DNA from: a virus
IMG/VR virus record: IMGVR_UViG_3300012922_000001
Location: 1-64,000 of that record
Length of the DNA: 64,000 nt
Reading direction: 5' to 3' (one strand)
Part shown: positions 1-64,000 of the stretch, in pieces
How the letters are laid out: the number at the start of each line of letters is the position of its first letter
Position numbering within the stretch: position 1 is the stretch's first letter
Program-made: the position numbers and the translations under genes
Notes under the pieces: generated by a model
Told to the model about the DNA's origin: nothing
The model's input: only the letters and a program-made list of their open reading frames with translations
The model's database searches: none

Positions 1-495
1 ATTGGGCTGATCACGCAGGCCAACTTGTTGACACAGCTTCCGACGATCTGTGGCATGTCGCCCGGGAAAATCTACCAGATGGATGAAGCTCAACTATCAG
101 ATGACGGTGCGCCTATCCACGCCTTCTACTCGACCTATGGTTTCGTTGATTCGGCCAAGGCCTCGCAGAATCCGCTGCTTGGGTTCCATCGGAAGCGTTT
201 CTCGCTGCTCCAGCAACTCATCAGCGGTTCGGGAAACTGTGTCGTGAAGGTGTATCCGAATTTCATCCTGAACCAAAAGACGCTTGTGGTGAATGCGAGC
301 ACTTGGACGGTACCGGGTGGAATCAACTTGCAAACTCAGCCGATCGACGATCTGATTCGTCCGCTCAACATGGCCGGTAACCGCGTTTACGTGAGCTATG
401 AGACCAATGCGGTTGGGGCGAAATTCGATTTGAGCAAGATCATCATTGTCGGAGTTATCGAACAGCTCAACACACTCAATCCGAACGCGGGGTAG
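1..495 (+). CDS. virion structural protein, C-terminal fragment (5' end lies upstream of the window)
   Basis: Frame 1 is open from base 1 (IGLITQANLL...) to the TAG at 493-495. It is co-directional and tightly packed with the late array. No motif recognised. Confidence 0.45.
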   Translation: MGLITQANLLTQLPTICGMSPGKIYQMDEAQLSDDGAPIHAFYSTYGFVDSAKASQNPLLGFHRKRFSLLQQLISGSGNCVVKVYPNFILNQKTLVVNASTWTVPGGINLQTQPIDDLIRPLNMAGNRVYVSYETNAVGAKFDLSKIIIVGVIEQLNTLNPNAG

Positions 496-582
496 GGAGG
501 GCATATTCCCCAGTCAAGCAACTTCGATGGCGGCCGCGAGCTGGAGATAGTCCGGCAGAAGGACCCATTTCTCGGGTCACTC

Positions 583-1128
583 TTGCAGCGCACGATCGAC
601 GGCATGAACCGGCTCGCCAAGAATCTCGGTGCCGGTGTCATTGGACCAACAACGGCTCCTCCTCCGGTCGATAGCACGGAAGTTAAAGGAACTCTCAATA
701 CATCCACAAACACTCTGACGGTGCCCGGAGAAATCCTGCATTTCGTCCACACCCACAACACGCCGCTCGAGCGCGGAATCCAGTACGTTACCGAAATTTC
801 TACCGATCCACACTTCTCAAATCCTCATCCTGTCGATACAGGCTCAAGCCGTTCCGGATTCGTTCATCTTCCGACGATGGATGATAGTTCGACACCGGTT
901 GCTTATTTTTTAAGGGTAACCCCGCAATATCACGGCAGTGCTCCACAAACGCCAACGGTCTTCGGCGGAGTGAATGGTCCCACGAAGATCATCATGGGCG
1001 GTTCTACGAGCATGTCTCTTCTCTCCAGCCAGAGCGGCGGCACCGCCGCCCCCTTCCAAGGTGGGCAAGGACTCGGTGCTGTACAGGCGCGCGGCCCCAT
1101 CGGCGGACCGAAGAGAAACCTACCGTAG
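583..1128 (+). CDS. hypothetical virion protein (true start probably upstream of 583)
   Basis: Track ORF with a TTG start and no SD. It is in the same frame as the preceding ORF, and the 88 nt after the TAG (493-495) read as protein-like sequence (GGHIPQSSNFDGGRELEIVRQKDPFLGSL...). See finding. Confidence 0.5.
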   Translation: MQRTIDGMNRLAKNLGAGVIGPTTAPPPVDSTEVKGTLNTSTNTLTVPGEILHFVHTHNTPLERGIQYVTEISTDPHFSNPHPVDTGSSRSGFVHLPTMDDSSTPVAYFLRVTPQYHGSAPQTPTVFGGVNGPTKIIMGGSTSMSLLSSQSGGTAAPFQGGQGLGAVQARGPIGGPKRNLP

Positions 1129-1154
1129 CATCTAAGTCAATAGCAGAGAGTCTC

Positions 1155-1568
1155 ATGCAAAATGTTGTAGTCAGGGACTTTACCCTTGATGATCTACCGC
1201 GAGTAAAGGAACTGCATGAACGGATGGGACTCGATTACCGCCTACCAGACCTTCAAAGCCCGCTCTTCATCATTCGTAAAGTTGTCGAAGTTGACGGTCA
1301 GATTGTCGCCATTACTGCCGCGCGCGTCGAGGCAGAACTCTATCTTTTTGTCGATCACGAAGTCGCTGATCCGGAACAACGGTGGGACGCTTTGCAGCGC
1401 TTGAATGATTCCGTGATGGATGAGGCGTACTGGAGCAAAGGTCTCGATAACTGCGTGCTCTGGTGTCCGGTAGAAGTCGAGAAGTCTTTCGGTAAAAGGC
1501 TTACGGCTCTGGGTTTCAGTCGAGATCGTGAAGGTTTTCATAGCTGGAGCAGGCCAACAAAATTATGA
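1155..1568 (+). CDS. GNAT-family N-acetyltransferase-like protein
   Basis: 137 aa. Beta-strand/helix pattern (VVEVDGQIVAITAARVEAELYLFVD ... LTALGF) resembles the GNAT acetyl-CoA-binding core. It overlaps the next gene by ATGA. Confidence 0.4.
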   Translation: MQNVVVRDFTLDDLPRVKELHERMGLDYRLPDLQSPLFIIRKVVEVDGQIVAITAARVEAELYLFVDHEVADPEQRWDALQRLNDSVMDEAYWSKGLDNCVLWCPVEVEKSFGKRLTALGFSRDREGFHSWSRPTKL

Positions 1569-2215
1569 AAGTCACAACGCTGATCTCATGGGATGCCGAA
1601 GGAAACGTCCTTGAGCACGTCTGGCATGAATACAGCGGTCCCATAGAGCGTCTCGATCGCGCGGCCCAGAAAGAAGCGAAGCAAGCTGTCGGTGAGGCGC
1701 GGGACACTGCCGCTACTGAGCGCGGGGCTTCCGATGCCGAACGTGCCCAGCTAACTCCCTTCTTCCGTTCGGAAATGAATGCCCAGCACGGGTTCAATCC
1801 TCAACAGACTAACGAACTGCTGAATTACGCAGGATCGGCGATTGAAGGTGGCGGGGCGACGACCGGTGGCGAGGCTGCTTCCGAAGCGGCCAGAACGCGC
1901 AACACGTCAGGATTCAGTTCTGGATTGGATGAAGCTGCACGCCAGCGTCAGCAGGAAATGTCGAAGGCCAATCTTGGCATCGGTGCCCAAGACGTAGCAG
2001 GAGCGAAGCAGTTGAATCAGGAAGGCGCTGAGGGAATGGGTGGGCTTTTCAAAACTGATACTGGTGCCATGTTGAATTCGATGGGCCAGGAACACGAGGA
2101 TATCAACTCGCAAATTGAGGCTGGTCGCTCAGGATGGTTCCAAAACACAGTTGCCATGATCAATGCCCTGACAGGCGGCAAGGGATTGTCTATGCCTGGA
2201 AGTGGTCCTAAATAA
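1565..2215 (+). CDS. hypothetical protein, internal virion (ejection/core) protein candidate
   Basis: 216 aa, Gly/Ala/Glu/Gln-rich with no motif. It is the first of three consecutive proteins of increasing size placed just before the fibres, coupled by a TAATG overlap. Confidence 0.45.
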   Translation: MKVTTLISWDAEGNVLEHVWHEYSGPIERLDRAAQKEAKQAVGEARDTAATERGASDAERAQLTPFFRSEMNAQHGFNPQQTNELLNYAGSAIEGGGATTGGEAASEAARTRNTSGFSSGLDEAARQRQQEMSKANLGIGAQDVAGAKQLNQEGAEGMGGLFKTDTGAMLNSMGQEHEDINSQIEAGRSGWFQNTVAMINALTGGKGLSMPGSGPK

Positions 2216-3963
2216 TGGCCGTCATGATGCCGCGGATGATCGACGAGGAGGAAGATCAAGGGCCATCTCCGCTTGGAATGATGAACATTCCGGAGCCGAC
2301 TGTTGAAGAAGCGGCACTCGCACCGACGTCCAATGTTGCACCTGCTCCAGAAGTTCACGTCCACGTTCATGATGGCGAGAAGGCTCCGAAGGAACCGAAG
2401 GCTAAGAAGGAAAAGGCTGCCGACGTTCCAACCGCTTCGCCGACGGCGGCCAATGCGCCTGTAGCTGGTCCAGAGCCGCCACCTGATCTCCAACCTGACG
2501 TGCCCGCACCGACGCCACAGGAAGCTGGCGTACAGCCTGCGGCGGCTCCGGCCATCGCTGGGCCTGCTGGGACGCCAACACAAGCACCTGCGGCCACGGG
2601 GCATATGGCGAAGCCCTACGATCACCTCATTGCGGCCAATCGCGGTGACATGATCGCGTTGAACCCAATGGACCCGGATTACCGCAAGAAATTGGCTGCA
2701 CTGACGACTCACGAAGGGATGCTGCGTGCCGAGAACGCGCGCGAGGCCATCATGCACCCGTGGGGCACGTCGGAGAACCATCCTGGAGTTCTTGGAAAGA
2801 TTGGCCATGCTCTCGCTACAGTCGGGAATGTCGCCGGCGAAGCTCTGGCACCGCGACTCGTGGCGGCGATACCTGGATCTCGTGCGAATCTTGAAGAGCA
2901 AATCGCTAGCGGAGAAGGTGAGCAAAAAGAGGCCAGCAAACAAGATCTCGAGGGCGCACAGGCGGAAGCAGCAAGGAACAAAGAGCCAAAAGAGGCTAGC
3001 CCAGATCAGCAGGCATTCGACGCACGGCAAAGAATTGGCACTCCACAAGAGCAGCCAGATGATAAGGCAATTGTGCAGGCCTTCCAAGATCAAGCGGCCG
3101 ACAAGAAGGACAACCCGGACGCGGCAAGCAAGACGATAGCCACGGATAAGGGGATTATGCAATGGAATCCCAAGACCAAGGCCTACGATATCCCAGCCGG
3201 CAACGCGCCGGAGAAGTTGGGCAATGATTTTGAGCAGTATTACCACGACTACCTAACTGACAATCATCTTCCTGACAGCGCTCACAATCGACTTATTGCG
3301 CGAGAGGCATACCAACGTGCGGGCCAGAAGCCTACACAGGAGCCTGGCAACTATCTGCCGGTGACTAATGCTCAGGGGCAGACGATTGGCTATCTTGATC
3401 CAAAGTCACAGCACTATACCGCGCTCTCCAGTATCCCTGGAGTCACAGAAGCTCTGCCAGGTGGCGTCATGCAGCCGAAGCCAACCACGCAAGCGCGCAA
3501 TGTCGCATCGCAAGCCCAACTCGTTCATGCTGAGACGCCTAAAGTTCTGGCGGAGATTGACAGCATGGCTGGAGAACTCGGACCGTTCATGGGAAACTGG
3601 AACAAGTTCATGCAGGGCGAAGTTGGCATGGATGATCCTAAGTTCGCTGGGTTACGTGCCGATCTTCTAATGTACTCGAGTGCTGTTGCGTTGGCCCATG
3701 CTCGCGGTCGTTTGCCAGAAAACTTGCGTGAGGAATTCGATAGAGCGATCAATGCTCCGAAGCAGTCCGCAGCCAATCTTAGGGCCACCATCACCAAGAT
3801 CGACTCGTGGATGGAAGACAACATGAACATCATGGGAGGCGGCGAAACTGCGAAAGCTCCCACGGAGATTAAGCCGCCCAAGGCGGCCGACGCCGGAATG
3901 AAGTGGCAGCACACGAAGCCGGGTCCTGACGGACAGGTACAGTGGCGCCAGGTGAAGCAATGA
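2215..3963 (+). CDS. large Pro/Ala-rich internal virion protein candidate
   Basis: 582 aa with a long PA-rich low-complexity N-terminal third (PTASPTAANAPVAGPEPPPDLQPDVPAPTPQEAG...). Position and size resemble podovirus core proteins. Confidence 0.5.
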   Translation: MAVMMPRMIDEEEDQGPSPLGMMNIPEPTVEEAALAPTSNVAPAPEVHVHVHDGEKAPKEPKAKKEKAADVPTASPTAANAPVAGPEPPPDLQPDVPAPTPQEAGVQPAAAPAIAGPAGTPTQAPAATGHMAKPYDHLIAANRGDMIALNPMDPDYRKKLAALTTHEGMLRAENAREAIMHPWGTSENHPGVLGKIGHALATVGNVAGEALAPRLVAAIPGSRANLEEQIASGEGEQKEASKQDLEGAQAEAARNKEPKEASPDQQAFDARQRIGTPQEQPDDKAIVQAFQDQAADKKDNPDAASKTIATDKGIMQWNPKTKAYDIPAGNAPEKLGNDFEQYYHDYLTDNHLPDSAHNRLIAREAYQRAGQKPTQEPGNYLPVTNAQGQTIGYLDPKSQHYTALSSIPGVTEALPGGVMQPKPTTQARNVASQAQLVHAETPKVLAEIDSMAGELGPFMGNWNKFMQGEVGMDDPKFAGLRADLLMYSSAVALAHARGRLPENLREEFDRAINAPKQSAANLRATITKIDSWMEDNMNIMGGGETAKAPTEIKPPKAADAGMKWQHTKPGPDGQVQWRQVKQ

Positions 3964-6020
3964 GCGCCGCCGCGCAGTGGCAGGATTATGTCGAGCCGAA
4001 GACTAAAGGCGGCAAGGACGAAGAATGGGAAGATGCGGAAGGTACCGCACGCCCAGATTTCTCTCAGAATCCTCCTAGCGGGGTAACCAAGCCGCACATC
4101 AAAATGCACTACGATCCTGGCGGCGCGGAACCGGAGGGAATGCCTGGAGTTTCGGAAGGTGCGGGGCTCGCGGAAGGTCTTTCTGATTACGATAAGGCCA
4201 GCTTCGGCCAGATGGGTAGCGGCATATCCGATGTGGCGCATGGCCAGATTGCTAAGGGTGGCCATAAGATCATGTCTGGATTCGGCGCAGCCACTGTGCC
4301 CGCGCTGGCGCTTGGCGCGCCCGCAATGCTAGCTGCTCCTGCTGCCACTGGCTTGACTCTGGGAGGCGGGTATCTAGGCGGCAAGGTGGCGCGAGGGGTT
4401 ACTGAAGCTGCGGGGGGTTCTCTTGATCAGGCAGACTTTGCAGGCGATGTAGGCAACCTAGTTGGCGGTGCGGCTGGCCTGAAAGGACCAAAAGTCATCG
4501 GAAGCATGATGGATAGTATGGGAATTAAATCTCCACCAATCATGCAACGCGCTGCTCAGAAACTTGTTGCTCCGATGGTCTACGAGAACGTAGGTGAAAC
4601 GGCCCGTGATCGCACGCTGGGAGCAGTTCCTGAGCGCGGTATTGTGAATGAAGGTCATGTCGGCACCAAAACTCAGCTTGTGGGCAAGATGGATACTCGC
4701 ATCGGTGAGTTGAAGAATGCGGCGAACCAGATCCTCGACAATCACCCAAACTCGCGCCAGCTAATCAATGCCGAACCGATAGTGGACTCCGTAATCGACT
4801 CCGCCGTCAATGAAGCACAGAAGGGTGGCGAGAGCCCCGCGCGCCTTGAAGCGCTGCGAACCGCGCTCAAGACCAAGTATGGCAAGATGCAAGGCACACC
4901 GCGGGAAATGAACGACTTGAAGACGGATATTCAAGATCAGGCCATGAATCGAGGGGCCTACAAGAACACTCAACCACAGGAAGCAAGCGTATCGCGGGCG
5001 CTGGGCCAAGTCGCCTCTAGACTCCGTGCGGCCGTCGATGAAAAAGTCCCTGAAGCCGCTCAGATCAATCAACGCATTCAGGATCAGATTGATGCTCGTT
5101 CTGGCATCCAGAAGAACATCGACAAAGCCCGCGGCGAAGACATCTTCAAGGAAACGGCCAGCAACACTAGCGGACCATTCGGAAAGATTGCACAACGGAC
5201 GCTTGGATCCGCTCCCGTCCGCACCGGTCTAGCACGCATGTTGAATTTCGGCCACACGCAGGGCGTGCCTGAAGTTGCGCCCTATCAAGGTCCGCAGATC
5301 GCTGGCTTATTGCCTGCGAAACCTTCGCCACTTGGTCCGTCCACGGCAACTGGTCCACTGAGCGCACCGCCTAGTACCGTCCTTGAGAATCCAGCGGTCG
5401 GCCATACCAGAGCTGAACGCTTAGGTCTCATGCTGCCAGAACACGCCACGCCTGGCCCGACACCGATGGGACCTTCTACGATGACCAATCCGTATAGTCC
5501 AGCGCCAGCCTATGACGTAGGGACGGCTCCAGTACGTAAAGGTCTCTTGCTTCCCGAGCGTGCCGGTTCGCCGCACAACCTAGCACCGACGATGATGGGT
5601 GGAGCAGAAGGATTCCCCGGGTATGGGCCAGAGGGTCCGCATTATGCGCGACCGATGCAGACAGAGCGTCCCTATCAGCAGGAATCGGCGCAAGAGTTCG
5701 AACGCCGCGGGGCTTCGCGTAGTGCCGAAGAAGACGTGAAAACAGATATGGCCAATCATGCTCGGCAAGTCATTCATGATCCAAACTCGACCTATGAGCA
5801 GAGAGTTCAGGCCCTCAAGGAATTGCAAGATGCTACGGTCGGGCCTGCGAATGCCGAAAATATAGGCGCAAGAGCGCAGGCTGGGCTCTCTCGAAAGATG
5901 TCGCTGAAGCGGCCAGAAGTGGAAACCCCCACAGAAACTCGTAAAGGCGAGAAAGAATTCAGCCCGGAAGAGAGACTGGCGGAACGTAAGCGTCAGGCTG
6001 CTCGCGCACGAGGAAAGTAA
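3960..6020 (+). CDS. large internal virion protein candidate
   Basis: 686 aa from the ATG at 3960 (ATGA overlap with the upstream stop). It has a Gly/Ala hydrophobic segment (GAATVPALALGAPAMLAAPAATGLTLGGGYLGG) and a Pro-rich region with a repeated GL(M/L)LPE(H/R)A motif. Confidence 0.5.
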   Translation: MSAAAQWQDYVEPKTKGGKDEEWEDAEGTARPDFSQNPPSGVTKPHIKMHYDPGGAEPEGMPGVSEGAGLAEGLSDYDKASFGQMGSGISDVAHGQIAKGGHKIMSGFGAATVPALALGAPAMLAAPAATGLTLGGGYLGGKVARGVTEAAGGSLDQADFAGDVGNLVGGAAGLKGPKVIGSMMDSMGIKSPPIMQRAAQKLVAPMVYENVGETARDRTLGAVPERGIVNEGHVGTKTQLVGKMDTRIGELKNAANQILDNHPNSRQLINAEPIVDSVIDSAVNEAQKGGESPARLEALRTALKTKYGKMQGTPREMNDLKTDIQDQAMNRGAYKNTQPQEASVSRALGQVASRLRAAVDEKVPEAAQINQRIQDQIDARSGIQKNIDKARGEDIFKETASNTSGPFGKIAQRTLGSAPVRTGLARMLNFGHTQGVPEVAPYQGPQIAGLLPAKPSPLGPSTATGPLSAPPSTVLENPAVGHTRAERLGLMLPEHATPGPTPMGPSTMTNPYSPAPAYDVGTAPVRKGLLLPERAGSPHNLAPTMMGGAEGFPGYGPEGPHYARPMQTERPYQQESAQEFERRGASRSAEEDVKTDMANHARQVIHDPNSTYEQRVQALKELQDATVGPANAENIGARAQAGLSRKMSLKRPEVETPTETRKGEKEFSPEERLAERKRQAARARGK

Positions 6021-6030
6021 AAGGAGGCTT

Positions 6031-6714
6031 ATGCCCGCATACAACACTAATCCGCAGACCAAGCCCGCTGTACAGACCGCCGTCCCTGGCCTGCCGTGCT
6101 ACTTCTGGGGATCGCTCAATCGCCTCGTTGCGCCGACGCGCATGACTCTGATCAGTGGGTCGATCCTGACGAATGTGGCCACGATTGTCGCTCAGGTCAT
6201 CGAAGGCAATATTCCGGTGGTTGGCCAATTGATCACAGTGATTGGCTCCAATTCCAATTTCAGCGTGACGAACGTGGCCATTGCTACGGTATCAGCGGCT
6301 TTGGCTCCCGACACAGGCGTCTACACGATCACCTACGCCAAAACGGCGAGCAACCAGCCTAGCGTTCCCCTGACTGGGCCAGCGATTGCACCGCAGATTG
6401 AAATCGGGGAAACATTGGCTAACGGTGCTTCAATTCCATTCGCTCTCCAGTCCAACATTGGACCTAACAACGGAATGGATATCCGTGTCGATGTTACGTT
6501 CCCGACGATTCCAACCACAATGAATGTGGATGTGCAGACGGCAATGGTTGACCTTGATTCAGAGTATGTGATTTTGGGCACTGTGTCTTCGGTCGCTGGC
6601 AGTACCGTGACTGGACAGTCTCAGATATTCACTGACGTCCGAGCAAATTTCATCCGGTTAAACAACACTACCTTGGCTGGATCTGGAAAAATCATCGGCA
6701 AGTTGCTGGTGTAA
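6031..6714 (+). CDS. structural protein (fibre adaptor/baseplate-like candidate)
   Basis: 227 aa with a strong SD (AAGGAGG) 5 nt upstream. It lies immediately before the fibre genes. No motif recognised. Confidence 0.45.
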   Translation: MPAYNTNPQTKPAVQTAVPGLPCYFWGSLNRLVAPTRMTLISGSILTNVATIVAQVIEGNIPVVGQLITVIGSNSNFSVTNVAIATVSAALAPDTGVYTITYAKTASNQPSVPLTGPAIAPQIEIGETLANGASIPFALQSNIGPNNGMDIRVDVTFPTIPTTMNVDVQTAMVDLDSEYVILGTVSSVAGSTVTGQSQIFTDVRANFIRLNNTTLAGSGKIIGKLLV

Positions 6715-6727
6715 GCGAGGCTCACTT

Positions 6728-8650
6728 ATGAAAAAAATCTTGTTGCCATTAGTGCTATTGCTGACGGGCATAGCGTCGGGACAAATCACCCAGGCGAACG
6801 TGTTTCAATTCCGCTTCCAGCCTGCGGCACAGCATAATCCTCCTGCGAATTCTGCCTATCTCTACGTCTTCAACAACTCTCTTCAGTGCTTGCTCCCAAG
6901 TGGAGCAAGCTGCCTAGCAGGAGGTGGTAGCGGCACGGTGACGAATATTGCCACGACGGCTCCTCTCGGTGGAGGGCCGATTACCACAACTGGAACGCTG
7001 ACTTGTACGACATGCGCCACAACTACGAACGGCGGAGCGTTGACGGCAACAAATCCCATGCGCATCAGCGCGGCTGGAGTGATTGATATTCTGGGTACCG
7101 GGCAAGTGGCTGCCTCTGTGATGCCAGCCCTGACTGGAGACGTTACATCGTCGGCGGGCACGGTCGCGACTACGGTTGGCCAAATCTCAGGTGCGGCAAT
7201 TCCAACTTCTGCTTTCTTTGTTGGCACGAACTCCTCGAAACAATTGATTGCGGCTCAACCGTTTGTGACCAATGCGCAGACGACGACTTATCAGGCAGTG
7301 GCTGCGGATTTCACGGGCTGTAAGACGATCACAGTCGCGTCGGGGACGTTCACGGTCACCTTGGTCGCGTCGGGGACTCAACCGGCGAGTGGTCAATGCA
7401 TAAACGTGGTCAATTACGGTTCTGGAGTTGTGACGATTGCCCGATCTGGGCAGAACATCAACGGCGCGGCGGCTAACTTGACGCTAAATGCTGGTTCTGC
7501 ATCGGCGCCTACGAGTGTCACGATTACTTCAGATGGGACAAACTATTTTGCCAGCGTCGACGAGGGTACGGTAGGTACAGTCACCAGCGTGGCTACCACA
7601 TCTCCGATCACTGGTGGAACGATTACCGGGTCCGGAACGCTTGCTTGCGCTACTTGCGTCACGAGTGCGGCTGCTCTGACGAGCAATGCTGTGGTTCTTG
7701 GAGGCGGTGGCCAAGCAGCAGCTACCAACACAGCCTTCACCACGAACGGCACCACGACTCTGACGGTCGGAGTTGCTGCTGGTGGAAATGGCATCCTTGC
7801 GCTGGCTGGGAACACTTCAGGAACCGCAACGCTGACAGCCCCTGCCGTAGCGGGTACTGCTGGCAATCCTGTTTTAGCTTCCAATGCTCTCCAGCTTCCC
7901 GATGGCACACAAGCCCTACCTGCCTCACGCTTGACCACCAGCGCAACAGGCTGGTGGTATGGTTCCAGTGTCCCAGCACATATCTTTGGCACGACTACCA
8001 CCGATCATATTGGTTTTAAGACGAACGGAACTCAGCTTGGGATGAATTCTACGGGCGCTCTCACTTTTGGCAGCTCTAGCACCTCATTGAACGCCGCGAA
8101 CATGAACGCAGATACGGCGATTTCTCGTCTCGCCGCTGGCATTCTGGCTGTGGGAGTAAGCGCAACGTCAGGTAGTAAGACTGGACTGCTCCAATCTGGC
8201 ATGTCCGTATTCGTAACTGCGAACTTCACGACTTCCGGTGTCGGCACGGCGCTCGAAGCGATCACTGGCCTGACAATCACCGTTCCGGCAGTCGCAGCCA
8301 ATTGGACTTTCCATGCCCACTTGGCCTACTCCCAAGCGGTTGGCACTGCCGCTGTAGCCTTCGGCATTCAGGCCGTGACAAATAATCCTACAAACTGCTT
8401 TGCTACTGGTGAGATGTTCACGGCAGCCGGTACGGTCATTACCGGAACATTAGCTACCCTCACCACTACTACAGCTACGAATGTCGTCTCTGGGACTCCG
8501 GGCGCAACGGCGACGAACAACGTTGTGGACCTCTACGGAACTTGTGAGCTTGCGGCTTCGGCGAACACGATTCGCATTCTGACCTCGACCGCGACCGCCG
8601 CCGACACAGTCACGATTCTGCGTGGCAGTTACTTTGGCTTTAATCCCTAG
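6728..8650 (+). CDS. tail fibre-like protein with signal-peptide-like N-terminus
   Basis: 640 aa dominated by Thr/Gly/Ala/Ser with repeated GT..T strings. The N-terminus MKKILLPLVLLLTGIASG/Q has n-h-c signal peptide organisation. Confidence 0.55.
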   Translation: MKKILLPLVLLLTGIASGQITQANVFQFRFQPAAQHNPPANSAYLYVFNNSLQCLLPSGASCLAGGGSGTVTNIATTAPLGGGPITTTGTLTCTTCATTTNGGALTATNPMRISAAGVIDILGTGQVAASVMPALTGDVTSSAGTVATTVGQISGAAIPTSAFFVGTNSSKQLIAAQPFVTNAQTTTYQAVAADFTGCKTITVASGTFTVTLVASGTQPASGQCINVVNYGSGVVTIARSGQNINGAAANLTLNAGSASAPTSVTITSDGTNYFASVDEGTVGTVTSVATTSPITGGTITGSGTLACATCVTSAAALTSNAVVLGGGGQAAATNTAFTTNGTTTLTVGVAAGGNGILALAGNTSGTATLTAPAVAGTAGNPVLASNALQLPDGTQALPASRLTTSATGWWYGSSVPAHIFGTTTTDHIGFKTNGTQLGMNSTGALTFGSSSTSLNAANMNADTAISRLAAGILAVGVSATSGSKTGLLQSGMSVFVTANFTTSGVGTALEAITGLTITVPAVAANWTFHAHLAYSQAVGTAAVAFGIQAVTNNPTNCFATGEMFTAAGTVITGTLATLTTTTATNVVSGTPGATATNNVVDLYGTCELAASANTIRILTSTATAADTVTILRGSYFGFNP

Positions 8651-8677
8651 GAGGATCATGCGAAAACTGCTATGGCT
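8647..8677 (+). repeat. junction cassette copy 1 (stop-SD-start-signal peptide)
   Basis: CTAGGAGGATCATGCGAAAACTGCTATGGCT matches 11714-11744 at 26 of 31 positions by my alignment. The TAG is the stop codon of the upstream gene. Confidence 0.7.
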
Positions 8678-11600
8678 ACTGCTGATCTCCTCGGTCGTCT
8701 TCATTCCCTTAGCCTATGGGCAGACGCATGTCGCACCTGCTCTTGATCTGCCCAATACGTTCACTGGGCCGAATACTTTCACGAACGTGCTTACGTTGTC
8801 AGGTTTGACCGATGGATGCCTGACTGTGGCTTCCGGCATCGTTACCTCTTCGGCGGGTCCTTGCGGCGGTGGCGGAACTCCAGGTGGATCGAATCAACAG
8901 ATTCAATTCAATAACAATGGGGTCTTCGGCGCTGCGGCTGGACTGACTTCTGACACTTCCGGAAATGTTCTGATGCCGGGGACACTGGGAGTCACCGGTC
9001 AGGTCAATGGGACAACTGCCGGATTCACTGGCAATGTTTCAGCCCTAAGCTTCACTACAACCGGTGGCGGAGCGATGCACGTTCATACCGCCTTCGGTGC
9101 CACCCCAGCAACGCCGCTCGCAGGACAGAATGGAATTACTTTCGCAAATGACGGAAGCCTCCAGTGTTATCAGAATGGTGGGGCTGTGGGTAATTGCTTT
9201 GTTCCTGGTGTTGTGATCAATCCTGCGATCTCGCAAAGCATTGTCCAACCTTCAGTCGGTCGGCCTTCTGAGGGAACGTCCTTCGACGCCAACGTCTTCG
9301 CGCAGGTTCGTTACAATGACGCCCTCCAGAAGCAGTTTCCACTCTTCCCGGCAGGGACTATTTCGGTCGGTGTGAATACGATCACGATCAACGCCGTGCG
9401 CGGCATCAGCACTTATTCCTGTGTCAGTCCCGGAACAGGCTGCGCGAACACTTTTGGCACGCGAGGCACAACCCAGTATCTCCGCATCGCTGGAACTGGC
9501 ACTCCAGAGCAAGTAAAAATTGACGGCACGAATTGTGTAGGAGCGAACACTGGCACCTGCACAATCACCTTCACGGCGGCGAATACGCATAGCGCCGGGT
9601 ACACAGTCAGCAGCGCCACCGGGGGAATCATGGAGGCGCTGGTCGATTCCTACAGCCTCTCCTCGAATAATCCTGTAGGCAGCCGGACCATCGCCTGCAG
9701 CCCCTATCCTGAAAATGGCCACTACATTATTTATGCTCAGATCGTTGTGGATGATCTGCCTGCGACGAACTCTCCGCAGACCTTTCTAGAAGGAAATGGT
9801 TGCGTCCTTGAAGATGCCGTCTCGGGCGCTCCGATGATCAAGTTGAACAGCAATGCGGTTCATGCAACCATCGAGAATTTCACTTTTGCGACGTTAGTCG
9901 GAATCGGGAGAGCGGCGAATGGGACACAAGTTTTCGTCTACGACCAATCCCAGTTGATGCACTTCACCCGTAACCACTTCGCTCTTCCCGCCAACGGAAA
10001 TGCGGGCACCGATGTAGTGGATACTGTAGTCGAAGTTAACGCCGACCAAAACGCGACCATCGACCTTAATGATTTTGAAGGTGTGCCGATGAAGTGCGAC
10101 AGCACCTGGTGTGGCCCGATCATCTATGGAGATGCGGTCTCGAACGCGGCCATCGGAATCATTAACGCCAATTACTTCTCCACCAATCAAGACCCATTCA
10201 AATGGGATTCCGGCAACGGCGTATCCTTCGCTAACAATGTGTTTCAGAACTGGATTCACTACCCATATAAGTACAAAGGTGGCCTCCTTGCCCCAGCGAA
10301 TCAAGGAGGTAATTATTACGAGGGCAATTGTAGCCTCATTAACCCTGACTTTATAGACGTTGCCCATAGCAGTACCGGGGCGGGATACTCCTGTAACACA
10401 GGCCCACAAGTAGAGACTTCCGGATCACAGACGGAATATTCTCCTTTTCAGGATAGGAATGGCGCAGGATTAGCGCACCGCTTCACGGCCACCGGAGCCA
10501 ATGTCTATACCTACTACATCGTTGGGCATTCTGGGACGAGCCGGACACGTCCTCTATTCATCGGGGATGCAGCCACAGACGGAACCACCAATTTCAATGT
10601 GTTCTATCTCAAGTTCGGCGCGGATACTTACGATATTCTGCGCAGTGGACCGGCAGTCGGGGATGGTACCGACACCTCTCCGTTTGGCACGGCGAATTGG
10701 GCTGTAGCTACAGGCCTAGTCTGCTCCGCGAATCCATGTTTTTATCAGGAGACGTTCGCTGCGCCTACGTCTTACAATGTCTCCACCGACAGCGTGACCG
10801 TCACCTATACTCCGCCGATTGACTACTGGCCCGTTCCTCTCTTTATCCACGGAAGCTCCACATCGCCATCGACCTACCGAGGCCCCGTCACCACATTTGT
10901 GAATGGATCGGCAGTAACCGGCGCAGTCGGCTACTATGATGGAACTTTCACTTCCGAGAGCGGCGGCGAGGAACAACTTACCGGAATGCATGTTCTTCAT
11001 ATGGGGCCTTTGCAGAATGGCGGAACCAGCCATAACCCAGGAGCGATGATTCTTAATCCTGATATACAGACCAACAGCTTCACCGGGTTCAAGGGCCGCA
11101 TCAACATGCCCAGCTACTCAGTCCCGAACAACGTCTACCTCTCTAACCATGACAACATACTTTACCAGACGTTTGATCCTGATTCGGCCAAGACGATGGC
11201 GACTCCAGGACACCAACCGAAGCTTAACGCTGCCGGGACGGACTGCGGCATGGGGTACGACAACAATGCCAGCTATCTGATGTTCATGTGTGGGAATCCG
11301 ATTAGTTTCTATGTGGCACACAAGCCGGACTCTGGCACGTCGCCTGTTTTCCAATTACTTACTACTGGGGGAAAGACGCGTCTGCAATTTACCTCGACAT
11401 TGGCCACGGGAACGGCTCCCTTTGCAATCACCAGCACAACGCCAGTACCGAACCTTTCCGCCACGCCAACAACCTACAATGCGGCCGGAACGCAGCAGAC
11501 AAATGCTCACATCGTGGAAGGAACATGTACGCTCGGAACGAGTTGCGCAATTACTCTGACCGGTGCAGCCGTCTTCACCGGGGCTGCCAGCTACGCCTGT

Positions 11601-11717
11601 ACTGCGGAAGACACAACGGCAATCGCAGCGACACGAGTCGTGCAAGCATCAGGCAGTTCGGTGACATTCACGGGCACTGGGACTGATGTGCTGGTTTATC
11701 ACTGTGTGGGCAACTAG
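8658..11717 (+). CDS. tailspike-like protein, right-handed beta-helix (depolymerase candidate), signal-peptide-like N-terminus
   Basis: 1019 aa from the ATG at 8658 (SD GGAGG at 8650-8654). Asn/Gly/Val-rich repeats (NATIENFTFA..., NAAIGIINANYFS..., GVSFANNVFQNW) are typical of pectate-lyase-fold beta-helices. N-terminus is MRKLLWLLLISSVVFIPLAYG/Q. Confidence 0.55.
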   Translation: MRKLLWLLLISSVVFIPLAYGQTHVAPALDLPNTFTGPNTFTNVLTLSGLTDGCLTVASGIVTSSAGPCGGGGTPGGSNQQIQFNNNGVFGAAAGLTSDTSGNVLMPGTLGVTGQVNGTTAGFTGNVSALSFTTTGGGAMHVHTAFGATPATPLAGQNGITFANDGSLQCYQNGGAVGNCFVPGVVINPAISQSIVQPSVGRPSEGTSFDANVFAQVRYNDALQKQFPLFPAGTISVGVNTITINAVRGISTYSCVSPGTGCANTFGTRGTTQYLRIAGTGTPEQVKIDGTNCVGANTGTCTITFTAANTHSAGYTVSSATGGIMEALVDSYSLSSNNPVGSRTIACSPYPENGHYIIYAQIVVDDLPATNSPQTFLEGNGCVLEDAVSGAPMIKLNSNAVHATIENFTFATLVGIGRAANGTQVFVYDQSQLMHFTRNHFALPANGNAGTDVVDTVVEVNADQNATIDLNDFEGVPMKCDSTWCGPIIYGDAVSNAAIGIINANYFSTNQDPFKWDSGNGVSFANNVFQNWIHYPYKYKGGLLAPANQGGNYYEGNCSLINPDFIDVAHSSTGAGYSCNTGPQVETSGSQTEYSPFQDRNGAGLAHRFTATGANVYTYYIVGHSGTSRTRPLFIGDAATDGTTNFNVFYLKFGADTYDILRSGPAVGDGTDTSPFGTANWAVATGLVCSANPCFYQETFAAPTSYNVSTDSVTVTYTPPIDYWPVPLFIHGSSTSPSTYRGPVTTFVNGSAVTGAVGYYDGTFTSESGGEEQLTGMHVLHMGPLQNGGTSHNPGAMILNPDIQTNSFTGFKGRINMPSYSVPNNVYLSNHDNILYQTFDPDSAKTMATPGHQPKLNAAGTDCGMGYDNNASYLMFMCGNPISFYVAHKPDSGTSPVFQLLTTGGKTRLQFTSTLATGTAPFAITSTTPVPNLSATPTTYNAAGTQQTNAHIVEGTCTLGTSCAITLTGAAVFTGAASYACTAEDTTAIAATRVVQASGSSVTFTGTGTDVLVYHCVGN

Positions 11718-11744
11718 GAGACGCATGAGAAAATTGCTATGGCT
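11714..11744 (+). repeat. junction cassette copy 2
   Basis: CTAGGAGACGCATGAGAAAATTGCTATGGCT. See copy 1. Confidence 0.7.
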
Positions 11745-14457
11745 GACACTTTTATCCTCAGCCTTTGCCCAATTCAATGGGACGTTTAGCGGATCCGGAG
11801 TGCTGACCACTGATCCCTTGGGCCCTCCGGTAATCATTTCCTTCTCCTGCGTTTCCCCGATCACGAGCGGCCAAACAAGCTCTTGCAATTGGACGGTTAC
11901 CGGTCAAAGTGTTGCGCCAGGGTCCATCGCAATCAACAATGGCCTCTATTCATGTGGCAGTCCGTGTCCTAGTATAGACAATGCGACAACACCTGCTTCG
12001 ACTACGACAACCACCTATACCTTAACCGCTTCCAATTCCACGGCGACTGTGAATGTTCCAGTTACGGTAGTTGTTGGATTGACTCCCACGGCCACGATTA
12101 CTCCTGCTCCGACAGCGATTGATCTCAATACCTGCGGACTGGCTTGCTCAACGACCGTCTCCTGGACGGCAACGAATCAGGATACGATTGACATCCTGCG
12201 AGATTCGGATGGCGCTATCAAGTTGCACTGCGTGGTCGCTTGCGGTGGCAGCGGGAGCTTTGTGGATAGCCCACTGACCACTACGACCTATCACATCACC
12301 GTAACCGCACTGGGAGGTGCCACGGTCACTACAACGTCCGTGCCGGTAATCGTGACGCCAGTCTCCGGCGGAGGATCTCCTTCTGATACGAACCGCTATG
12401 ATAACCCGAACAACACATGCAACGGCTTGGTCACCGATGGCGGCGCGGCACCACCGGATAATTGCTTCTATACGGCTCTGGTAGGGACGCCTTCTCCCGG
12501 GAAGACTGTGGCCATCCCGGCTGGTTGTTCATCGTTTCCGTGTGTAAACGATTTAGCCACTGTCTTCAACGGTGCTGGCGTGAGTTGCGGAGATACGATC
12601 ACCATGGCTGCCGGTGCGCTCTGGAATTATACTTCGACGCATACAGCCACGCTGAACTCAAAAGGCTGCGACAACGCGCACTGGATCACTGTTCGCACCT
12701 CAACTCCAGACGCCAGCCTTCCTGACCAGAATACTGAGATCACGCCATGCTGGGCCAACATCGCGAGCCTGCCTGGGCGACCGTCATTCTCATGTCCTTT
12801 TGGCGGGGCGGCCGCTCTTGTTCCAACTATTTCCATTGACGGATCAAACGCCTTCAATATCGCTTGTGACCATTGCCGATTCATCGGAATACGCTTCACC
12901 ACTACAGCGTTCCTGCCGAACGGAACTACCCAACTCGTTAACATGACCGGAGCCAATCATGTCGTGTTTGACAGGATGCTCTACTCCGGCACGCCAACCG
13001 GGGACACACGGCGCGCGCTCGCGCTGAGTACGAGTCAATGGGTAGCCGTCATCAATTCCTACTTCTGGGATTTCCACTGCCATTCCGGCAATGCTTCACC
13101 CTGCAATCAATCTCAAACGATAGGGTTTGGGCTTGGTACGCAGACACTGGCTTCCCCTGCGACTCTCTGTCAAAAGGGTGTATCCGTCGTGCCCCCATGG
13201 TCTACAGGCTGTCCTGGGATCTATAAGTTCGTCAATAATTTCATGGAAGCAGCAGGCGAGAATCTATTCTCCGGCGGCGGTGGCGCCAACTATGTTCCAC
13301 CTGATATCGAGATCCGGCGCAACCACCTTTTCAAGCCGCTCTACTGGAATCAACTTTGTGCGTCCGATCTTGGATGTGGAACTCCGGGCGCCTACGTGAA
13401 TGGCTCGCCGATTGTCCTGACGAGCATTTTCAGAACGTCTAATTTGGTGGTTGCGGCGCTGCCTACACTGCCAACCGGTGTCACAACCGGTGGTCTCGCG
13501 ATCGTAACGTTCGCTGGTGTGAGTGATGCCTCTTTCAATGGCAGTTTCCAAGTCACAGTGTCAGGGTCCGGGCCTTACAGCTTGCGCTACGCAAAATCCG
13601 GTCCTGATACCGGTGTTCTGACTAGCGGAACGGCAATCATGCCACCGTTTGTGGTCATCAACTGCTTCGAACTGAAGAACGGCGTGCGCGTATTCTTCGA
13701 AGGGAATATCTGCGAGAACGGCTGGGGAGGTTTCAGTCAGCAGGGCTATGCCGTACTTCTCTCGCCCAAAAATCAGGTGGGCAACTGTCCGCTCTGCTAT
13801 GTCTCAGATGTAACAATGCGGTACTTTCCAATGACCGGATTCCCCGCATCGTTTCAGCTCGCAGAGTCGGTGGATCCCGGGTTTACTCCGGCGATCGGCC
13901 TCGAGCGAGTTTCGATTCATGATGTGGTTGCGGATGCCAATTTCACCGATGCGAACTCGAGCTCTTACGGGATTGAGATGACGTTCAATTGTGCGGCAGC
14001 CGCGGGCATGAACAATATCGTCTTCAATCATCTTTCCTTGGTCAAGGTCCTCAAGGGAGCTTGGCTGATGGGGACGCAGCAAGGCACCTGCAGCTTTCAT
14101 AACGTGACTTTCAACAACTCGATTATCGACGCTGGCACATTCCCAATGTCGGTGACGTCGACCGGAGACGGCTGCCAGCAATTGAACCCGGCGCATACCC
14201 CGCTCGGCATCTTCAATGCTTGCTGGACGCCGACCTATAACTTCTTGAAGAACGCGGTGACAACTTTCTCCGGGACTTGGCCAACCCCTCTGACAACTTT
14301 TCCTAGTACCTTAGGGGTATACACCAGTTACAATTCTGGTAATGGCGGGGACTACCGCGTGACTCTAGCGTCAGGGCTTCAGAACGCTGGGACGGATGGG
14401 AAGAATGTCGGGGCTGATATCAACAAAATTGCTACCGAGACGGCTGGGATCCAATAA
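11725..14457 (+). CDS. second tailspike-like beta-helix protein, signal-peptide-like N-terminus
   Basis: 910 aa from the ATG at 11725. It has a Thr-rich Ig-like N-terminal part followed by beta-helix-like repeats (NAFNIACDHCRFIGIRFTT, ANHVVFDRMLYSG, YKFVNNFMEAAGENLFSGGG). N-terminus is MRKLLWLTLLSSAFA/Q. Confidence 0.55.
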   Translation: MRKLLWLTLLSSAFAQFNGTFSGSGVLTTDPLGPPVIISFSCVSPITSGQTSSCNWTVTGQSVAPGSIAINNGLYSCGSPCPSIDNATTPASTTTTTYTLTASNSTATVNVPVTVVVGLTPTATITPAPTAIDLNTCGLACSTTVSWTATNQDTIDILRDSDGAIKLHCVVACGGSGSFVDSPLTTTTYHITVTALGGATVTTTSVPVIVTPVSGGGSPSDTNRYDNPNNTCNGLVTDGGAAPPDNCFYTALVGTPSPGKTVAIPAGCSSFPCVNDLATVFNGAGVSCGDTITMAAGALWNYTSTHTATLNSKGCDNAHWITVRTSTPDASLPDQNTEITPCWANIASLPGRPSFSCPFGGAAALVPTISIDGSNAFNIACDHCRFIGIRFTTTAFLPNGTTQLVNMTGANHVVFDRMLYSGTPTGDTRRALALSTSQWVAVINSYFWDFHCHSGNASPCNQSQTIGFGLGTQTLASPATLCQKGVSVVPPWSTGCPGIYKFVNNFMEAAGENLFSGGGGANYVPPDIEIRRNHLFKPLYWNQLCASDLGCGTPGAYVNGSPIVLTSIFRTSNLVVAALPTLPTGVTTGGLAIVTFAGVSDASFNGSFQVTVSGSGPYSLRYAKSGPDTGVLTSGTAIMPPFVVINCFELKNGVRVFFEGNICENGWGGFSQQGYAVLLSPKNQVGNCPLCYVSDVTMRYFPMTGFPASFQLAESVDPGFTPAIGLERVSIHDVVADANFTDANSSSYGIEMTFNCAAAAGMNNIVFNHLSLVKVLKGAWLMGTQQGTCSFHNVTFNNSIIDAGTFPMSVTSTGDGCQQLNPAHTPLGIFNACWTPTYNFLKNAVTTFSGTWPTPLTTFPSTLGVYTSYNSGNGGDYRVTLASGLQNAGTDGKNVGADINKIATETAGIQ

Positions 14458-14466
14458 GGGGGAGCG

Positions 14467-14946
14467 ATGCGGACGAAAAACATGCTGAAACTTGGCGGAT
14501 TCTGCGTAGCGATTATCGTTGGAGTTGTGAGTTTGGCCTATGCCGCGGGAACCCAACTGCAGGGGCCGGTGACGGTTTTGGGCGATCCAGCTAACCCAGG
14601 CGTGTTGCGCGCAGAGTTTCAGATTTCCAAGGCCTGCACAAATGCGACGAGCGTGGCGACTACGGCAACGACCCAAGCCACAGTCGTGGTCTGCTCCGAC
14701 GGTAAAGGAAGCCTCACGCTGTCCATGAACGGCTCTACGCCGGTCAGCATCGGCGGAGTAGGTCCGGTGGGTCCTCAAGGTCCGGCTGGGCCCACAGGGG
14801 CGCCTGGGGCGGTAGGAGCGCCGGGCCCGGCAGGCGTGCAGGGTCCTCAAGGGATTCCAGGGACAATGAATGGGCAGACATGTTCGGCGGCATCGTGGTC
14901 GATTGGAAGTGCTGGGCTGACTTTGGCGAATATCACCTGCAAATAA
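14467..14946 (+). CDS. collagen-triple-helix-repeat protein with N-terminal signal/anchor
   Basis: 159 aa. N-terminal hydrophobic segment LGGFCVAIIVGVVSLAYA, then 13 uninterrupted G-X-Y triplets (GGVGPVGPQGPAGPTGAPGAVGAPGPAGVQGPQGIPGTM). Confidence 0.7.
   Translation: MRTKNMLKLGGFCVAIIVGVVSLAYAAGTQLQGPVTVLGDPANPGVLRAEFQISKACTNATSVATTATTQATVVVCSDGKGSLTLSMNGSTPVSIGGVGPVGPQGPAGPTGAPGAVGAPGPAGVQGPQGIPGTMNGQTCSAASWSIGSAGLTLANITCK
14752..14868 (+). repeat. G-X-Y collagen-like coding repeat (13 triplets)
   Basis: Direct reading of aa 96-134 of the 14467 ORF. Confidence 0.8.
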
Positions 14947-14956
14947 GGAGCTAATC

Positions 14957-15259
14957 ATGAGCAGTTTTACCGCTTGGTTTACTTTGGACCATGTCGAGCA
15001 TGTTGGGTTGGCTATTCCGGTCGTGGCATCAGTGCTGCACACCTTCCTGCCGCCATGGGAGGCCTTTGGAGACTTTCCGACACTCCAGAAGTACTACAAG
15101 TTGTTCGTTTATTGTGTCGGCTACGTGGGCCTCAATGCCCGCAGCACGGTCTGGAAGTCACTGTCCACCAACTCTGGCCAGCAGCCCTCGGTAGCCGCTC
15201 TTAATGGCTCAGCTACGCAGCCTGTCCCGCCACCCTCGCAGCCACCCACTCAACCCTAA
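14957..15259 (+). CDS. holin candidate (small membrane protein)
   Basis: 100 aa with two or more hydrophobic segments (VGLAIPVVASVLHTF, LFVYCVGYVGL). It lies directly upstream of the endolysin. Confidence 0.4.
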   Translation: MSSFTAWFTLDHVEHVGLAIPVVASVLHTFLPPWEAFGDFPTLQKYYKLFVYCVGYVGLNARSTVWKSLSTNSGQQPSVAALNGSATQPVPPPSQPPTQP

Positions 15260-15513
15260 TGCCAGAGAACCTCACCGAGCTAGGCGTCGGGGCAGCCGTG
15301 GCACTCCTGATCCTCGACAGGGTATTTAACTTCCTGCGGAATGTCCGCAATAACCACGGGAAGGGTAAGACCCCTAGCGCCGGGGAGCTACCACCGGACT
15401 ATTGGGATCGCCGTTATGACAAGCTGGAGGCGATGCACATGACCAACCTCGAGCTGCTCAAGGAAGTGAAGATCCGGGTGGAGGCGTTAGTCAGATGGAA
15501 GGGGGATAGCTGA
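15259..15513 (+). CDS. lysis accessory membrane protein (holin/antiholin or spanin-like candidate)
   Basis: 84 aa with one N-terminal TM (LGVGAAVALLILDRVF) and a charged coiled C-terminus. It has overlap coupling on both sides. Confidence 0.4.
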   Translation: MPENLTELGVGAAVALLILDRVFNFLRNVRNNHGKGKTPSAGELPPDYWDRRYDKLEAMHMTNLELLKEVKIRVEALVRWKGDS

Positions 15514-16199
15514 TGGACTCAATTAGCGAACGACGGCTCTCGGAGGTTCATCCGCGACTTGCCAGCCTGATTCGTCAACTCGCCGGACTGCACGCTGCAG
15601 AGTTCCCCGACAACGCCCTCCGCGTGACGCAGGGGCTGCGGACGTGGGCAGAGCAGGATGAACTCTACGCCCAGGGACGGACGGCACCTGGCGAGATCGT
15701 AACCAAGGCTCCTGCCGGACACTCACAACATAATTTTGGCCTTGCCATTGATATTGTACCGCTGGATAATCATGGTGTTCCTATATGGGACAACACGCTA
15801 CCAGTTTGGAAGAGGCTAATAGCCCTAGCTCAAGGGTTAGGACTCGAATCAGGGGCTATTTGGAAAACACTGAAGGATTATCCTCATCTACAATTAACGG
15901 GCTCTTGGCCCGTCTCGCCAGATGACGCTCAACGATCAGCTTATGCTTCAGGTGGAATCGGAAAAGTCTGGGCTGATTCGGGTCTGCCTAGCATGCCCGA
16001 CGACATTCAAGACAGTCTGAGCGGCGTCCTTCTCAGAAATATTGCTCTAAGCGTTGTTACAAGCGCGAGTGGAAACGGCTCAAGGTGGGTTGGCAACCAC
16101 CTGCTGAGATTTTCTGTGTTATCTGCACCACAGTCTTTACTCGTGATCCATTCCATCCAAGAGGGCAGACTTGTAGTAAGTCCTGCTCAAGGCGTTTAG
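15513..16199 (+). CDS. endolysin, peptidase M15 (VanY / L-alanyl-D-glutamate peptidase-like)
   Basis: Zn-ligand motifs SQHNFGLAIDI and DYPHLQL, preceded by LRVTQGLRTWAEQDELYAQGR. The last ~70 codons overlap the HNH gene, look non-globular, and may be read-through. Confidence 0.8.
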   Translation: MDSISERRLSEVHPRLASLIRQLAGLHAAEFPDNALRVTQGLRTWAEQDELYAQGRTAPGEIVTKAPAGHSQHNFGLAIDIVPLDNHGVPIWDNTLPVWKRLIALAQGLGLESGAIWKTLKDYPHLQLTGSWPVSPDDAQRSAYASGGIGKVWADSGLPSMPDDIQDSLSGVLLRNIALSVVTSASGNGSRWVGNHLLRFSVLSAPQSLLVIHSIQEGRLVVSPAQGV

Positions 16200-16630
16200 A
16201 ATATAGGACTCATCGAGGTGCTTACTTTATACGGGCGTCGGCATGGGCTAAGGCTAACCCATCCGCTGTTAAGCAGTATCAGCAGACATCAAGGAATAAG
16301 AAGCCTGATTTATATAAAACTATCCGTCGAGTAAAAGAGCAGCGCCGTAATGCCAATATCAAGAAGGCCCCAGGTAATGGTGTTACTCGACAGGAATGGG
16401 ATTCAATCCGAACTAGCCAAAGAGATCATTGCTGGTGGTGTGGCCAAGAGAAGCCTCTTCACATGGATCATGTTTATCCGATCGTAAAGGGAGGCGCGCA
16501 CTCGCCGGAGAATATCGTTGGGGCCTGTCAATCCTGTAATTCTAAAAAGCGTGATCGCCTCTGGCCGAGAGAGAATGGGGCGCTGTATGAGGCTACTGGG
16601 GTGCCTACGGATGGCGTGGTGAACGCTTAG
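16085..16630 (+). CDS. HNH homing endonuclease
   Basis: HMDHVYPIVKGGAHSPENIVGACQSCNSKK is a classic HNH motif. The region is low in GC. A further Zn-ribbon-like stretch lies in frame upstream of the first available start codon (see finding). Confidence 0.75.
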   Translation: MGWQPPAEIFCVICTTVFTRDPFHPRGQTCSKSCSRRLEYRTHRGAYFIRASAWAKANPSAVKQYQQTSRNKKPDLYKTIRRVKEQRRNANIKKAPGNGVTRQEWDSIRTSQRDHCWWCGQEKPLHMDHVYPIVKGGAHSPENIVGACQSCNSKKRDRLWPRENGALYEATGVPTDGVVNA

Positions 16631-16827
16631 GCCGCCTCCAGCGCATCCCTTCTGACAATAGTGCACACCGGGCCTTCCGGCAGCACCCTCCAGCCCTCAG
16701 GATGGAATGTGACGTACTCGGGGGAGTCGTAGTAGACCATGTCGTCCACAATCGTGCCTAGCTTCCCGTTGAGTGCTCCATGGTAGGCGTTGTTGGTGCC
16801 GATGAATTTGAATTGCATGATTACCAC
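16627..16827 (-). CDS. hypothetical protein
   Basis: Track ORF of 66 aa, the last gene of the leftward operon. It is convergent with the HNH gene, with a 4-nt overlap. Confidence 0.4.
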   Translation of the reverse strand: MVIMQFKFIGTNNAYHGALNGKLGTIVDDMVYYDSPEYVTFHPEGWRVLPEGPVCTIVRRDALEAA

Positions 16828-16987
16828 TTTCTTATCTTGTCAGCTGACCGGATTGGTTACCGGCCAGTGAGCTACCGTCGCTCTCAACAGCAAGAGCCTT
16901 GCGGTTCTTACTGACCCGAGAATTGAACTCGGTCAGCTCACAAGACAGAAAAACCAGGCCACCAGCCTCAGCCAGTGGCCCTCCCTG

Positions 16988-17419
16988 CTACTGGTATTTG
17001 CCAACTACGTTGATTGAAGAAAACACCGTAGACGTGTTGATGACACCGACACATAAGCCAGCCCCTACAGGCCCAAGAATTGAGAATGTAGCAGGCGTAA
17101 CGTACTTATCTGACGGTTGCCCAACAGCAGGATTCACCGCCAAGCTAGTTCCCCACATAGCCAAGTTCGGCGGTCCGCACGTGCTCTGATTATAGAGATA
17201 TGCCTGCGTGGCGAGATAGGTCGTTGCCGAAGCGGATGCAATAGAAATGTCGATTCCTGTGATGTTGATAACACATCCGGAAATGGCCGGAATTGGCAGC
17301 GACGGGGTGTTTGGGTAAATAGCCGTCAGATGGAATGGGCCGATTGCGGCACAGGTAGCATGGGCAGGCAGGGAACAGACGGTGGCGAGCAACAGGGCGA
17401 GCAACAGTTTCATCTTCAT
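16988..17419 (-). CDS. exported Cys-containing protein
   Basis: 143 aa. MKMKLLLALLLATVCSLPAHA/T is a signal peptide. Confidence 0.55.
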   Translation of the reverse strand: MKMKLLLALLLATVCSLPAHATCAAIGPFHLTAIYPNTPSLPIPAISGCVINITGIDISIASASATTYLATQAYLYNQSTCGPPNLAMWGTSLAVNPAVGQPSDKYVTPATFSILGPVGAGLCVGVINTSTVFSSINVVGKYQ

Positions 17420-17433
17420 GTCTTCGTGGCCTC

Positions 17434-17670
17434 CTAAGCCACTGGATTGGTGAGTACAACATCACATTGTCCACTCACTTCATTGAGTTTCCGAGAAGTG
17501 GCTGAGACAAAGTGGACATCGCAGAGAACGCGTTGCTCAGACCATCGCAGGGTGCCCTTACTCCAGCACCCTTCTTGGTCACACTTCGCTTCTCCATAGA
17601 ACCTAGAGCCACGATAGTGTGGGTGACCATCTACTTTGTCCACGAGTCCTCCTAGTTTGCAGCAAGCCAC
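17434..17670 (-). CDS. hypothetical Cys/His-rich protein
   Basis: Track ORF of 78 aa with uncertain start. It overlaps the upstream gene's end. Confidence 0.3.
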   Translation of the reverse strand: MACCKLGGLVDKVDGHPHYRGSRFYGEAKCDQEGCWSKGTLRWSEQRVLCDVHFVSATSRKLNEVSGQCDVVLTNPVA

Positions 17671-17852
17671 GCCTGAGCGTGGGCAATCGTCTCGTCATCA
17701 GCCTTGTCAGAGGCTAGGATGGCAGCGGCGATGTTGGCCTTCTCATCACTGGAGAGGCTCATAATCGACTTGAGCGCCAGAAACTCCTTGACCACGAGCG
17801 GGCCGAGGCCGGCGATCAGGCCTACGATCTCACTGATTAACTGAGGATTCAC
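17652..17852 (-). CDS. hypothetical small protein (one hydrophobic helix)
   Basis: Track ORF of 66 aa (IVGLIAGLGPLVV), with an ATGA-type overlap with the lipoprotein gene. Confidence 0.35.
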   Translation of the reverse strand: MNPQLISEIVGLIAGLGPLVVKEFLALKSIMSLSSDEKANIAAAILASDKADDETIAHAQAWLAAN

Positions 17853-18316
17853 TGGGTACCTGCTTTCACTTCTTTGATGGTTGCGAGGACGGTATCGGCC
17901 AGAGAATAAATATTGTCCAAGTCCATCTTGAACGTCTGCTGGCTTCGTGGGTTCTTAACGCCCAGCGCTCCGCTGGCAATCGCCGCATCGCCCTCTGCCT
18001 TGATCTTATCCAGCAGAGCCGCGATGGAGTCGATGTTTGCCTGAGTGACCACGCTCTGCCCGAGAATCGCGGTGATCTGCTTGTGTAGTTCAGCCACATG
18101 CTCGGTGAAGGCAATGATCGGCTTGGCATTGGCGGATGTGAGCACTCCAGTTGTAACGGCCAGCTCCGCCCCCTGTTCGATAGCGTCATTGGCCTGGGCA
18201 AAGGCTGCGTTGTAAGTTGTGGCACGTTCCTTCGGCGTGACTGTTCCCGAAGCACGATGGATACAGCCAACCGTTGCCAGTGTGAGTACGAGGGGTAACA
18301 ATAGTTCTTTCTTCAT
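17849..18316 (-). CDS. lipoprotein, helical
   Basis: 155 aa. MKKELLLPLVLTLATVGC has a lipobox-like TVG/C. The remainder is Ala-rich and helical. Confidence 0.55.
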   Translation of the reverse strand: MKKELLLPLVLTLATVGCIHRASGTVTPKERATTYNAAFAQANDAIEQGAELAVTTGVLTSANAKPIIAFTEHVAELHKQITAILGQSVVTQANIDSIAALLDKIKAEGDAAIASGALGVKNPRSQQTFKMDLDNIYSLADTVLATIKEVKAGTQ

Positions 18317-18327
18317 AGTCCTCCTGA

Positions 18328-18525
18328 TTACTGTTCTTCTGCGTCATCCGCCAGCTTCTCTAGCCGTTGGCGTGTGTAGGATTTGTCTTGTTCGGTGACG
18401 ATGCCCGCGAGCGTTACCACATCCTTGGCCACCTCCACTGGAAGCATGACCGTATTCACTACTGTTCGAGCAAGTTGTCCAAATAGTTTCATCGCTGTCT
18501 CCATGAAACCCCCGTACAGCCCCAC
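18328..18525 (-). CDS. hypothetical protein
   Basis: Track ORF of 65 aa. The start may be the internal METAMKLF. Confidence 0.35.
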   Translation of the reverse strand: MGLYGGFMETAMKLFGQLARTVVNTVMLPVEVAKDVVTLAGIVTEQDKSYTRQRLEKLADDAEEQ

Positions 18526-18580
18526 TGATAGAAGCCCGACGAAGCTGTGGCACCCCAGCCTGACTGCACGGGGAGGTTGG

Positions 18581-19165
18581 TTACGCCGCTGGCTTGCCCT
18601 GACTCAGCACAAATGCGACAGGCGCAGGAGGCGGAGGCGGCGCAAGAATCGGTACAGTTGCCGAACCCGTGATTACCGTGCTATCCGGCAATGTCGCGCT
18701 CGTTGTGAGTGAGAAGCTGGAACCTGGCGTAGCGGTCGCAGCCGCAGTCACCACAGCCGACCTGCCGTCATCCGCAGCAACCACATTCACGGTCGTATCG
18801 CTGGAAACCCAGCTTGGCGTTGAACTCCCCGCTGGTAGGGCATCAGCGTTGCCGCTGGCGTCCACAGGCGAGGCGAAGAAGGTATCTGAGGCTCCGGGTT
18901 GTAGCCCGGTGATCGTTCCTGCTAGGGGCATATTCTCTCCTTGGGTGATGATTATTCTTACTGGGGTGGGCTCGTCATTGGCCAGAAGTTGGTCGATTTT
19001 GATGCCCAAATCCGCTACAGCCTTGATCTGGAAGATGTTCTGCCGGATGATGACCAGAAGCAGCCGCCCATTCGTGCGCTCGGCTCCCTCTAGTTCCTCC
19101 GTCTCCTCTTCCAGCCTACGGATATCGCGTTCGATCTGTTGCTCGTCGTCACGGATATTGCCCAT
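18581..19165 (-). CDS. coiled-coil protein with bacterial Ig-like (Big_2-like) domain
   Basis: 194 aa. An acidic coiled-coil N-terminus is followed by a beta-rich segment (ITGLQPGASDTFFASPVDASGN ... TTVNVVAADDGRSAVVTAAATATPG) resembling Big_2 domains. Confidence 0.45.
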   Translation of the reverse strand: MGNIRDDEQQIERDIRRLEEETEELEGAERTNGRLLLVIIRQNIFQIKAVADLGIKIDQLLANDEPTPVRIIITQGENMPLAGTITGLQPGASDTFFASPVDASGNADALPAGSSTPSWVSSDTTVNVVAADDGRSAVVTAAATATPGSSFSLTTSATLPDSTVITGSATVPILAPPPPPAPVAFVLSQGKPAA

Positions 19166-19222
19166 CAGTTGTGACTCCTTGGACCCTAGTCTAACCGTTC
19201 AGCGCTTGAAAACAAGGGTTTA

Positions 19223-19379
19223 TTCACTTCTTGTCAGTGATGCCGTAGCGCTGGTTGAACTCCTGATACCGTTGATGTCTTGCGTGCTGATCGTCAATCT
19301 TGATCCAGATCACGCCAACGAAAAACAAAACTATGCCGAGTTCTATCAGGCCAAACTGTATCCAATCTTTCGTGCTCAT
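19223..19379 (-). pseudogene. small single-pass membrane protein gene split by a 1-nt frameshift in a T6 run
   Basis: The ATG at 19379 has an upstream GGAGG and is ATGA-coupled to the upstream ORF. The frame stops after 27 codons. Removing one T from the T6 run (plus-strand A6 at 19320-19325) gives a 51-aa protein, MSTKDWIQFGLIELGIVLFFVGVIWIKIDDQHARHQRYQEFNQRYGITDKK. Confidence 0.35.
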
Positions 19380-19639
19380 CCCATCCTCCGTTCCCGCATC
19401 CACTGATTCACATCGCTCATATCCAGCACCCTAGCTCCGTCCGCCAACTTCGCTCCCCACAGATGCCCAGCACACGTACAGCTCAGGACTGAGCACCTAT
19501 CGCAGTCGTGAGCCTTTTGGGAGCACACGCTCGACATCCGACCCTGCCGGACCTGACGCTTGTACGGCTTGTGATTCATTGTGTTCATCGCGTAGCCTCC
19601 GGTATTCCTTCCACTTGGCCCGAGCTTCCCGATACCCAT
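19376..19639 (-). CDS. hypothetical Cys-rich protein (start probably the internal MNTMNHK at 19588)
   Basis: Track ORF with a HDCDRCSVLSCTCAGH cluster. It overlaps 19497..19769 in another frame, so one of the two tails is not real. Confidence 0.3.
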   Translation of the reverse strand: MGIGKLGPSGRNTGGYAMNTMNHKPYKRQVRQGRMSSVCSQKAHDCDRCSVLSCTCAGHLWGAKLADGARVLDMSDVNQWMRERRMG

Positions 19640-19769
19640 CCCCAGTCTTGATGAAGTGGGCCTTGGCGGATTCCCAAGCGGCTTTGGCGTCAGCTAGCTT
19701 CACGCTGCTCACCCCACAACTTGCGGCGACAGTCATGACAGAGCCCGTCTTGCTCACGATCGTCTCCAC
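19497..19769 (-). CDS. hypothetical helical protein
   Basis: Track ORF (KLADAKAAWESAKAHFIKTGDGYREARAKWKEYRRL). The start may be MTVAAS at 19736. Confidence 0.3.
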   Translation of the reverse strand: METIVSKTGSVMTVAASCGVSSVKLADAKAAWESAKAHFIKTGDGYREARAKWKEYRRLRDEHNESQAVQASGPAGSDVERVLPKGSRLR

Positions 19770-19887
19770 AATCAGAACAATAGCGTTGCCGATATCTTTC
19801 CTCAGACTGACCTTTGCGATATGTAGCCAAGAGCGCTAGGAGATATAGGAGTAAACACCCTACGCCGACTAGAACCTTGGTTATCAT
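19690..19887 (-). CDS. small membrane protein with C-terminal zinc-ribbon-like CxxC pairs
   Basis: 65 aa from the ATG at 19887 (ATGA overlap with the upstream stop). It has a TM (VLVGVGCLLLYLLALLATY) followed by CSDC...CHDC. Confidence 0.4.
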   Translation of the reverse strand: MITKVLVGVGCLLLYLLALLATYRKGQSEERYRQRYCSDCGDDREQDGLCHDCRRKLWGEQREAS

Positions 19888-20201
19888 CGTTCCCCCCGTA
19901 GAATATCTTCCAGCGAAATGATTGCTGCCCACTCCCCATACCCTCGCATCATCGCCGCATCCCAGGAATCGTCGATCTCCGTAGCCCCCTCTGTCTCGGT
20001 CTGCTCGGTGAATCCGTAGGCTTCGATGAGGACAGCTTTGCGGGCGGTTATGTCGGAGAGGGCTGCATCGGCAGGAGTACGTCCAGCGTTAAAGGCTGCT
20101 TCAACGTCATAATCAACAATCGGTCCTTTCGGATGCGCCTCGCAGTATGGTCGCCAAAAGTCTTCAAACGTGCCTGCGTGGAGACGGTGCTCGTGGGTCA
20201 T
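19884..20201 (-). CDS. hypothetical protein
   Basis: 105 aa from the ATG at 20201 (ATGA overlap with the stop of 20198..20380). Confidence 0.45.
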   Translation of the reverse strand: MTHEHRLHAGTFEDFWRPYCEAHPKGPIVDYDVEAAFNAGRTPADAALSDITARKAVLIEAYGFTEQTETEGATEIDDSWDAAMMRGYGEWAAIISLEDILRGER

Positions 20202-20380
20202 CGGGAAGCCTCGTGAATTCGCAGCGCTTCGCAAGCATTACAGAGGCCCAAAGCATCTTGTAGCGTGTTGCCGTTGGCCAGTGCATGAACATCGAACGTC
20301 TCGAAGCAGTGTTGGCAAGTTCTATGTATCAGGAAGTTACCATCTGACCTATATGCATATCCCAGTTGCGTTAGACTCAT
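20198..20380 (-). CDS. small zinc-ribbon-like protein
   Basis: 60 aa with CQHC ... CNAC pairs. It is overlap-coupled on both sides. Confidence 0.4.
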   Translation of the reverse strand: MSLTQLGYAYRSDGNFLIHRTCQHCFETFDVHALANGNTLQDALGLCNACEALRIHEASR

Positions 20381-21423
20381 CCCTTCTCCTCCCCACCAAC
20401 TCCCCCAGCTTCCCTCTCCCGCCTCAACAACTCCGCCAGAATCTCAGGTAGTTTAGCCCTCCCCTGTTGATTGAATAGCCAGATACGAGCGTCGTGGAGG
20501 GCTTTAGCGGCTCCGGCAGAGAATATTGGCCCAGCCGTGCAATCTAACGTCTGACCATCGTCATAGAAGTGCACCCATTTCCCATTTTCAAAACGCGGCG
20601 GATCATCAATTCGACAGCAATCGCAAGCTAATTCCCAAGGCTTCCTGTTTGGCGTCTCTTCGAACGACGGCGCAGGGGCTGGAGGCGCAATAGTTCGTTT
20701 AATTCCTCCATAGGTAGAGGCTATGTGCGAGGCCAATCCCAGACTTATTGCCTCTCCTGGCGCAGGTGCAAGATGACAATTACATGGCCCAAGACACTTC
20801 GGAAAGTCGCACCAATTATCATGCAGACTTTCTAGCGATTCCCCCTTTGCTGGCGTCCCTTGTACCTCAGGGGCAGGCTTTTTCTTGAGCCCATAAAACG
20901 TGATTTCCCCGGTCGCGATTTTCCCGCCAACATGCTCGTATCCCAAGAGGTCCATCGCTAGATCGCGAATTTTCATGGCTGCCGAAACTACTTCATCACT
21001 TGGCGGTGCATTTTCTTTGCTGGGTGTGGCTTCTGAGGGAACGCCGGGAGGTGGAGCTTCACTTCCGTCGATGAAGATACGACTTCCGGGTGGATAATTG
21101 CTGGCTATCGTGAAGTCGGTTGGCTTACTCGCAACTGTGCCACTAGGACGACGGTGCCAATGACCTACCGCATACCCACTAGGACCCGCAGAATCCTTCC
21201 CACACCCACAGGCACACTTGGTGACTCCTCCCTTCACCGGCGCGGCCTCTTGTCTGTCCTCCAGCGCAGCCCGCGCCATCCAGCCCTCCCAAGCCGATTG
21301 CACGAACGGACTTTCGTAGACTCCGGGAAGTACGCGCTCCATCGTGAATACTTTGAATCCCGGTTTCTTGGCTACCGCCGCTTCAAACCTTTTTCGTTCT
21401 TCCTCTACTCCGTAGGCCATCAC
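20377..21423 (-). CDS. hypothetical protein, Cys-cluster and Pro-rich linkers
   Basis: 348 aa, the largest ORF of the leftward block. It has Cys clusters (CACGCGK, CLGPCNCH, CDCC). No family recognised. Confidence 0.5.
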   Translation of the reverse strand: MMAYGVEEERKRFEAAVAKKPGFKVFTMERVLPGVYESPFVQSAWEGWMARAALEDRQEAAPVKGGVTKCACGCGKDSAGPSGYAVGHWHRRPSGTVASKPTDFTIASNYPPGSRIFIDGSEAPPPGVPSEATPSKENAPPSDEVVSAAMKIRDLAMDLLGYEHVGGKIATGEITFYGLKKKPAPEVQGTPAKGESLESLHDNWCDFPKCLGPCNCHLAPAPGEAISLGLASHIASTYGGIKRTIAPPAPAPSFEETPNRKPWELACDCCRIDDPPRFENGKWVHFYDDGQTLDCTAGPIFSAGAAKALHDARIWLFNQQGRAKLPEILAELLRREREAGGVGGEEKG

Positions 21424-21647
21424 TTATTCCTTTCCGCCGCCATGCCCGCGCAGAACGCCGCCCAGAGACGGTTCTCCAGATATTCCGGCGCTTTCAAGGT
21501 CTCGAAAGTCGCGCACCGCCTACCTTCTTCCGACTCAATCCAATCCGGCCACGGGCCACGAGATTTCGGATTCCTCTTCGGCTTCTCAAATTGGCTTCGT
21601 TCCTCAGAGGATCGGTCAGTCATCACTTCACCGCCTTTAAATTCCAA
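21420..21647 (-). CDS. hypothetical protein
   Basis: Track ORF of 75 aa, overlap-coupled. Confidence 0.4.
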   Translation of the reverse strand: MEFKGGEVMTDRSSEERSQFEKPKRNPKSRGPWPDWIESEEGRRCATFETLKAPEYLENRLWAAFCAGMAAERNK

Positions 21648-21844
21648 GATTCAATCAATTCGTGTTCTTTCCTTTCATTTAGTTCGCCGAGTTGCGCCGC
21701 GATTTCCCAGAGAGCCTGCATACAGTGCATGGTAGCGCTGAGTTGGACGCTGACGGGATTGTTGTGAGCCTTGAGGCCCTCATCCATCTGCACAAATACT
21801 TTGGCGCTGTGATCGCGCATTTCCTTAGGTGTCAAATCAGGCAT
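21623..21844 (-). CDS. hypothetical protein
   Basis: Track ORF of 73 aa, overlap-coupled. Confidence 0.4.
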   Translation of the reverse strand: MPDLTPKEMRDHSAKVFVQMDEGLKAHNNPVSVQLSATMHCMQALWEIAAQLGELNERKEHELIESWNLKAVK

Positions 21845-22001
21845 GGGGGACCTCCAGAGCTTTGCGGCGTTCTTCGATTGGCATGTTCCAAAGTTTCATA
21901 AAGCATTCATAGCTAATGTCGGTCGTGATCGTGCTATAACTGTGCCCTCTCGCGCATCTTCCACAAACCGGGCAGGCATTCTTCGGTCGGTTATTGGGCA
22001 T
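21837..22001 (-). CDS. small CxxC protein (below the track size cutoff)
   Basis: My translation is MPNNRPKNACPVCGRCARGHSYSTITTDISYECFMKLWNMPIEERRKALEVPHA. A GGAGG lies 6 nt upstream, and the stop overlaps the next start (ATGCCTGA). Confidence 0.4.
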   Translation of the reverse strand: MPNNRPKNACPVCGRCARGHSYSTITTDISYECFMKLWNMPIEERRKALEVPHA

Positions 22002-22032
22002 CTACAACCTCCACGGGTTCGTAATTCGCCGC

Positions 22033-22485
22033 TTAGCGGACATATCCCTCTCCGTCTAATTGCGGCGACCTTGAATATCCTTTCTCGTCCTTCGAAAGTG
22101 CCGGTCGTGTGGCGGCTAAGCCGTGCTTAGGGCAATCTTCCACGTCGGCGTACATCGAACATAAGCAGTCCTTGGTGATTGCGTCGGCATGGTCTCCGCA
22201 GGCGTAAATGATATCCACGACTTTCTGCCATTTCTCGCGCATCTCCGGCGTGAGCGATTCCGGGTCAGGAACCAAGCCATTTAATGCTGCGCCTAACTTC
22301 CCGGAAAGAAGGAGAGCCTTGTCCTGAAGTTCACACATATGCCTTAATTTGGCGTTTTCTGCTGCTAATTCAGTAGTGAGTGAATCGGCGAATTCTGCGG
22401 CATCGTGAGGGCCAAAGAGATCGCGACATAAAAGTTTCTGTAATTCTTGCGCCTTCTCCAGCGTTGTCTTACCTGCTTCTGTCAT
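22033..22485 (-). CDS. hypothetical protein
   Basis: Track ORF of 150 aa, with a helical N-terminal half and a Cys-containing C-terminal half. Confidence 0.45.
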   Translation of the reverse strand: MTEAGKTTLEKAQELQKLLCRDLFGPHDAAEFADSLTTELAAENAKLRHMCELQDKALLLSGKLGAALNGLVPDPESLTPEMREKWQKVVDIIYACGDHADAITKDCLCSMYADVEDCPKHGLAATRPALSKDEKGYSRSPQLDGEGYVR

Positions 22486-22817
22486 AGGAACTCAGCCTTT
22501 GCTAGCGCATTCTGGGCGCGAACGCCTATGCCGTCCTTGAGTCCGATGTGCTTGAATTCGGCCTCCAACTTAAGCGATAAATTTGGAACTTGGGCGATGA
22601 CGCGAAACGCCGCCGCCAGAGCTTCGCGCATCTCGGCTAGGTATTGATACAGTTCTGGAGCTGAGGAGATCAGGGCAGCATTGGCTTTAATGCACGGTGT
22701 CTCGGTACCGCGATCCAAACATTCGGCGATAGCGATTCCGTGATCTTCCATCACTAGAACAATTCCCGATGTTGTGCTCGCGTGCCAAGGCCCCGGTGTC
22801 CACTTCGTCGTCGCCAT
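22482..22817 (-). CDS. conserved phage protein (KWTPGPW ... ANAALISSAPELY type)
   Basis: 111 aa. The N-terminal W-x-PGPW and the ANA-x-LI-x-x-APE-L motifs recur in many prophage early proteins, from memory. Confidence 0.45.
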   Translation of the reverse strand: MATTKWTPGPWHASTTSGIVLVMEDHGIAIAECLDRGTETPCIKANAALISSAPELYQYLAEMREALAAAFRVIAQVPNLSLKLEAEFKHIGLKDGIGVRAQNALAKAEFL

Positions 22818-22848
22818 TTTGTTTCCTCCCTCAGCTAAGACAGGTTAG

Positions 22849-23067
22849 TCAGGCTGCTTCCCTAGAAGGCGGGTCTACTGGCGCGTATAGCCTGCGCCAA
22901 AACTCTGGCTGCCATGCAAGTACGCCGCGATTTCCGCAATGATCAACCGCATACCACTTGTCTCGGAAAGTCGCCCAGCACGAAAGCTGGTAAACAAAGA
23001 CGATCTCTCCGTGTGGTGGAGTGTACCTAGCGGCGTCGTGCCATTCGTATGGCGCAGGATACTTCAT
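22849..23067 (-). CDS. DUF551-like Trp-rich small protein
   Basis: 72 aa with a W-rich pattern (EWHDAARYTPP ... CWATFRDKWYAV ... LAWQPEFW). Confidence 0.4.
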   Translation of the reverse strand: MKYPAPYEWHDAARYTPPHGEIVFVYQLSCWATFRDKWYAVDHCGNRGVLAWQPEFWRRLYAPVDPPSREAA

Positions 23068-23281
23068 TTTTCCTGTCCTCCCTTGCTGAGAATGAATCGC
23101 GGGGTCCGGGGCTCAGGCTCGATGTAACCGTCCAACTACCGGACTTCCTTTTCAGGCTCTAGCGCATCCCTTCCACGCTGCCCCACGAACTTGGTGCGGG
23201 ACCCCAGTACTGGAAGCATCCATCCAGCCATGCAGCCCTCTGTTTCTACCCGCTTATACGTTCTGAGGGCCGGGGATTTCG

Positions 23282-23743
23282 TTAGTTTACCGTCGAGGTC
23301 CCGTTGGTAATAAAATACGAAGTCACTCGGCGAGTTCCACCACGCCCTCCGCCCTCGCTGTGAATCAAGGTTGCGATATATTGCACAGTCGTCCCCGAGA
23401 ACAGACTGCCATCGGTACAGGTTCCGCTGAACGACGCCGTGACCTGCCCGTCAGCGTAGGTCCCTGACATCGCCCCAGAGCATTCCAAGCCGCCTGTGGA
23501 GCTGTAGAGGCTGAAAGTGGGTGCTGGCCAGCCAACGTAGATAGGATCGGAGAAGCTCCCCGCGTAGAAGTTGGACAGAGCAATCGAACCACCGGCAATT
23601 GGCGCTTGGCAGCTTGTGGTAGGGGCTACGTAAGGCCCGTGCGTCAGGTAAGCGCAGTACTGACCCTGGCCGTTAGGGATGGTGGTCTGACCGGATGCGT
23701 TCAAGCTTACGAACGCGAGGAGGAGGGCTGAGAGGTACTTCAT
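23282..23743 (-). CDS. exported Cys-containing protein
   Basis: 153 aa. MKYLSALLLAFVSLNASG/Q is a signal peptide. A 214-bp non-coding gap lies downstream. Confidence 0.55.
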   Translation of the reverse strand: MKYLSALLLAFVSLNASGQTTIPNGQGQYCAYLTHGPYVAPTTSCQAPIAGGSIALSNFYAGSFSDPIYVGWPAPTFSLYSSTGGLECSGAMSGTYADGQVTASFSGTCTDGSLFSGTTVQYIATLIHSEGGGRGGTRRVTSYFITNGTSTVN

Positions 23744-23780
23744 TGTGATGCTCCTTGTGTTGCGATTTGACTGCTAAACT

Positions 23781-24848
23781 TTAGAACAACTCTTCGGCCG
23801 TGGGCGGTTGATCTTTGTAGACTCCGACGCCGACCACCTCGATCAGCTTGACCATGTTCCAATATCCCTTGTCGTTCTTCGCCATCTCTGCCGTGCAGAG
23901 CTTGTCTTTGCCGGCCAGGAGATACGAATGGTACTTCTTGTCGAAGACGTTGCAGGTGAATGGAACCTTGTCGTCACCCACAGCGTTGATCTGAACATAG
24001 GTCTCGGTTGAGTTCTTCTTCGGTTTCTCGGCGGCCGAAATGATCTTGAAAATCATAGCGGTAGTTGCCGGCTTGCTGACAACCTCGCCTTCCACTACAG
24101 GTGCTTCTTTTGCGGCTGCTGGTTTGGCGAACTCGCAGTCCGGAAGATGGCTGCCGATTGCTCGACACTTTCCGCACATGACATCGCCCTGGACGCCTCC
24201 CTGGGCCTTTGCCTGAGCTTTGGCTGCTTTCTTGTCCTGCCGCTGCTGTTGGACGGCACCTTCCGGTAGGTCTTCCAAATCCTGCTCAAACATACTGGAA
24301 GCTCCGGTCACGGTAAGCGTAGCATCAATTTGTGCGCGCTTCTTTGCCATCTTCAGGATTGTGTTAGCGAGGTCGGCCGGCTCTTGGCGTACCTGCATCT
24401 GTGTAGATTCCTTGCCTTCGTAGGTCTTGTAGATCGTGCGTCGACGGCTAGGGTCGGTGTTATCAAATTCTGCCTTCGACCAGCACTGCTTCCACTTGTA
24501 CTTGGTTTCGTTTGTGGAAGCCTCCCCAATGCCGGATCCTAGAAACTCCTGTGTCAAAACATTACTGAGACGTGCAGTGACACGGAAACGGAAGACGTCA
24601 TCTGCCGAAAGATCTTCCACGATAGGATCCACGGCGATCTGGAACATGGCCAGAATTTGCTCACTGCCTGACTTCCAGAGACTCGGCTTCGCGTTCTTCC
24701 CGAGACCTGGAATGACGCCATAATCAACATCTTTTTTCAGGACCTTGTCGAGGAGTTGCTGAATAGCTTCAAGCCGCTGGCTTACTTGTGCCGGTGACTG
24801 CCATTGCGTGATTTGATTCGACTGCTGTACAAGTGCCTGTGTGCTCAC
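23781..24848 (-). CDS. single-strand annealing protein candidate with C-terminal OB-like extension
   Basis: 355 aa. The segments VDYGVIPGLGKNAKPSLWKSGSEQILAMF and ILKMAKKRAQIDATL resemble phage SSAP (ERF/Sak-type) signatures from memory. It lies beside a PD-(D/E)XK nuclease. The C-terminus has CGKC...C and ends in an acidic-aromatic tip, AEELF. Confidence 0.45.
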   Translation of the reverse strand: MSTQALVQQSNQITQWQSPAQVSQRLEAIQQLLDKVLKKDVDYGVIPGLGKNAKPSLWKSGSEQILAMFQIAVDPIVEDLSADDVFRFRVTARLSNVLTQEFLGSGIGEASTNETKYKWKQCWSKAEFDNTDPSRRRTIYKTYEGKESTQMQVRQEPADLANTILKMAKKRAQIDATLTVTGASSMFEQDLEDLPEGAVQQQRQDKKAAKAQAKAQGGVQGDVMCGKCRAIGSHLPDCEFAKPAAAKEAPVVEGEVVSKPATTAMIFKIISAAEKPKKNSTETYVQINAVGDDKVPFTCNVFDKKYHSYLLAGKDKLCTAEMAKNDKGYWNMVKLIEVVGVGVYKDQPPTAEELF

Positions 24849-25558
24849 TTAGTCCTCCCGGCCAAAATTGGTTTGTTGCGTGCGATTACGCCCGGCACAG
24901 CCATGGTCAGCTTAAGCGCTGACGCCGTCTTATCCAGAGCCGATTGATTCGGCATGACGAATTCGGTTGACGCCTTACCTGCCGCGATGGCTCGGCACAG
25001 GGCTTTGATGTCGGTGACTTCGGCGACCCAATGGTCTCGCGATGAAACTCCAGCGGCACGTTGATAACTAGGTGCAAGGACTGGCGCCACGGCGACCGGC
25101 GGGGCCTCCATGATGGCGGTAACCTGCTCTTCGTCAGCACCGGCCTGCTCCGCTGCCACGGCTGCGGCAAGATTGCGCTCGCGCTCCAGTCGCTCTGCTT
25201 CTTCCTGAGCCTTCCGCTGTGCCGCCTGCCTGATACGCTCTTGCTCCTGATCCCAAGTCAGGATGGCCGACTTCAATTGACGTTCCGCAGCCTCGAGCGG
25301 CTTGTCCCCATCCGCTTTCTTTTGCAAAATGCCGTCGTAGACGTCATAGGCCTGTTTGCGAAGAGGCTCCCAATAATCAAACCAGCGCTTGCGCATCGGC
25401 TTGACCACTTCAATAAGCAGGTGCGCAGCATTATCGTAAGAAGGCTGGTCGACGACCTTGACCAATTGCACCTGCTGCTGCACGGTTAAAGCTTCCGACT
25501 TTAGTTCTTTCTCCTGCTCAACGACTTCAGCCACGGGTGTTTTCCTTTCGGCGGGCAA
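24845..25558 (-). CDS. coiled-coil protein of the recombination module
   Basis: 237 aa with a TTG start (an alternative GTG lies at 25534). It has a long charged helix (EQERIRQAAQRKAQEEAERLERERN). No family assigned. Confidence 0.45.
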   Translation of the reverse strand: MPAERKTPVAEVVEQEKELKSEALTVQQQVQLVKVVDQPSYDNAAHLLIEVVKPMRKRWFDYWEPLRKQAYDVYDGILQKKADGDKPLEAAERQLKSAILTWDQEQERIRQAAQRKAQEEAERLERERNLAAAVAAEQAGADEEQVTAIMEAPPVAVAPVLAPSYQRAAGVSSRDHWVAEVTDIKALCRAIAAGKASTEFVMPNQSALDKTASALKLTMAVPGVIARNKPILAGRTK

Positions 25559-25691
25559 TATCTCGCGCGATCCTTCGGGCGATCTTGCGCGTCATACCTT
25601 CGGCCCATGAGTAGGCACCGTGGCCGTGTCTTTCTTTCAACTGAGAGAAAATGCTATGAAAGCGCTGGTGATACGTATTTGATTTCGGCAT
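25527..25691 (-). CDS. small basic protein
   Basis: 54 aa from the internal ATG at 25691 (MPKSNTYHQRF ... RRIARDIARRKENTRG). It overlaps both neighbours. Confidence 0.3.
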   Translation of the reverse strand: MPKSNTYHQRFHSIFSQLKERHGHGAYSWAEGMTRKIARRIARDIARRKENTRG

Positions 25692-26349
25692 TCGCTTTTC
25701 CCTTTGCTCGAACAAAAGTAGAGTAGTCTCGGTCGAAGTCTTCCCGGGGGAACTCTTTGACACTGTAGGTTCCATCTGGTTTCAACAACACGGCAATCCT
25801 ACGCAGATACCGCGCCAACTGCACGCTCTGCATCCAGCCAACGCTATAGGCCGATAGCTGATATCGAACCCAGTCCTGTATCGGCCCATGGCCGGTCTTC
25901 AAGTCGATCAACGCATGACTGCCAGTCGGGTGCATCGTACTCGCTGGGAATGTTCCAACGCGATCCATAATGCCAGCAGCGTTATCCCAAGTGAAAATGT
26001 GCTCAATCGCGATAGGTTTGAATCCGGTCGCCTTTTTCCAGTCGTTCCAGCCCTTGCGAAACGGCCGCAATGCCTTCGGTACCATCCGGTAGTTCAATGC
26101 GCCTTGGTCCTCAAGCTGCGTCATCCAATGCACCGAACTGCCGCGCTTCATCCCGCGGTCCCTGAATTCTGCCGGCACGCAGGAGTAATCACAAAGTTCC
26201 GCTGCTGCTAGGATCTGAGTGACTGACCTTACCCGCGTGCCGTCTCCCGGCCGAGTGAACGTGTGTGTGGCCGGATCGAAGTTTATTGCGAGACTCATTT
26301 TTTCCTGAAGTCCGTTGCGTTCGGGCAAGTTCCCCAATGAGGCACGCAA
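25654..26349 (-). CDS. PD-(D/E)XK (Cas4/RecB-like) exonuclease
   Basis: 231 aa with GIMDRVG ... ALIDLKTGH ... YQLSAY, which matches the D...(D/E)xK...QxxxY arrangement. Confidence 0.6.
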   Translation of the reverse strand: MRASLGNLPERNGLQEKMSLAINFDPATHTFTRPGDGTRVRSVTQILAAAELCDYSCVPAEFRDRGMKRGSSVHWMTQLEDQGALNYRMVPKALRPFRKGWNDWKKATGFKPIAIEHIFTWDNAAGIMDRVGTFPASTMHPTGSHALIDLKTGHGPIQDWVRYQLSAYSVGWMQSVQLARYLRRIAVLLKPDGTYSVKEFPREDFDRDYSTFVRAKGKANAEIKYVSPALS

Positions 26350-26498
26350 TCTCCGCCTGGCTCAACGTCCATCGGCATCATCTTGCCCTTCGGCGTGCGG
26401 TACCACTCGATTGGCGCACCGCACGCCTTACAGTTGGAGTCGTTCTCGAAGACGTATCCAGCCTTCCGGAGTTCGTCGATTGTTTCAGGGAAGGGCAT
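26295..26498 (-). CDS. small zinc-binding protein
   Basis: 67 aa with CKAC ... C..HWGTC. Confidence 0.4.
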   Translation of the reverse strand: MPFPETIDELRKAGYVFENDSNCKACGAPIEWYRTPKGKMMPMDVEPGGDCVPHWGTCPNATDFRKK

Positions 26499-26893
26499 TA
26501 CGACTCCTCAGTTTCTTCCTCTTCGTCCTCGGAGTCTTCGGCTTCGTTGGCCGCATCCTGGGCGTCATCTTCGGCTTGCTCAAATCCGGAGTCGCCGACT
26601 TCGGCCTCTTCCTCGTCATCCTTCCGCGAGCTGATCACGACTTTGATCTTTTCCTTCTCGACGGTCAGGGTGATCGAAACTGGGCCATACTTGTAAACCG
26701 TGCGCTTGTGCTTGTGCATCAGTCGCATCAGGCTAGCTTTGGCATCGATCTCAGGTTTCTGAGCTTCGATGCGCTTGTCTCGGCAGGCTGCATACTCCAG
26801 AGCTGCCTCATGCAAGTCTTGCAACTTGCGATTGCGCATACCCGGCAATGCCGGTTGCTTGACGTCTTTCTTGCCTTTCTTCTTTCCTGCCAT
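26498..26893 (-). CDS. basic-N / hyperacidic-C protein
   Basis: 131 aa from the ATG at 26893 (SD GGAGG). It starts MAGKKKGKKDVKQPALPGM and ends in ~45 residues that are mostly D/E (DDEEEAEVGDSGFEQAEDDAQDAANEAEDSEDEEEETEES). Confidence 0.5.
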   Translation of the reverse strand: MAGKKKGKKDVKQPALPGMRNRKLQDLHEAALEYAACRDKRIEAQKPEIDAKASLMRLMHKHKRTVYKYGPVSITLTVEKEKIKVVISSRKDDEEEAEVGDSGFEQAEDDAQDAANEAEDSEDEEEETEES

Positions 26894-26906
26894 GTTACCT
26901 CCGAAA

Positions 26907-26918
26907 TCCAATGTTGGA
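26907..26918. promoter_or_regulatory. TCCAATGTTGGA dyad, copy 1
   Basis: Lies in the 27-nt gap between the wHTH gene stop and the 26893 start, 13 nt upstream of that start. Confidence 0.3.
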
Positions 26919-26920
26919 CG

Positions 26921-27355
26921 TTACAAATTCTTCAGCGACAACTGGCCGCCACTCTCGATGAGCAAGCCTTGGCGCAGCAAGACCGCAATGACATTCTTGG
27001 TGCAGTTGGAATAGTCCATCCGCATCGCAGCCGCTAACTGTGTGCGCTTGAGCGATCCTTGCGCCAAGAAAATGTCGATGGCCTCAGCCTGCCTCGGCGG
27101 GAGGCGCTTCTTGATGCCCTCCCACTTGCTAGGCCCGGCAGCGCTCTCCGTCGTCGCAAGATCAAACTTGCCCGATGCGACATGCCGAAGGGACTGCGCC
27201 AAGAGATTGAGCAGGCCGACCACCGCCTCTCGCTGGGCTCGGTCCTGCATGGCCTCAAGGTCTACGATGCGAACTTCAATCGCGGAGACGCGGCGTTCGA
27301 TTTCAGTCTCTGGTTCGACGTAGTCCTGCCGTCCTGCAAGCAGTGGCTGAGTCAT
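26921..27355 (-). CDS. winged-helix DNA-binding protein
   Basis: 144 aa from the ATG at 27355 (ATGA overlap). The C-terminal LKRTQLAAAMRMDYSNCTKNVIAVLLRQGLLIE resembles a MarR/wHTH recognition unit. Confidence 0.45.
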   Translation of the reverse strand: MTQPLLAGRQDYVEPETEIERRVSAIEVRIVDLEAMQDRAQREAVVGLLNLLAQSLRHVASGKFDLATTESAAGPSKWEGIKKRLPPRQAEAIDIFLAQGSLKRTQLAAAMRMDYSNCTKNVIAVLLRQGLLIESGGQLSLKNL

Positions 27356-27978
27356 TTCGCCTCCGACGCCTGCGCGGTCAACTGTGCTTTGAACGCTGTG
27401 GTCATAACACGCTCCAGAATCGCCGGTATACCCACGCGCTCCAGACCACGGAAATGAGCCAGAGCTGAACGCACAGCAGCCAAGTTCTGTCGAGCATCCG
27501 AGAAACGATCGCAAGGAATGCAGTTATCATGCTGTTGTGCGTTATCCCCTAAAACCCAGGCGCGGGCTTTCTTGCGGTACTCGCCAAGCTTGTGGAACAT
27601 CTGGATGTCGCCGCCTGAGCCGTTTGCTACTCGGTCAGGATGGTGAATCCCAACAAGGACCCGGTATGCTGAGTCGATTTCTTCCAGCGAGGGAGCTGGG
27701 TTGTCGAGTTTGAGTCCCGTCTGCCAAGAGAAGTCTGATGCGGGCTTCATTGAGAACCAGACAGCCACGCCAGGGTCAAGGCGTTCCTTGCCGGCATCAT
27801 TGCGCGAGATCGTGACAGCATTGGCTCCCATGCGCTTCAACTCGGCAATGACAGCTTCCCGATAATGGGAGAACGGCTTCTTCCACGAGGCCATTGTGCG
27901 CCGCTGGTCGATTAGAGTGCGGCTCCATCCTTCTGGCCATTTCAGGGGAATCTGATCTTCGACTTCCAACTGCTTCAT
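27352..27978 (-). CDS. J-domain (DnaJ-like) protein
   Basis: 208 aa. AYRVLVGIHHPDRVANGSGGDIQMFHKLGEYRKKA contains the HPD tripeptide in J-domain helix II/III context. Confidence 0.65.
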   Translation of the reverse strand: MKQLEVEDQIPLKWPEGWSRTLIDQRRTMASWKKPFSHYREAVIAELKRMGANAVTISRNDAGKERLDPGVAVWFSMKPASDFSWQTGLKLDNPAPSLEEIDSAYRVLVGIHHPDRVANGSGGDIQMFHKLGEYRKKARAWVLGDNAQQHDNCIPCDRFSDARQNLAAVRSALAHFRGLERVGIPAILERVMTTAFKAQLTAQASEAK

Positions 27979-28118
27979 TTCTTCACCTTCAACCCATCCC
28001 TCAAGGCGCGGCGGAGAACCTGAGCAACGGTACGCTCCTCCAGTTGCGCCTTCTTCCTCACAGCCTCCATTAGGCTGATCGGGATTCTCGTGGTCACCGT
28101 TTCAGTTTGTTCTTTCAT
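27975..28118 (-). CDS. ribbon-helix-helix (CopG/Arc-like) regulator (below the track size cutoff)
   Basis: My translation is MKEQTETVTTRIPISLMEAVRKKAQLEERTVAQVLRRALRDGLKVKK. It is the first gene of the leftward operon and its stop overlaps the next ATG (ATGA). Confidence 0.6.
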   Translation of the reverse strand: MKEQTETVTTRIPISLMEAVRKKAQLEERTVAQVLRRALRDGLKVKK

Positions 28119-28172
28119 GAGTGCAAACATTACCGCCGTTATTAAAAGTTGTCAAGCGTTATTCGATTTTTC

Positions 28173-28201
28173 TTGCATTTATTTTCAAACAGCGGTATAC
28201 C
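28173..28201 (+). promoter_or_regulatory. sigma70-like promoter candidate
   Basis: TTGCAT-N17-TATACC, inside the 394-bp divergent intergenic region. Confidence 0.35.
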
Positions 28202-28226
28202 TGCTTTCAGCGAAGCAAGCCTGGAG

Positions 28227-28270
28227 GACTGCCGCTGCCGGAATCTGAAGGGGAAGAGGCGGCGGCAGTC
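28227..28270 (+). other. 13-bp stem-loop
   Basis: GACTGCCGCTGCC / GGCGGCGGCAGTC, with one G-U pair if transcribed and an 18-nt purine-rich loop. Confidence 0.6.
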
Positions 28271-28369
28271 TATTGTTGTGGCTCTCTAGCGGAGGTAATC
28301 TTATGCGCGGGCTGTAACAACCCTAAATCGCGTACACACGAAAACATCGGGAGTACCAAAGTAACTGTT

Positions 28370-28402
28370 AACCCAGCGTCCAGAGGCGCTGGGTTTTCAC
28401 TT
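28370..28402 (+). terminator. intrinsic-terminator-like hairpin
   Basis: AACCCAGCG-tccagagg-CGCTGGGTT followed by TTCACTT (a short, imperfect U tract). Confidence 0.45.
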
Positions 28403-28430
28403 GACAGCACGTTTCAGGTTGCGCTACAAA
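28401..28430 (+). promoter_or_regulatory. second promoter candidate ahead of the replication genes
   Basis: TTGACA-N18-TACAAA, immediately after the hairpin. Confidence 0.3.
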
Positions 28431-28512
28431 AGAAATTGCTCTCGCCCAAGAGAGTTTCGCCCCAAGGCAGCCGATTAGGCCCGGCTGCTGCGGGGCACTA
28501 AAGGCCTAACAA

Positions 28513-29331
28513 TTGCAGAAGCCACCGATTATTGGCGAACGTTTTGTAAAGATGCCCCAAGAAATATGGGACGAAAACATCACCCTTAGCCTCTGTGAAT
28601 TCCGCCTACTCGGCTATCTCCTACGCCATCAACTCCGCACGAAAAACGAGAAAGTTTTGGTCTCTCAGGACGAGCTTCTGCATGGTCGACGCCGCAAGGA
28701 TGGATCGCGAATTGACCAAGGATGTGGCATTGGAAACGCCAGGAATCTAATCAAGGCACGCATTAGCCTCGAGGAACGGGGTTGGCTGCACATCCACAAG
28801 GGCGAACTCCATAATTCGCCACTTATCTATGAGGCTCTTTCCAGGGATATCGACGAGGAAGACGGTAGTGTCGAAACGATACCACCTGGTAGTGTCGAAA
28901 CGATACCGAAGCAGTTGCTTTTCGACACTACTTCCAGTGTCGAAACGACACCAGTAATATCTAAGGAAGTAGAAGAACTTAAGAAGAAGGTAGTAGAAGG
29001 TACTTCTCTCCCAAGTTGGGTTCCTTCTAGAGAATTCAACAACTGGGTAGAGAACAGAAAAGCTCTACGAAAACCACTCACCCCACATGCGCGTGATTTG
29101 GCGATCAAGGACCTCGAAAAACTTCGGACGGAGGGCGAGAATTTAGTGGAGGTGATCAACCTAGCTATCCTCAAAGGTTGGACTAGCTTCTACTCGGCGA
29201 AAGGCCGATATGGTACAACGCGAGCTTTAACCGCTGCGGACATCGCCCCCTACGATCCCCATAAGAACGATCCCAGCCGCAAGGTTCTACCGCGCGCTGG
29301 CGATACTTTCAGCGCGCGAGGAGTCCGGTAG
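28513..29331 (+). CDS. replication initiator / replisome organiser (lambda O-like arrangement)
   Basis: 272 aa with a TTG start (uncertain). The N-terminal wHTH-like LSLCEFRLLGYLLRHQL ... VSQDELL ... NLIKARISLEERGWL resembles phage replication-protein N-domains. Iterons lie inside the gene, and it sits directly upstream of dnaB. Confidence 0.55.
   Translation: MQKPPIIGERFVKMPQEIWDENITLSLCEFRLLGYLLRHQLRTKNEKVLVSQDELLHGRRRKDGSRIDQGCGIGNARNLIKARISLEERGWLHIHKGELHNSPLIYEALSRDIDEEDGSVETIPPGSVETIPKQLLFDTTSSVETTPVISKEVEELKKKVVEGTSLPSWVPSREFNNWVENRKALRKPLTPHARDLAIKDLEKLRTEGENLVEVINLAILKGWTSFYSAKGRYGTTRALTAADIAPYDPHKNDPSRKVLPRAGDTFSARGVR
28864..28952. repeat. iteron cluster (candidate origin of replication)
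   Basis: GGTAGTGTCGAAACGATACC occurs at 28864-28883 and again at 28888-28907. AGTGTCGAAACGACACC is at 28936-28952. An inverted core, TTTTCGACACTAC, is at 28919-28931. Confidence 0.7.
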
Positions 29332-30594
29332 GTGACCGACGTCCTCCATGAACGTGCCCTGCTCGGCGGTATCCTCCTCAACCCAGACGCAATCTACCAG
29401 TGCTCAGTCCTGAAGCCGGAAGACTTTGAGACCTTCGACCACCGGCGCGTGTTTTCGGCGATGCGCGAAATTGCCATGGTTGCGGATGTCATCGACCTGG
29501 TGACGCTCGGCGCCAAACTTCACAAGGCGGACGACCCCTCGCTGATAAGTGCCCTGCTGGACGGCATCCCTGACCGCCAGAACGTCGATACGTACGTCCG
29601 GATGGTTGTGGACTCCTCGCGGCGCCGGGCGCTCAGGCGGGCAGGCAACGCGATTGTGGCCCAATGTGACGATCCTGCCGAATCGACGGCGGATTGCATG
29701 GAAGTTGCTGCCAGCAAGATTCTCAACATTGCCGCCGACCGCGAATCGGGGGATACCGTAGTCGTCGGCGATACGCTGGCAGCCGTGCACACGTCCCTCA
29801 CCGAACGTGCCGCACGGCCTGCCGGTGAAACTATGGGGTTGTCAACTGGGATACCCACCTTGGATGCCTACATCGGCGGGATCGGTGACGAGTATGTGAT
29901 TGTGGGCGGCTATCCAAACGAAGGCAAGACGGTGCTTGTGGCACAGATTGTAGTCGAGGCAGCCAGGCGCTATCTGCCTGTGTTGTGGTTCTCGGCTGAG
30001 ATGAACCGGCGCAAGGTAGTGCTCAGGATGATTCCCCAGCTCGCCGACGGCTTGGTCACTGGAGAAATGCTGCGTGATCCGCGGAAGATGGGCACCGTAG
30101 AACTCCAGGAACTTGACCGAACGCGCGGCATCATGCAAGACTGGCCGATTTTCATCAACGACAAAGTTGGGATGGATGGCGACACGCTCTACTCGCACGC
30201 CATGGCCATGAAAGAGCGGCATGGGATCGTGCTCATCGTGGCCGACTACCTTCAACGCTTCCGCGGCAAAGGCGACAATACGACAGAGCGCATTGCAAAC
30301 CTCACGAGCATGTTTGGCAGGCTGCAGAAGACACTCCGGATACCGGTAGTAGTCGTCTCCAACCTTGCGCGGAATATCGAGAAGGCCAAGCGGCGCCCGC
30401 GCATCTACGATCTGAAGGGCTCAGGTGATATCGAGTACGATGCCGACGTGATTCTAATGCCGTTCCGCCCGGAGGACGAGCAAGGCGCATTCACGTACAA
30501 AGACGAAATCATCATCGGCAAGCACCGCGACGCGCAAATAGGCTCCGTGCCTGTTGAATTTCATAACCCTACGTTAACGTTCAAGGAGCGGTAG
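29332..30594 (+). CDS. dnaB: DnaB-family replicative helicase
   Basis: 420 aa. The N-terminal domain (ERALLGGILLNPDAIYQ ... FETFDHRRVFSAMREI) is followed by a RecA-like core (Walker A GGYPNEGKTVLV, Walker B-like LIVADYLQ, later SNLARN ... DLKGSGDIEYDADV). Confidence 0.85.
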   Translation: MTDVLHERALLGGILLNPDAIYQCSVLKPEDFETFDHRRVFSAMREIAMVADVIDLVTLGAKLHKADDPSLISALLDGIPDRQNVDTYVRMVVDSSRRRALRRAGNAIVAQCDDPAESTADCMEVAASKILNIAADRESGDTVVVGDTLAAVHTSLTERAARPAGETMGLSTGIPTLDAYIGGIGDEYVIVGGYPNEGKTVLVAQIVVEAARRYLPVLWFSAEMNRRKVVLRMIPQLADGLVTGEMLRDPRKMGTVELQELDRTRGIMQDWPIFINDKVGMDGDTLYSHAMAMKERHGIVLIVADYLQRFRGKGDNTTERIANLTSMFGRLQKTLRIPVVVVSNLARNIEKAKRRPRIYDLKGSGDIEYDADVILMPFRPEDEQGAFTYKDEIIIGKHRDAQIGSVPVEFHNPTLTFKER

Positions 30595-30831
30595 ATGAAT
30601 GGCCATTTTGAACTGACGAATCCGACCGATACCCTGATAATGGAAATTTCCCTGCCTGAAATCAAGCAGCCAAGTCTAGCTCTGACCTATGCGATGGCCC
30701 TGTGCTGCTCCGCTAAGACCGACTGGCGCGCAGTCAATCAAGCGATCATCGCGCGCTGGAGTTTTTCCGGTCTCGAACGCGTCAAGAAGCTTGCGTGGAA
30801 GCGTGTTGAGTCCAGAAAGCTCCACGCATGA
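30595..30831 (+). CDS. hypothetical protein
   Basis: Track ORF of 78 aa, adjacent to dnaB and overlap-coupled downstream. Confidence 0.4.
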   Translation: MNGHFELTNPTDTLIMEISLPEIKQPSLALTYAMALCCSAKTDWRAVNQAIIARWSFSGLERVKKLAWKRVESRKLHA

Positions 30832-31493
30832 GCACTCAGGCAATCAATGGCCTCGCCGGTGAAGTGGTGATGCCGCTCGAAGATGTGGCGCTGTATCATG
30901 ACAGCCGAGTCCGTGAGATCGATCGCCAGGTCCGCGAGTCATGGTCAGAGCTCGCCGCTATCTGCACTCAGGTGAAGGATCGCCAGGAGTGGAAACTGCT
31001 CCCCTCACGTCCAAGTTTGGATGTAAATGGGAATCCTCAAGCCGTGCCCTACCACTCATTCGACGATTGGCTCGCGGATGCCGCGCCGGTCTGCCGGTCG
31101 ACAATCTACACGGGCATGGGCGTGTTGAGCGTACTCGCCGCGGATGTGGCGCCAGCAGACTTGGCAGGCATGGAAATTGGCAATGCGAAGATGCTGGTCG
31201 GGGTCTCGTCGAGCGTTCGCCAGGACCCAGAAGTTATTGAGGCGGCCAAGGGTGGTCGGCATACCCGCAAGTTGCGCGATATAGTCCGCGCGAAGTATCC
31301 GGACCAACTCATCGAAGAGACACATGTGTTGAAAGTAGCCTTTGAGATGTCGGCTTGGGAGAACACAGTGGCGCCGGAGATTGAGGCGTATCGCGCGGAG
31401 AACGAAGACCCCGGAATGTCCTTGGCTGCAGTGATTGAGGGGATGTGCATTGAGCGGCGCCTGACGCGGAGTCTGGAAAAGGGGCTCGCTTGA
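30828..31493 (+). CDS. hypothetical replication-module protein
   Basis: Track ORF of 221 aa. It may be DNA-binding (ELAAICTQVKDRQEWKLL ... FDDWLADAAPVCRSTIYTGMGV). No firm family. Confidence 0.45.
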   Translation: MSTQAINGLAGEVVMPLEDVALYHDSRVREIDRQVRESWSELAAICTQVKDRQEWKLLPSRPSLDVNGNPQAVPYHSFDDWLADAAPVCRSTIYTGMGVLSVLAADVAPADLAGMEIGNAKMLVGVSSSVRQDPEVIEAAKGGRHTRKLRDIVRAKYPDQLIEETHVLKVAFEMSAWENTVAPEIEAYRAENEDPGMSLAAVIEGMCIERRLTRSLEKGLA

Positions 31494-31813
31494 TTCCGGT
31501 GACAGTCGACAACACCTACCGACTTTTCGATGATGGCCGCCAAAAATGCCTGCAGACGCCAAAGGGGAAAGCTGAGTACGCTCATCGACGTGAGGCAATG
31601 GCTATGCGACAGATGTGGATTTGCGCCTGCGGCTGCGGTCGGCCCATGATGCGCACAATGGGCTTTGCCAGCTCGATAACGTTCCAGCACGACAAGCTAC
31701 GCGGCAAGGATATCGACGAGCGCATTGTCGATGCCGATGGTGGGTGGTTGAATTGCGCTATGCGATGGGACTGTAACGGAGCGATGGGTAGTCGGCGGAG
31801 GTTAACAGCATGA
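31490..31813 (+). CDS. small HNH-fold-like nuclease candidate
   Basis: 107 aa. CACGCG ... ITFQHDKLRGKD ... NCAMRWDCNGAMGSRR loosely follows the H-N-(H/N) plus CxxC pattern. Confidence 0.3.
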   Translation: MIPVTVDNTYRLFDDGRQKCLQTPKGKAEYAHRREAMAMRQMWICACGCGRPMMRTMGFASSITFQHDKLRGKDIDERIVDADGGWLNCAMRWDCNGAMGSRRRLTA

Positions 31814-32262
31814 AATTCACGGTAGTTGGTACACCAATCCCCCAAGGATCGCTCAAGGCCTTCATGCCGAAAGGCTGGACTCGGCCTGTGCTCACGGCCG
31901 ACAACAAGAAAACTAAACCGTGGCGGCAGCTAGTGGCTGTCGCGTGCCAGCGCGAGCTTCGCGGGGATTTGCCGGCGGGCAATGGTGTGCCGATGCGCGT
32001 TGAGTTGGAGTTTTACTTCGATCGGCCGCAATCGGTGAAGAAGTGGGCCGACAAGACTACAAAGCCTGATATCGATAAACTTGCGAGATCGATTTTGGAT
32101 GCCTTGACCGGTGTGGCCTTTGAGGACGATTCACAAGTTACTGAGCTGCGCTGCGTGAAAGCCTTTGGGAGCCCGGCACGGGTAGAGATAGTGGTCGAGG
32201 AGGCTTTACCGCCGGCAGTGAGGCTTGCACCAGTGCAAGAGGCGTTACCGCTCCCCTTCTGA
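31810..32262 (+). CDS. rusA: RusA-family Holliday junction resolvase
   Basis: 150 aa. VVGTPIPQGSLKAF ... KPDIDKLARSILDALTGVAFEDDSQV matches the RusA signature (PDxDN/K ... D-x-L ... DD-x-Q-V). Confidence 0.8.
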   Translation: MKFTVVGTPIPQGSLKAFMPKGWTRPVLTADNKKTKPWRQLVAVACQRELRGDLPAGNGVPMRVELEFYFDRPQSVKKWADKTTKPDIDKLARSILDALTGVAFEDDSQVTELRCVKAFGSPARVEIVVEEALPPAVRLAPVQEALPLPF

Positions 32263-32520
32263 ACCATGGTACCATACGCGCCAGCAGGCGCCACGCTGCG
32301 CGCCAGGCTCGGACGGCGGGTTCTAAGTCAGACGAAAAGGACCATAGTGATCGCAAGAATCGCAAGATGTGAGAGAGTGAGTCGCTTGGTAGATTTGACG
32401 CCAACTTCTTACTGGGATTCTTTGTAAACTCTCCATAAGCCAGCATTGTGCGGATAGCCTCGTTTTTCCCTAATATTCTCAACTCCCCTCGAACCCAGAT
32501 TGTGTCCCAAATTACACGCA

Positions 32521-32877
32521 TCATGCCCTCCGTCTCGCCAGTTTGCGCGCAAACTCTTCGAATGACAGCATGGAGCCCCTGAGGATGTCCCCGCGCTCGA
32601 TGATCGCCTTTGCCAGGGCGTGCACATCGTCTCGCGGTTCGTTCTCTCTTGGGAGATATGTTCGGGATGGCTTCTTCTTCGGCAGGTTGGTGCGCTCCCT
32701 GAGCTGGCGCTCGGCAAGATCCATATGCTTTTTGGTGTCTGATCCTGCTTTGCAAAGTGTACAGTAGCCTGAAGTGTAGGGCTTTCCGCTGGGCGCCAAG
32801 TGTTTCAGTATCTTTCGAGCGCCGTAGATGGTCAGATCATGGCCAAAGTTGCAGTGCGTTTTCCTATTTCTTCCCAT
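32521..32877 (-). CDS. hypothetical protein with His-Me-finger-type zinc loop
   Basis: 118 aa. KTHCNFGHDLTIYGARK ... SGYCTLC resembles the Zn-binding loop that accompanies phage HNH proteins. It is overlap-coupled to the recombinase gene. Confidence 0.4.
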   Translation of the reverse strand: MGRNRKTHCNFGHDLTIYGARKILKHLAPSGKPYTSGYCTLCKAGSDTKKHMDLAERQLRERTNLPKKKPSRTYLPRENEPRDDVHALAKAIIERGDILRGSMLSFEEFARKLARRRA

Positions 32878-33535
32878 TAAACTCCCTTTGGCGCTTGAGT
32901 ATCTTACTCACGGTCGCACTGTGCCAGCGTTTGCCGTGCCTTGTCTTAAAGCCCACGTGATTTAAGTTGACGGCAATATGTGAGGGGCTCGCTCCGGCCT
33001 TTGCGTGCGTCAGCATATATCGCAGTGCTTCGTCTTCACCTAGCTTACTTCCAAACGGGAGAACACCTTCGGCACGCTCGCCCGTCGCCCGCTTTCGGGC
33101 TCGTGCCGCCAATAGCTTGCTGACAATCATGGAGCGCTCGTACTGCGCAAAAATGCCGAGAATCTGCCGAATGAGCGTGCGCGTTGGGTCGGTTCCGCAT
33201 AGGTCATCCTCGCCGGCAGTGGCCGACTTGAGTTCGATGCCGTTGTTCTTGAAGTCAGCGAGGATGGTTTCTTGGATCAAGATGTCACGCGCGAGTCGGT
33301 CCAAGCGTTCCACGATGACGGTACGCACGCCATTGGATACTAGCTTGGCGCGCATCTCGCGAAACTCTGGGCGCCCGTCAAGGTCGGTACCGGTGTGAGA
33401 CTCCACATACCAGTCTTCAATCTGCATGAAATTTCGCCGTGCGAACTCTTCGATGGCAAGGCGCTGGCGTTCGGGCCCGTCGCCGGCCATTTGGCCAATC
33501 CCGGAGCATCTGACATATCCGAAGGCTGGCGTCAT
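32864..33535 (-). CDS. small serine recombinase (resolvase/invertase family)
   Basis: 223 aa from the ATG at 33535 (ATGA overlap). It has FGYVRCSGIGQ (catalytic Ser context), VIVERLDRLARD, and a C-terminal HTH-like segment (GKRWHSATVSKILKR). Confidence 0.8.
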   Translation of the reverse strand: MTPAFGYVRCSGIGQMAGDGPERQRLAIEEFARRNFMQIEDWYVESHTGTDLDGRPEFREMRAKLVSNGVRTVIVERLDRLARDILIQETILADFKNNGIELKSATAGEDDLCGTDPTRTLIRQILGIFAQYERSMIVSKLLAARARKRATGERAEGVLPFGSKLGEDEALRYMLTHAKAGASPSHIAVNLNHVGFKTRHGKRWHSATVSKILKRQREFNGKK

Positions 33536-33750
33536 TTCTGCCACTCCCAGATTGCGATTGCCCATGTGGTTAGTAGCAAGAGTGCCGCAGTAAGAGCGGC
33601 ATACTCACACGCTCCCCAAGGCTGGCCCGCCAGCGGTCGCCGCGCGACGGGTTCTGTGTAGGCTCTACTCGGCCGCTCCTGCTGACTTACTCCATGCGGC
33701 TCCATGAGGATTAGTTTGCGTTTCCACTGCTCGAACTCATGGTTACGCAT
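33532..33750 (-). CDS. small protein with C-terminal TM helix
   Basis: 72 aa from the internal ATG at 33750 (ATGCGTAA overlap with the upstream stop). The C-terminus is YAALTAALLLLTTWAIAIW. Confidence 0.35.
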   Translation of the reverse strand: MRNHEFEQWKRKLILMEPHGVSQQERPSRAYTEPVARRPLAGQPWGACEYAALTAALLLLTTWAIAIWEWQK

Positions 33751-33979
33751 TGCCAGGCTTCCCGTACTGCAGGAGAATCTGCGCCATTTCCGTGTCTTCC
33801 CAGAGGCGGATAAATCCCTGCACGACTTCCAAAGGAACTGCGGCATACTCGACGAAGGGGTCAATAACGCGCCGGGTTTCGACTTCGGGGTTCTCTTGGA
33901 GAAACTGCTCCATGATCGCGGCCTGTTGAATTCGCTGCGCGATCTCTAATTGCTTTTCAAAGCATTCTTCTTTCGTCAT
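33743..33979 (-). CDS. hypothetical acidic helical protein
   Basis: Track ORF of 78 aa, the first clearly protein-like gene of the recombinase operon. Confidence 0.45.
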   Translation of the reverse strand: MTKEECFEKQLEIAQRIQQAAIMEQFLQENPEVETRRVIDPFVEYAAVPLEVVQGFIRLWEDTEMAQILLQYGKPGNA

Positions 33980-33993
33980 TTGAGACCCCTATG

Positions 33994-34005
33994 TCCAATG
34001 TTGGA
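33994..34005. promoter_or_regulatory. TCCAATGTTGGA dyad, copy 2
   Basis: Identical 12-mer, 14 nt upstream of the 33979 start. The flanks also match (GT.AC). Confidence 0.3.
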
Positions 34006-34446
34006 TGTAACTGCCTCGACCATGAATCCGTCTTGCCGTGCGCACCAACGATGCCAAAGGCATAATTGGATATTCACGATTGTTAGTCCGCCTGAGACGA
34101 TGCATTCCTGCACCGTCCAACCGGAATTGCTGCAAATGTGCTGCGCGTTTCTTTCGTCGTAAGCTTGGCAGGTCACAACGCTCCTGAGACGTCGCCGCGG
34201 ATCAAAGCTCGCAGCAACACAAACCCGATAATAAGGCCCGGCACGATTGCCGGCGCCAAAATGAGCCATTCAATACCACGCATGGGGATGCGCTCCTATT
34301 CTGAATTAGTGCCAAGGCTTACGTACCTTGGCTGCCGGATACCGTCCGGACGTTTCCTTGGCCCGGAAATAGGCCGTGGGGGAAAGTCAAATTTCGCTTT
34401 GCCTTCCATATTCCATCGCATTTGGTACACTCTGGCAGGTGACCAC

Positions 34447-34917
34447 ATGGATAAAGCAGACTACCGCAGAGCATGGAAGGTCAAACGTAAGGCGAGAGGC
34501 CTGTGCTTCCAGTGCCCGGAGCCAGCCCGAAAAGGTAACAATTTGTGTGCAGAATGCATAAGCAAGGCGCGACCACATCAGCGTAAATCTAACCTTAAGC
34601 GCACGAGTGCACGCTTGCAGTGGCAGCGCACGAAGTCCGCAGAACGTAAAGCGATTGTGTTTGCGCATTACGGAAACAAGTGTGTGTGTTGCGGCGAGGC
34701 TGGCCAAGAGTTCTTGACTATTGATCATGCCGAACGCAACGGTAGCAGCGATCCGCGATGCCATTACCCAGGACAACCGAAGCGGTACCGTGTGACTGGT
34801 GGTCGGTGGTATCACGTAATCATTAAGCTGGGATTTCCCATTGACCTGCGACTGTTGTGTTGGAACTGCAACCATGCTGAGCACATTTATGGAACGTGCC
34901 CACATCAGCGCCCATAA
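34447..34917 (+). CDS. HNH homing endonuclease
   Basis: 156 aa from the internal ATG at 34447. It has Zn-ribbon pairs (CFQC ... CAEC, CVCC), then LTIDHAERNG ... LLCWNCNHAEH. Confidence 0.75.
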   Translation: MDKADYRRAWKVKRKARGLCFQCPEPARKGNNLCAECISKARPHQRKSNLKRTSARLQWQRTKSAERKAIVFAHYGNKCVCCGEAGQEFLTIDHAERNGSSDPRCHYPGQPKRYRVTGGRWYHVIIKLGFPIDLRLLCWNCNHAEHIYGTCPHQRP

Positions 34918-35065
34918 GTCGCCGACCGCTTGCGGCATGTACTTGTCGGAAAGGGACTGCGGGAAAACTAAACCTGCTTGACTCATGTTCTTTCGCTCCT
35001 GCCTCTGGTAGAGGCTTTGTACTTCCCTAGGGCCCGCACGCGAACCCTAAGACTGCACAAAGGCT

Positions 35066-35477
35066 TTAGCTTTGCGAGACGACCGCATCCAACAAGGAAC
35101 TACCAGTACTCGGCGCATCCCGGTAGGTTGTGGCGTATACCGCAGGATTGCCGACAGTGGCTTCCAAGAGCACACTCAAAGCCTGAGTCTTGAGTGCATC
35201 CCCTGTACCGAATACCGCACCTTGCGCGCGCACTTGGTCTACGCTCAACCCGTTTGTCTTTTCCGTCATGCGTCTCAATTGCTACCATCCCCTGCTCGCG
35301 GTTAAACGTCATGATGTCTTGCAGCGTCACGGGCCAATCCAGATGCGCAAGCTTCATAGCTTCCGCCCAGGTTGCGGCATTCTCGGTGCGCTGCCCAAGG
35401 TGATGCCAAGCAGCCTCGCGGCCGCCTACACAGAACATTGCACGTTCGCCATCAATTGTTGCCAGATTGTGAGCCAT
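35066..35477 (-). pseudogene. DUF932-like (phage/plasmid protein) gene remnant, frameshifted and truncated
   Basis: The N-terminus MAHNLATIDGERAMFCVGGREAAWHHLGQRTENAATWAEAMKLAHLDWPV matches the DUF932 start pattern from memory. The reading then degenerates into an R/C-rich tail, while protein-like sequence continues in another frame (35066..35278). The total is far shorter than typical family members as I recall them (roughly 300 aa or more). Confidence 0.45.
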
Positions 35478-35541
35478 TGTTTTTCTCCTGCCCTTGGTGG
35501 GGCTTATTGAAGGGTTGAGCCCTTCCCACGCGCGTCCTGCA

Positions 35542-35553
35542 TCCAACCTTGGA
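35542..35553. promoter_or_regulatory. TCCAACCTTGGA dyad, variant copy
   Basis: Lies in the intergenic gap upstream of the DUF932-like remnant. It is nested in a larger GCGCGTCC/GGACGCGC inverted repeat. Confidence 0.25.
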
Positions 35554-35568
35554 CGCGCCTAGACTGGA

Positions 35569-35853
35569 CTAACGCTGATTCTTTGCCGCGTCCTCGTACT
35601 GCGATTGGCCGTGAAGTACTTCGGATTCGGCTGGGGTATCGAAGTAGATTCCCTTTGCGTCCCCATTGTCCCAACACTCTACCGCGCGTACTTCAATCGC
35701 TTGGAAGCCAAGCTTTACCGTCAAGTCTCGCTCAAACAGCCCTAAAGCAATTTCGGCGGCTTCTCGAGTGCTGTAGAAGTTCCTACCTTGATTCGCAAAC
35801 ACTAGTGTGCGCAAACCATCTTTCCCTAAGTGCGTTAAAGTGAATTGGATCAT
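35569..35853 (-). CDS. hypothetical protein
   Basis: Track ORF of 94 aa with clean protein-like composition. Confidence 0.5.
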   Translation of the reverse strand: MIQFTLTHLGKDGLRTLVFANQGRNFYSTREAAEIALGLFERDLTVKLGFQAIEVRAVECWDNGDAKGIYFDTPAESEVLHGQSQYEDAAKNQR

Positions 35854-35888
35854 TGGCTGCTCCTAGACGTTGGTTGCGTCTTGCATTG

Positions 35889-35957
35889 AAATTAAACGCA
35901 GTCCGTATAATTGTCAACGGAAATCGTACTTGACGCGTAAAATAAACTGCTCTACTC
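35889..35957. promoter_or_regulatory. divergent promoter candidates
   Basis: Minus strand: TTGACA (35917-35912)-N17-TAATTT. Plus strand: TTGACG (35929-35934)-N17-TACTCT, and a perfect TATAAT at 35906-35911. Confidence 0.3.
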
Positions 35958-35968
35958 TCTAAAGCACC

Positions 35969-36145
35969 ATGATTCAACAGGTTTCCATCCCTGCCTTCCG
36001 TTGCAACTGCGGTCACACTTGGCCCGCCAAAGGCCAGGAAGACCCCAAGCGCTGCCCTAGGTGTCAATGCAAGGCGAATGTTGTTAAAGGCCAACTCCGA
36101 GCTGGCAGGCCTGCTAAGGGCAAGACTAAGGCGACCGCTTCCTAA
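35969..36145 (+). CDS. zinc-ribbon protein (below the track size cutoff)
   Basis: My translation is MIQQVSIPAFRCNCGHTWPAKGQEDPKRCPRCQCKANVVKGQLRAGRPAKGKTKATAS, with CxC ... CxxC and a basic tail. Confidence 0.45.
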   Translation: MIQQVSIPAFRCNCGHTWPAKGQEDPKRCPRCQCKANVVKGQLRAGRPAKGKTKATAS

Positions 36146-36146
36146 G

Positions 36147-36175
36147 CGCTGCAGCCTGACAAATTTGTCGCAGCG
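36147..36175 (+). terminator. hairpin containing the perfect palindrome GACAAATTTGTC
   Basis: CGCTGC-agcct-GACAAATTTGTC-GCAGCG, directly after the stop at 36143-36145 and followed by a T-rich stretch (TCATAATTTCGGTTC). Confidence 0.35.
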
Positions 36176-36580
36176 TCATAATTTCGGTTCACTGTGTCTC
36201 ATAACTCCCTGACAAGTGTGGACAAAATGTCCCAGTTTGCGCCCATTAGCCAGAATCGGCACAGCGCGCCAGGTCGCCACTCGCCTGCCCGTGGAGCATC
36301 ATACTTGCCGATCTGAGTTAAACTACCGTTCTATCAGTCACTTACAGAATCGCTGTAGATTCGCAGCCGATTCGCGGGCGATGCGCAAACCCACAACGCG
36401 GCCCGCGCCGGCGGACTCTCGTGGCCAGGAATGAATTGCGCTTTCTGGAAGCAGAGCATCGTACCCAGGAACTCGACCCCATGCCCCTTTTCCCTTCTAC
36501 AGAGAAGCTGGGACTCCTACCCCCCTCCGTCCATTTGCCGTGCCACTTTTGGACTTCCTAAGTAAAGTAAGTGAATTGTA

Positions 36581-36608
36581 TTGACAGCGGGGAGAATGGT
36601 GGTAAGTT
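36581..36608 (+). promoter_or_regulatory. promoter candidate for the rightward late array
   Basis: TTGACA-N16-TAAGTT. The ATG at 36618 follows only 9 nt later with no SD, so the transcript would be near-leaderless. Confidence 0.4.
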
Positions 36609-36617
36609 GAGTAAGCG

Positions 36618-37175
36618 ATGCCGAATTTGAATGTGGTGGTGAGTGAAGAACTGTTGAAGGCGATTAGGGTGAAGTGCGCAGAGGATGGGGTGGCGCAGAA
36701 GGATTGGGTGCCTGAGGTGTTGGGGAAGGCAGCGGGGGTGAGGGATGGATCAGGGAGAGCGGGGAAGCGAAGCGGAAAGGCTTTACGTGTACGCGTGGAA
36801 CCGGATGGGGCGCAAGGGGGAATTGTGCCGAGTGTTGGTGAGGTCAACGATGAACAGTTGCGCGGTGGAGTTTCTGAAGGACGGGTACAGGGCAGTAACG
36901 AGCCGAAGCGCGTTGAGGAGAGTAAAGCCGGAAAAAGTTTAGACTGTCAGCGTTGTGGGAAGCCGACATTGAATTGGGGAAGCGGGCTAAGGCGGTGTGT
37001 GGTGTGTTCGGTAACATGGGGCGCAAATGGGAAGATGGTGGTGGCAACGCCGGTGAAGAGGTTGGCGGGGGTGGTGAATGGAGTTTGGTACAGCCGGGAT
37101 GGGGAACAGCGTTGTAAGCATAGCCAGTTGGAGTGCAGGGCATGCGGGGGGACGAAGGGGGATGGCCGTGGCTGA
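36618..37175 (+). CDS. RHH-like N-terminus plus zinc-ribbon protein (regulator candidate), in the G-rich island
   Basis: 185 aa. LNVVVSEELLKAIRVKCAEDGVAQKDWVPEVL resembles an RHH fold, followed by CQRC ... CVVC and C ... CRAC pairs. Confidence 0.45.
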   Translation: MPNLNVVVSEELLKAIRVKCAEDGVAQKDWVPEVLGKAAGVRDGSGRAGKRSGKALRVRVEPDGAQGGIVPSVGEVNDEQLRGGVSEGRVQGSNEPKRVEESKAGKSLDCQRCGKPTLNWGSGLRRCVVCSVTWGANGKMVVATPVKRLAGVVNGVWYSRDGEQRCKHSQLECRACGGTKGDGRG

Positions 37176-37371
37176 ATCGAGTATTGTGCAGCACTGGGAG
37201 TTGACGAAGCAGATGACGGACGAGGAGAAGCGGAAGTTTTTTGATACTGCGCGAGCACGTAGGTTGGAACAAGACCGGGCCAAGGGCGGCCATTTGGCAA
37301 AAGATGGAACGGTGTGCGGGGATGGGCTGCTTTACCATCCTGGGTGTACGAGTCCGGGTAAGGGCAAGTGA
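37162..37371 (+). CDS. hypothetical protein
   Basis: 69 aa from the internal ATG at 37162, with a 14-nt overlap with the upstream gene. Confidence 0.35.
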   Translation: MAVAESSIVQHWELTKQMTDEEKRKFFDTARARRLEQDRAKGGHLAKDGTVCGDGLLYHPGCTSPGKGK

Positions 37372-37378
37372 GGAGTTT

Positions 37379-37513
37379 ATGTTCCCGGTTTTCGAAGAGC
37401 AGCAGGACGAGACCTACAGGCGGATTGGCTGGAGGGAAGAGCCTGCGCTTGAGGACGAGGTGTTTGAGATGCTGTTGAGGATGCCAGAGACGTGGGAGGA
37501 ATTGGCGCAGTGA
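37379..37513 (+). CDS. small acidic protein
   Basis: 44 aa from the ATG at 37379 with SD GAGGAG at 37370-37375. Confidence 0.35.
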   Translation: MFPVFEEQQDETYRRIGWREEPALEDEVFEMLLRMPETWEELAQ

Positions 37514-37710
37514 TTCAAATCACAAAAGTTATTCAGCCAGAGCGCGGGTCAATCACTATGGCTAGGTGCGTCAGTTGCGGCGAGGTCCTGATCCAGCTTG
37601 ATGAGGATAGTGAGCGCCCGAGCGAAGGCGATCTCTGGGTTTTCGAAATCAATCATGCGAAAGAGTTTTCGAAGCGGCGTCCCTACTTCGCCGACACGGT
37701 AAGCCGATGA
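37510..37710 (+). CDS. small zinc-ribbon-like protein
   Basis: GTGA overlap start at 37510, or ATG at 37558 (MARCVSCGEV...). Confidence 0.35.
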   Translation: MIQITKVIQPERGSITMARCVSCGEVLIQLDEDSERPSEGDLWVFEINHAKEFSKRRPYFADTVSR

Positions 37711-38285
37711 GCGATACCAACCAGCAGGAAAACGATACAGGGCCAGTGATCGGCCAAAGCATCATGCCGGAAGCGGCGGAGGATGACGTCCACCACGCAA
37801 CCATCACCGGCGTGCGATTGCTTCGCAAGGATGACGGGCGCTGCTTCTTCATTATAAAAGTTTCCAGCCACGACAAGAACTATGTGAATACCTTGGACCT
37901 GCAGATTCCCAACGGCTTTGATGATGGCGTTGCCGAAGGCAGTAAGTTCGATCCCATGAAGCTGCCTGAAGACGATGAGAACGGGCGCCAGCAGAGTCTC
38001 TACCGCGTGAATTTCGCCAACCGCAAGAACGATGCCTGGCTGCAGCGTCTCGTCTTTGGGCCCTATTCCCTGGCACGAAAATTCGGCAAGAAATCAACGG
38101 AACTCGACATCATTCTAAAACCGCAAACGCTCGAGGACTACGCGCACAACCTGCATGAGATGCTGAGCGGAGTAGAATGCCTCATGATGCAGCGCGGCGG
38201 GAAGATTTGGAATCTCGTGGCGGAGACGGACGACTTCAAGGATGCGAAGTGGAAGGGGTACAAATTCGCGTGGGAGAAAAACTGA
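37707..38285 (+). CDS. hypothetical protein
   Basis: Track ORF of 192 aa with globular-looking composition. No motif recognised. Confidence 0.5.
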   Translation: MSDTNQQENDTGPVIGQSIMPEAAEDDVHHATITGVRLLRKDDGRCFFIIKVSSHDKNYVNTLDLQIPNGFDDGVAEGSKFDPMKLPEDDENGRQQSLYRVNFANRKNDAWLQRLVFGPYSLARKFGKKSTELDIILKPQTLEDYAHNLHEMLSGVECLMMQRGGKIWNLVAETDDFKDAKWKGYKFAWEKN

Positions 38286-38289
38286 CGAA

Positions 38290-38865
38290 ATGAACGATAC
38301 GATTGATCGTGAACCGTACGGAAATCCTCGCTACCACGAGCACATATCGATCACAGCGTTCTTGTATTCCCCCGGGGCCGCGATGGCTGGCAACGTTCCA
38401 GTCTCGGCAGAGACAAAGCCGCAGTGGGGCGGCTGTGAAGTCCTTCATCGACTCTACTCTCCCTACGTCATCGAACTGATTCTGCTGGATCCACCAAGAT
38501 TTGTGAGTGTTGTGCGCGAACTCCCGCCGTTCGTCCAAGATTGCGTCTTCCAGTTCTACTTCCTCGGCCGCCTGCCGGCGCAGATAGGGTTTCTGCTAGG
38601 CTCCCATCGCAATTTCGTGCAGCGCGCACTCGCGCTCTCGGAAAAGGCCATCATCGCCAAGGCCTGCGGCGTCGAGCCGGAAGGGATTGATGAGGTTTGG
38701 GCGGAAATGAAGAGGCTGAACCACCAAAGGCGACGCGATGGCGTGCAACTCAAGGTGAAGGCGCCCGTCAGTCTAGGGAAATTTGTAGTCAAGCTCGAGG
38801 ATTCTGCGTTTCCTCAGTTTTTCCCTCCGCGGGAATTGAACGGATCGATTGTCAGGGCGATGTGA
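38290..38865 (+). CDS. sigma-70 region-4-like HTH protein (late transcription regulator candidate)
   Basis: 191 aa from the ATG at 38290. LPPFVQDCVFQFYFLGRLPAQIGFLLGSHRNFVQRALALSEKAI follows the region 4.2 HTH pattern. Confidence 0.4.
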   Translation: MNDTIDREPYGNPRYHEHISITAFLYSPGAAMAGNVPVSAETKPQWGGCEVLHRLYSPYVIELILLDPPRFVSVVRELPPFVQDCVFQFYFLGRLPAQIGFLLGSHRNFVQRALALSEKAIIAKACGVEPEGIDEVWAEMKRLNHQRRRDGVQLKVKAPVSLGKFVVKLEDSAFPQFFPPRELNGSIVRAM

Positions 38866-39444
38866 ATGTTGATTGAGCAAGGGGAAGTTGAGAATTTAGG
38901 CGAAAAGCCGTGGGCTGGCATTGAGTTGACCAGCGACACACGCATCGAAGAAGCTGTCCTGCACATTGGGACTTGGGCTAGGCAGTTTTTGAAGGGCGAG
39001 CCGTTCCAATTGCTGTTTCCCATCCAAACTCGCGATCTCGGCGGCGTAACAATGCTGTCTCCCTACCTGATGGCGAGAACTCTGGACTTGAAGAAGCTGA
39101 AGAAGATCGGCTCGATCCGCGGCGTGCAGGGTTTGGAGTGCGATGAGCGTGGCCGGGTGTTTGAGATTGACAACACGTTCGTCCAGCAGGTGCGAGAGCG
39201 CGCCGAGAAGGCCCAGCAGTCGTGGAGTGAGGGAATTTCGGTAGGATCATTCGTCCGGTGCCTAGTTGGGAGCGGCCGGATGCTCTGCGGCAACGTGGAA
39301 TGGCGGGATGAGACGCACGCTCGAGTCCGTGTTGAGCTTTTGAGCCGGGATATCGTGGTCACCTGTCCGATTCGGACGCTGTTGAACCTTGGGGATGTTC
39401 CAGAAGAGAAGCGCACATATTTTTACGTGCCGGGGTTGCTGTGA
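38866..39444 (+). CDS. NusG/RfaH-like protein (NGN + KOW), antitermination factor candidate
   Basis: 192 aa. The NGN-like part is PWAGIELTS ... LLFPIQTRDLGGVTMLSPYLMAR ... IRGVQGL. The KOW-like part is VGSFVRCLVGSGRMLCGNVEWRDETHARVRVELLSRDIVVTCP. Confidence 0.5.
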   Translation: MLIEQGEVENLGEKPWAGIELTSDTRIEEAVLHIGTWARQFLKGEPFQLLFPIQTRDLGGVTMLSPYLMARTLDLKKLKKIGSIRGVQGLECDERGRVFEIDNTFVQQVRERAEKAQQSWSEGISVGSFVRCLVGSGRMLCGNVEWRDETHARVRVELLSRDIVVTCPIRTLLNLGDVPEEKRTYFYVPGLL

Positions 39445-40181
39445 AGCCGTACTACGAACATGCCGGGATAACGATCTACCATGGTGACTGCCGGGGTATT
39501 CTTCCCGCGATCGACAACTCAGCGCCGATTTTTGCCGATCCTCCTTACGGAGAAACTAGTCTTGAATGGGACACATGTTGCGAAGGTTGGCTTCATGGCG
39601 TGACGTCGACGTGCCTCTGGTGTTTCGGGTCATTCCGGTTTTTCATGGCAAATGCTGCCGAATTTTCAATTTGGGAATTTGCGCAGGATGTTGTCTGGGA
39701 GAAGCAAAACGGGAGCGGTTTTACTGTCGATCGATTTAACCGAGTCCATGAACTGGTTACTCAATGGTATCGCGGAAAATGGTCAGATCTGCGTCACGAA
39801 GTTCCCCGCTCGCCTGTTAAGAACTGGAAGCGTGCCCATAGAACAGAAAATCGTGGTGCCACGCCACATCGTGGAGGAATAACCACTGCGCCTTGGCAAG
39901 ATGATGGATTTCGATTAGAGAGATCCGTGATTTACGAGCGCAATTGCCACACTCCCAGCGGAGCGGAGCACCCGACACAGAAACCGATCCAACTTCTACA
40001 ACGCCTTATTTCTTACTCAGTGCACGAAGGAGAAGTAGCGATCGACCCCTTTATGGGCAGCGGTACAACGCTCCTCGCGGCAAAACAAATAGGCAGGAAG
40101 GCCATCGGAATCGAAATCGAGGAGAAATATTGTGAGATAGCGGCAAAACGGCTTAGCCAAGAGGTCTTTGATTTCGCATGA
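39441..40181 (+). CDS. DNA methyltransferase, beta-class N6A/N4C (DPPY)
   Basis: 246 aa. Motif IV IFADPPYG precedes motif I VAIDPFMGSGTTLLAA, and the N-terminus ITIYHGDC is typical of the family. No cognate nuclease is seen. Confidence 0.85.
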   Translation: MKPYYEHAGITIYHGDCRGILPAIDNSAPIFADPPYGETSLEWDTCCEGWLHGVTSTCLWCFGSFRFFMANAAEFSIWEFAQDVVWEKQNGSGFTVDRFNRVHELVTQWYRGKWSDLRHEVPRSPVKNWKRAHRTENRGATPHRGGITTAPWQDDGFRLERSVIYERNCHTPSGAEHPTQKPIQLLQRLISYSVHEGEVAIDPFMGSGTTLLAAKQIGRKAIGIEIEEKYCEIAAKRLSQEVFDFA

Positions 40182-42142
40182 GGATAGCTCTCGTCACTTC
40201 TCTCGAAGGCAAGGGGCTCCAAGTCGATGCCGAACTCGTGCAAGGCCTCTTGCAAACGTGGGGGCACGAGGCAGAATTGATTGCCTACGATCAACCGTGG
40301 CCCGGCGGCGAGTTTGATCTTGGAATCTGCTTCGAAGTAGTCGTTCCTAACCTTTTTGCACAGATACCGCGCTGGTTCTGGTTCCCCAACTGCGAATGGC
40401 TCAAGCCGGAGATGGTAAAACCGGCACAGAAGTTCGATTTGATCCTCGCGAAGACGCGCGCGGCCGAAACCTCACTCCTCCAGTCCTTCCCCAACGTGGT
40501 TTACACCGGATTCCTGACGCGAGACCAATATGACGGCACCGTGGCGCGAGAAAAGCGGTTTTTACACATTGGCGGGGCCGGAGGTTACCGGAATACGCCT
40601 GCTGTGATTGCCGCCTGGCGCGAATATCGCTATTGGAACGGAACTGAGGCGGAAAGCGCAGAATTGACGATCGTGAGCCGGTCGACGACGGTCACTTTCG
40701 AGGAAACGCCGGGAATCACGTTCATCAAACGCGCGACCGACGAAGAAATCAAGCGTTTGCAAAATTCTCACCTATTTCACCTCTATCCGAGCGCGGCAGA
40801 GGGCTGGGGGCACGCGCTGCACGAGGCTGAAGGCGTTGGAGCCATTCTTCTGACGGCCGATGCCGCTCCAATGAACGAAATCGACGCTCCATTCTTCATT
40901 CCCGCGACCAAAATCAGGCAGGAGAACCTCGCGACACTCTACAGCGTGAATCCGGCGCATATCCGCGAAGCCGTGCCGAAGATGATGGCGCAGACACAGG
41001 TGGAAATCGAAACTCGGCAGTGGGCGGCACGCGATCGCTTCGAAATGGGCAATGCGGAGTTCACGAAGCTGTTTTGGCCGCTGTTGGCTGCGCCGGTCCC
41101 AACGAGCAAGACGAAGCCATGCAAGTATGGTGATGTCACCTGTCCATGTCAAGATGGAGACCCATGCCACTATGAAGGGGAAAACCCGATGACGCCTCCG
41201 CGCAAGGAAGCGCGCACACAGAAGGCTCGCATCGCCCTACTCGGCAACTTTGGTCCCCCGCACTCGACAGAGAACGATTTAGCGTGGACGCTGCGTGACA
41301 TGGGACATGATCTTCTGAAGTTTCAGGAAAACAAAGTTATGACCGAGCAGATTCTTGAGGACTGCAAGCAATGGGGCGTGGATCTTCTCTGTTTCGTGCA
41401 TACCCACGGCTGGAACACGCCTGGTGTCATGTCGCTGGACGAACTATGGCAGCAGTTGAGACGTCATGGAGTCAAGACGTGTTCTTTTCACCTTGATAAA
41501 TATTGGGGGCTAAACCAGAACGACCATCGCGAAGATTTAATAGGGCGGCACGCCTTCTGGAAAACTGATGCCGTGTTTACTGCCGATGGCGCGGACCATC
41601 CATGGCCGAAGAGATTGGTCAACCACTATTGGCTCCCGCCTGGAGTCGTAGGCCGCGATTGTATTCCGGGACAGTACCGGGATGATCTGGCAGTGGACGT
41701 TGGATTCGTCGGGGCCCGTTCGTATCACCCAGAATATCCCTTCCGCGGAGAACTGATTTCATTTCTGGAGCAAACTTATGGAGATAGGTTCCGTATCTTC
41801 AGTGGTTTTCGCGGACAAGTGCTCAATGATTTGTATGCATCCATGAAAATATGTGTGGGCGATTGTTGTTTTTCTGGAGAGCCTAATTACTGGAGCGACC
41901 GGCTTCCAGAAGCGTGCGGACGCGGAGCATTTTTATTGCATCCACAAATCGAAGGCATGTGTATTCCTACAGCTACATATGTTCCTCGAAGCTTGGACGA
42001 TCTTCGCCAAAAGATAGACTATTATTTGGAACATGATGAGGAACGTGAGTTGATCCGCAAGGCTGCACATAAGCATGTTGCGGAACATGATACTTATCAC
42101 AACCGGATGAAAGCCCTTCTGGAAATTACGGGAGTCTCATGA
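40178..42142 (+). CDS. two-domain glycosyltransferase (GT4-like GT-B core + CgeB/DUF3880-like C-terminal domain)
   Basis: 654 aa with an E-x7-E segment (EGWGHALHE). The C-terminal half (RIALLGNFGPPHSTENDLAWTLRDMGH ... DVGFVGARSY ... YWSDRLPEACGRGAFLL) resembles CgeB-type GTs. Confidence 0.7.
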   Translation: MRIALVTSLEGKGLQVDAELVQGLLQTWGHEAELIAYDQPWPGGEFDLGICFEVVVPNLFAQIPRWFWFPNCEWLKPEMVKPAQKFDLILAKTRAAETSLLQSFPNVVYTGFLTRDQYDGTVAREKRFLHIGGAGGYRNTPAVIAAWREYRYWNGTEAESAELTIVSRSTTVTFEETPGITFIKRATDEEIKRLQNSHLFHLYPSAAEGWGHALHEAEGVGAILLTADAAPMNEIDAPFFIPATKIRQENLATLYSVNPAHIREAVPKMMAQTQVEIETRQWAARDRFEMGNAEFTKLFWPLLAAPVPTSKTKPCKYGDVTCPCQDGDPCHYEGENPMTPPRKEARTQKARIALLGNFGPPHSTENDLAWTLRDMGHDLLKFQENKVMTEQILEDCKQWGVDLLCFVHTHGWNTPGVMSLDELWQQLRRHGVKTCSFHLDKYWGLNQNDHREDLIGRHAFWKTDAVFTADGADHPWPKRLVNHYWLPPGVVGRDCIPGQYRDDLAVDVGFVGARSYHPEYPFRGELISFLEQTYGDRFRIFSGFRGQVLNDLYASMKICVGDCCFSGEPNYWSDRLPEACGRGAFLLHPQIEGMCIPTATYVPRSLDDLRQKIDYYLEHDEERELIRKAAHKHVAEHDTYHNRMKALLEITGVS

Positions 42143-42999
42143 AAACGAACGTGATCTGGTACCCACACGATAGAATCACCTGCTCGGCAGCGACGATGTT
42201 CAACGAGATGCTTGATCTCTACGACGTCAATCACTGCAACGGTTTCGGCAACGTCCCTTTGGATGCTCGCGGAGCCGTCATCGTATTCCACGGCCAACAG
42301 AACGCACAGAAGCCGAACATCGGTGAGCGCCTGACGCGATATTCAAAAGAACTGGACTGGGTGATTTGGGTGTCGATCGGAGATGAAGGATGCGACTTCC
42401 CCTACGGTGACTTTGACCATCGGCGCCAGTATCTCTGGGTCCAGACGCCAAAGCCCGGCAAAGTGGCCGCGGATCGCTACTTAATCGAGGGCTACCATCC
42501 AAATACGCGAGTATTGCTGGCAAGAGTTCAGGATTCGCCGCGGACCTTGGATTGGTTCTTTGCTGGGCAGATTAACCACGAGCGCCGCCAACAGTGCAGC
42601 GATGCTCTCAGGAGCGTTCCTAATGGGCTGCTGATAGGAACTGAAGGATTTATGCAGGGAGTCTCTCAGGAAGAGTATTACGACCGAATGAAGCAAGCCA
42701 AGATCGTTCCGTGCCCAGCCGGGCCTCTGACGCCGGACAGCTTCAGGTTCTGCGAAGCACTTGAGGCCGGCTGCATCCCGATTCTGGACGCCTACAGTCC
42801 AGATCACATCCCTAACTACTGGGATATGGTCATCCCTGGGCATCCGTTCCGAGTAGTCGAAGACTGGAGCATGCTACCGCAGGTGATGGATGAGATTCTC
42901 GCGGACTACAGGCAAAATCTGCGGCGTGCGGAGTACTGGTGGCATTACGAAAAGCTACGCTTTAGGCAGTGGCTGAAGCAGGACATGGATTCCTTATGA
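42139..42999 (+). CDS. exostosin/GT47-like glycosyltransferase candidate
   Basis: 286 aa. KIVPCPAGPLTPDSFRFCEALEAGCIPIL matches the conserved C-terminal exostosin-family block from memory. Confidence 0.5.
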   Translation: MKTNVIWYPHDRITCSAATMFNEMLDLYDVNHCNGFGNVPLDARGAVIVFHGQQNAQKPNIGERLTRYSKELDWVIWVSIGDEGCDFPYGDFDHRRQYLWVQTPKPGKVAADRYLIEGYHPNTRVLLARVQDSPRTLDWFFAGQINHERRQQCSDALRSVPNGLLIGTEGFMQGVSQEEYYDRMKQAKIVPCPAGPLTPDSFRFCEALEAGCIPILDAYSPDHIPNYWDMVIPGHPFRVVEDWSMLPQVMDEILADYRQNLRRAEYWWHYEKLRFRQWLKQDMDSL

Positions 43000-43127
43000 G
43001 AATTTGGATGGCTATCAAGCTACGCGACATGGCGTTCTGGTTGTTGGGTTATAAAAGTTTCGGGGGCGCCAATTATGTCCCTGGCATTGATGACGAGTGT
43101 ATTGTCTTTTATGGACGAAAGAGATGA
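42996..43127 (+). CDS. 43-aa micro-ORF, coupled on both sides
   Basis: ATGA overlaps at both ends. My translation is MRIWMAIKLRDMAFWLLGYKSFGGANYVPGIDDECIVFYGRKR. Confidence 0.35.
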   Translation: MRIWMAIKLRDMAFWLLGYKSFGGANYVPGIDDECIVFYGRKR

Positions 43128-43690
43128 ATCGTCTCTGTGAACTCGCCTTAAAGTACGGCACTGACAAGACCCCATACTGGAACAACTGCACCGGCCACTG
43201 CTACACGCCGTTCTACGAGGACTTGCTGCGCGGGCGGGAGATCAAGAACATCTTGGAGATCGGAATCTGCACTGGCGCTAGCCTGCGCATGTGGGAAGAG
43301 TACTTTCCGGAAGCGAAGATTTGGGGCATTGACATTGATCCGAATGTGCTTTTCGATACGGATCGTATCAAAACGTTTCAGTGTGACGCAGGAGACGAAG
43401 ATGACCTCATGAAATTTGAGGAAAGTGTTGGCTTGGATTGGGCGGACTTTGACTTAGACCTGATCATCGATGACGGATCGCATCTAGTCAAAGATCAAAT
43501 TATTGCTGCGCGCTGGATGATTCCGACTCTGTCGGAGAAGGGCCTATACGTGATCGAAGACGTCCAGCAGGGTACAGAGGAAGAAATCGCGTCCAAGATT
43601 GGATGTCAGCACCACATCGTCTATCCGACGTCGAATGTGGCACCGCATCGGTCGGACGATTGCTTGATCGTCGCTTGGAGAACGGAATGA
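43124..43690 (+). CDS. class I SAM-dependent methyltransferase
   Basis: 188 aa from the ATG at 43124. It has YGTDKT..., motif I ILEIGICTGAS, WGIDID, and LIIDDGSH. Confidence 0.7.
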   Translation: MNRLCELALKYGTDKTPYWNNCTGHCYTPFYEDLLRGREIKNILEIGICTGASLRMWEEYFPEAKIWGIDIDPNVLFDTDRIKTFQCDAGDEDDLMKFEESVGLDWADFDLDLIIDDGSHLVKDQIIAARWMIPTLSEKGLYVIEDVQQGTEEEIASKIGCQHHIVYPTSNVAPHRSDDCLIVAWRTE

Positions 43691-43776
43691 CGGGCGCCGA
43701 TTTGCTGTCAATCGCGATACTAGCTCTGGTTGCTAGTTTGATGTTGTGGCTGTCAGAAAAATCGGAGGATGAATGA
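43687..43776 (+). CDS. 29-aa hydrophobic micro-ORF
   Basis: ATGA overlaps at both ends. Translation is MTGADLLSIAILALVASLMLWLSEKSEDE (one TM-like helix). Confidence 0.3.
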   Translation: MTGADLLSIAILALVASLMLWLSEKSEDE

Positions 43777-44369
43777 ACGAGCCGACGAAGCCCGAAGTCT
43801 GCATTGCTACCTCCACATGCCCGCGTCCGGATCGCTGGCGCTGCTACGACGATCAGGCGACGGAGGTTGAGGTTCTCGACTTCCTCTATGCGCTAGTGGT
43901 CATGCTAAAGCCGGATCGCGTGTTGGAGACAGGTTGCTACTACGGGTATGGAACAGAGCGCTTGGCGCGTGGATGTCGAGATAATGGATTCGGCACAGTT
44001 CTGACCTGCGACGTTGGTTCGGACCCAGTTAATAAAACGATTGCTCGCCTAACCGAGAACGGTTTGATTGCTCACGCAATAGTTTTGCAGTGTACGGGGC
44101 TTGCCTTAATCGAAATGGATATTCCAGGAAATATAGGACTTTCCTTCCTCGATTCCGGTCCCGACGAGAACCGCGTTGACGAACTCCGCGCCGTGTTGCC
44201 GAAGATGACGCCGGGCGGAGTGATTGCTATCCACGACACAGGCATCCACGGATTTTTGCGCGAAAAGTACCTTCCCCCGGCGCTGCGAGAACTCGGCCTG
44301 CAATTCATTTTCTTCGATACACCGAGAGGCATCACCCTCTGCCGCAAGCAGCCGGAGATTTACCCATGA
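43773..44369 (+). CDS. class I SAM-dependent (O-)methyltransferase
   Basis: 198 aa with VLETGCYYGYGTERLA, LSFLDSGPD, and GGVIAIHDT. Confidence 0.7.
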   Translation: MNEPTKPEVCIATSTCPRPDRWRCYDDQATEVEVLDFLYALVVMLKPDRVLETGCYYGYGTERLARGCRDNGFGTVLTCDVGSDPVNKTIARLTENGLIAHAIVLQCTGLALIEMDIPGNIGLSFLDSGPDENRVDELRAVLPKMTPGGVIAIHDTGIHGFLREKYLPPALRELGLQFIFFDTPRGITLCRKQPEIYP

Positions 44370-44545
44370 AGAATGCAGGAATGTTGCTGAATACAGTCGC
44401 TTGGGTCACAGACCGCAAGTCGGTTCTCTACTGGATTGAAAAGGAAATTGACCAACTTCTTGATGGTTCAACCACGGGCTGCTTCATTGTTAAGCTGAAG
44501 GGGCCGATGAGCAGTGATGAAGTAGCGGCAGAGGAAATCACATGA
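44366..44545 (+). CDS. 59-aa hypothetical protein (below the track size cutoff)
   Basis: ATGA overlaps at both ends. Translation is MKNAGMLLNTVAWVTDRKSVLYWIEKEIDQLLDGSTTGCFIVKLKGPMSSDEVAAEEIT. Confidence 0.4.
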   Translation: MKNAGMLLNTVAWVTDRKSVLYWIEKEIDQLLDGSTTGCFIVKLKGPMSSDEVAAEEIT

Positions 44546-45207
44546 TCCCTGTGACCGTGATAATCACCACGTCGCCCCGCCCGAGTCACCCGAGCACGCG
44601 CATCATCGACGAGACGATTGCCAGCGTGCGTGAGCATTTTCCGGATGTGGGAATCGTGATTACCTGCGATGGGCCGATTGAGTACGGTACGCCATACAAT
44701 GATTTTTTCCGTCAAATAGTAACAAGACGCGATCCTGTCTTCGCGTCTCTGGGTGGCCATATTCATCAGAGCGGCATGATGAATATGGCGCTCGATGTCA
44801 TAAAAACCCCATTGATTCTCTATGTCGAGGACGATTGGAGCATCCTGCCAAATATCGAATGGGAGGCCCTAGCCAAGACGATTCTCGATGGAGCGGCCAA
44901 CTACATCCGCCTCTATGCCGCCAAGCGTATCCATCCCTGCCATGAGCCGATGATGCGCGAGCGCCTTTATCTCAATGGCGTGCCCTTCGTGAAGACGGTG
45001 CAATTCTCGGCCAATCCGCACCTGGCTTCGACAAAGTGGTATCGCAAGATCGAAGAGCAACATCTTCGCGGGAAGTGCGATTACATCGAGAACATTTTGC
45101 ACGGCCCAATTGGCGGAGCGCCGTGGGAAGAGTACAAGCTGATGATCTACAACCCGGAATTTGGGGATTTCAATCGTGTTCTACATTTGGACGGAGACCA
45201 ACCGTGA
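44542..45207 (+). CDS. GT-A fold glycosyltransferase-like protein
   Basis: 221 aa. IPVTVIITTSPRPSHPS (Rossmann-like start) and a DxD-like LYVEDDW. Confidence 0.5.
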   Translation: MIPVTVIITTSPRPSHPSTRIIDETIASVREHFPDVGIVITCDGPIEYGTPYNDFFRQIVTRRDPVFASLGGHIHQSGMMNMALDVIKTPLILYVEDDWSILPNIEWEALAKTILDGAANYIRLYAAKRIHPCHEPMMRERLYLNGVPFVKTVQFSANPHLASTKWYRKIEEQHLRGKCDYIENILHGPIGGAPWEEYKLMIYNPEFGDFNRVLHLDGDQP

Positions 45208-45824
45208 GTGATGTAAAAATTGTTGTCCTCAGTCGGTACGCCGACCTGTTCACTGGGTTCTATAACAACGTGAATTTGATGGAGCCGCGCACCGGCAAGC
45301 TGCTCGTTAGAGACGGTGACGAGATTGATTACGACTCCTTGCGCCTATCTGGTGGCTGGGATGTGTGCTTCGGGAAATCTCCATTCGTCTATGCCGCAAA
45401 CGTCAACCACGGCTGGGACGCATACTGGAAATCTGATGTTATCCTCTGCGGCGACGATATCCGGTTCGATGAACCGTTCGTCGAGAAACTTCAGTATGCA
45501 GCCTATTCCGATGAGAAAGTAGGTGTGTCCACAGTGCAGCTCTGGGGGCAGAGCCCCTTCGTTTGTGGATATTTTAAGCGCCACATCATCAACGCAGTCG
45601 GGCCCATGGACGAACGCTTCACCGGTTATGGTAAGGACGACGTTGACTGGTGCCGTCGAATGGAAGACCTGGGCTATGTGACGTTGCCCACGGAGATCAA
45701 GGCCAGGCACTCGGGAGGCACATCATTCGTCCGCCGCGCGAAGGAATTGGGTACGAGCATGGAAGCGCTGTGCAACACAAACAACGAACTCTACGATGAA
45801 AAATGGACACCAAAGACTGTGTAG
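45204..45824 (+). CDS. glycosyltransferase family 2-like protein
   Basis: 206 aa from the GTG at 45204 (GTGA overlap). It has ILCGDDIRF and FTGYGKDDVDWCRRMEDLGY (a GT2/GalT-like C-terminal block). Confidence 0.55.
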   Translation: MSDVKIVVLSRYADLFTGFYNNVNLMEPRTGKLLVRDGDEIDYDSLRLSGGWDVCFGKSPFVYAANVNHGWDAYWKSDVILCGDDIRFDEPFVEKLQYAAYSDEKVGVSTVQLWGQSPFVCGYFKRHIINAVGPMDERFTGYGKDDVDWCRRMEDLGYVTLPTEIKARHSGGTSFVRRAKELGTSMEALCNTNNELYDEKWTPKTV

Positions 45825-45969
45825 CGCCTGCGGGAAGAGGCCGCCAAAGTATCGGCATCTGTGCCTCGATGGGAAGACTCGCCTCAAGTCGCGAGACAAT
45901 CATGATCTCTGCTTGGAATGCTTTCGAGATGAGAAGAATCGGCAACGGGAGGCAGAGTGCGCGAAATGA
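45796..45969 (+). CDS. 57-aa zinc-ribbon protein (below the track size cutoff)
   Basis: My translation is MKNGHQRLCSACGKRPPKYRHLCLDGKTRLKSRDNHDLCLECFRDEKNRQREAECAK. Its stop overlaps the GIY-YIG start (ATGA). Confidence 0.4.
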   Translation: MKNGHQRLCSACGKRPPKYRHLCLDGKTRLKSRDNHDLCLECFRDEKNRQREAECAK

Positions 45970-46697
45970 AGTTTTACACCTATCTCTGGCTGCGTGAAGA
46001 CGGGACGCCCTATTATGTCGGGAAGGGGAAAGATCGACGTGCATTCAAATCTAGGAGAATAGGTGATGCACCTCCTAGGGATCGCATTATCATAGAAGAG
46101 TTTTTCAATGAAGAATCTGCTTTCGAAGCAGAAAAATTCCTGATTTCGTATTACGGTCGTGAAGATATGGGATTGGGGTGTTTATTAAATTTAACGGATG
46201 GTGGTGATGGTATGGACAATCCCTCCGCCGATACTAGAAACAGAATGAGATTAGCTCACGAGGGGAAGTCTCTTTCTCGGGAGCACGTACTACGCGTAGC
46301 TGAAAGCAATAGGGGTAAAAAACGATCAAAAGAATTCTGTGAATTTCAAAGTCGATTGCACAGCGGACAAATAATAAGCGATTCTCATAGGAAGGCAGTA
46401 AGTGAGTCAAATAAGAGACGTGTGGTTTCCGAAGAAACACGTAAGAAAATAAGCCTTGTTCATCTTGGAAATAAGTACATGACGGGCAAGGAATTGTCGG
46501 TTGTAACTAGAACAAAAATGAGCGAATCTCACCGTAAGAGGTTTGATAACGCGAGAGGATGGAAATTTCATAAAGGTAGAAATAAACCATATCAGGCGAT
46601 CATATCTGTAGTGGGAGTCAGCAAAAGCTTGGGTTACTTTTTTAGTGCTAACGATGCCCACGTTGCATATCGAAAGGCGGTCGAATGCGCGAGATAA
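45966..46697 (+). CDS. GIY-YIG homing endonuclease with NUMOD3-like repeats
   Basis: 243 aa. FYTYLWLREDGTPYYVGKG is followed by repeated S-x-x-x-R-x-K-x-S units (SADTRNRMRLAH, SDSHRKAVSES, SEETRKKISLVH, VVTRTKMSESH). It sits in a conspicuously AT-rich pocket. Confidence 0.8.
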   Translation: MKFYTYLWLREDGTPYYVGKGKDRRAFKSRRIGDAPPRDRIIIEEFFNEESAFEAEKFLISYYGREDMGLGCLLNLTDGGDGMDNPSADTRNRMRLAHEGKSLSREHVLRVAESNRGKKRSKEFCEFQSRLHSGQIISDSHRKAVSESNKRRVVSEETRKKISLVHLGNKYMTGKELSVVTRTKMSESHRKRFDNARGWKFHKGRNKPYQAIISVVGVSKSLGYFFSANDAHVAYRKAVECAR

Positions 46698-47593
46698 TAA
46701 TTGTTCCGACTTTTCAGAGGAGCGAATTGTTATATTGCTGTTTAGAGGCTATTAGGCAAGCCGATCCTATTGCGGAGGTGCACGTTTTCCCAGACCGTGG
46801 AACCAAAGAACTCGATGTCTGCAACAAGTTCGGGGCCACTCACCATTTGACTTTTGTCCACGGATACCACGGGAACTCGTTCAATGTCTGCGAGGCCTTG
46901 AAGTGGGCTTCGACTCAGGCTCCGGCGACGGTTTACGTTGTTGAAGACGACGCAATTATCGACAAAACGTTCTTCTCTTGGTGCCGAACGGCCTTAGTGA
47001 AATTCCCACAAGCTTTCGCCGCTTGTGGCTGGAAGTATTCTCCCGATGCCATTATCGGCACGTGGTCTGCGCCGGACATGTTGCTGGCGTGGTATCTATC
47101 GGTCTGCGCAGCCCTTCCGTGGTCATCGGTCCAGAGCATTGCCCAGCACGCCCGACCCGATTACTACGAGAACATGAAGGACTACCTCGACAAGGCCTAT
47201 CCGACTTCAACCAAGCGCGGGACTCAGCATTTTGAGCAGGACGGTCTCTGCTATCGCGTTATGGAATCCGAGTCAAAGCGCTGTGTCTGGCCGCGCCTGC
47301 CACGCGCGACCCACGTTGGCTACCATGGATATCATCAAGGCGGAAAGGCCCTAGAGGGCACGTTTGAAGAGCGCGTGTATCTCACGAAGCTGGCGATCAA
47401 GAAACCGGGAATCCTCGCAACGTTGATGAATGGCGGATCGACTTTGCGCATGGGAAGATGTTCGACTTGTAAGGCGTTGCTCGCGGTCGACCGGCAAGAC
47501 CTGACGGCAATATGCTCTGAATGTTTTCACTCCAAGCATCCCAATCTTGCGGTTACGTCGGATTCTCACTACTATCTTGGCAAGGGAGCCTAA
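46685..47593 (+). CDS. GT-A fold glycosyltransferase-like protein with C-terminal zinc ribbon
   Basis: 302 aa. IIIVPTFQRSELLYCCLEAI, a DxD-like YVVEDDAII, and a C-terminal CSTC ... CSEC. Confidence 0.5.
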   Translation: MREIIIVPTFQRSELLYCCLEAIRQADPIAEVHVFPDRGTKELDVCNKFGATHHLTFVHGYHGNSFNVCEALKWASTQAPATVYVVEDDAIIDKTFFSWCRTALVKFPQAFAACGWKYSPDAIIGTWSAPDMLLAWYLSVCAALPWSSVQSIAQHARPDYYENMKDYLDKAYPTSTKRGTQHFEQDGLCYRVMESESKRCVWPRLPRATHVGYHGYHQGGKALEGTFEERVYLTKLAIKKPGILATLMNGGSTLRMGRCSTCKALLAVDRQDLTAICSECFHSKHPNLAVTSDSHYYLGKGA

Positions 47594-47781
47594 TGGCGAA
47601 ACGCATCGAACTCACTCGCGAAGAGTATCGGAAGAAAACAGGGATCACTCCACAGCCGGATTCAATCGGAGCCATCTTTTGCAACGCGGCCCGCGATCGC
47701 GTATTGATTGAGTTTGTCTTCAAAGATGGCTCTGAAAGAGACGACCTTGAGCGTCTCGGCCGCTTGGTGGACCCGCGATGA
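47593..47781 (+). CDS. hypothetical protein
   Basis: 62 aa from the ATG at 47593 (TAATG overlap). Confidence 0.4.
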   Translation: MAKRIELTREEYRKKTGITPQPDSIGAIFCNAARDRVLIEFVFKDGSERDDLERLGRLVDPR

Positions 47782-48362
47782 ACCTGACTGCGGCACAAGA
47801 CGAAATGCGCTCGCGCGCGGTCGGTAAAGAAGTGCAACTCAATAAAGCAGGACGGCGCTGGGGTGGAGACAAGGGCGGAAGGTATAGGTTGGACATGGAG
47901 CCCTCCGATCCGCTCTACGAGATGCTCCCGGTGCCGGAAAAGATCGAAGAGCTGAAGTGGAAAGCGCCCAAGGCATACGAGATGCCGCTTACCATGCGTA
48001 GCACTGGCATCCAGGAATCGCTGAAGTTGTCCCACTCCACGATCGTGCGCCAGTTTCTTTTGGACGAACGCAAGTCTCAATGCGATCGCCAGGGCCGCAA
48101 CCGATTCTTGCAGCTCCTCATGAGACTGCATGAGATTGGCATGAGTAAGAGTCCGCAGGCTGTAGCGGCAATCAATGCGCTTTTGGATCGCGGCTTCGGA
48201 AAGATTAAGCCGAGCGATGAGGAAATAGAACTGAACAAGAACCGCGGCTACAAGGTAGTCCACATCCACAGCGTGCAGGGGAATATCCCGGTCGAATCCG
48301 ATCAGCCTGCCTTGCCGCCAGCCCCTCAGTTTCTTGAGGCAGAATTTGGAGAGCGAGAATGA
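47778..48362 (+). CDS. terS: terminase small subunit candidate
   Basis: 194 aa immediately upstream of terL. The INALLDRGFGK motif is common in small terminase subunits, from memory. Confidence 0.5.
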   Translation: MNLTAAQDEMRSRAVGKEVQLNKAGRRWGGDKGGRYRLDMEPSDPLYEMLPVPEKIEELKWKAPKAYEMPLTMRSTGIQESLKLSHSTIVRQFLLDERKSQCDRQGRNRFLQLLMRLHEIGMSKSPQAVAAINALLDRGFGKIKPSDEEIELNKNRGYKVVHIHSVQGNIPVESDQPALPPAPQFLEAEFGERE

Positions 48363-48610
48363 GCGGCGGAAGCTATATCGCAACGAAAGACGAACTGAAA
48401 AGTGTTGCTCTGGATACCGAAGCGGGAATGGATGAACTCCGGGCGGCGCACAACAACAATGCGGCTGTCTTGAATCTGCATCGGTTTCTGCTCGAGAAAT
48501 TCATCCCTGCCGGTCTTCTGGAATCTGCGTGCAACGAATGGCACGCCATTCAAATGAAGATGATTGAAGAGGAGCGCGCAAAGGCCAATGGCCCTCACGC
48601 TCAAGCCTAA
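48359..48610 (+). CDS. hypothetical protein
   Basis: Track ORF of 83 aa, lying between terS and terL. Confidence 0.4.
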   Translation: MSGGSYIATKDELKSVALDTEAGMDELRAAHNNNAAVLNLHRFLLEKFIPAGLLESACNEWHAIQMKMIEEERAKANGPHAQA

Positions 48611-50249
48611 AGAACTCAAAATCGAGTACGCCTTCCAAGAGTCTCAGACGAGGCTCTTTAAGTATGTCAGCAGACAAGGCCATTCCTACCTTCAGCACAT
48701 TGCTCCTCAGGACCTAGAAGTTGGCGGCCAGCGCAGCGGAAAAACCACTGGCGCCCTGATGTTTGGCATCATCAACTACTGCCTAGCCTTTGCCCATTGT
48801 GACATTCTCGTTCTCCGACGCACGATCCCAGAACTTGACGCCGGCGTCATCCAGGACTTCAAGAAGTTCGTTCCAGAAGAGCTTTATGATTTCAATCACA
48901 CAACGCGCATTGCTAGGTTCAAAGAGAATGGCTCCAGAATCGTCTTCGCCGGTTGCGCGAATAACGTAGAGCGCGACATTGAGCGGTACCTGGGCCAAGC
49001 CTATCCCTACATTTTGGTCGATGAATGCGCGCAGTTTAGTCCTGACGTGTGGCAGCGTCTCTATGCCCGTAACTTGGTGAATGCGGCTTGCGAACCCGAT
49101 AAATTTGGAAATCTTCCGATACCGGAAATCGTAGGCTGTACGAACCCGATTGGTGCGCACTGGGCCTTCTATCACACGCAGTTTGTGCTCAAGGAACCGA
49201 TGGAGCGCGAAGAGGGGGCACGCAAGGCCAAAGATGGTTCTTGGTGGGTGCTGGATGCTGGTGAGTGGCGCTGCATCTACAATCCCAAGGATTACGCCTC
49301 GAATCACACAACTGTCTTCGACAACGCCGCCTATCTAAAGCGTGATCCAGGCATCGTGAACCGTCTGCGAGCTCTGCCGAAGGCGAAGATGAACAAATTC
49401 CTGCTTGGTCTAATGGATCGGCAGGAAGGGCAGTATTTCGATTGCTGGAGCGATGATTATCATGTCATCGACCTACGCGAAGACCCGGAAGCAATCATTT
49501 GGCAGGATTGGCAGCCTGTCTGGGGTGGTCAGGACTGGGGCGTCGGCCACTGGAATGCTTTCTATCTATTCACGAAGGCGCTGGTGAGGCGATCGATCGG
49601 CGATGATTATCTGACCAAAACCGTGTGCTTCAAGGAAGTGGCGCCGGAGACCACCGGGCACACGAACATCGCTTTTGCCGACATGATTCAGGCGGCAGCT
49701 TTTTACCCTAAGCTTCCGGAAGAGCATCCGCAGCATTCTCGTATCTCAGGCAAGCCGTGTAAGGTTCGCGCCATCTACTTCTCTCACGAAAAATTCTCGC
49801 GAGTGATGGAAGCGCACTCGCCGGCAGACGACTACTCAAGACTGCTTCGGGCACGCGGCCTGCCGCCGGTATCGCGTGGAACCACGGATCGTATTGGCTC
49901 GGCATCCTATACGTACAATCAATTAAAAATCGGCCGTCTCGTTGTACTCAAAACCTGTGCTGGCATAATCCAAGCCTTCCCGCAGCTCATGCGGAATCCG
50001 CAGGAATTGGATGATGTTCTCAAAACGAACACTAAGGCTGACGACCGCTACGACGGATTCCGGCTCGGTCTCTATGGTGAATTCAAGGCTCGCGGAACTC
50101 CGGAGATCGAAGCCGTCAACGAGTTCGAGAAGAACATGGAACCACTCGCGCGCTACATCCACGCCCACAAGAAGAAATACGAACTCGCGCACGCGAAGGA
50201 TTCGTTTAGACAAAAAGAGGTGCCTCTATGGCAGGCGAAATTGCAGTAA
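48564..50249 (+). CDS. terL: terminase large subunit
   Basis: 561 aa. Walker A is GGQRSGKTT and Walker B is YILVDECAQF. The nuclease-domain-like block is GGQDWGVGHWNAFYLF. The start may be the ATG at 48588. Confidence 0.85.
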   Translation: MKRSAQRPMALTLKPKELKIEYAFQESQTRLFKYVSRQGHSYLQHIAPQDLEVGGQRSGKTTGALMFGIINYCLAFAHCDILVLRRTIPELDAGVIQDFKKFVPEELYDFNHTTRIARFKENGSRIVFAGCANNVERDIERYLGQAYPYILVDECAQFSPDVWQRLYARNLVNAACEPDKFGNLPIPEIVGCTNPIGAHWAFYHTQFVLKEPMEREEGARKAKDGSWWVLDAGEWRCIYNPKDYASNHTTVFDNAAYLKRDPGIVNRLRALPKAKMNKFLLGLMDRQEGQYFDCWSDDYHVIDLREDPEAIIWQDWQPVWGGQDWGVGHWNAFYLFTKALVRRSIGDDYLTKTVCFKEVAPETTGHTNIAFADMIQAAAFYPKLPEEHPQHSRISGKPCKVRAIYFSHEKFSRVMEAHSPADDYSRLLRARGLPPVSRGTTDRIGSASYTYNQLKIGRLVVLKTCAGIIQAFPQLMRNPQELDDVLKTNTKADDRYDGFRLGLYGEFKARGTPEIEAVNEFEKNMEPLARYIHAHKKKYELAHAKDSFRQKEVPLWQAKLQ

Positions 50250-50599
50250 GCGAAAAAATCAGGATGTTCTTTCGGCAGTTACTCGGTTCCAGGATGGCAT
50301 CGCATCTTGAGGACGAGATGGTGCGCTTGCGCGGTGACTATGAAGTACGCTTGCGTGAGCGCGAGCAGTACATTTCCGATCTGAAAGAGGAAAAGCAGTC
50401 ACTTCAGCGTAAGGTTTCGGAGTACGAACTGATCTTGATTCCGCTGACATCGGGTAACCTGCTTGGAGCTCCCAAGGGACCGCGTCCAGTCTTCGAGGAT
50501 GTGGCACCTACTAATTCGTGGAAAGCCGAGCAGGATCGTTTCTATAAGCAGCAAGAGGAAGAAGCCGCGCAGGAAGCGGCTAAGGCTCAAGCGCAATAG
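50228..50599 (+). CDS. coiled-coil protein
   Basis: Track ORF of 123 aa (EMVRLRGDYEVRLREREQYISDLKEEKQSLQRKVSEYE). Confidence 0.45.
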   Translation: MAGEIAVSEKIRMFFRQLLGSRMASHLEDEMVRLRGDYEVRLREREQYISDLKEEKQSLQRKVSEYELILIPLTSGNLLGAPKGPRPVFEDVAPTNSWKAEQDRFYKQQEEEAAQEAAKAQAQ

Positions 50600-50638
50600 T
50601 GGCATCTGGGGCAACGATAGAGAGTCTCCGGAGGAATC

Positions 50639-51061
50639 ATGATGCAAGCCAGCGACGGAAAACAGTTCGGTAATAAATTTCGGATGAAGCGCTACGAGAG
50701 CGCGCACAGCGGGAAGCCTGCCGGCCCCCGCGCTGAGGCCAATGCGATGAATGCTGGCCCGCATGAAGGTCCCGAAGGCGGCGTGGTGGATGAGGCCAAC
50801 GGTGCGAATCCGGAGCAGATGGCGAGCGAGCACGGCCCGGCACATGAAGTCCACATTACTCACGATCACGAAGGCGGAAAACACCACGTCCACGTCGTTC
50901 ATGGCGACGGGCACGAGCACCATTCCGATCATCCCTCCGCCGACCACGCGCATCATCACGCCGCGGTATCCGCTGGCGTCATGGCTCCGCCGATGGAAAA
51001 AGAGGAATCCGAGCACGAACCTGCCGGCGAAGATCCATATGAAAGCGAGCCCTTGGACTAA
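50639..51061 (+). CDS. histidine-rich protein (metal-binding candidate)
   Basis: 140 aa with the segment HEVHITHDHEGGKHHVHVVHGDGHEHHSDHPSADHAHHH. An SD (GGAGG) lies upstream. Confidence 0.55.
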   Translation: MMQASDGKQFGNKFRMKRYESAHSGKPAGPRAEANAMNAGPHEGPEGGVVDEANGANPEQMASEHGPAHEVHITHDHEGGKHHVHVVHGDGHEHHSDHPSADHAHHHAAVSAGVMAPPMEKEESEHEPAGEDPYESEPLD

Positions 51062-51246
51062 TGCCATCCGTCAGCCAAGCGCAAGGGCGCTTCTTTCGGT
51101 GGGCTGAACATGATCCTGCGCAGGCCAAGAAAGAAGGCGTCGATATGACACATGAGCAAATGCACGAATTTGCTGTGACGCCGGATGCGGGCCTGCCGGA
51201 ACGCAAGACCAAGAAGTTCTCCCACGCCAGTAAACGGAGCCAGTGA
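51061..51246 (+). CDS. DUF3008-like small protein
   Basis: 61 aa. MPSVSQAQGRFF ... HEFAVTPDAGLPE follows the S-x-AQ-x-R ... EFA-x-T ... LPE pattern I associate with that family. Confidence 0.4.
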   Translation: MPSVSQAQGRFFRWAEHDPAQAKKEGVDMTHEQMHEFAVTPDAGLPERKTKKFSHASKRSQ

Positions 51247-51737
51247 TGCCGTCAGGGGTTTATGTTCGAAAAGAAAGCGTATTGCAAATGCTACGCACTA
51301 GAGTCAAGTTAATAGCTGGCACTGGCGCAAGGCCTAAGCAGACGCATTGCCAAAACGGGCATGCTCTCATAGACGGCAATCTTTATTGGAAGAAAAACGG
51401 TAAAGCCCGCTGTTGTAAGACGTGTGTTCTAGCGAAAGGCAAAAAGAAAAGAGAACTTTTCCCTGATGAAGAAAAGAAGCACGCTCGCCGGAGTAGGCTC
51501 TTGCGAAATGGTTGGACCCCCGAGGAATATATTGTTGCTTTTGCTCTTCAAAACGGGGTTTGTGCTATTTGTAAAAAAGCTGAGACGGTTGGCTATAACT
51601 TACGTGCGGACCATGATCACGCTACCGGAAATAAAAGAGAACTATTGTGTCACCGTTGCAATGCAGCGATAGGGCTTCTTCGAGAGCATCCGGAAATTTG
51701 TCGAGCGGCAGCTGATTACATAGAAAAGCACAAATAG
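51243..51737 (+). CDS. endonuclease VII-type (His-Me finger) homing endonuclease
   Basis: 164 aa. An N-terminal Zn loop (THCQNGH ... CCKTC) is followed by CAICKK ... LRADHDHATGNKRELLCHRCNAAIGLL. It sits in a low-GC pocket. Confidence 0.75.
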   Translation: MMPSGVYVRKESVLQMLRTRVKLIAGTGARPKQTHCQNGHALIDGNLYWKKNGKARCCKTCVLAKGKKKRELFPDEEKKHARRSRLLRNGWTPEEYIVAFALQNGVCAICKKAETVGYNLRADHDHATGNKRELLCHRCNAAIGLLREHPEICRAAADYIEKHK

Positions 51738-54401
51738 ATGCCAGACACCCTCGAAGAGCGCCCCGCCGAACTGCCTGCGGGCGATCAGGAAACAGAACTT
51801 GAACAGAAAAAAGACCCATCTTTTGACGAAATCGGGCGCTATTGTGCCTTCGATTGGGTGCCAGAACCGCACTATCTATCGAACGACAAAGTTTGGATCC
51901 CCGAACTCTTTCAGGACGATCCAGATAATCCCCGCGATATCTCCCCACTCTCAGAAGACGCTCGTAAAGCCCTTTTAGAGATCGACCAGATTGCCGCGAA
52001 AACTGATGTCTCCCCCCGGCGCATAGAAATCGAGTGCGCATGGCGTGCGAATCACTATCAAAGGGGCTACCAGTTCCTTCTTCACCATCGGAACGGTGGA
52101 TTCACGCTGCCCGGAAACGGCAGTCCATTCTCGGCCGCAAATCAGCAACTCCTTTCGCACACTTACCACACGAACATCTACGGTGAAAAAGGCGAGATCA
52201 TCATTGCGGCGCTCTCGCGCGAAGTCCCGCGGGTAGAGTTCTTTCCGGCCAATCCCGAGCACGGGCCGGATCAGGCCATGGCTTCGGTCGCCGAAGACCT
52301 GAAGGACATCTGGGCCAAGAACAACAACCTCCAGTCCATCCTTCAGGATGCAGCTTCGCTCTTTTGGACGGACGATCGGTGCCTTTTCTGGACGCGCTAC
52401 GAGCTCAATGGCGACGAATATGGTTATGAAGAGGAAGAAGAGCCTACCGTACCTGAAAACGAGATCATGCCGCCAACCACGCCCACGGAGACGGCGGGCG
52501 CCGAAGAATATCAGGACAGCAATGACTCACCGCTGAAATCGGCCACGCGGAAGCCCCGCGGCCGAGTGCGCACGACTGCCATGGGCAAGCTGGACCACCA
52601 AGTCCCGATTTACGTTGATGGTCAGTTCCAGATGGGCACAATCACAATTTTCGAAGACAAGGATCTGGCGATTGCAAAGGCCCAGTTCCCATGGATGAAA
52701 GACAAGATCAAGGGTGGCGGCGACGGCGTAGGCGAGGTTGAACTGGGGCGCATCGCCCGCGAGAATGTCCGACAGGCGGTTCCCGGGCAGTACGTGACCG
52801 GTGATTCTCTCAACCGGCATTCCGTCGTGAAGCACACCTACATCCGCCGCGCCATGTTCTTTGACGATTGCGTGAAAACCCAGGAAATCCGGGAAGAACT
52901 GCTCGAGAAGTTCCCCGATGGCGCGTTGCTCGTCAAAGCTGGACCTGATTTTGCGTTCGCACGCAACGAGGGCATGGATGACCATTGCAGCATCGGTCAT
53001 CCTTTCCCCGGAAAAGGCCAGAACCGGCGCGCCCTGGGCGACTCCTTGCTTCCGATTCAGGATTATGCAAACGAACTGATTTCATTGGCGCTGGACTTCG
53101 CCAAGCGAACTATCGCGAAAAAGTGGATGGATTCGGAGACTTTCAACGTCGAGGCGCTCAAGAATCAGACAAACGTGCCAGGTTCGATCGGCCCATTTAG
53201 TCGTGTGCCCGGCGTCGGCATTGATCAGCTTATCTTCATCGAGCCAACCCCGACCCCACAGCCGTGGCTGATCACTTTCATTCAGTGGGTAGTCACCAGT
53301 TTAGCCGAGCAGATTTCCGGCGCGCTCCCTTCTCTATTCGGTGCCCAGATCAGTGGACAGGTAGGTTCTGAAGGTGTCGCTACACAGCGTGACCAGGCCA
53401 TGCAGCGTCAGGGATGCCCTTGGAACTCCGTACAGGCCATGTTTGCCTCCGCGGCGCGCCAGGCGGCCATGCTGATGGCTCGCTGCACCGCCAAGGACAT
53501 CAATGATGTGGTTCCCGGCAAGGGAAAGATTTCGATCAACGTCAACAGCCTCAAGGGAAATGTGCTGTGCTTTGCCGAGCAGAATCCAGAGTTTCCGGAA
53601 AGCTGGTCGCAGAAGGAAACGCGCATCATGTCGGTAGTTGACAAGGCCCTAGCATCGCCGGGATCGGAATTCTCGAAACTCGTGTTGGATCCGAAGAATC
53701 TCAAAGCCATCCGCTCGGCGGTACGCCTCAACGACTTCACCATCAAGGGATCGGCGTCAGTCGAGAAACAAGAGGCGGAGTTCGAAATCCTGCTTCGTTC
53801 CGGCCCGCGCGATAACCCGGCCAAGATGAAGATTCAAGCTGCCATAGAGCAGGCCAAGGCCGGCGCGCTACAGCACATTGCCGAATCTCAGCAATCTGGC
53901 CAGGAACCGCCTCCAGACGTGCAGCAGCAAGTCCAGCAGGCGCCACAGATGATCTCCTTCTTGGAGCAGCAAGCACAGCAGATGCCGGATCAACTTTCCA
54001 CGGTGCCGGTACGCGGCGATGGTTCTGAGGATGACGACGTGGAAGCCGGGCTTTGCTTCGATTGGATGAACTCGGCAGATGGGAGGAAATACGAGAATGG
54101 TGACCCAGGGCAAAAATTGGCGTTCGCGAACGTCCATTTGCACTGGAAAGAACACAGCGATTCTGCTAAGAAACAGGCGGCCGCAGCCGCACCACCACCT
54201 CCGCCACCGAAGGTCAGTTTTTCAGTGGCGGCAGACAAGGAACCACCGAACGTACAGGCGGCCATTGTTGCGGCAGGAGGTATTAAATCCAGTCCAGCGG
54301 AGTTCGCACAGCATCAAGAGACGCAGGCAAATATCGACATCCAGAAGAAGGTGATTCCGGACACCGTGTATTTGCAAGGTCTCCACAAAGAACCGCAGTA
54401 G
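51738..54401 (+). CDS. portal protein candidate
   Basis: 887 aa, the largest head-module ORF. It follows terL and precedes the scaffold and capsid genes. No motif recognised, so the call is positional. Confidence 0.6.
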   Translation: MPDTLEERPAELPAGDQETELEQKKDPSFDEIGRYCAFDWVPEPHYLSNDKVWIPELFQDDPDNPRDISPLSEDARKALLEIDQIAAKTDVSPRRIEIECAWRANHYQRGYQFLLHHRNGGFTLPGNGSPFSAANQQLLSHTYHTNIYGEKGEIIIAALSREVPRVEFFPANPEHGPDQAMASVAEDLKDIWAKNNNLQSILQDAASLFWTDDRCLFWTRYELNGDEYGYEEEEEPTVPENEIMPPTTPTETAGAEEYQDSNDSPLKSATRKPRGRVRTTAMGKLDHQVPIYVDGQFQMGTITIFEDKDLAIAKAQFPWMKDKIKGGGDGVGEVELGRIARENVRQAVPGQYVTGDSLNRHSVVKHTYIRRAMFFDDCVKTQEIREELLEKFPDGALLVKAGPDFAFARNEGMDDHCSIGHPFPGKGQNRRALGDSLLPIQDYANELISLALDFAKRTIAKKWMDSETFNVEALKNQTNVPGSIGPFSRVPGVGIDQLIFIEPTPTPQPWLITFIQWVVTSLAEQISGALPSLFGAQISGQVGSEGVATQRDQAMQRQGCPWNSVQAMFASAARQAAMLMARCTAKDINDVVPGKGKISINVNSLKGNVLCFAEQNPEFPESWSQKETRIMSVVDKALASPGSEFSKLVLDPKNLKAIRSAVRLNDFTIKGSASVEKQEAEFEILLRSGPRDNPAKMKIQAAIEQAKAGALQHIAESQQSGQEPPPDVQQQVQQAPQMISFLEQQAQQMPDQLSTVPVRGDGSEDDDVEAGLCFDWMNSADGRKYENGDPGQKLAFANVHLHWKEHSDSAKKQAAAAAPPPPPPKVSFSVAADKEPPNVQAAIVAAGGIKSSPAEFAQHQETQANIDIQKKVIPDTVYLQGLHKEPQ

Positions 54402-54471
54402 GGTTGCATCTGTGGGAAGGATAGCGGGGCAACCCGCTAATTCACGGGCCTAGCCCGATAGGAGTCTCCAG

Positions 54472-55800
54472 ATGGCCTCAGGTGACGTTTCCGCCCTTCT
54501 TGACATAGCCGGTTCCGCTCCACAGGTTGACCCAGCCCCAGTAGACACCCCCGATATAGCACCCCTCGAAGAAACTCCTGAGTCAACGCCTGCCGATGGT
54601 GCGCAGCCAGAAGCCGCCGAAAGCACCGAAAAGCCAATCGACGCGCGCACGAACCCAAAGGCGATTCGGGAAGCGCTGAAAACCCTCCGCGATTCATCTC
54701 CGGAAAACGCGCCAATCGCCCGCGAATTGAACAACATAGTGGGGAGGCACGCTGCCTACAAGGCGGAATTCCCGACCGTGGCCGAAGCGCGCGACGCCAA
54801 AGCTCTCCTGACGGCAGTTGGGGGCAATGAGGGGCTTGCGCAGCTCCAGGCGACGATCAAAGACGTGGGCGAGACGGACGCCGCGCTCTATGCCGGCGAT
54901 CCGAAGGTTCTCGATAACCTGATCGAGGACATGAGGTCCGAAGGCAAGCTGGATGCTTTCACGAAGCTCGCAGGTCCATTCTTGGACAAACTGCGCTCGC
55001 TGGACGCCGAAGGCTACATCAAGACGCTGAAACCGCACTTCCACCAAGGGCTTGTTAGCGCCGGGCTCCCGAAGATGCTTCAACTGCTCACTCAGTCCCT
55101 TTCCGGCGCCACGCCTGACGTTGCTACCACCAAAGCTCTCGTTTCTGAGATGGCAGACTGGTACGAGAGCATCAAGAGTTCGATCGAAACTGATGACAAG
55201 ACCAAACTCGATCCTGATCGTCAGGCCTTCGAGAAAGAGCGCTCCGATTTCCAGACCACCAAGCAGAAAGAGTTCAACAACACCGTCGGCACAGCCTGCG
55301 AAACCCACAACAACCGGGAACTCGGTCTCGAGCTTGGAAAGTACTTCAAGACGCCATTCTTCAAGACATTACCGCTCGCCTCGCGGCAAGATCTTGCGTC
55401 AGGCATCAAGAATCGACTCTTCTCGGAACTGAAGGCCGACAAGACCTACCAGTCGCAAATGGAGGCGTTCTTCTCGTCCAAGAGCCCTGATAGGGAGAAG
55501 ATTGAGCGGTACCATGAGGCCAGAGTCAAGACCATGGCCGCGCGCGTCGTTAAATCGGTCATTGAGACGCGCTATCCGAACCACAGCAAAGTTGTCGCCA
55601 TGCGCCCAGCGGCCGCCAGTCCTGCCGCTCCGGCCGCTGCCGCTGCACCAGCCAGTAGCAAGCCGGTATTCGTCACCGCCAAGCCAGCTTGGGAGCAGTT
55701 GGATATGGACAAGGACCCTCAGCGGATGCTGTTTGCTTCCGGCCGCGGCTATCGCAAGAGTGATGGAAAATTCATCACCTGGAACCCGAAGTTCAAGTAG
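54472..55800 (+). CDS. scaffolding protein candidate
   Basis: 442 aa, acidic and helical with an Ala/Pro-rich tract (AAASPAAPAAAAAPASS). It lies between the portal and capsid genes. Confidence 0.45.
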   Translation: MASGDVSALLDIAGSAPQVDPAPVDTPDIAPLEETPESTPADGAQPEAAESTEKPIDARTNPKAIREALKTLRDSSPENAPIARELNNIVGRHAAYKAEFPTVAEARDAKALLTAVGGNEGLAQLQATIKDVGETDAALYAGDPKVLDNLIEDMRSEGKLDAFTKLAGPFLDKLRSLDAEGYIKTLKPHFHQGLVSAGLPKMLQLLTQSLSGATPDVATTKALVSEMADWYESIKSSIETDDKTKLDPDRQAFEKERSDFQTTKQKEFNNTVGTACETHNNRELGLELGKYFKTPFFKTLPLASRQDLASGIKNRLFSELKADKTYQSQMEAFFSSKSPDREKIERYHEARVKTMAARVVKSVIETRYPNHSKVVAMRPAAASPAAPAAAAAPASSKPVFVTAKPAWEQLDMDKDPQRMLFASGRGYRKSDGKFITWNPKFK

Positions 55801-55818
55801 AATCGGTGCGGAGGTTTT

Positions 55819-56256
55819 ATGTCAGGAACAATCGCAACCGACGCAACTCTTTCAGCAACCGGGACCATTACTCTTTCAACCGTAGCGCCACCCCGAATCG
55901 CCGCGACTTATACAGGGAATGGCGTAATCTCTCAAAAAGAAGGCACGGTTCTCATAAGTTCCGCTACTGGTGGACTTGCTCTTACTCTTGCGACCCCAAC
56001 GAGCGGTACGGATGATGGGAAAGTTCTTCGGATCGTTGATGTAACACCCAATGGGAGCGGTGGAAGCGCAAATACGATTACTACTTCAAATGACTCCTAC
56101 GGAGACAGCGGGAGCGGGCAGTCAGCATGGAATGAACTGGCATTTAACACTGCCACCGATGGTTTCGGTTTTGTCGCTGAACTTTTTGCCTATGCCGGCC
56201 ATTGGTATCTCATCGACGCTTCGTCTAGCACGCGGCTCAATCTCTACTACAACTAG
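55819..56256 (+). CDS. Thr/Gly/Ser-rich small head-module protein (decoration candidate)
   Basis: 145 aa with SD GGAGG upstream. No motif recognised. Confidence 0.4.
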   Translation: MSGTIATDATLSATGTITLSTVAPPRIAATYTGNGVISQKEGTVLISSATGGLALTLATPTSGTDDGKVLRIVDVTPNGSGGSANTITTSNDSYGDSGSGQSAWNELAFNTATDGFGFVAELFAYAGHWYLIDASSSTRLNLYYN

Positions 56257-56258
56257 CC

Positions 56259-56831
56259 GTGAATCTTGCGAACGCTCTCAAAATTGATGGCTGGATGAAC
56301 GATGCCGAGCTTTTATGGCTAGCTCGACAAGCATCGTGTCATGGCATGATCCTTGAAATAGGATCATGGAAAGGCCGTTCAACGAGAGCGTTCGCAGATC
56401 ACACTCCTGGCCTGGTTTACGCGGTGGATATGTGGGAATCTTCTCCTGCGGGATGGATGGATCCAGCTACTTACACAAAAGCCATATTGCAGAAGCGGCC
56501 TGAGGATTACATTTTCCAAATCTTTTGCGACAATCTCAGGTCTCACATCGAAAGTGGCAAGGTTCATCCAATTAGAAAATCCTCTATCGAGGCAGCCGAA
56601 GAGTGCATTCTGTGGTTCGATCTCATCTTCATCGACGCCGCCCACGATTATGAAAGTGTGGCACGTGATATCACTATTTGGAGTGGAAAATTACTTCCGG
56701 GTGGACTTTTATGCGGTCACGATTATTCCGAGCATTGGCCCGACGTGATGAAAGCGGTTGATGACGCGATTCCTCATCGAAAAGTGGTCCCCGGAACCTC
56801 CATCTGGTATGCAAAAATTGCGACTGTGTGA
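56259..56831 (+). CDS. class I SAM-dependent methyltransferase (Methyltransf_24-like)
   Basis: 190 aa with a GTG start. It has ILEIGSWKGRST, LIFIDAAHDYESV, and GGLLCGHDY. Confidence 0.65.
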   Translation: MNLANALKIDGWMNDAELLWLARQASCHGMILEIGSWKGRSTRAFADHTPGLVYAVDMWESSPAGWMDPATYTKAILQKRPEDYIFQIFCDNLRSHIESGKVHPIRKSSIEAAEECILWFDLIFIDAAHDYESVARDITIWSGKLLPGGLLCGHDYSEHWPDVMKAVDDAIPHRKVVPGTSIWYAKIATV

Positions 56832-56984
56832 ACGATAGAGAGACATGAGCGGGTGGTCTGCAAAGACCGTACAAAAACCTAGTCCGACTGTTTCCCTCGT
56901 AGGTGGTAGTTTTGGAGTCTCCAATGCAGGGTCGCTGCGTCTCACGGCGAACGCCTAGCCCACACCGACCACGAGGGTACAGCT

Positions 56985-58352
56985 ATGGCCATCGCAAGTC
57001 CCAACCCATTGCTCGAGGCAGCCGTCGAGTCCATTGAAATTGAACAATTTGCAGAGCAGATCCCGGATCTAGTGTTCCACGGGACCACCGGCTACAGCCT
57101 TTTCAAGCAGAAAGCCCACACTGTCAAAATCTCGAATGAAACCAGCGCCGGCGGCACCGCGCGGCCCCCGTTCCGCATTCCGTTCCGGGTGCAGTCCGGC
57201 TCGGCCATCACGCAGGGTACTGGTAATGGCGATTCGATCGGCCGCGGTAGCGGTTCACAATGGCAGTCGTTCGCGGTTGCTCCTGTCTACGTGTACAACG
57301 TCTGCGAAATTTCTTGGTTGTCGCAGCAGTCCACGAACGGCAAAGAGCGCGGCCTGTTTGAAGTGAAGGCCCAGGAGATGAAGAACTCGCTTGACTCTGC
57401 GATGCAGGGGCTCGAGGGGCTCGTCAACTCAGACGGCAGCGGCATGTTGGATCAGATTCCGACCACCGCGACTGTTAACAGCGGCACCGGCCCGGTAGGT
57501 CCTGGATTCTCGTCCATTGTTGGACTTAACATCGCCGCAGCTTTCAGCGATCAGCAGAATGTGACCGTTTACCCCACGGAAACCTCTGCCTCCCCCCGCG
57601 GATCCTTCACCATCAGCTACATCGATCCGGTGACCCAGACGATCTATTCGGCGACGGCTCTGCCTTCGACCGGCGGTGCTACCCAGACCGGCGATTACCT
57701 GTTCATCTACAACAGCGGAACCGCATCTGGAGCTGCTTCGGCTTCGATCCTTGGGATCAAGGCTTGGCAGATCAATGCCAATACGGGAACCATTGGCGGC
57801 TTGAATCGCGCCAGTTTCCCCGGCCGCATCTCAACCCCGACCATCAACCTTGGCGCCTCAGTCTCCGCCGGCCTCTCGCCGCGTGCGCTGACGCTCCTCG
57901 GCCGCGCCCTCGGCCCCGACGCTCCAGCCATCAAGTCGATGATTTGGTACACCGGATCCGACCAGGGCTACGCCATGGCCAACCTTCAGTACAACGTCAA
58001 CTTGGAGATTCGCTCCAGGGTTACTGGCGACAAAACCGAAGACATGGCCTACAAACTCTTCCAAGACACGTTCGGCGGACGCCCGCTGCACATCTCTTGG
58101 ACGGCTACCCCCGGCCGCATCGACGGACTCGTCATGGACAACTGGTACCTCGGCGAACTCGAGCCGCTGGAGCTTTACGATTTCGGTGGAGGGGCTGTCG
58201 TCATGCCTGTACCTGACATACCTGTAAGTCCTACAGGTCAGAATACTTACTTAAGCAGCCACATGTTCAGCTACGTCTGTAGCTGGAACTTAATAAATGC
58301 TGCCCCCAGAAATTCTTTGTACGTCTCAAATTGCACGCAGCCAGTTATCTGA
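56985..58352 (+). CDS. major capsid protein candidate
   Basis: 455 aa in the position after portal and scaffold. It is followed by the clearest intrinsic terminator in the window. Confidence 0.6.
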   Translation: MAIASPNPLLEAAVESIEIEQFAEQIPDLVFHGTTGYSLFKQKAHTVKISNETSAGGTARPPFRIPFRVQSGSAITQGTGNGDSIGRGSGSQWQSFAVAPVYVYNVCEISWLSQQSTNGKERGLFEVKAQEMKNSLDSAMQGLEGLVNSDGSGMLDQIPTTATVNSGTGPVGPGFSSIVGLNIAAAFSDQQNVTVYPTETSASPRGSFTISYIDPVTQTIYSATALPSTGGATQTGDYLFIYNSGTASGAASASILGIKAWQINANTGTIGGLNRASFPGRISTPTINLGASVSAGLSPRALTLLGRALGPDAPAIKSMIWYTGSDQGYAMANLQYNVNLEIRSRVTGDKTEDMAYKLFQDTFGGRPLHISWTATPGRIDGLVMDNWYLGELEPLELYDFGGGAVVMPVPDIPVSPTGQNTYLSSHMFSYVCSWNLINAAPRNSLYVSNCTQPVI

Positions 58353-58374
58353 TTCCAAAAGAGTTACTGGTTTT

Positions 58375-58409
58375 AAGGCCGGAGCAAATAGCTTCGGCCT
58401 TAATTTTTT
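58375..58409 (+). terminator. rho-independent terminator
   Basis: AAGGCCG-gagcaaatagctt-CGGCCTT followed by AATTTTTT. Confidence 0.7.
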
Positions 58410-58422
58410 GCAATAATAAGTA

Positions 58423-58450
58423 TTGACACATATGAAATCATAGATATATA
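58423..58450 (+). promoter_or_regulatory. promoter candidate for the inserted endonuclease gene
   Basis: TTGACA-N16-TATATA in an AT-rich spacer. Confidence 0.4.
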
Positions 58451-58469
58451 GTTCGTAGTGGAGGCGTTG

Positions 58470-59294
58470 ATGCCATTCACTACTGGGAATGTATTGGGAA
58501 AACACAATAACCATAACAAGGGTCACGAATGCTATAACCGTGAGCAGTTGAAGAATTCTAAGTGGATGCAAAAAGATGGAATCACGAGACGGATACCATC
58601 GGAGGAAGTTGAGCAGTCTCTTATTGCTGGCTGGATTATGGGACGCCCAGCGCCATCGGCATTAACACGCGAAAAGCAATCAGAATCTGGCAAGCGAGCC
58701 GCCAATCCTGGGCATTGGAAAGTGGGCCAAGTCGGATGGAATTTGGGTATGAAAATGTCAGATTCCGTTCGTCTAAGCATCTCTGCACGCCAGCTTTCAA
58801 AACATGGCGTAACCCGCGAACAGATTGAAGAAGCTTGGGCTAATGATAAGCGGTGGTGTTCGGAGCATCTCATATTTGAGCCGACCGAGAATTTCGCGGT
58901 TCTGCAAGGCGATAAGCAGTCAACTCGCTGTAAGATGAGCCACAAGAAGCACAGTCCATGGTTCAGAGAAAAACTGGAAAGTCAGCATGGCGTATGCGCT
59001 TTATGTGACGGGCAGTCTGTTAACGACAGGGCTCTTTGTGTAGACCACAGCCACGATTGTCCTAATCCAAAACATACCCGCAAGAATGCTCCGCTTTTGG
59101 GATGTGAATGCAGCCGGGGACTACTCTGCCATCACTGCAATATCAGGATTGAGGAAGTCGAGACGTTCATGTCTCAGGGATCAGGGTTTACAGCCAATCC
59201 TGGCACTTGGCTGGAGAAGGCTCTGCTCTACCTCGCCAGCTACCCCTTGACATCCGTGCTAGATTCTAAACAGGAGTCTCAAGATGCCCGATGA
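58470..59294 (+). CDS. endonuclease VII-type homing endonuclease with NUMOD-like N-terminal repeats
   Basis: 274 aa from the ATG at 58470 (SD GGAGG at 58460-58464). It contains CALCDG ... LCVDHSHDC ... GLLCHHCNIRI. Confidence 0.75.
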   Translation: MPFTTGNVLGKHNNHNKGHECYNREQLKNSKWMQKDGITRRIPSEEVEQSLIAGWIMGRPAPSALTREKQSESGKRAANPGHWKVGQVGWNLGMKMSDSVRLSISARQLSKHGVTREQIEEAWANDKRWCSEHLIFEPTENFAVLQGDKQSTRCKMSHKKHSPWFREKLESQHGVCALCDGQSVNDRALCVDHSHDCPNPKHTRKNAPLLGCECSRGLLCHHCNIRIEEVETFMSQGSGFTANPGTWLEKALLYLASYPLTSVLDSKQESQDAR

Positions 59295-59736
59295 GGTAGA
59301 AGTAACGGACCTGCGTCCGTCGAAAGAAGTCAAGGATTTTCACCCCTTCAAGCCCATATTAGATCGCCTTCTTCTGCGCCGATTGGCGGCAAAAGAGGAT
59401 GCCAGTGGATTCGAGATCCCCTCAAAATTCAGAGAGCCGGAAGCGCGCGGTGAGGTTATGACTGTCGGCGACGGGGTGACTCTGGGCGGGGCCTGGCACG
59501 CGATGACGGAGTTCGTGAACGTCGGCGACCACGTGCTGTTTGGCGAGCACACGGTGGAAAAGATCATCATCGACGGGGAAGAGTTCGATATCGCTCGACT
59601 CCAAGACATCCGCGGCGTGCGGCGGCTGAAGCGACCCTGTAATCATCAGTGGGTGGAGACGCAGAAAGTCGGTAGCATAGTATTCAGAGTCTGCCTGAAT
59701 TGCAACGAACGAGGGGTGGACGAATCAAATGTCTAA
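59284..59736 (+). CDS. groS: GroES (Cpn10) co-chaperonin with C-terminal zinc-ribbon-like extension
   Basis: 150 aa. FKPILDRLLLRR ... ASGFEIP ... ARGEVMTVGDG ... VGDHVLFG ... IDGEEFDIARLQDIRGV aligns with the GroES pattern. An extra tail carries C-x16-C-x2-C (CNHQWVETQKVGSIVFRVCLNC). Confidence 0.8.
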   Translation: MPDEVEVTDLRPSKEVKDFHPFKPILDRLLLRRLAAKEDASGFEIPSKFREPEARGEVMTVGDGVTLGGAWHAMTEFVNVGDHVLFGEHTVEKIIIDGEEFDIARLQDIRGVRRLKRPCNHQWVETQKVGSIVFRVCLNCNERGVDESNV

Positions 59737-61339
59737 GTCCATCGTCTCCGGCGCCGAAGCGCGCCTCAAGCTACTCGCTGGTATCAACCTGATCGCGGAC
59801 GCCGTGAAAGTCACCCTCGGGCCCTCCGGCCGCAACTGCGTCTACGAACGTGCCCAGACGAACCTGCCGGTGTCGACGCGCGACGGCGTGACAGTAGCGG
59901 AGCAGATTGAAGCACAAGATCCACACGAAAACATGGGTGTAAATCTCATCAAAGGAGTGGCGCGTGAAGCGGTGGATGCAAGCGGTGACGGAACGACTAC
60001 GGCGACTCTTATGGCGCAAGCAATCTTCGCAGAAGGCGTCAAGCAAATCACGGCTGGAGCAAATCCAGTATCTCTCAAGCGGGGCATCGAGAAGGCGACG
60101 GCCTATTGCCTGGTTCGACTGAAAGAGCAGGCGATACCGGTATCCGGGGAGATGATCCGGCAGGTGGCGACGATCTCGGCGAACAACGATGAGTTTCTGG
60201 GTGGGTTGATTGCCAAGGCGATGGAGAAGGCTGGCGACGACGGCGTGGTGACGGTGGAGATCAGCCGGAAGCCGGATTCCTACCTCGAGATCGTTGACGG
60301 GCTCCAGTTTGCCGGAGGGTTCCTGTCGCCATACTTCGTGAATGAGCCGGAGCGCAACGAGTGCGTGCTCGAGGATGTGGCAATCTTCTTGTATGAGTCG
60401 AAACTGGCCAGTATTCGCGATATGCTGCCCCACATTCAAGAGATTGCGAAGCAGGGAAAGTCGCTGCTCGTGCTGGCGGAGGACGTCACAGACGAGGCAC
60501 TGGCGGTGCTGGCGGTCAATTGTCAGAAGGGTCTGCTCAAGGCGTGCGCGGTGAAGCATCCGGGAAGTCTAGACCACCTGCAGGATATTGCCGCCATGAC
60601 CGGCGCCGTGGTCGCGACGGAGCTTTCTGGGATGAAGCCGAAGGATATCACATTGCAGCACCTCGGGCACGCTAAGAAGGTGATTGTGAAATCGCAGTCG
60701 ACGACGATTATTGCCGACCCGGGGAAAAATGAGGCCCTGGCGCGGCGGCTGAAGGAATTGCGGACTCAGGTATCGTCTGCGACCGACGAAACGCAGCGGT
60801 TGCGGCTACAGGGACGTCTGGCGCGGCTCTCTGGCGGCGTGGCTGTGATCAAGATCGGTGCGGCGACCGAACTCGAGATGAACGAAAAGAAGGACCGGCT
60901 GGACGACGCCATCCATGCCACACGATGCGCGAAGGCGGAAGGCGTTGTCGTAGGCGGTGGAATCGCGTTGCTACAATGTCACATGATCCCAACGCCTGAC
61001 TGGAAGGATGATGACGAGCGAGCTGGTGCACAAATCGTTTCCAAGGCCTGTTATGCGCCATTGCGGACCCTTGCAGAGAATGGCGGGGAATCAGCAGATT
61101 ATATCGTCAAGCAGGTACTCTCCGGCAACCCTCATCGTGCAACTTCGATAGACATGATGCATAAAGACAACAGTCGCCATTGGGGCTGGAACGCTCGCAC
61201 CCGCACCTTCGAAGATTTGGTCGCCGCGGGCGTGCTTGATCCCTTGCGCGTTGTCCGCGTAGCCCTGGAGAGCGCGGCCAGCGTGGCGGGACTTGCTTTA
61301 ATCACGGCGACATTGGTCGCCAATGAAAGGATGAAATGA
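59729..61339 (+). CDS. groL: GroEL (Cpn60) chaperonin
   Basis: 536 aa and collinear with bacterial GroEL. Matching blocks include ADAVKVTLGPSGRN, ASGDGTTTATLMAQAI, GGFLSPYF, LSGGVAVIKIGAATELEMNEKKDRLDDAIHATR, and VLDPLRV. It lacks the C-terminal GGM repeats. Confidence 0.95.
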   Translation: MSKSIVSGAEARLKLLAGINLIADAVKVTLGPSGRNCVYERAQTNLPVSTRDGVTVAEQIEAQDPHENMGVNLIKGVAREAVDASGDGTTTATLMAQAIFAEGVKQITAGANPVSLKRGIEKATAYCLVRLKEQAIPVSGEMIRQVATISANNDEFLGGLIAKAMEKAGDDGVVTVEISRKPDSYLEIVDGLQFAGGFLSPYFVNEPERNECVLEDVAIFLYESKLASIRDMLPHIQEIAKQGKSLLVLAEDVTDEALAVLAVNCQKGLLKACAVKHPGSLDHLQDIAAMTGAVVATELSGMKPKDITLQHLGHAKKVIVKSQSTTIIADPGKNEALARRLKELRTQVSSATDETQRLRLQGRLARLSGGVAVIKIGAATELEMNEKKDRLDDAIHATRCAKAEGVVVGGGIALLQCHMIPTPDWKDDDERAGAQIVSKACYAPLRTLAENGGESADYIVKQVLSGNPHRATSIDMMHKDNSRHWGWNARTRTFEDLVAAGVLDPLRVVRVALESAASVAGLALITATLVANERMK

Positions 61340-61689
61340 TTCAGCCGATCGATGTCTACAATGCATTGAGGACGCAGCCACTACTCGACTATGTTGAAAC
61401 TGCTGTTGATTTCAGTGAAGATTTGAAAAGTATCGTGGTCGATGGTACCGTCGATTGCTGGGAAATCGCCAGATTCCTTAACGAGAAGGCAGCCATGAAC
61501 TCCTTGGCGTTCGGTCACCTTCCTCCCATCGGTTGCAATTTCATCCCAGTAATGCCGGGTCATCCAAAAGCTACTGGAACCTGCGTATGCGACCTTGGAT
61601 GCGGTCACAATGCGACCGAATATCAGTTTTACCGGAACGCCAAAAATATCAAACGCCCCAGTCTGGGAGAAGGACTTCCGATTCTGTGA
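61336..61689 (+). CDS. hypothetical protein
   Basis: Track ORF of 117 aa, with an ATGA overlap with groL. Confidence 0.45.
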   Translation: MIQPIDVYNALRTQPLLDYVETAVDFSEDLKSIVVDGTVDCWEIARFLNEKAAMNSLAFGHLPPIGCNFIPVMPGHPKATGTCVCDLGCGHNATEYQFYRNAKNIKRPSLGEGLPIL

Positions 61690-62399
61690 CATGGCGCATC
61701 GTAGGGCCAGAGCGCAATATGCCTCCGGAAGCCTTTCAAGAAAGGCTTACTGATCTCGGGGGGATAAATAAATTTGACGAACCAATTTTCAGACTGTGGT
61801 GGGGGCCTTACGCCTATGGCGATGGATCGTTTACCGCAGGGGGAGCATGGAGCGTCGATGAGGCTGCATACACCGGATATCGTAAAGTTCTAAGGGCGAG
61901 TGGTTCACCATGCTTTTGTCTTGGCATGTGGCATGACGCTCTTGAATATGGAACTCCAGAGCGATATTACGTGGAAAATTACGATGATTCCACTGGACTG
62001 TCCGTCTTGGGAGAGTATCCCTATTCGGGTAGGGTCGAACTCATGTACGAATTGCGCTGGCATGAAAAAATCGGCGACCGCATGGAGTTCCACACGATGC
62101 CGCTGACGTCCTGGGTCTTCGACATGGTGGTGCCAATCATCATGAAGGCCAAGGAAGTCTCCGCCGAGAAGCGTATCGCGGCGTTCTTGGATGCACGCAA
62201 GAAGGATGAGGACGAAAAGACGGTACAAATCGAACGCCATTTGCGTGCGAATGCGCTGCCATTCACGGATACCGTCTCCTACACCCGGCAGGGTATCCGG
62301 TCGACCGTGATTGACGCCAAAATGCGTACCATGAATGCCTACTGGAACGAGATGTCGAACGCTGCGCGCTCGCTGCGGCCGGGACTCCAAACCCGGTAG
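61686..62399 (+). CDS. hypothetical virion-module protein
   Basis: 237 aa from the GTG at 61686 (GTGA overlap). The longer track ORF overlaps the upstream gene out of frame. Confidence 0.45.
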   Translation: MTWRIVGPERNMPPEAFQERLTDLGGINKFDEPIFRLWWGPYAYGDGSFTAGGAWSVDEAAYTGYRKVLRASGSPCFCLGMWHDALEYGTPERYYVENYDDSTGLSVLGEYPYSGRVELMYELRWHEKIGDRMEFHTMPLTSWVFDMVVPIIMKAKEVSAEKRIAAFLDARKKDEDEKTVQIERHLRANALPFTDTVSYTRQGIRSTVIDAKMRTMNAYWNEMSNAARSLRPGLQTR

Positions 62400-62449
62400 A
62401 TTTCCTAGCATCTGGGACAAGGATAGAAACTCACCATAGGAGTCTCATC

Positions 62450-63328
62450 ATGTCCTTGATGGAAGTGAAGGAAGTTCACCCAGTGTCAACCTCGGCTCTG
62501 GGCGGGAATGTCCGCTATACCGGAGTCGCGTGGCAGCCAACCTACATCCCTGAGTATCACGTTTATATCTTCAACGTCTCCCAGCGCAGCTTTGCGAAAG
62601 TCGGGCCTTGGGCGAACACGTCCATTCCCGGAGTGGTCGACGACGATCCGGTCCTTCCTGGGATGAAGGCGAACGAAAAGTACCACTTCGTCGCGTCTTA
62701 TCCACAGCCCATGCTGATGCCGAAACTCAGCGATCAGTCTTCTGAGATGGATGCTGTCCGCGTCGACGCCCGGCGTTATGTTATGGACATCATCAATCCT
62801 GACAACGCCACGTTGAACATGGATACGGTAGTCCCCGCCGAGCATCGGCTGTCGATTAACAACGATCTGTCCATCAAAGGCGTCTTCTACTCGCTGAACA
62901 ATCCGCCGACGCAGCACGAAGTGCGCTCCGCGATCGACCGCATGGAGAAGTACTACCGCGCACTACTTGAGAAGGCCCGCACGCTTGAGTTGACGGATAA
63001 GGCAAAGCTCTCAGAGGAACTTGCATCGAATCCTGACTTCGCCTATGCCGCCGAGTACTTCGGCGTCGAGATGTCGTGGAACAAACGGCAATCGCGGCCG
63101 GAGCAGTGCGCAAACTGCGGTGAGTCCAAGCCGTTCGGCGCCAAGTTTCACGTCAACAAAGAACTCGGGTTCGTCTGTGTCGAGCCGACCGCAGAAGGTT
63201 GGAAAGCGGCGTGTATGGCTGGCGTCAAGCGCAGGGAGGATGTTCCCCCGGGCCTTGGTCTGGAATGGTGGAAGAAGGACAAGGGTATGCCGAAGCCTGA
63301 AGAACCAGACGGCGAGTCGACACAATAA
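62450..63328 (+). CDS. hypothetical virion-module protein
   Basis: 292 aa with SD context ATAGGAGTCTC upstream. A C-terminal CANC ... C motif is present. Confidence 0.5.
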   Translation: MSLMEVKEVHPVSTSALGGNVRYTGVAWQPTYIPEYHVYIFNVSQRSFAKVGPWANTSIPGVVDDDPVLPGMKANEKYHFVASYPQPMLMPKLSDQSSEMDAVRVDARRYVMDIINPDNATLNMDTVVPAEHRLSINNDLSIKGVFYSLNNPPTQHEVRSAIDRMEKYYRALLEKARTLELTDKAKLSEELASNPDFAYAAEYFGVEMSWNKRQSRPEQCANCGESKPFGAKFHVNKELGFVCVEPTAEGWKAACMAGVKRREDVPPGLGLEWWKKDKGMPKPEEPDGESTQ

Positions 63329-63423
63329 ATCTTCCGGCCTGCCGAATTCTGCCCAGTACGCGGGCTTGAGACTCCCTCCGGATCGGCGGGACGACGCGGG
63401 CCGGATGCCTTTTTGAGGACTGA

Positions 63424-64000
63424 ATGGCTGTTTACCTAACCGATCCATCGGGAAACTTCTGGAGTCTGTCGGTCACGTCGACCGGGCAGCTCACGTGGAC
63501 GGAAGGTATTCAGCCTGGCCCTCCGGTTGCCGGCGGTTACCCTTCGATGGGAACCGTCATGGATCTTGTCCGGGTCTACCTCAACGATTGGCTCGCTGGC
63601 GCCACAGGCACGCCCGGTGAAGGCCAGATCACCACAAATACCTCTCCCCAGACCCTCCCCACGTTCAACGCGGCACTGCGCGAACTCTATCGCCAACTGC
63701 GCAACGTAGGAGCCCCGTCACTGATCCGCGACAATGTGCTTATCAACCTGCCGGCGAATGCCCTAGATGGACCTACGGTACAGACGACACTCTCGGCGCA
63801 AGGTTACTTCGATGGCTCGGTGCAGCACGCAACGCCCACGCTGCCCACGGACATGATTGCTCCTCTGGAACTTTGGGAGCAGCAAACCGGTTCGGGGCTG
63901 CCATTTGTTTTGATGTCTCAGCCCCAGGCGGGACTGGCATCAGTCCAGAGCCAGGGAACCTTGCTGCACTACTGGGAGTGGCGCGGCGGGGCGCCATTTA
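63424..64000 (+). CDS. structural protein, N-terminal fragment (runs off the window)
   Basis: Not in the track because there is no stop. The ATG at 63424 is followed by 192 open codons (MAVYLTDPSGNFWSLSVTSTGQLTWTEG ... LLHYWEWRGGA). Confidence 0.5.
   Translation, partial: MAVYLTDPSGNFWSLSVTSTGQLTWTEGIQPGPPVAGGYPSMGTVMDLVRVYLNDWLAGATGTPGEGQITTNTSPQTLPTFNAALRELYRQLRNVGAPSLIRDNVLINLPANALDGPTVQTTLSAQGYFDGSVQHATPTLPTDMIAPLELWEQQTGSGLPFVLMSQPQAGLASVQSQGTLLHYWEWRGGAPF

Follow-up and report, generated by a model that had tools for sequence, protein, structure and literature searches.

A Cpn10-Cpn60 gene pair downstream of a probable capsid gene

The window analysed here is a 64,000-nucleotide stretch of viral DNA, and its phage context is supported by a terminase match, DnaB and relatives in IMG/VR. 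The features given below with start and end positions are located on the plus strand. Two adjacent genes encode a Cpn10/GroES homologue of 150 aa (17.0 kDa; positions 59284..59736) and a group I chaperonin Cpn60/GroEL of 536 aa (57.2 kDa; 59729..61339). A Shine-Dalgarno-like AGGAG site, read from the sequence, lies 7 nt ahead of the Cpn10 ATG (59272..59276), and the start of the Cpn60 gene overlaps the Cpn10 stop at ATGTCTAA (59729..59736). The start/stop overlap described in the original prediction is therefore 8 nt long. It points to translational coupling, in which translation of Cpn60 would be linked to termination of Cpn10 at the overlap. The junction NTGNCTAA occurs likewise in the relatives L001, L002, L003, and L133, and an 8-nt Cpn10/Cpn60 overlap was also found in L007-L010, L216, and L217. 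Relative L132 has the ATGTCTAA junction too, but the next gene is an unrelated one of 128 aa.

The pair is preceded by genes for a terminase, an 887-aa portal-like ORF, a scaffold-like ORF, and a protein of 455 aa and 48 kDa (56985..58352). Sequence searches of the latter against Pfam, PHROG, and PDB sequences yielded no match, and every one of its more than 600 homologues is unnamed. The AF2 model of the protein is poor (pLDDT 48). Nearly all of its top 50 Foldseek matches in the PDB were HK97-type capsids or encapsulins, and the best match obtained with this pLDDT 48 model was 7f38_I (E = 1.7e-4). On the basis of gene order and these structural matches, the 455-aa protein is most likely an HK97-fold major capsid protein. 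For neither the capsid nor the portal protein did we find a representative of the lineage among GenBank phages.

Between the capsid gene and the Cpn10 gene lies an Endonuclease VII-like gene of 278 aa (58458..59294), whose product matched Pfam Endonuclease_7 (PF02945; E = 2.3e-8, 34.3 bits versus a cut-off of 23.6) and the PHROG family endonuclease VII. Its end overlaps the Cpn10 start by 11 nt. Homologues with 29-37% identity occupy the same gap in L001, L007, L009, and L010, and the gene is also present in L133 and L217. In L003 and L005, this gap does not contain it. The endonuclease gene, which had been proposed as an insertion separating the capsid gene from the chaperonins, is hence a variable insert resembling free-standing homing endonucleases; nuclease activity and homing are putative.

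Downstream of the pair, the start of a 117-aa ORF (61336..61689) overlaps the GroEL stop (ATGA). It had no family match, and its presence varies among the relatives. Two conserved head-module genes follow, designated d2 (61719..62399; likely start MPPEAF at 61719) and d3 (62450..63328; 292 aa). Homologues of d2 with 52-60% identity are located directly after GroEL in L003 and L007-L010, and in L132 a d2 homologue follows a Cpn10-only gene. Homologues of d3 occur in L003, L007-L010, and L132.

The pair is probably a stable component of the head module

The order portal, scaffold, capsid, [insert], Cpn10, Cpn60, d2, d3 recurs in L003, L007-L010, L133, L135, L217, and the P0168 contig. Complete-looking contigs of the lineage are mostly about 57-73 kb in size, and Cpn10 and Cpn60 were found together in every examined member of this ~57-73 kb clade. 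The ~100 kb relatives L132 and L134 encode a long Cpn10-domain protein and no Cpn60. With or without Cpn60, the Cpn10 gene of this lineage always lies within the head module, with the capsid gene on one side and d2/d3 on the other, down to a capsid identity of ~58%. These observations support the conclusion that the pair is phage-encoded and cognate and that it is a stable part of the head module of an uncultured lineage.

According to the original prediction, the pair belongs to the structural operon. Its location in the same head module stands, but an operon shared with the capsid gene is uncertain, because the two are separated by a strong terminator-like hairpin and a promoter close to consensus. 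The hairpin (58373..58403), a 13-bp stem followed by a T-run, is located directly 3' of the capsid gene. The sigma-70-type promoter-like site TTGACA-18-TATAGT (58423..58452; 11/12 matches) is located just 5' of the endonuclease gene. Both are matches from a consensus scan only, and the total of terminator-like sites across the region was not above the shuffled expectation. Late transcription would either start at the promoter-like site at 58423 or read through the post-capsid hairpin.

The Cpn10 core has a charged residue in its putative mobile loop

The 150-aa ORF is a Cpn10/GroES homologue. Pfam Cpn10 (PF00166) covers residues 22-112 with 42.8 bits (cut-off 21.1), and the PHROG match is co-chaperonin GroES. 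The AF2 model of the whole protein had a pLDDT of 76, with values of 80-90 for the core. Almost all of its ~30 best Foldseek matches were Hsp10/GroES chains, the best being 4pj1_U (E = 4.9e-6) and 1aon_O. Matches to ordinary GroES at the sequence level were weak.

The core domain (59347..59619; residues 22-112 by Pfam coordinates) contains both a putative mobile loop and the roof hairpin. Strands 64-67 and 70-73 of the AF2 model occupy the roof-hairpin position, and this region aligns with E. coli GroES. The putative mobile loop (residues 37-46) was modelled with low pLDDT and is three residues shorter than that of E. coli GroES in the alignment. Its contact motif G42-F43-E44-I45 (59407..59418) aligns with G24-I25-V26-L27 of E. 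coli GroES, so that the middle residue of the tripeptide is the charged E44 where E. coli has V26. A non-canonical tripeptide of this sort, polar or charged at its middle position, is known from viral co-chaperonins, 23% of which were reported to have the charged variant (Marine et al. 2017, ISME J, PMC5649160).

Cpn60 retains the ATP site and most of the apical binding surface

Pfam Cpn60_TCP1 (PF00118) matched residues 22-526 of the 536-aa protein with 215.8 bits (cut-off 34.3), and PHROG 5725 (chaperonin groEL) matched with E = 8e-129. The protein aligns with E. coli GroEL at 48% identity. All ATP-site residues inspected (T30-P33, D52, D87-T91, D398, G415/G416, N479/A480, and D495) are the same as in E. 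coli. The 536-aa ORF is a group I chaperonin Cpn60/GroEL. For both proteins of the pair, the family matches are strong and, backed by the conserved synteny, go well past what chance would produce.

On the apical surface formed by helices H and I, six of nine positions carry the E. coli residue (S201, Y203, F204, L234, L259, and V264). The changes Y199F and L237I are conservative, and V263A introduces a smaller residue. Among the residues involved in inter-ring contacts and allostery, K105, A109, and R452 are kept, whereas E461S, S463D, V464Y, and R197G are changed. As a consequence of these four changes, the oligomeric state and the reaction cycle may depart from the textbook model.

The alignment with E. 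coli GroEL revealed three further differences. The (GGM)4M tail is absent from the window protein, which ends with …LVANERMK, and likewise from L002 and L003. Four residues corresponding to E. coli R285-M288 are deleted from the apical domain at the KHPGSLDH segment (60554..60577; aligned as AVKHPGSLDH----LQDIA); since the deletion is common to L002 and L003, it represents a clade trait. A full-length group I chaperonin with conserved ATP-binding blocks, lacking the GGM tail and carrying a short deletion at AVKHPGSLDH, is what had been read from the sequence originally, and each of these points was confirmed. The third difference, a 17-residue insertion in the equatorial domain (PHRATSIDMMHKDNSRH; 61130..61180, residues 468-484), had gone unmentioned. 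Its length and sequence differ among L002 and L003.

Two terminal extensions of Cpn10

The Cpn10 core is flanked by an N-terminal extension and a C-terminal tail. The acidic N-terminal extension (59284..59346) comprises residues 1-21 and carries the motif V-x-D-x-R-P-[SD]-[KR]. It is thus about 21 aa long rather than 18 aa as initially estimated. The extension is kept in P0002-P0007, P0013-P0016, P0022, and L007-L010, and the V-x-D-x-R-P motif is also found in L132 and L134, there inside an N-terminal region that is longer. Judged by these sequence comparisons, the V-x-D-x-R-P extension is a clade-wide feature. It might make Cpn10 specific for the phage Cpn60 or serve to bind a partner.

The C-terminal tail (59620..59733; residues 113-150) is basic, with a pI of 9.2. 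Its length, first given as ~40 aa, is exactly 38 aa, and the motif CNHQW...CLNC, with residues C119, H121, W123, C137, and C140, was confirmed. In the DNA, the tail is inserted without a change of reading frame where the Cpn10 core meets the conserved stop/start overlap. The segment C119-N-H121-Q-W123 … C137-L-N-C140 (59638..59703) is a putative zinc-binding module. The C-x-H-x-W…C-x-x-C pattern is shared with P0003/L001 and P0281/L216, and P0126 has a version without the Trp. Among the four homologous tails, the sole invariant columns are C, H, C, and C. The arrangement of three Cys and one His as C119-x-H121 and C137-x-x-C140 fits a two-knuckle zinc ribbon, and the AF2 monomer model, calculated with a 10-sequence alignment, predicted strands at residues 123-129, 132-137, and 143-147 with a pLDDT of about 72-86. 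Matches of the tail to curated Pfam zinc-ribbon families were all below threshold (Zn_ribbon_TFIIS, E = 0.08), as was the match of the L001 tail to Pfam Ribosomal_L32p (E = 0.005). Of the zinc ribbon originally proposed, the four-ligand pattern therefore holds, but not a significant match to a curated zinc-ribbon family. The tail is predicted to be a small basic β-module and probably binds, and is stabilised by, zinc.

Most clade members lack the tail, among them L002, the Cpn10 core of which is 85% identical. The tail is therefore accessory and, given its absence from close relatives, dispensable for the core chaperonin function. With GroEL similarities of 82-91%, the tailed loci cluster together, consistent with a single gain; the tail would have arisen once, in the sub-lineage of the window, L001, and L216.

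Its patchy distribution could also mean that a small zinc-ribbon ORF of phage origin was once fused to Cpn10 and that the tail is the neutral leftover, with no chaperonin function. A borderline match of the tail to PHROG 27296 (E = 0.0011), a family of 61-aa stand-alone phage proteins, is in favour of this explanation, as is an ORF at about position 36008 of the window, which stands alone and carries a similar motif, CGHTW…CPRC. The C-terminus of Cpn10 moreover tolerates several unrelated appendages. On the other hand, the tails of the three loci, whose GroEL N-terminal regions differ by 9-18%, have diverged almost everywhere outside C, H, W, C, and C, a sign that purifying selection maintains a folded metal site. 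The CxH…CxxC module also recurs in P0126 and, placed at the N-terminus, in P0015. We therefore consider a neutral leftover possible, albeit somewhat unlikely, and favour an accessory module under selection. If H. pylori HspA and tandem Cpn20 are taken as models, both Cpn10 appendages would be situated on the outer rim of the lid, outside the cavity. Seven copies of the tail would ring the lid exterior as an accessory binding or stabilising element.

Comparison with known chaperonin systems

With the E. coli GroES/GroEL system (PDB 1AON and related entries), the window pair has in common the ES-then-EL gene order, the Cpn10 fold, the roof hairpin, and probably the mobile loop. It differs from E. 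coli in the missing GGM tail, the apical deletion, the equatorial insertion, and the changes at positions 197, 461, 463, and 464 of GroEL, and in the terminal appendages of Cpn10. Furthermore, the window genes overlap, whereas the E. coli pair is separated by a spacer.

The original prediction regarded a cognate GroES-GroEL operon right after the capsid gene as uncommon. Viral GroES-GroEL pairs are less rare than this suggests: Marine et al. (PMC5649160) reported viral GroES>GroEL operons to be common, with a co-chaperonin gene for 40% of viral GroEL contigs, and in 16 of ~32 evaluable IMG/VR GroEL loci we found a Cpn10 gene directly 5' of GroEL. The virioplankton operons of Marine et al. resemble the window in encoding a group I chaperonin with its own co-chaperonin in canonical order, and their GroELs are, like that of the window, evolutionarily distinct from cellular GroEL. 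The window pair differs from them in being embedded in the head module beside the capsid gene and in having a Cpn10 with a conserved N-terminal extension and a CHCC tail. The searched passages of Marine et al. (PMC5649160) do not contain the word 'extension' and describe no Cpn10 tail. Phage chaperonin pairs being already known, the new details are the Cpn10 tail and the conserved N-terminal extension only.

A metal-binding GroES extension, which the original prediction did not recognise from elsewhere, has a precedent in H. pylori HspA, although the sequence type differs. HspA is a GroES with a Cys/His metal-binding C-terminal extension of about 28-38 aa, and seven copies of its domain B protrude radially from the heptamer (PMC5116745). 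Domain B is His-rich, with 8 His, 4 Cys, an HX4DH motif, nickel, and disulfides (PMC5116745). The window tail, in contrast, displays C-x-H…C-x-x-C, a pattern typical of sites that hold one structural zinc; both its β-strands and its zinc are predicted. With 1 His and 3 Cys, no HX4DH motif, and no sequence similarity, the window protein was rejected as an HspA-type GroES. The tail of L007, PHLEHHDCITAGCVGGDHA, resembles HspA more than the window tail does.

T4 gp31 and RB49 CocO are phage-encoded lids dedicated to folding a large HK97-type capsid protein (PMC5649160). The T4 and RB49 phages rely on host GroEL, whereas the window phage has its own Cpn60. In the gp31 structure (1G31), the roof hairpin is missing and the mobile loop is longer. 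A gp31-type co-chaperonin was rejected, because the window Cpn10 has a predicted roof hairpin, a shorter loop, and its own Cpn60. The Foldseek match of the Cpn10 model to the gp31 structure 1g31_A (E = 4.2e-3) was weaker than that to GroES/Hsp10 structures (E = 4.9e-6).

The chaperonins of the Pseudomonas phages EL (gp146) and OBP and of AR9 are, like the window protein, phage-encoded members of the Cpn60 family. They work without a co-chaperonin (PMC5649160), whereas the window encodes a canonical GroEL with an adjacent, coupled Cpn10.

Proposed function of the chaperonin pair

We consider it likely that the pair constitutes a phage-encoded, translationally coupled Cpn10-Cpn60 folding machine that is stably maintained in the head-morphogenesis module. 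The mechanism we propose is inferred from the established GroEL/GroES cycle. The Cpn60 rings would bind a non-native phage structural protein via the conserved hydrophobic helix H/I surface, ATP would bind to the fully conserved nucleotide site, and a Cpn10 heptamer would cap the Cpn60 ring via the mobile loop G-F-E-I. The client would then fold in a chamber that is probably slightly larger, because the GGM tails are missing. Judged from gene adjacency alone, the main client would most likely be the 48-kDa capsid protein of HK97 type, whose gene lies a short distance upstream. The phage co-chaperonins T4 gp31 and RB49 CocO are required for capsid-protein folding (PMC5649160).

The pair might instead act as a general proteostasis or host-takeover module with many clients and no special link to the capsid. 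GroEL homologues are found in diverse phages (262 GenBank records) and at varied genomic positions, and viral GroES>GroEL operons have been described beside small heat-shock proteins rather than capsid genes (PMC5649160). The terminator-like and promoter-like sites that divide the pair from the capsid gene point in the same direction. The invariable location of the Cpn10 gene in the head module argues against such a role, which we therefore regard as unlikely.

Within the folding machine, the Cpn10 appendages could serve as adaptors that tether the lid to another head-assembly component, such as the scaffold, the portal, or the nascent procapsid, or to nucleic acid. This role appears quite improbable. 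If it were true, there would be a physical link between capsid-protein folding and either the assembly of the capsid or the translation of its mRNA; to our knowledge, such a link has been described for no chaperonin.

It is quite improbable that Cpn10 serves mainly host GroEL, like T4 gp31, while the phage Cpn60 acts alone, like the phage EL chaperonin. Some phage chaperonins are reported to be co-chaperonin-independent (PMC5649160, citing Kurochkina 2012). The Cpn10-only ~100 kb relatives L132 and L134 are also in line with this scenario and suggest that Cpn10 may work with host GroEL as well. The conserved gene overlap, the joint occurrence of both genes in all ~57-73 kb members examined, the helix H/I residues used in GroES binding, and the 48% identity of Cpn60 to E. 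coli GroEL speak against it. The phage chaperonins that need no co-chaperonin are probably much more distant from GroEL than the window Cpn60.

Finally, the present data refute a tail derived from a frameshifted or chimeric assembly as well as a recently acquired host groESL; a frameshift and near-identity to host genes had been named as arguing against the original prediction. In the database fragment P0005, 80 identical residues are followed by divergent sequence, indicating that some assemblies of the locus are faulty, but the window, L001, and L216, three independent assemblies from different samples, all carry the tail in frame, so that it is no frameshift artefact. Likewise, Cpn10 matches ordinary GroES weakly, and the best cellular GroELs found, spread over many phyla, are 43-50% identical to the window GroEL; with at most 50% identity to any of them, the pair is not a recent capture from a host.

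Identity of the chaperonin pair

The two reading frames lie exactly where the original prediction had placed them, and their families were confirmed by both Pfam and PHROGs. The ORF at 59284..59736 encodes a 150-aa protein that matches Pfam Cpn10 over residues 22-112 (42.8 bits; cut-off 21.1) and is named co-chaperonin GroES by PHROGs. The ORF at 59729..61339 encodes a 536-aa protein that matches Cpn60_TCP1 (215.8 bits; cut-off 34.3) and is named chaperonin groEL (E = 8e-129). The Cpn10 stop codon overlaps the Cpn60 start within ATGTCTAA. This 8-nt overlap, as NTGNCTAA or an equivalent, is conserved across the clade, that is, the uncultured phage lineage sharing the head-module order described below, which supports translational coupling of Cpn10 and Cpn60.

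Cpn60 aligned with E. coli GroEL at 48% identity. Every nucleotide-site and catalytic residue checked (T30-P33, D52, D87-T91, D398, G415/G416, N479/A480, and D495) is the same as in E. coli, in agreement with the conserved ATP-binding blocks noted previously. Most hydrophobic residues of helices H/I are retained, and differences were found at R197 and at the inter-ring residues 461, 463, and 464. As originally described, a Gly-Gly-Met tail is absent and there is a short deletion; the protein ends in …LVANERMK, and the four residues missing in AVKHPGSLDH/LQDIA are equivalent to E. coli R285-M288. A 17-residue equatorial insertion (residues 468-484) is a further difference that had not been recorded.

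The AlphaFold2 model of Cpn10 has a mean pLDDT of 76 with a confident core; the low confidence of the mobile loop (residues 37-46) is expected of a flexible loop. The best Foldseek matches of this model were human mitochondrial Hsp10 and GroES chains from GroEL complexes, and T4 gp31 was a far weaker match. AlphaFold2 predicted strands at the position of the roof hairpin, and because this hairpin is present, Cpn10 is not a gp31-type lid. The mobile-loop motif reads G-F-E-I, compared with G-I-V-L in E. coli; a survey of viral chaperonins (PMC5649160) gives a polar or charged residue in this tripeptide for 23% of viral co-chaperonins. The pair is a canonical group I system and a member of the known viral GroES>GroEL operon class, in contrast to the co-chaperonin-independent phage chaperonins.

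Cpn10 carries about 21 extra residues at its N-terminus and 38 residues beyond the Cpn10 domain. Many clade members share the N-terminal motif h-x-V-x-D-x-R-P-[SD]-[KR]…(E/K)-Y-x-P-F-x-P-I-L-D-R, which also occurs within the far longer N-terminal regions of Cpn10-only proteins. The N-terminal extension is a feature of the clade.

Distance from cellular GroEL and frequency of viral pairs

In a pattern-seeded scan of 185,579 species genomes, the best cellular GroELs among the matches listed came from many phyla and were 43-47% identical to Cpn60. A pattern-seeded scan of metagenome contigs yielded one further clade member, L136 (63%), with the other GroEL loci among the matches listed at 43-50%. 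Other phage GroELs reached at most 46%. The identities from the cellular and metagenome scans agree with the 48% to E. coli GroEL. An IMG/VR scan with a lone GroEL sequence found no relative; the IMG/VR relatives discussed here came from a scan with the clade alignment instead.

The original prediction had called a cognate pair placed after the capsid gene uncommon, but viral chaperonin pairs are less rare than this suggests. According to Marine et al. (2017; PMC5649160), 40% of viral GroEL contigs carry a co-chaperonin gene, in GroES>GroEL order in about half of the co-chaperonin-bearing contigs. Among the IMG/VR GroEL loci, a Cpn10 gene lies directly upstream in 16 of about 32 that could be evaluated.

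The probable capsid gene and the head module

The window is phage-like: it encodes a terminase large subunit (PHROG 979) together with DnaB and glycosyltransferases, and it has numerous large ORFs without annotation. Ahead of the chaperonin genes, an 887-aa portal-like ORF is followed by a 442-aa scaffold-like ORF, a 145-aa ORF, a Methyltransf_24-domain gene (56259-56831), a 455-aa capsid candidate (56985..58352), and a gene for a 278-aa Endonuclease VII-like protein (58458..59294). The position of the methyltransferase gene, downstream of the scaffold-like ORF and upstream of the capsid gene, places it in the head module.

The 455-aa protein had no match in Pfam, PHROGs, a PDB sequence-profile search, or GenBank phages, and the portal-like ORF had none in GenBank phages. 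More than 600 homologues of the 455-aa protein were found, all of them unnamed. AlphaFold2 modelled it poorly (pLDDT 48). Nearly all of the 50 best Foldseek PDB matches are, however, encapsulins or capsid proteins of the HK97 fold, with cyanophage A-1(L) at the top (E = 1.7e-4). As these weak matches agree despite the quality of the model, the 455-aa protein is probably an HK97-fold major capsid protein.

A terminator-like hairpin (58373-58403; 13-bp stem plus T-run) lies directly past the capsid stop codon, and a near-consensus sigma-70 promoter-like site (58423-58452; TTGACA-18-TATAGT) precedes the endonuclease-like gene, both being consensus matches only. These elements suggest that transcription is attenuated past the capsid gene and that the endonuclease and chaperonin genes have their own promoter; these genes may therefore be transcribed as a unit of their own within the head module. 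An Rfam scan of the window and of L003, a syntenic contig, found no family, and a tRNA search returned none.

Synteny with related phages

The head-module arrangement recurs in the viral and metagenomic contigs L003, L007-L010, L133, L135, and L217 and in the P0168 contig. The common order is portal, scaffold, capsid protein, variable insert, Cpn10, Cpn60, and the conserved genes d2 and d3 (61719..62399 and 62450..63328 in the window). Capsid proteins of the syntenic relatives are 67-81% identical, and longer contigs with close capsid homologues are mostly 57-73 kb. The d3 product had no match in Pfam or PHROGs; its C-terminus in the window includes a segment with Cys, CANCGESKPFGAKFHVNKELGFVCVEP.

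In L003 and L005, the Cpn10 gene directly follows the capsid gene. Thus, the endonuclease gene is an insert between the capsid gene and the pair, as originally proposed. This gap acts as a hot spot for cargo (L007 7031-9519, L009 6474-9624, L010 6564-9633, and also the P0168 contig): besides Endonuclease VII-like genes with only 29-37% identity, it contains a 445-aa ORF, a collagen-like ORF of Gly-X-Y repeats, glycosyltransferase-like ORFs about 340 aa long, and assorted other ORFs. Three Endonuclease_7 genes fall within a 20-kb stretch of the P0168 contig.

The more distant relatives L132 and L134 (contigs of about 100 kb; capsid identity about 60%) encode a Cpn10-domain protein and no Cpn60. 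These Cpn10-only proteins (247-259 aa; L132 13048-13827, L134 11993-12736) occupy the equivalent head-module position and have an N-terminal region of about 115 aa that retains the V-x-D-R-R-P motif. Lid-only and lid-plus-cage systems are natural variants within one phage family. In L132, two d3 paralogues (12222-13028 and 14958-15785) lie either side of the Cpn10 gene.

New relative to earlier work are a phage lineage whose capsid and portal proteins have no GenBank representative, the fixed place of the Cpn10(-Cpn60) module in its head module, and a Cpn10 combining a conserved N-terminal extension with a Cys/His tail. A full-text literature search found no paper joining 'zinc ribbon' with co-chaperonin, Cpn10, and phage.

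The Cys/His tail of Cpn10

The C-terminal tail contains the putative zinc ligands C119, H121, C137, and C140 as well as W123. In the DNA, it is inserted in frame where the core ends (…RGVRRL-K/V-R), ahead of the conserved gene overlap. The C-x-H-x-W…C-x-x-C module is also present in L001 (protein P0003) and L216 (P0281), both from other samples; the tandem Cpn10 P0126 has a version lacking the Trp. When the four tails are aligned, only the C, H, C, and C columns are invariant. AlphaFold2 predicted three short strands for residues 123-147 (pLDDT about 72-86). The tail is basic (pI 9.2), whereas full-length Cpn10 is acidic. Since the tail is not rich in His, it does not belong to the HspA type.

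Neither the tail nor the other Cpn10 appendages had a significant match in Pfam, the tail matches to zinc-ribbon families being sub-threshold. Against PHROGs, the tail gave only a borderline match to PHROG 27296, a group of 61-aa stand-alone phage proteins (E = 0.0011). A small stand-alone ORF at about 35970-36140 (+) of the window, MIQQVSIPAFRCNCGHTWPAKGQEDPKRCPRCQ…, carries a CxHxW…CxxC motif of the tail type and a basic C-terminus.

Among proteins with a measurable C-terminus, most clade Cpn10s end at most 13 residues past the core, and a minority carry other appendages. P0319 has another kind of four-Cys tail, and L007 encodes one rich in His and Cys. In P0017, P0282, P0283 (L217 2099-2743), and P0290, the Cys/His tail is replaced by a common C-terminal domain of about 100 aa ('AGVLDRI…VGQI.GI.S…RG…LP.GT..GDLL') without a match in PHROGs. 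A CxH…CxxC module is N-terminal in P0015. The 'extended' proteins P0053, P0087, P0138, P0112, and others were not counted, as they look like cellular GroES plus out-of-frame junk. The tail is a genuine appendage of sporadic occurrence.

Similarities of the Cpn10 core and of Cpn60 gave conflicting groupings of window positions 59284-61339 with L001, L002, L216, and L217, which indicates recombination between the two genes. Between the window and L001, Cpn60 identity is 91%, whereas that of the Cpn10 cores is only 68%; the core of the tail-less L002 is closer to the window core, at 85%. The three tailed loci (window, L001, and L216) are most alike in the N-terminal region of GroEL (82-91%) and not in the Cpn10 core; the tail therefore moves together with the neighbouring 5' end of Cpn60. 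Such a pattern fits a single gain of the tail, followed by recombination within the locus. Co-transfer of the tail with the upstream endonuclease gene was also considered in a comparison of L001, L133, and L217. Both are present in L001; in L133 and L217, however, the endonuclease gene occurs with no CHCC tail on Cpn10, and the two are thus not linked. The upstream region of L216 lay outside this comparison.

Proposed function and alternatives

The capsid proteins of phages are classic cases of obligate dependence on a chaperonin, a problem that T4 answers with a lid protein of its own. The lineage studied here carries a complete, co-evolving lid-plus-cage system adjoining the capsid gene. The analysis establishes that both proteins belong to their families, that the catalytic and binding residues are intact, and that the coupling and the head-module synteny are conserved; for the mechanism, we infer from the established GroEL/GroES cycle and the T4 gp31/gp23 precedent that the pair would encapsulate and fold phage structural proteins, chiefly the adjacent 48-kDa capsid protein. 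The chamber, being without GGM tails, would probably be slightly larger. It is possible that the pair serves general proteostasis and not capsid-specific folding. Cpn10 might also serve the host GroEL, a reading suggested by the Cpn10-only relatives.

In tandem Cpn20, the C-terminus of one domain is joined to the N-terminus of the next. The C-terminal metal-binding domain of H. pylori HspA appears as seven radial extrusions in SAXS (PMC5116745). By analogy with these two proteins, the Cpn10 termini, and so both appendages, would be located on the lid exterior. With the termini so placed, the tail is most likely a zinc-stabilised accessory module, present in seven copies around the lid and pointing outward. 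It should be dispensable for the basic cycle, since close relatives are without it, and its role could be to stabilise the heptamer or to contact a partner. A small zinc-ribbon ORF fused to Cpn10 without selective effect could also account for the tail, but the selective conservation of its ligand residues argues against pure neutrality. An assembly artefact or a recent host capture, both of which the original prediction had named in the form of a sequencing frameshift and near-identity to host groESL, is refuted: the tail is in frame in the window, L001, and L216, and the best non-clade matches among those listed are at most 50% identical.

The natural variants differ in whether they have the Cys/His tail, another C-terminal domain, or, in larger relatives, the lid only, and they make the lineage a compact natural system for chaperonin questions. 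These concern how cages and lids become adapted to one large client, what features fix lid/cage specificity versus the host system, and what the exterior of a GroES lid tolerates as an add-on without breaking. Partner binding by the tail or the N-terminal extension would represent a new mode of chaperonin recruitment; if neither binds one, the pair is a further case of documented viral chaperonin diversity.

An insert in the capsid gene of a relative

In L003 (GCA_017886315.1, JAFMOA010003203.1), the capsid homologue reads as far as roughly codon 20 and is then broken by an insert of some 200 nt (about 505-700), past which the frame picks up again at 'FSEKIPDIVYHGTT'. The insert matched no Rfam family even at E <= 1. 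Its predicted fold is more stable than that of shuffled controls (z = -3.3), and the insert may be a small self-splicing intron in the capsid gene.
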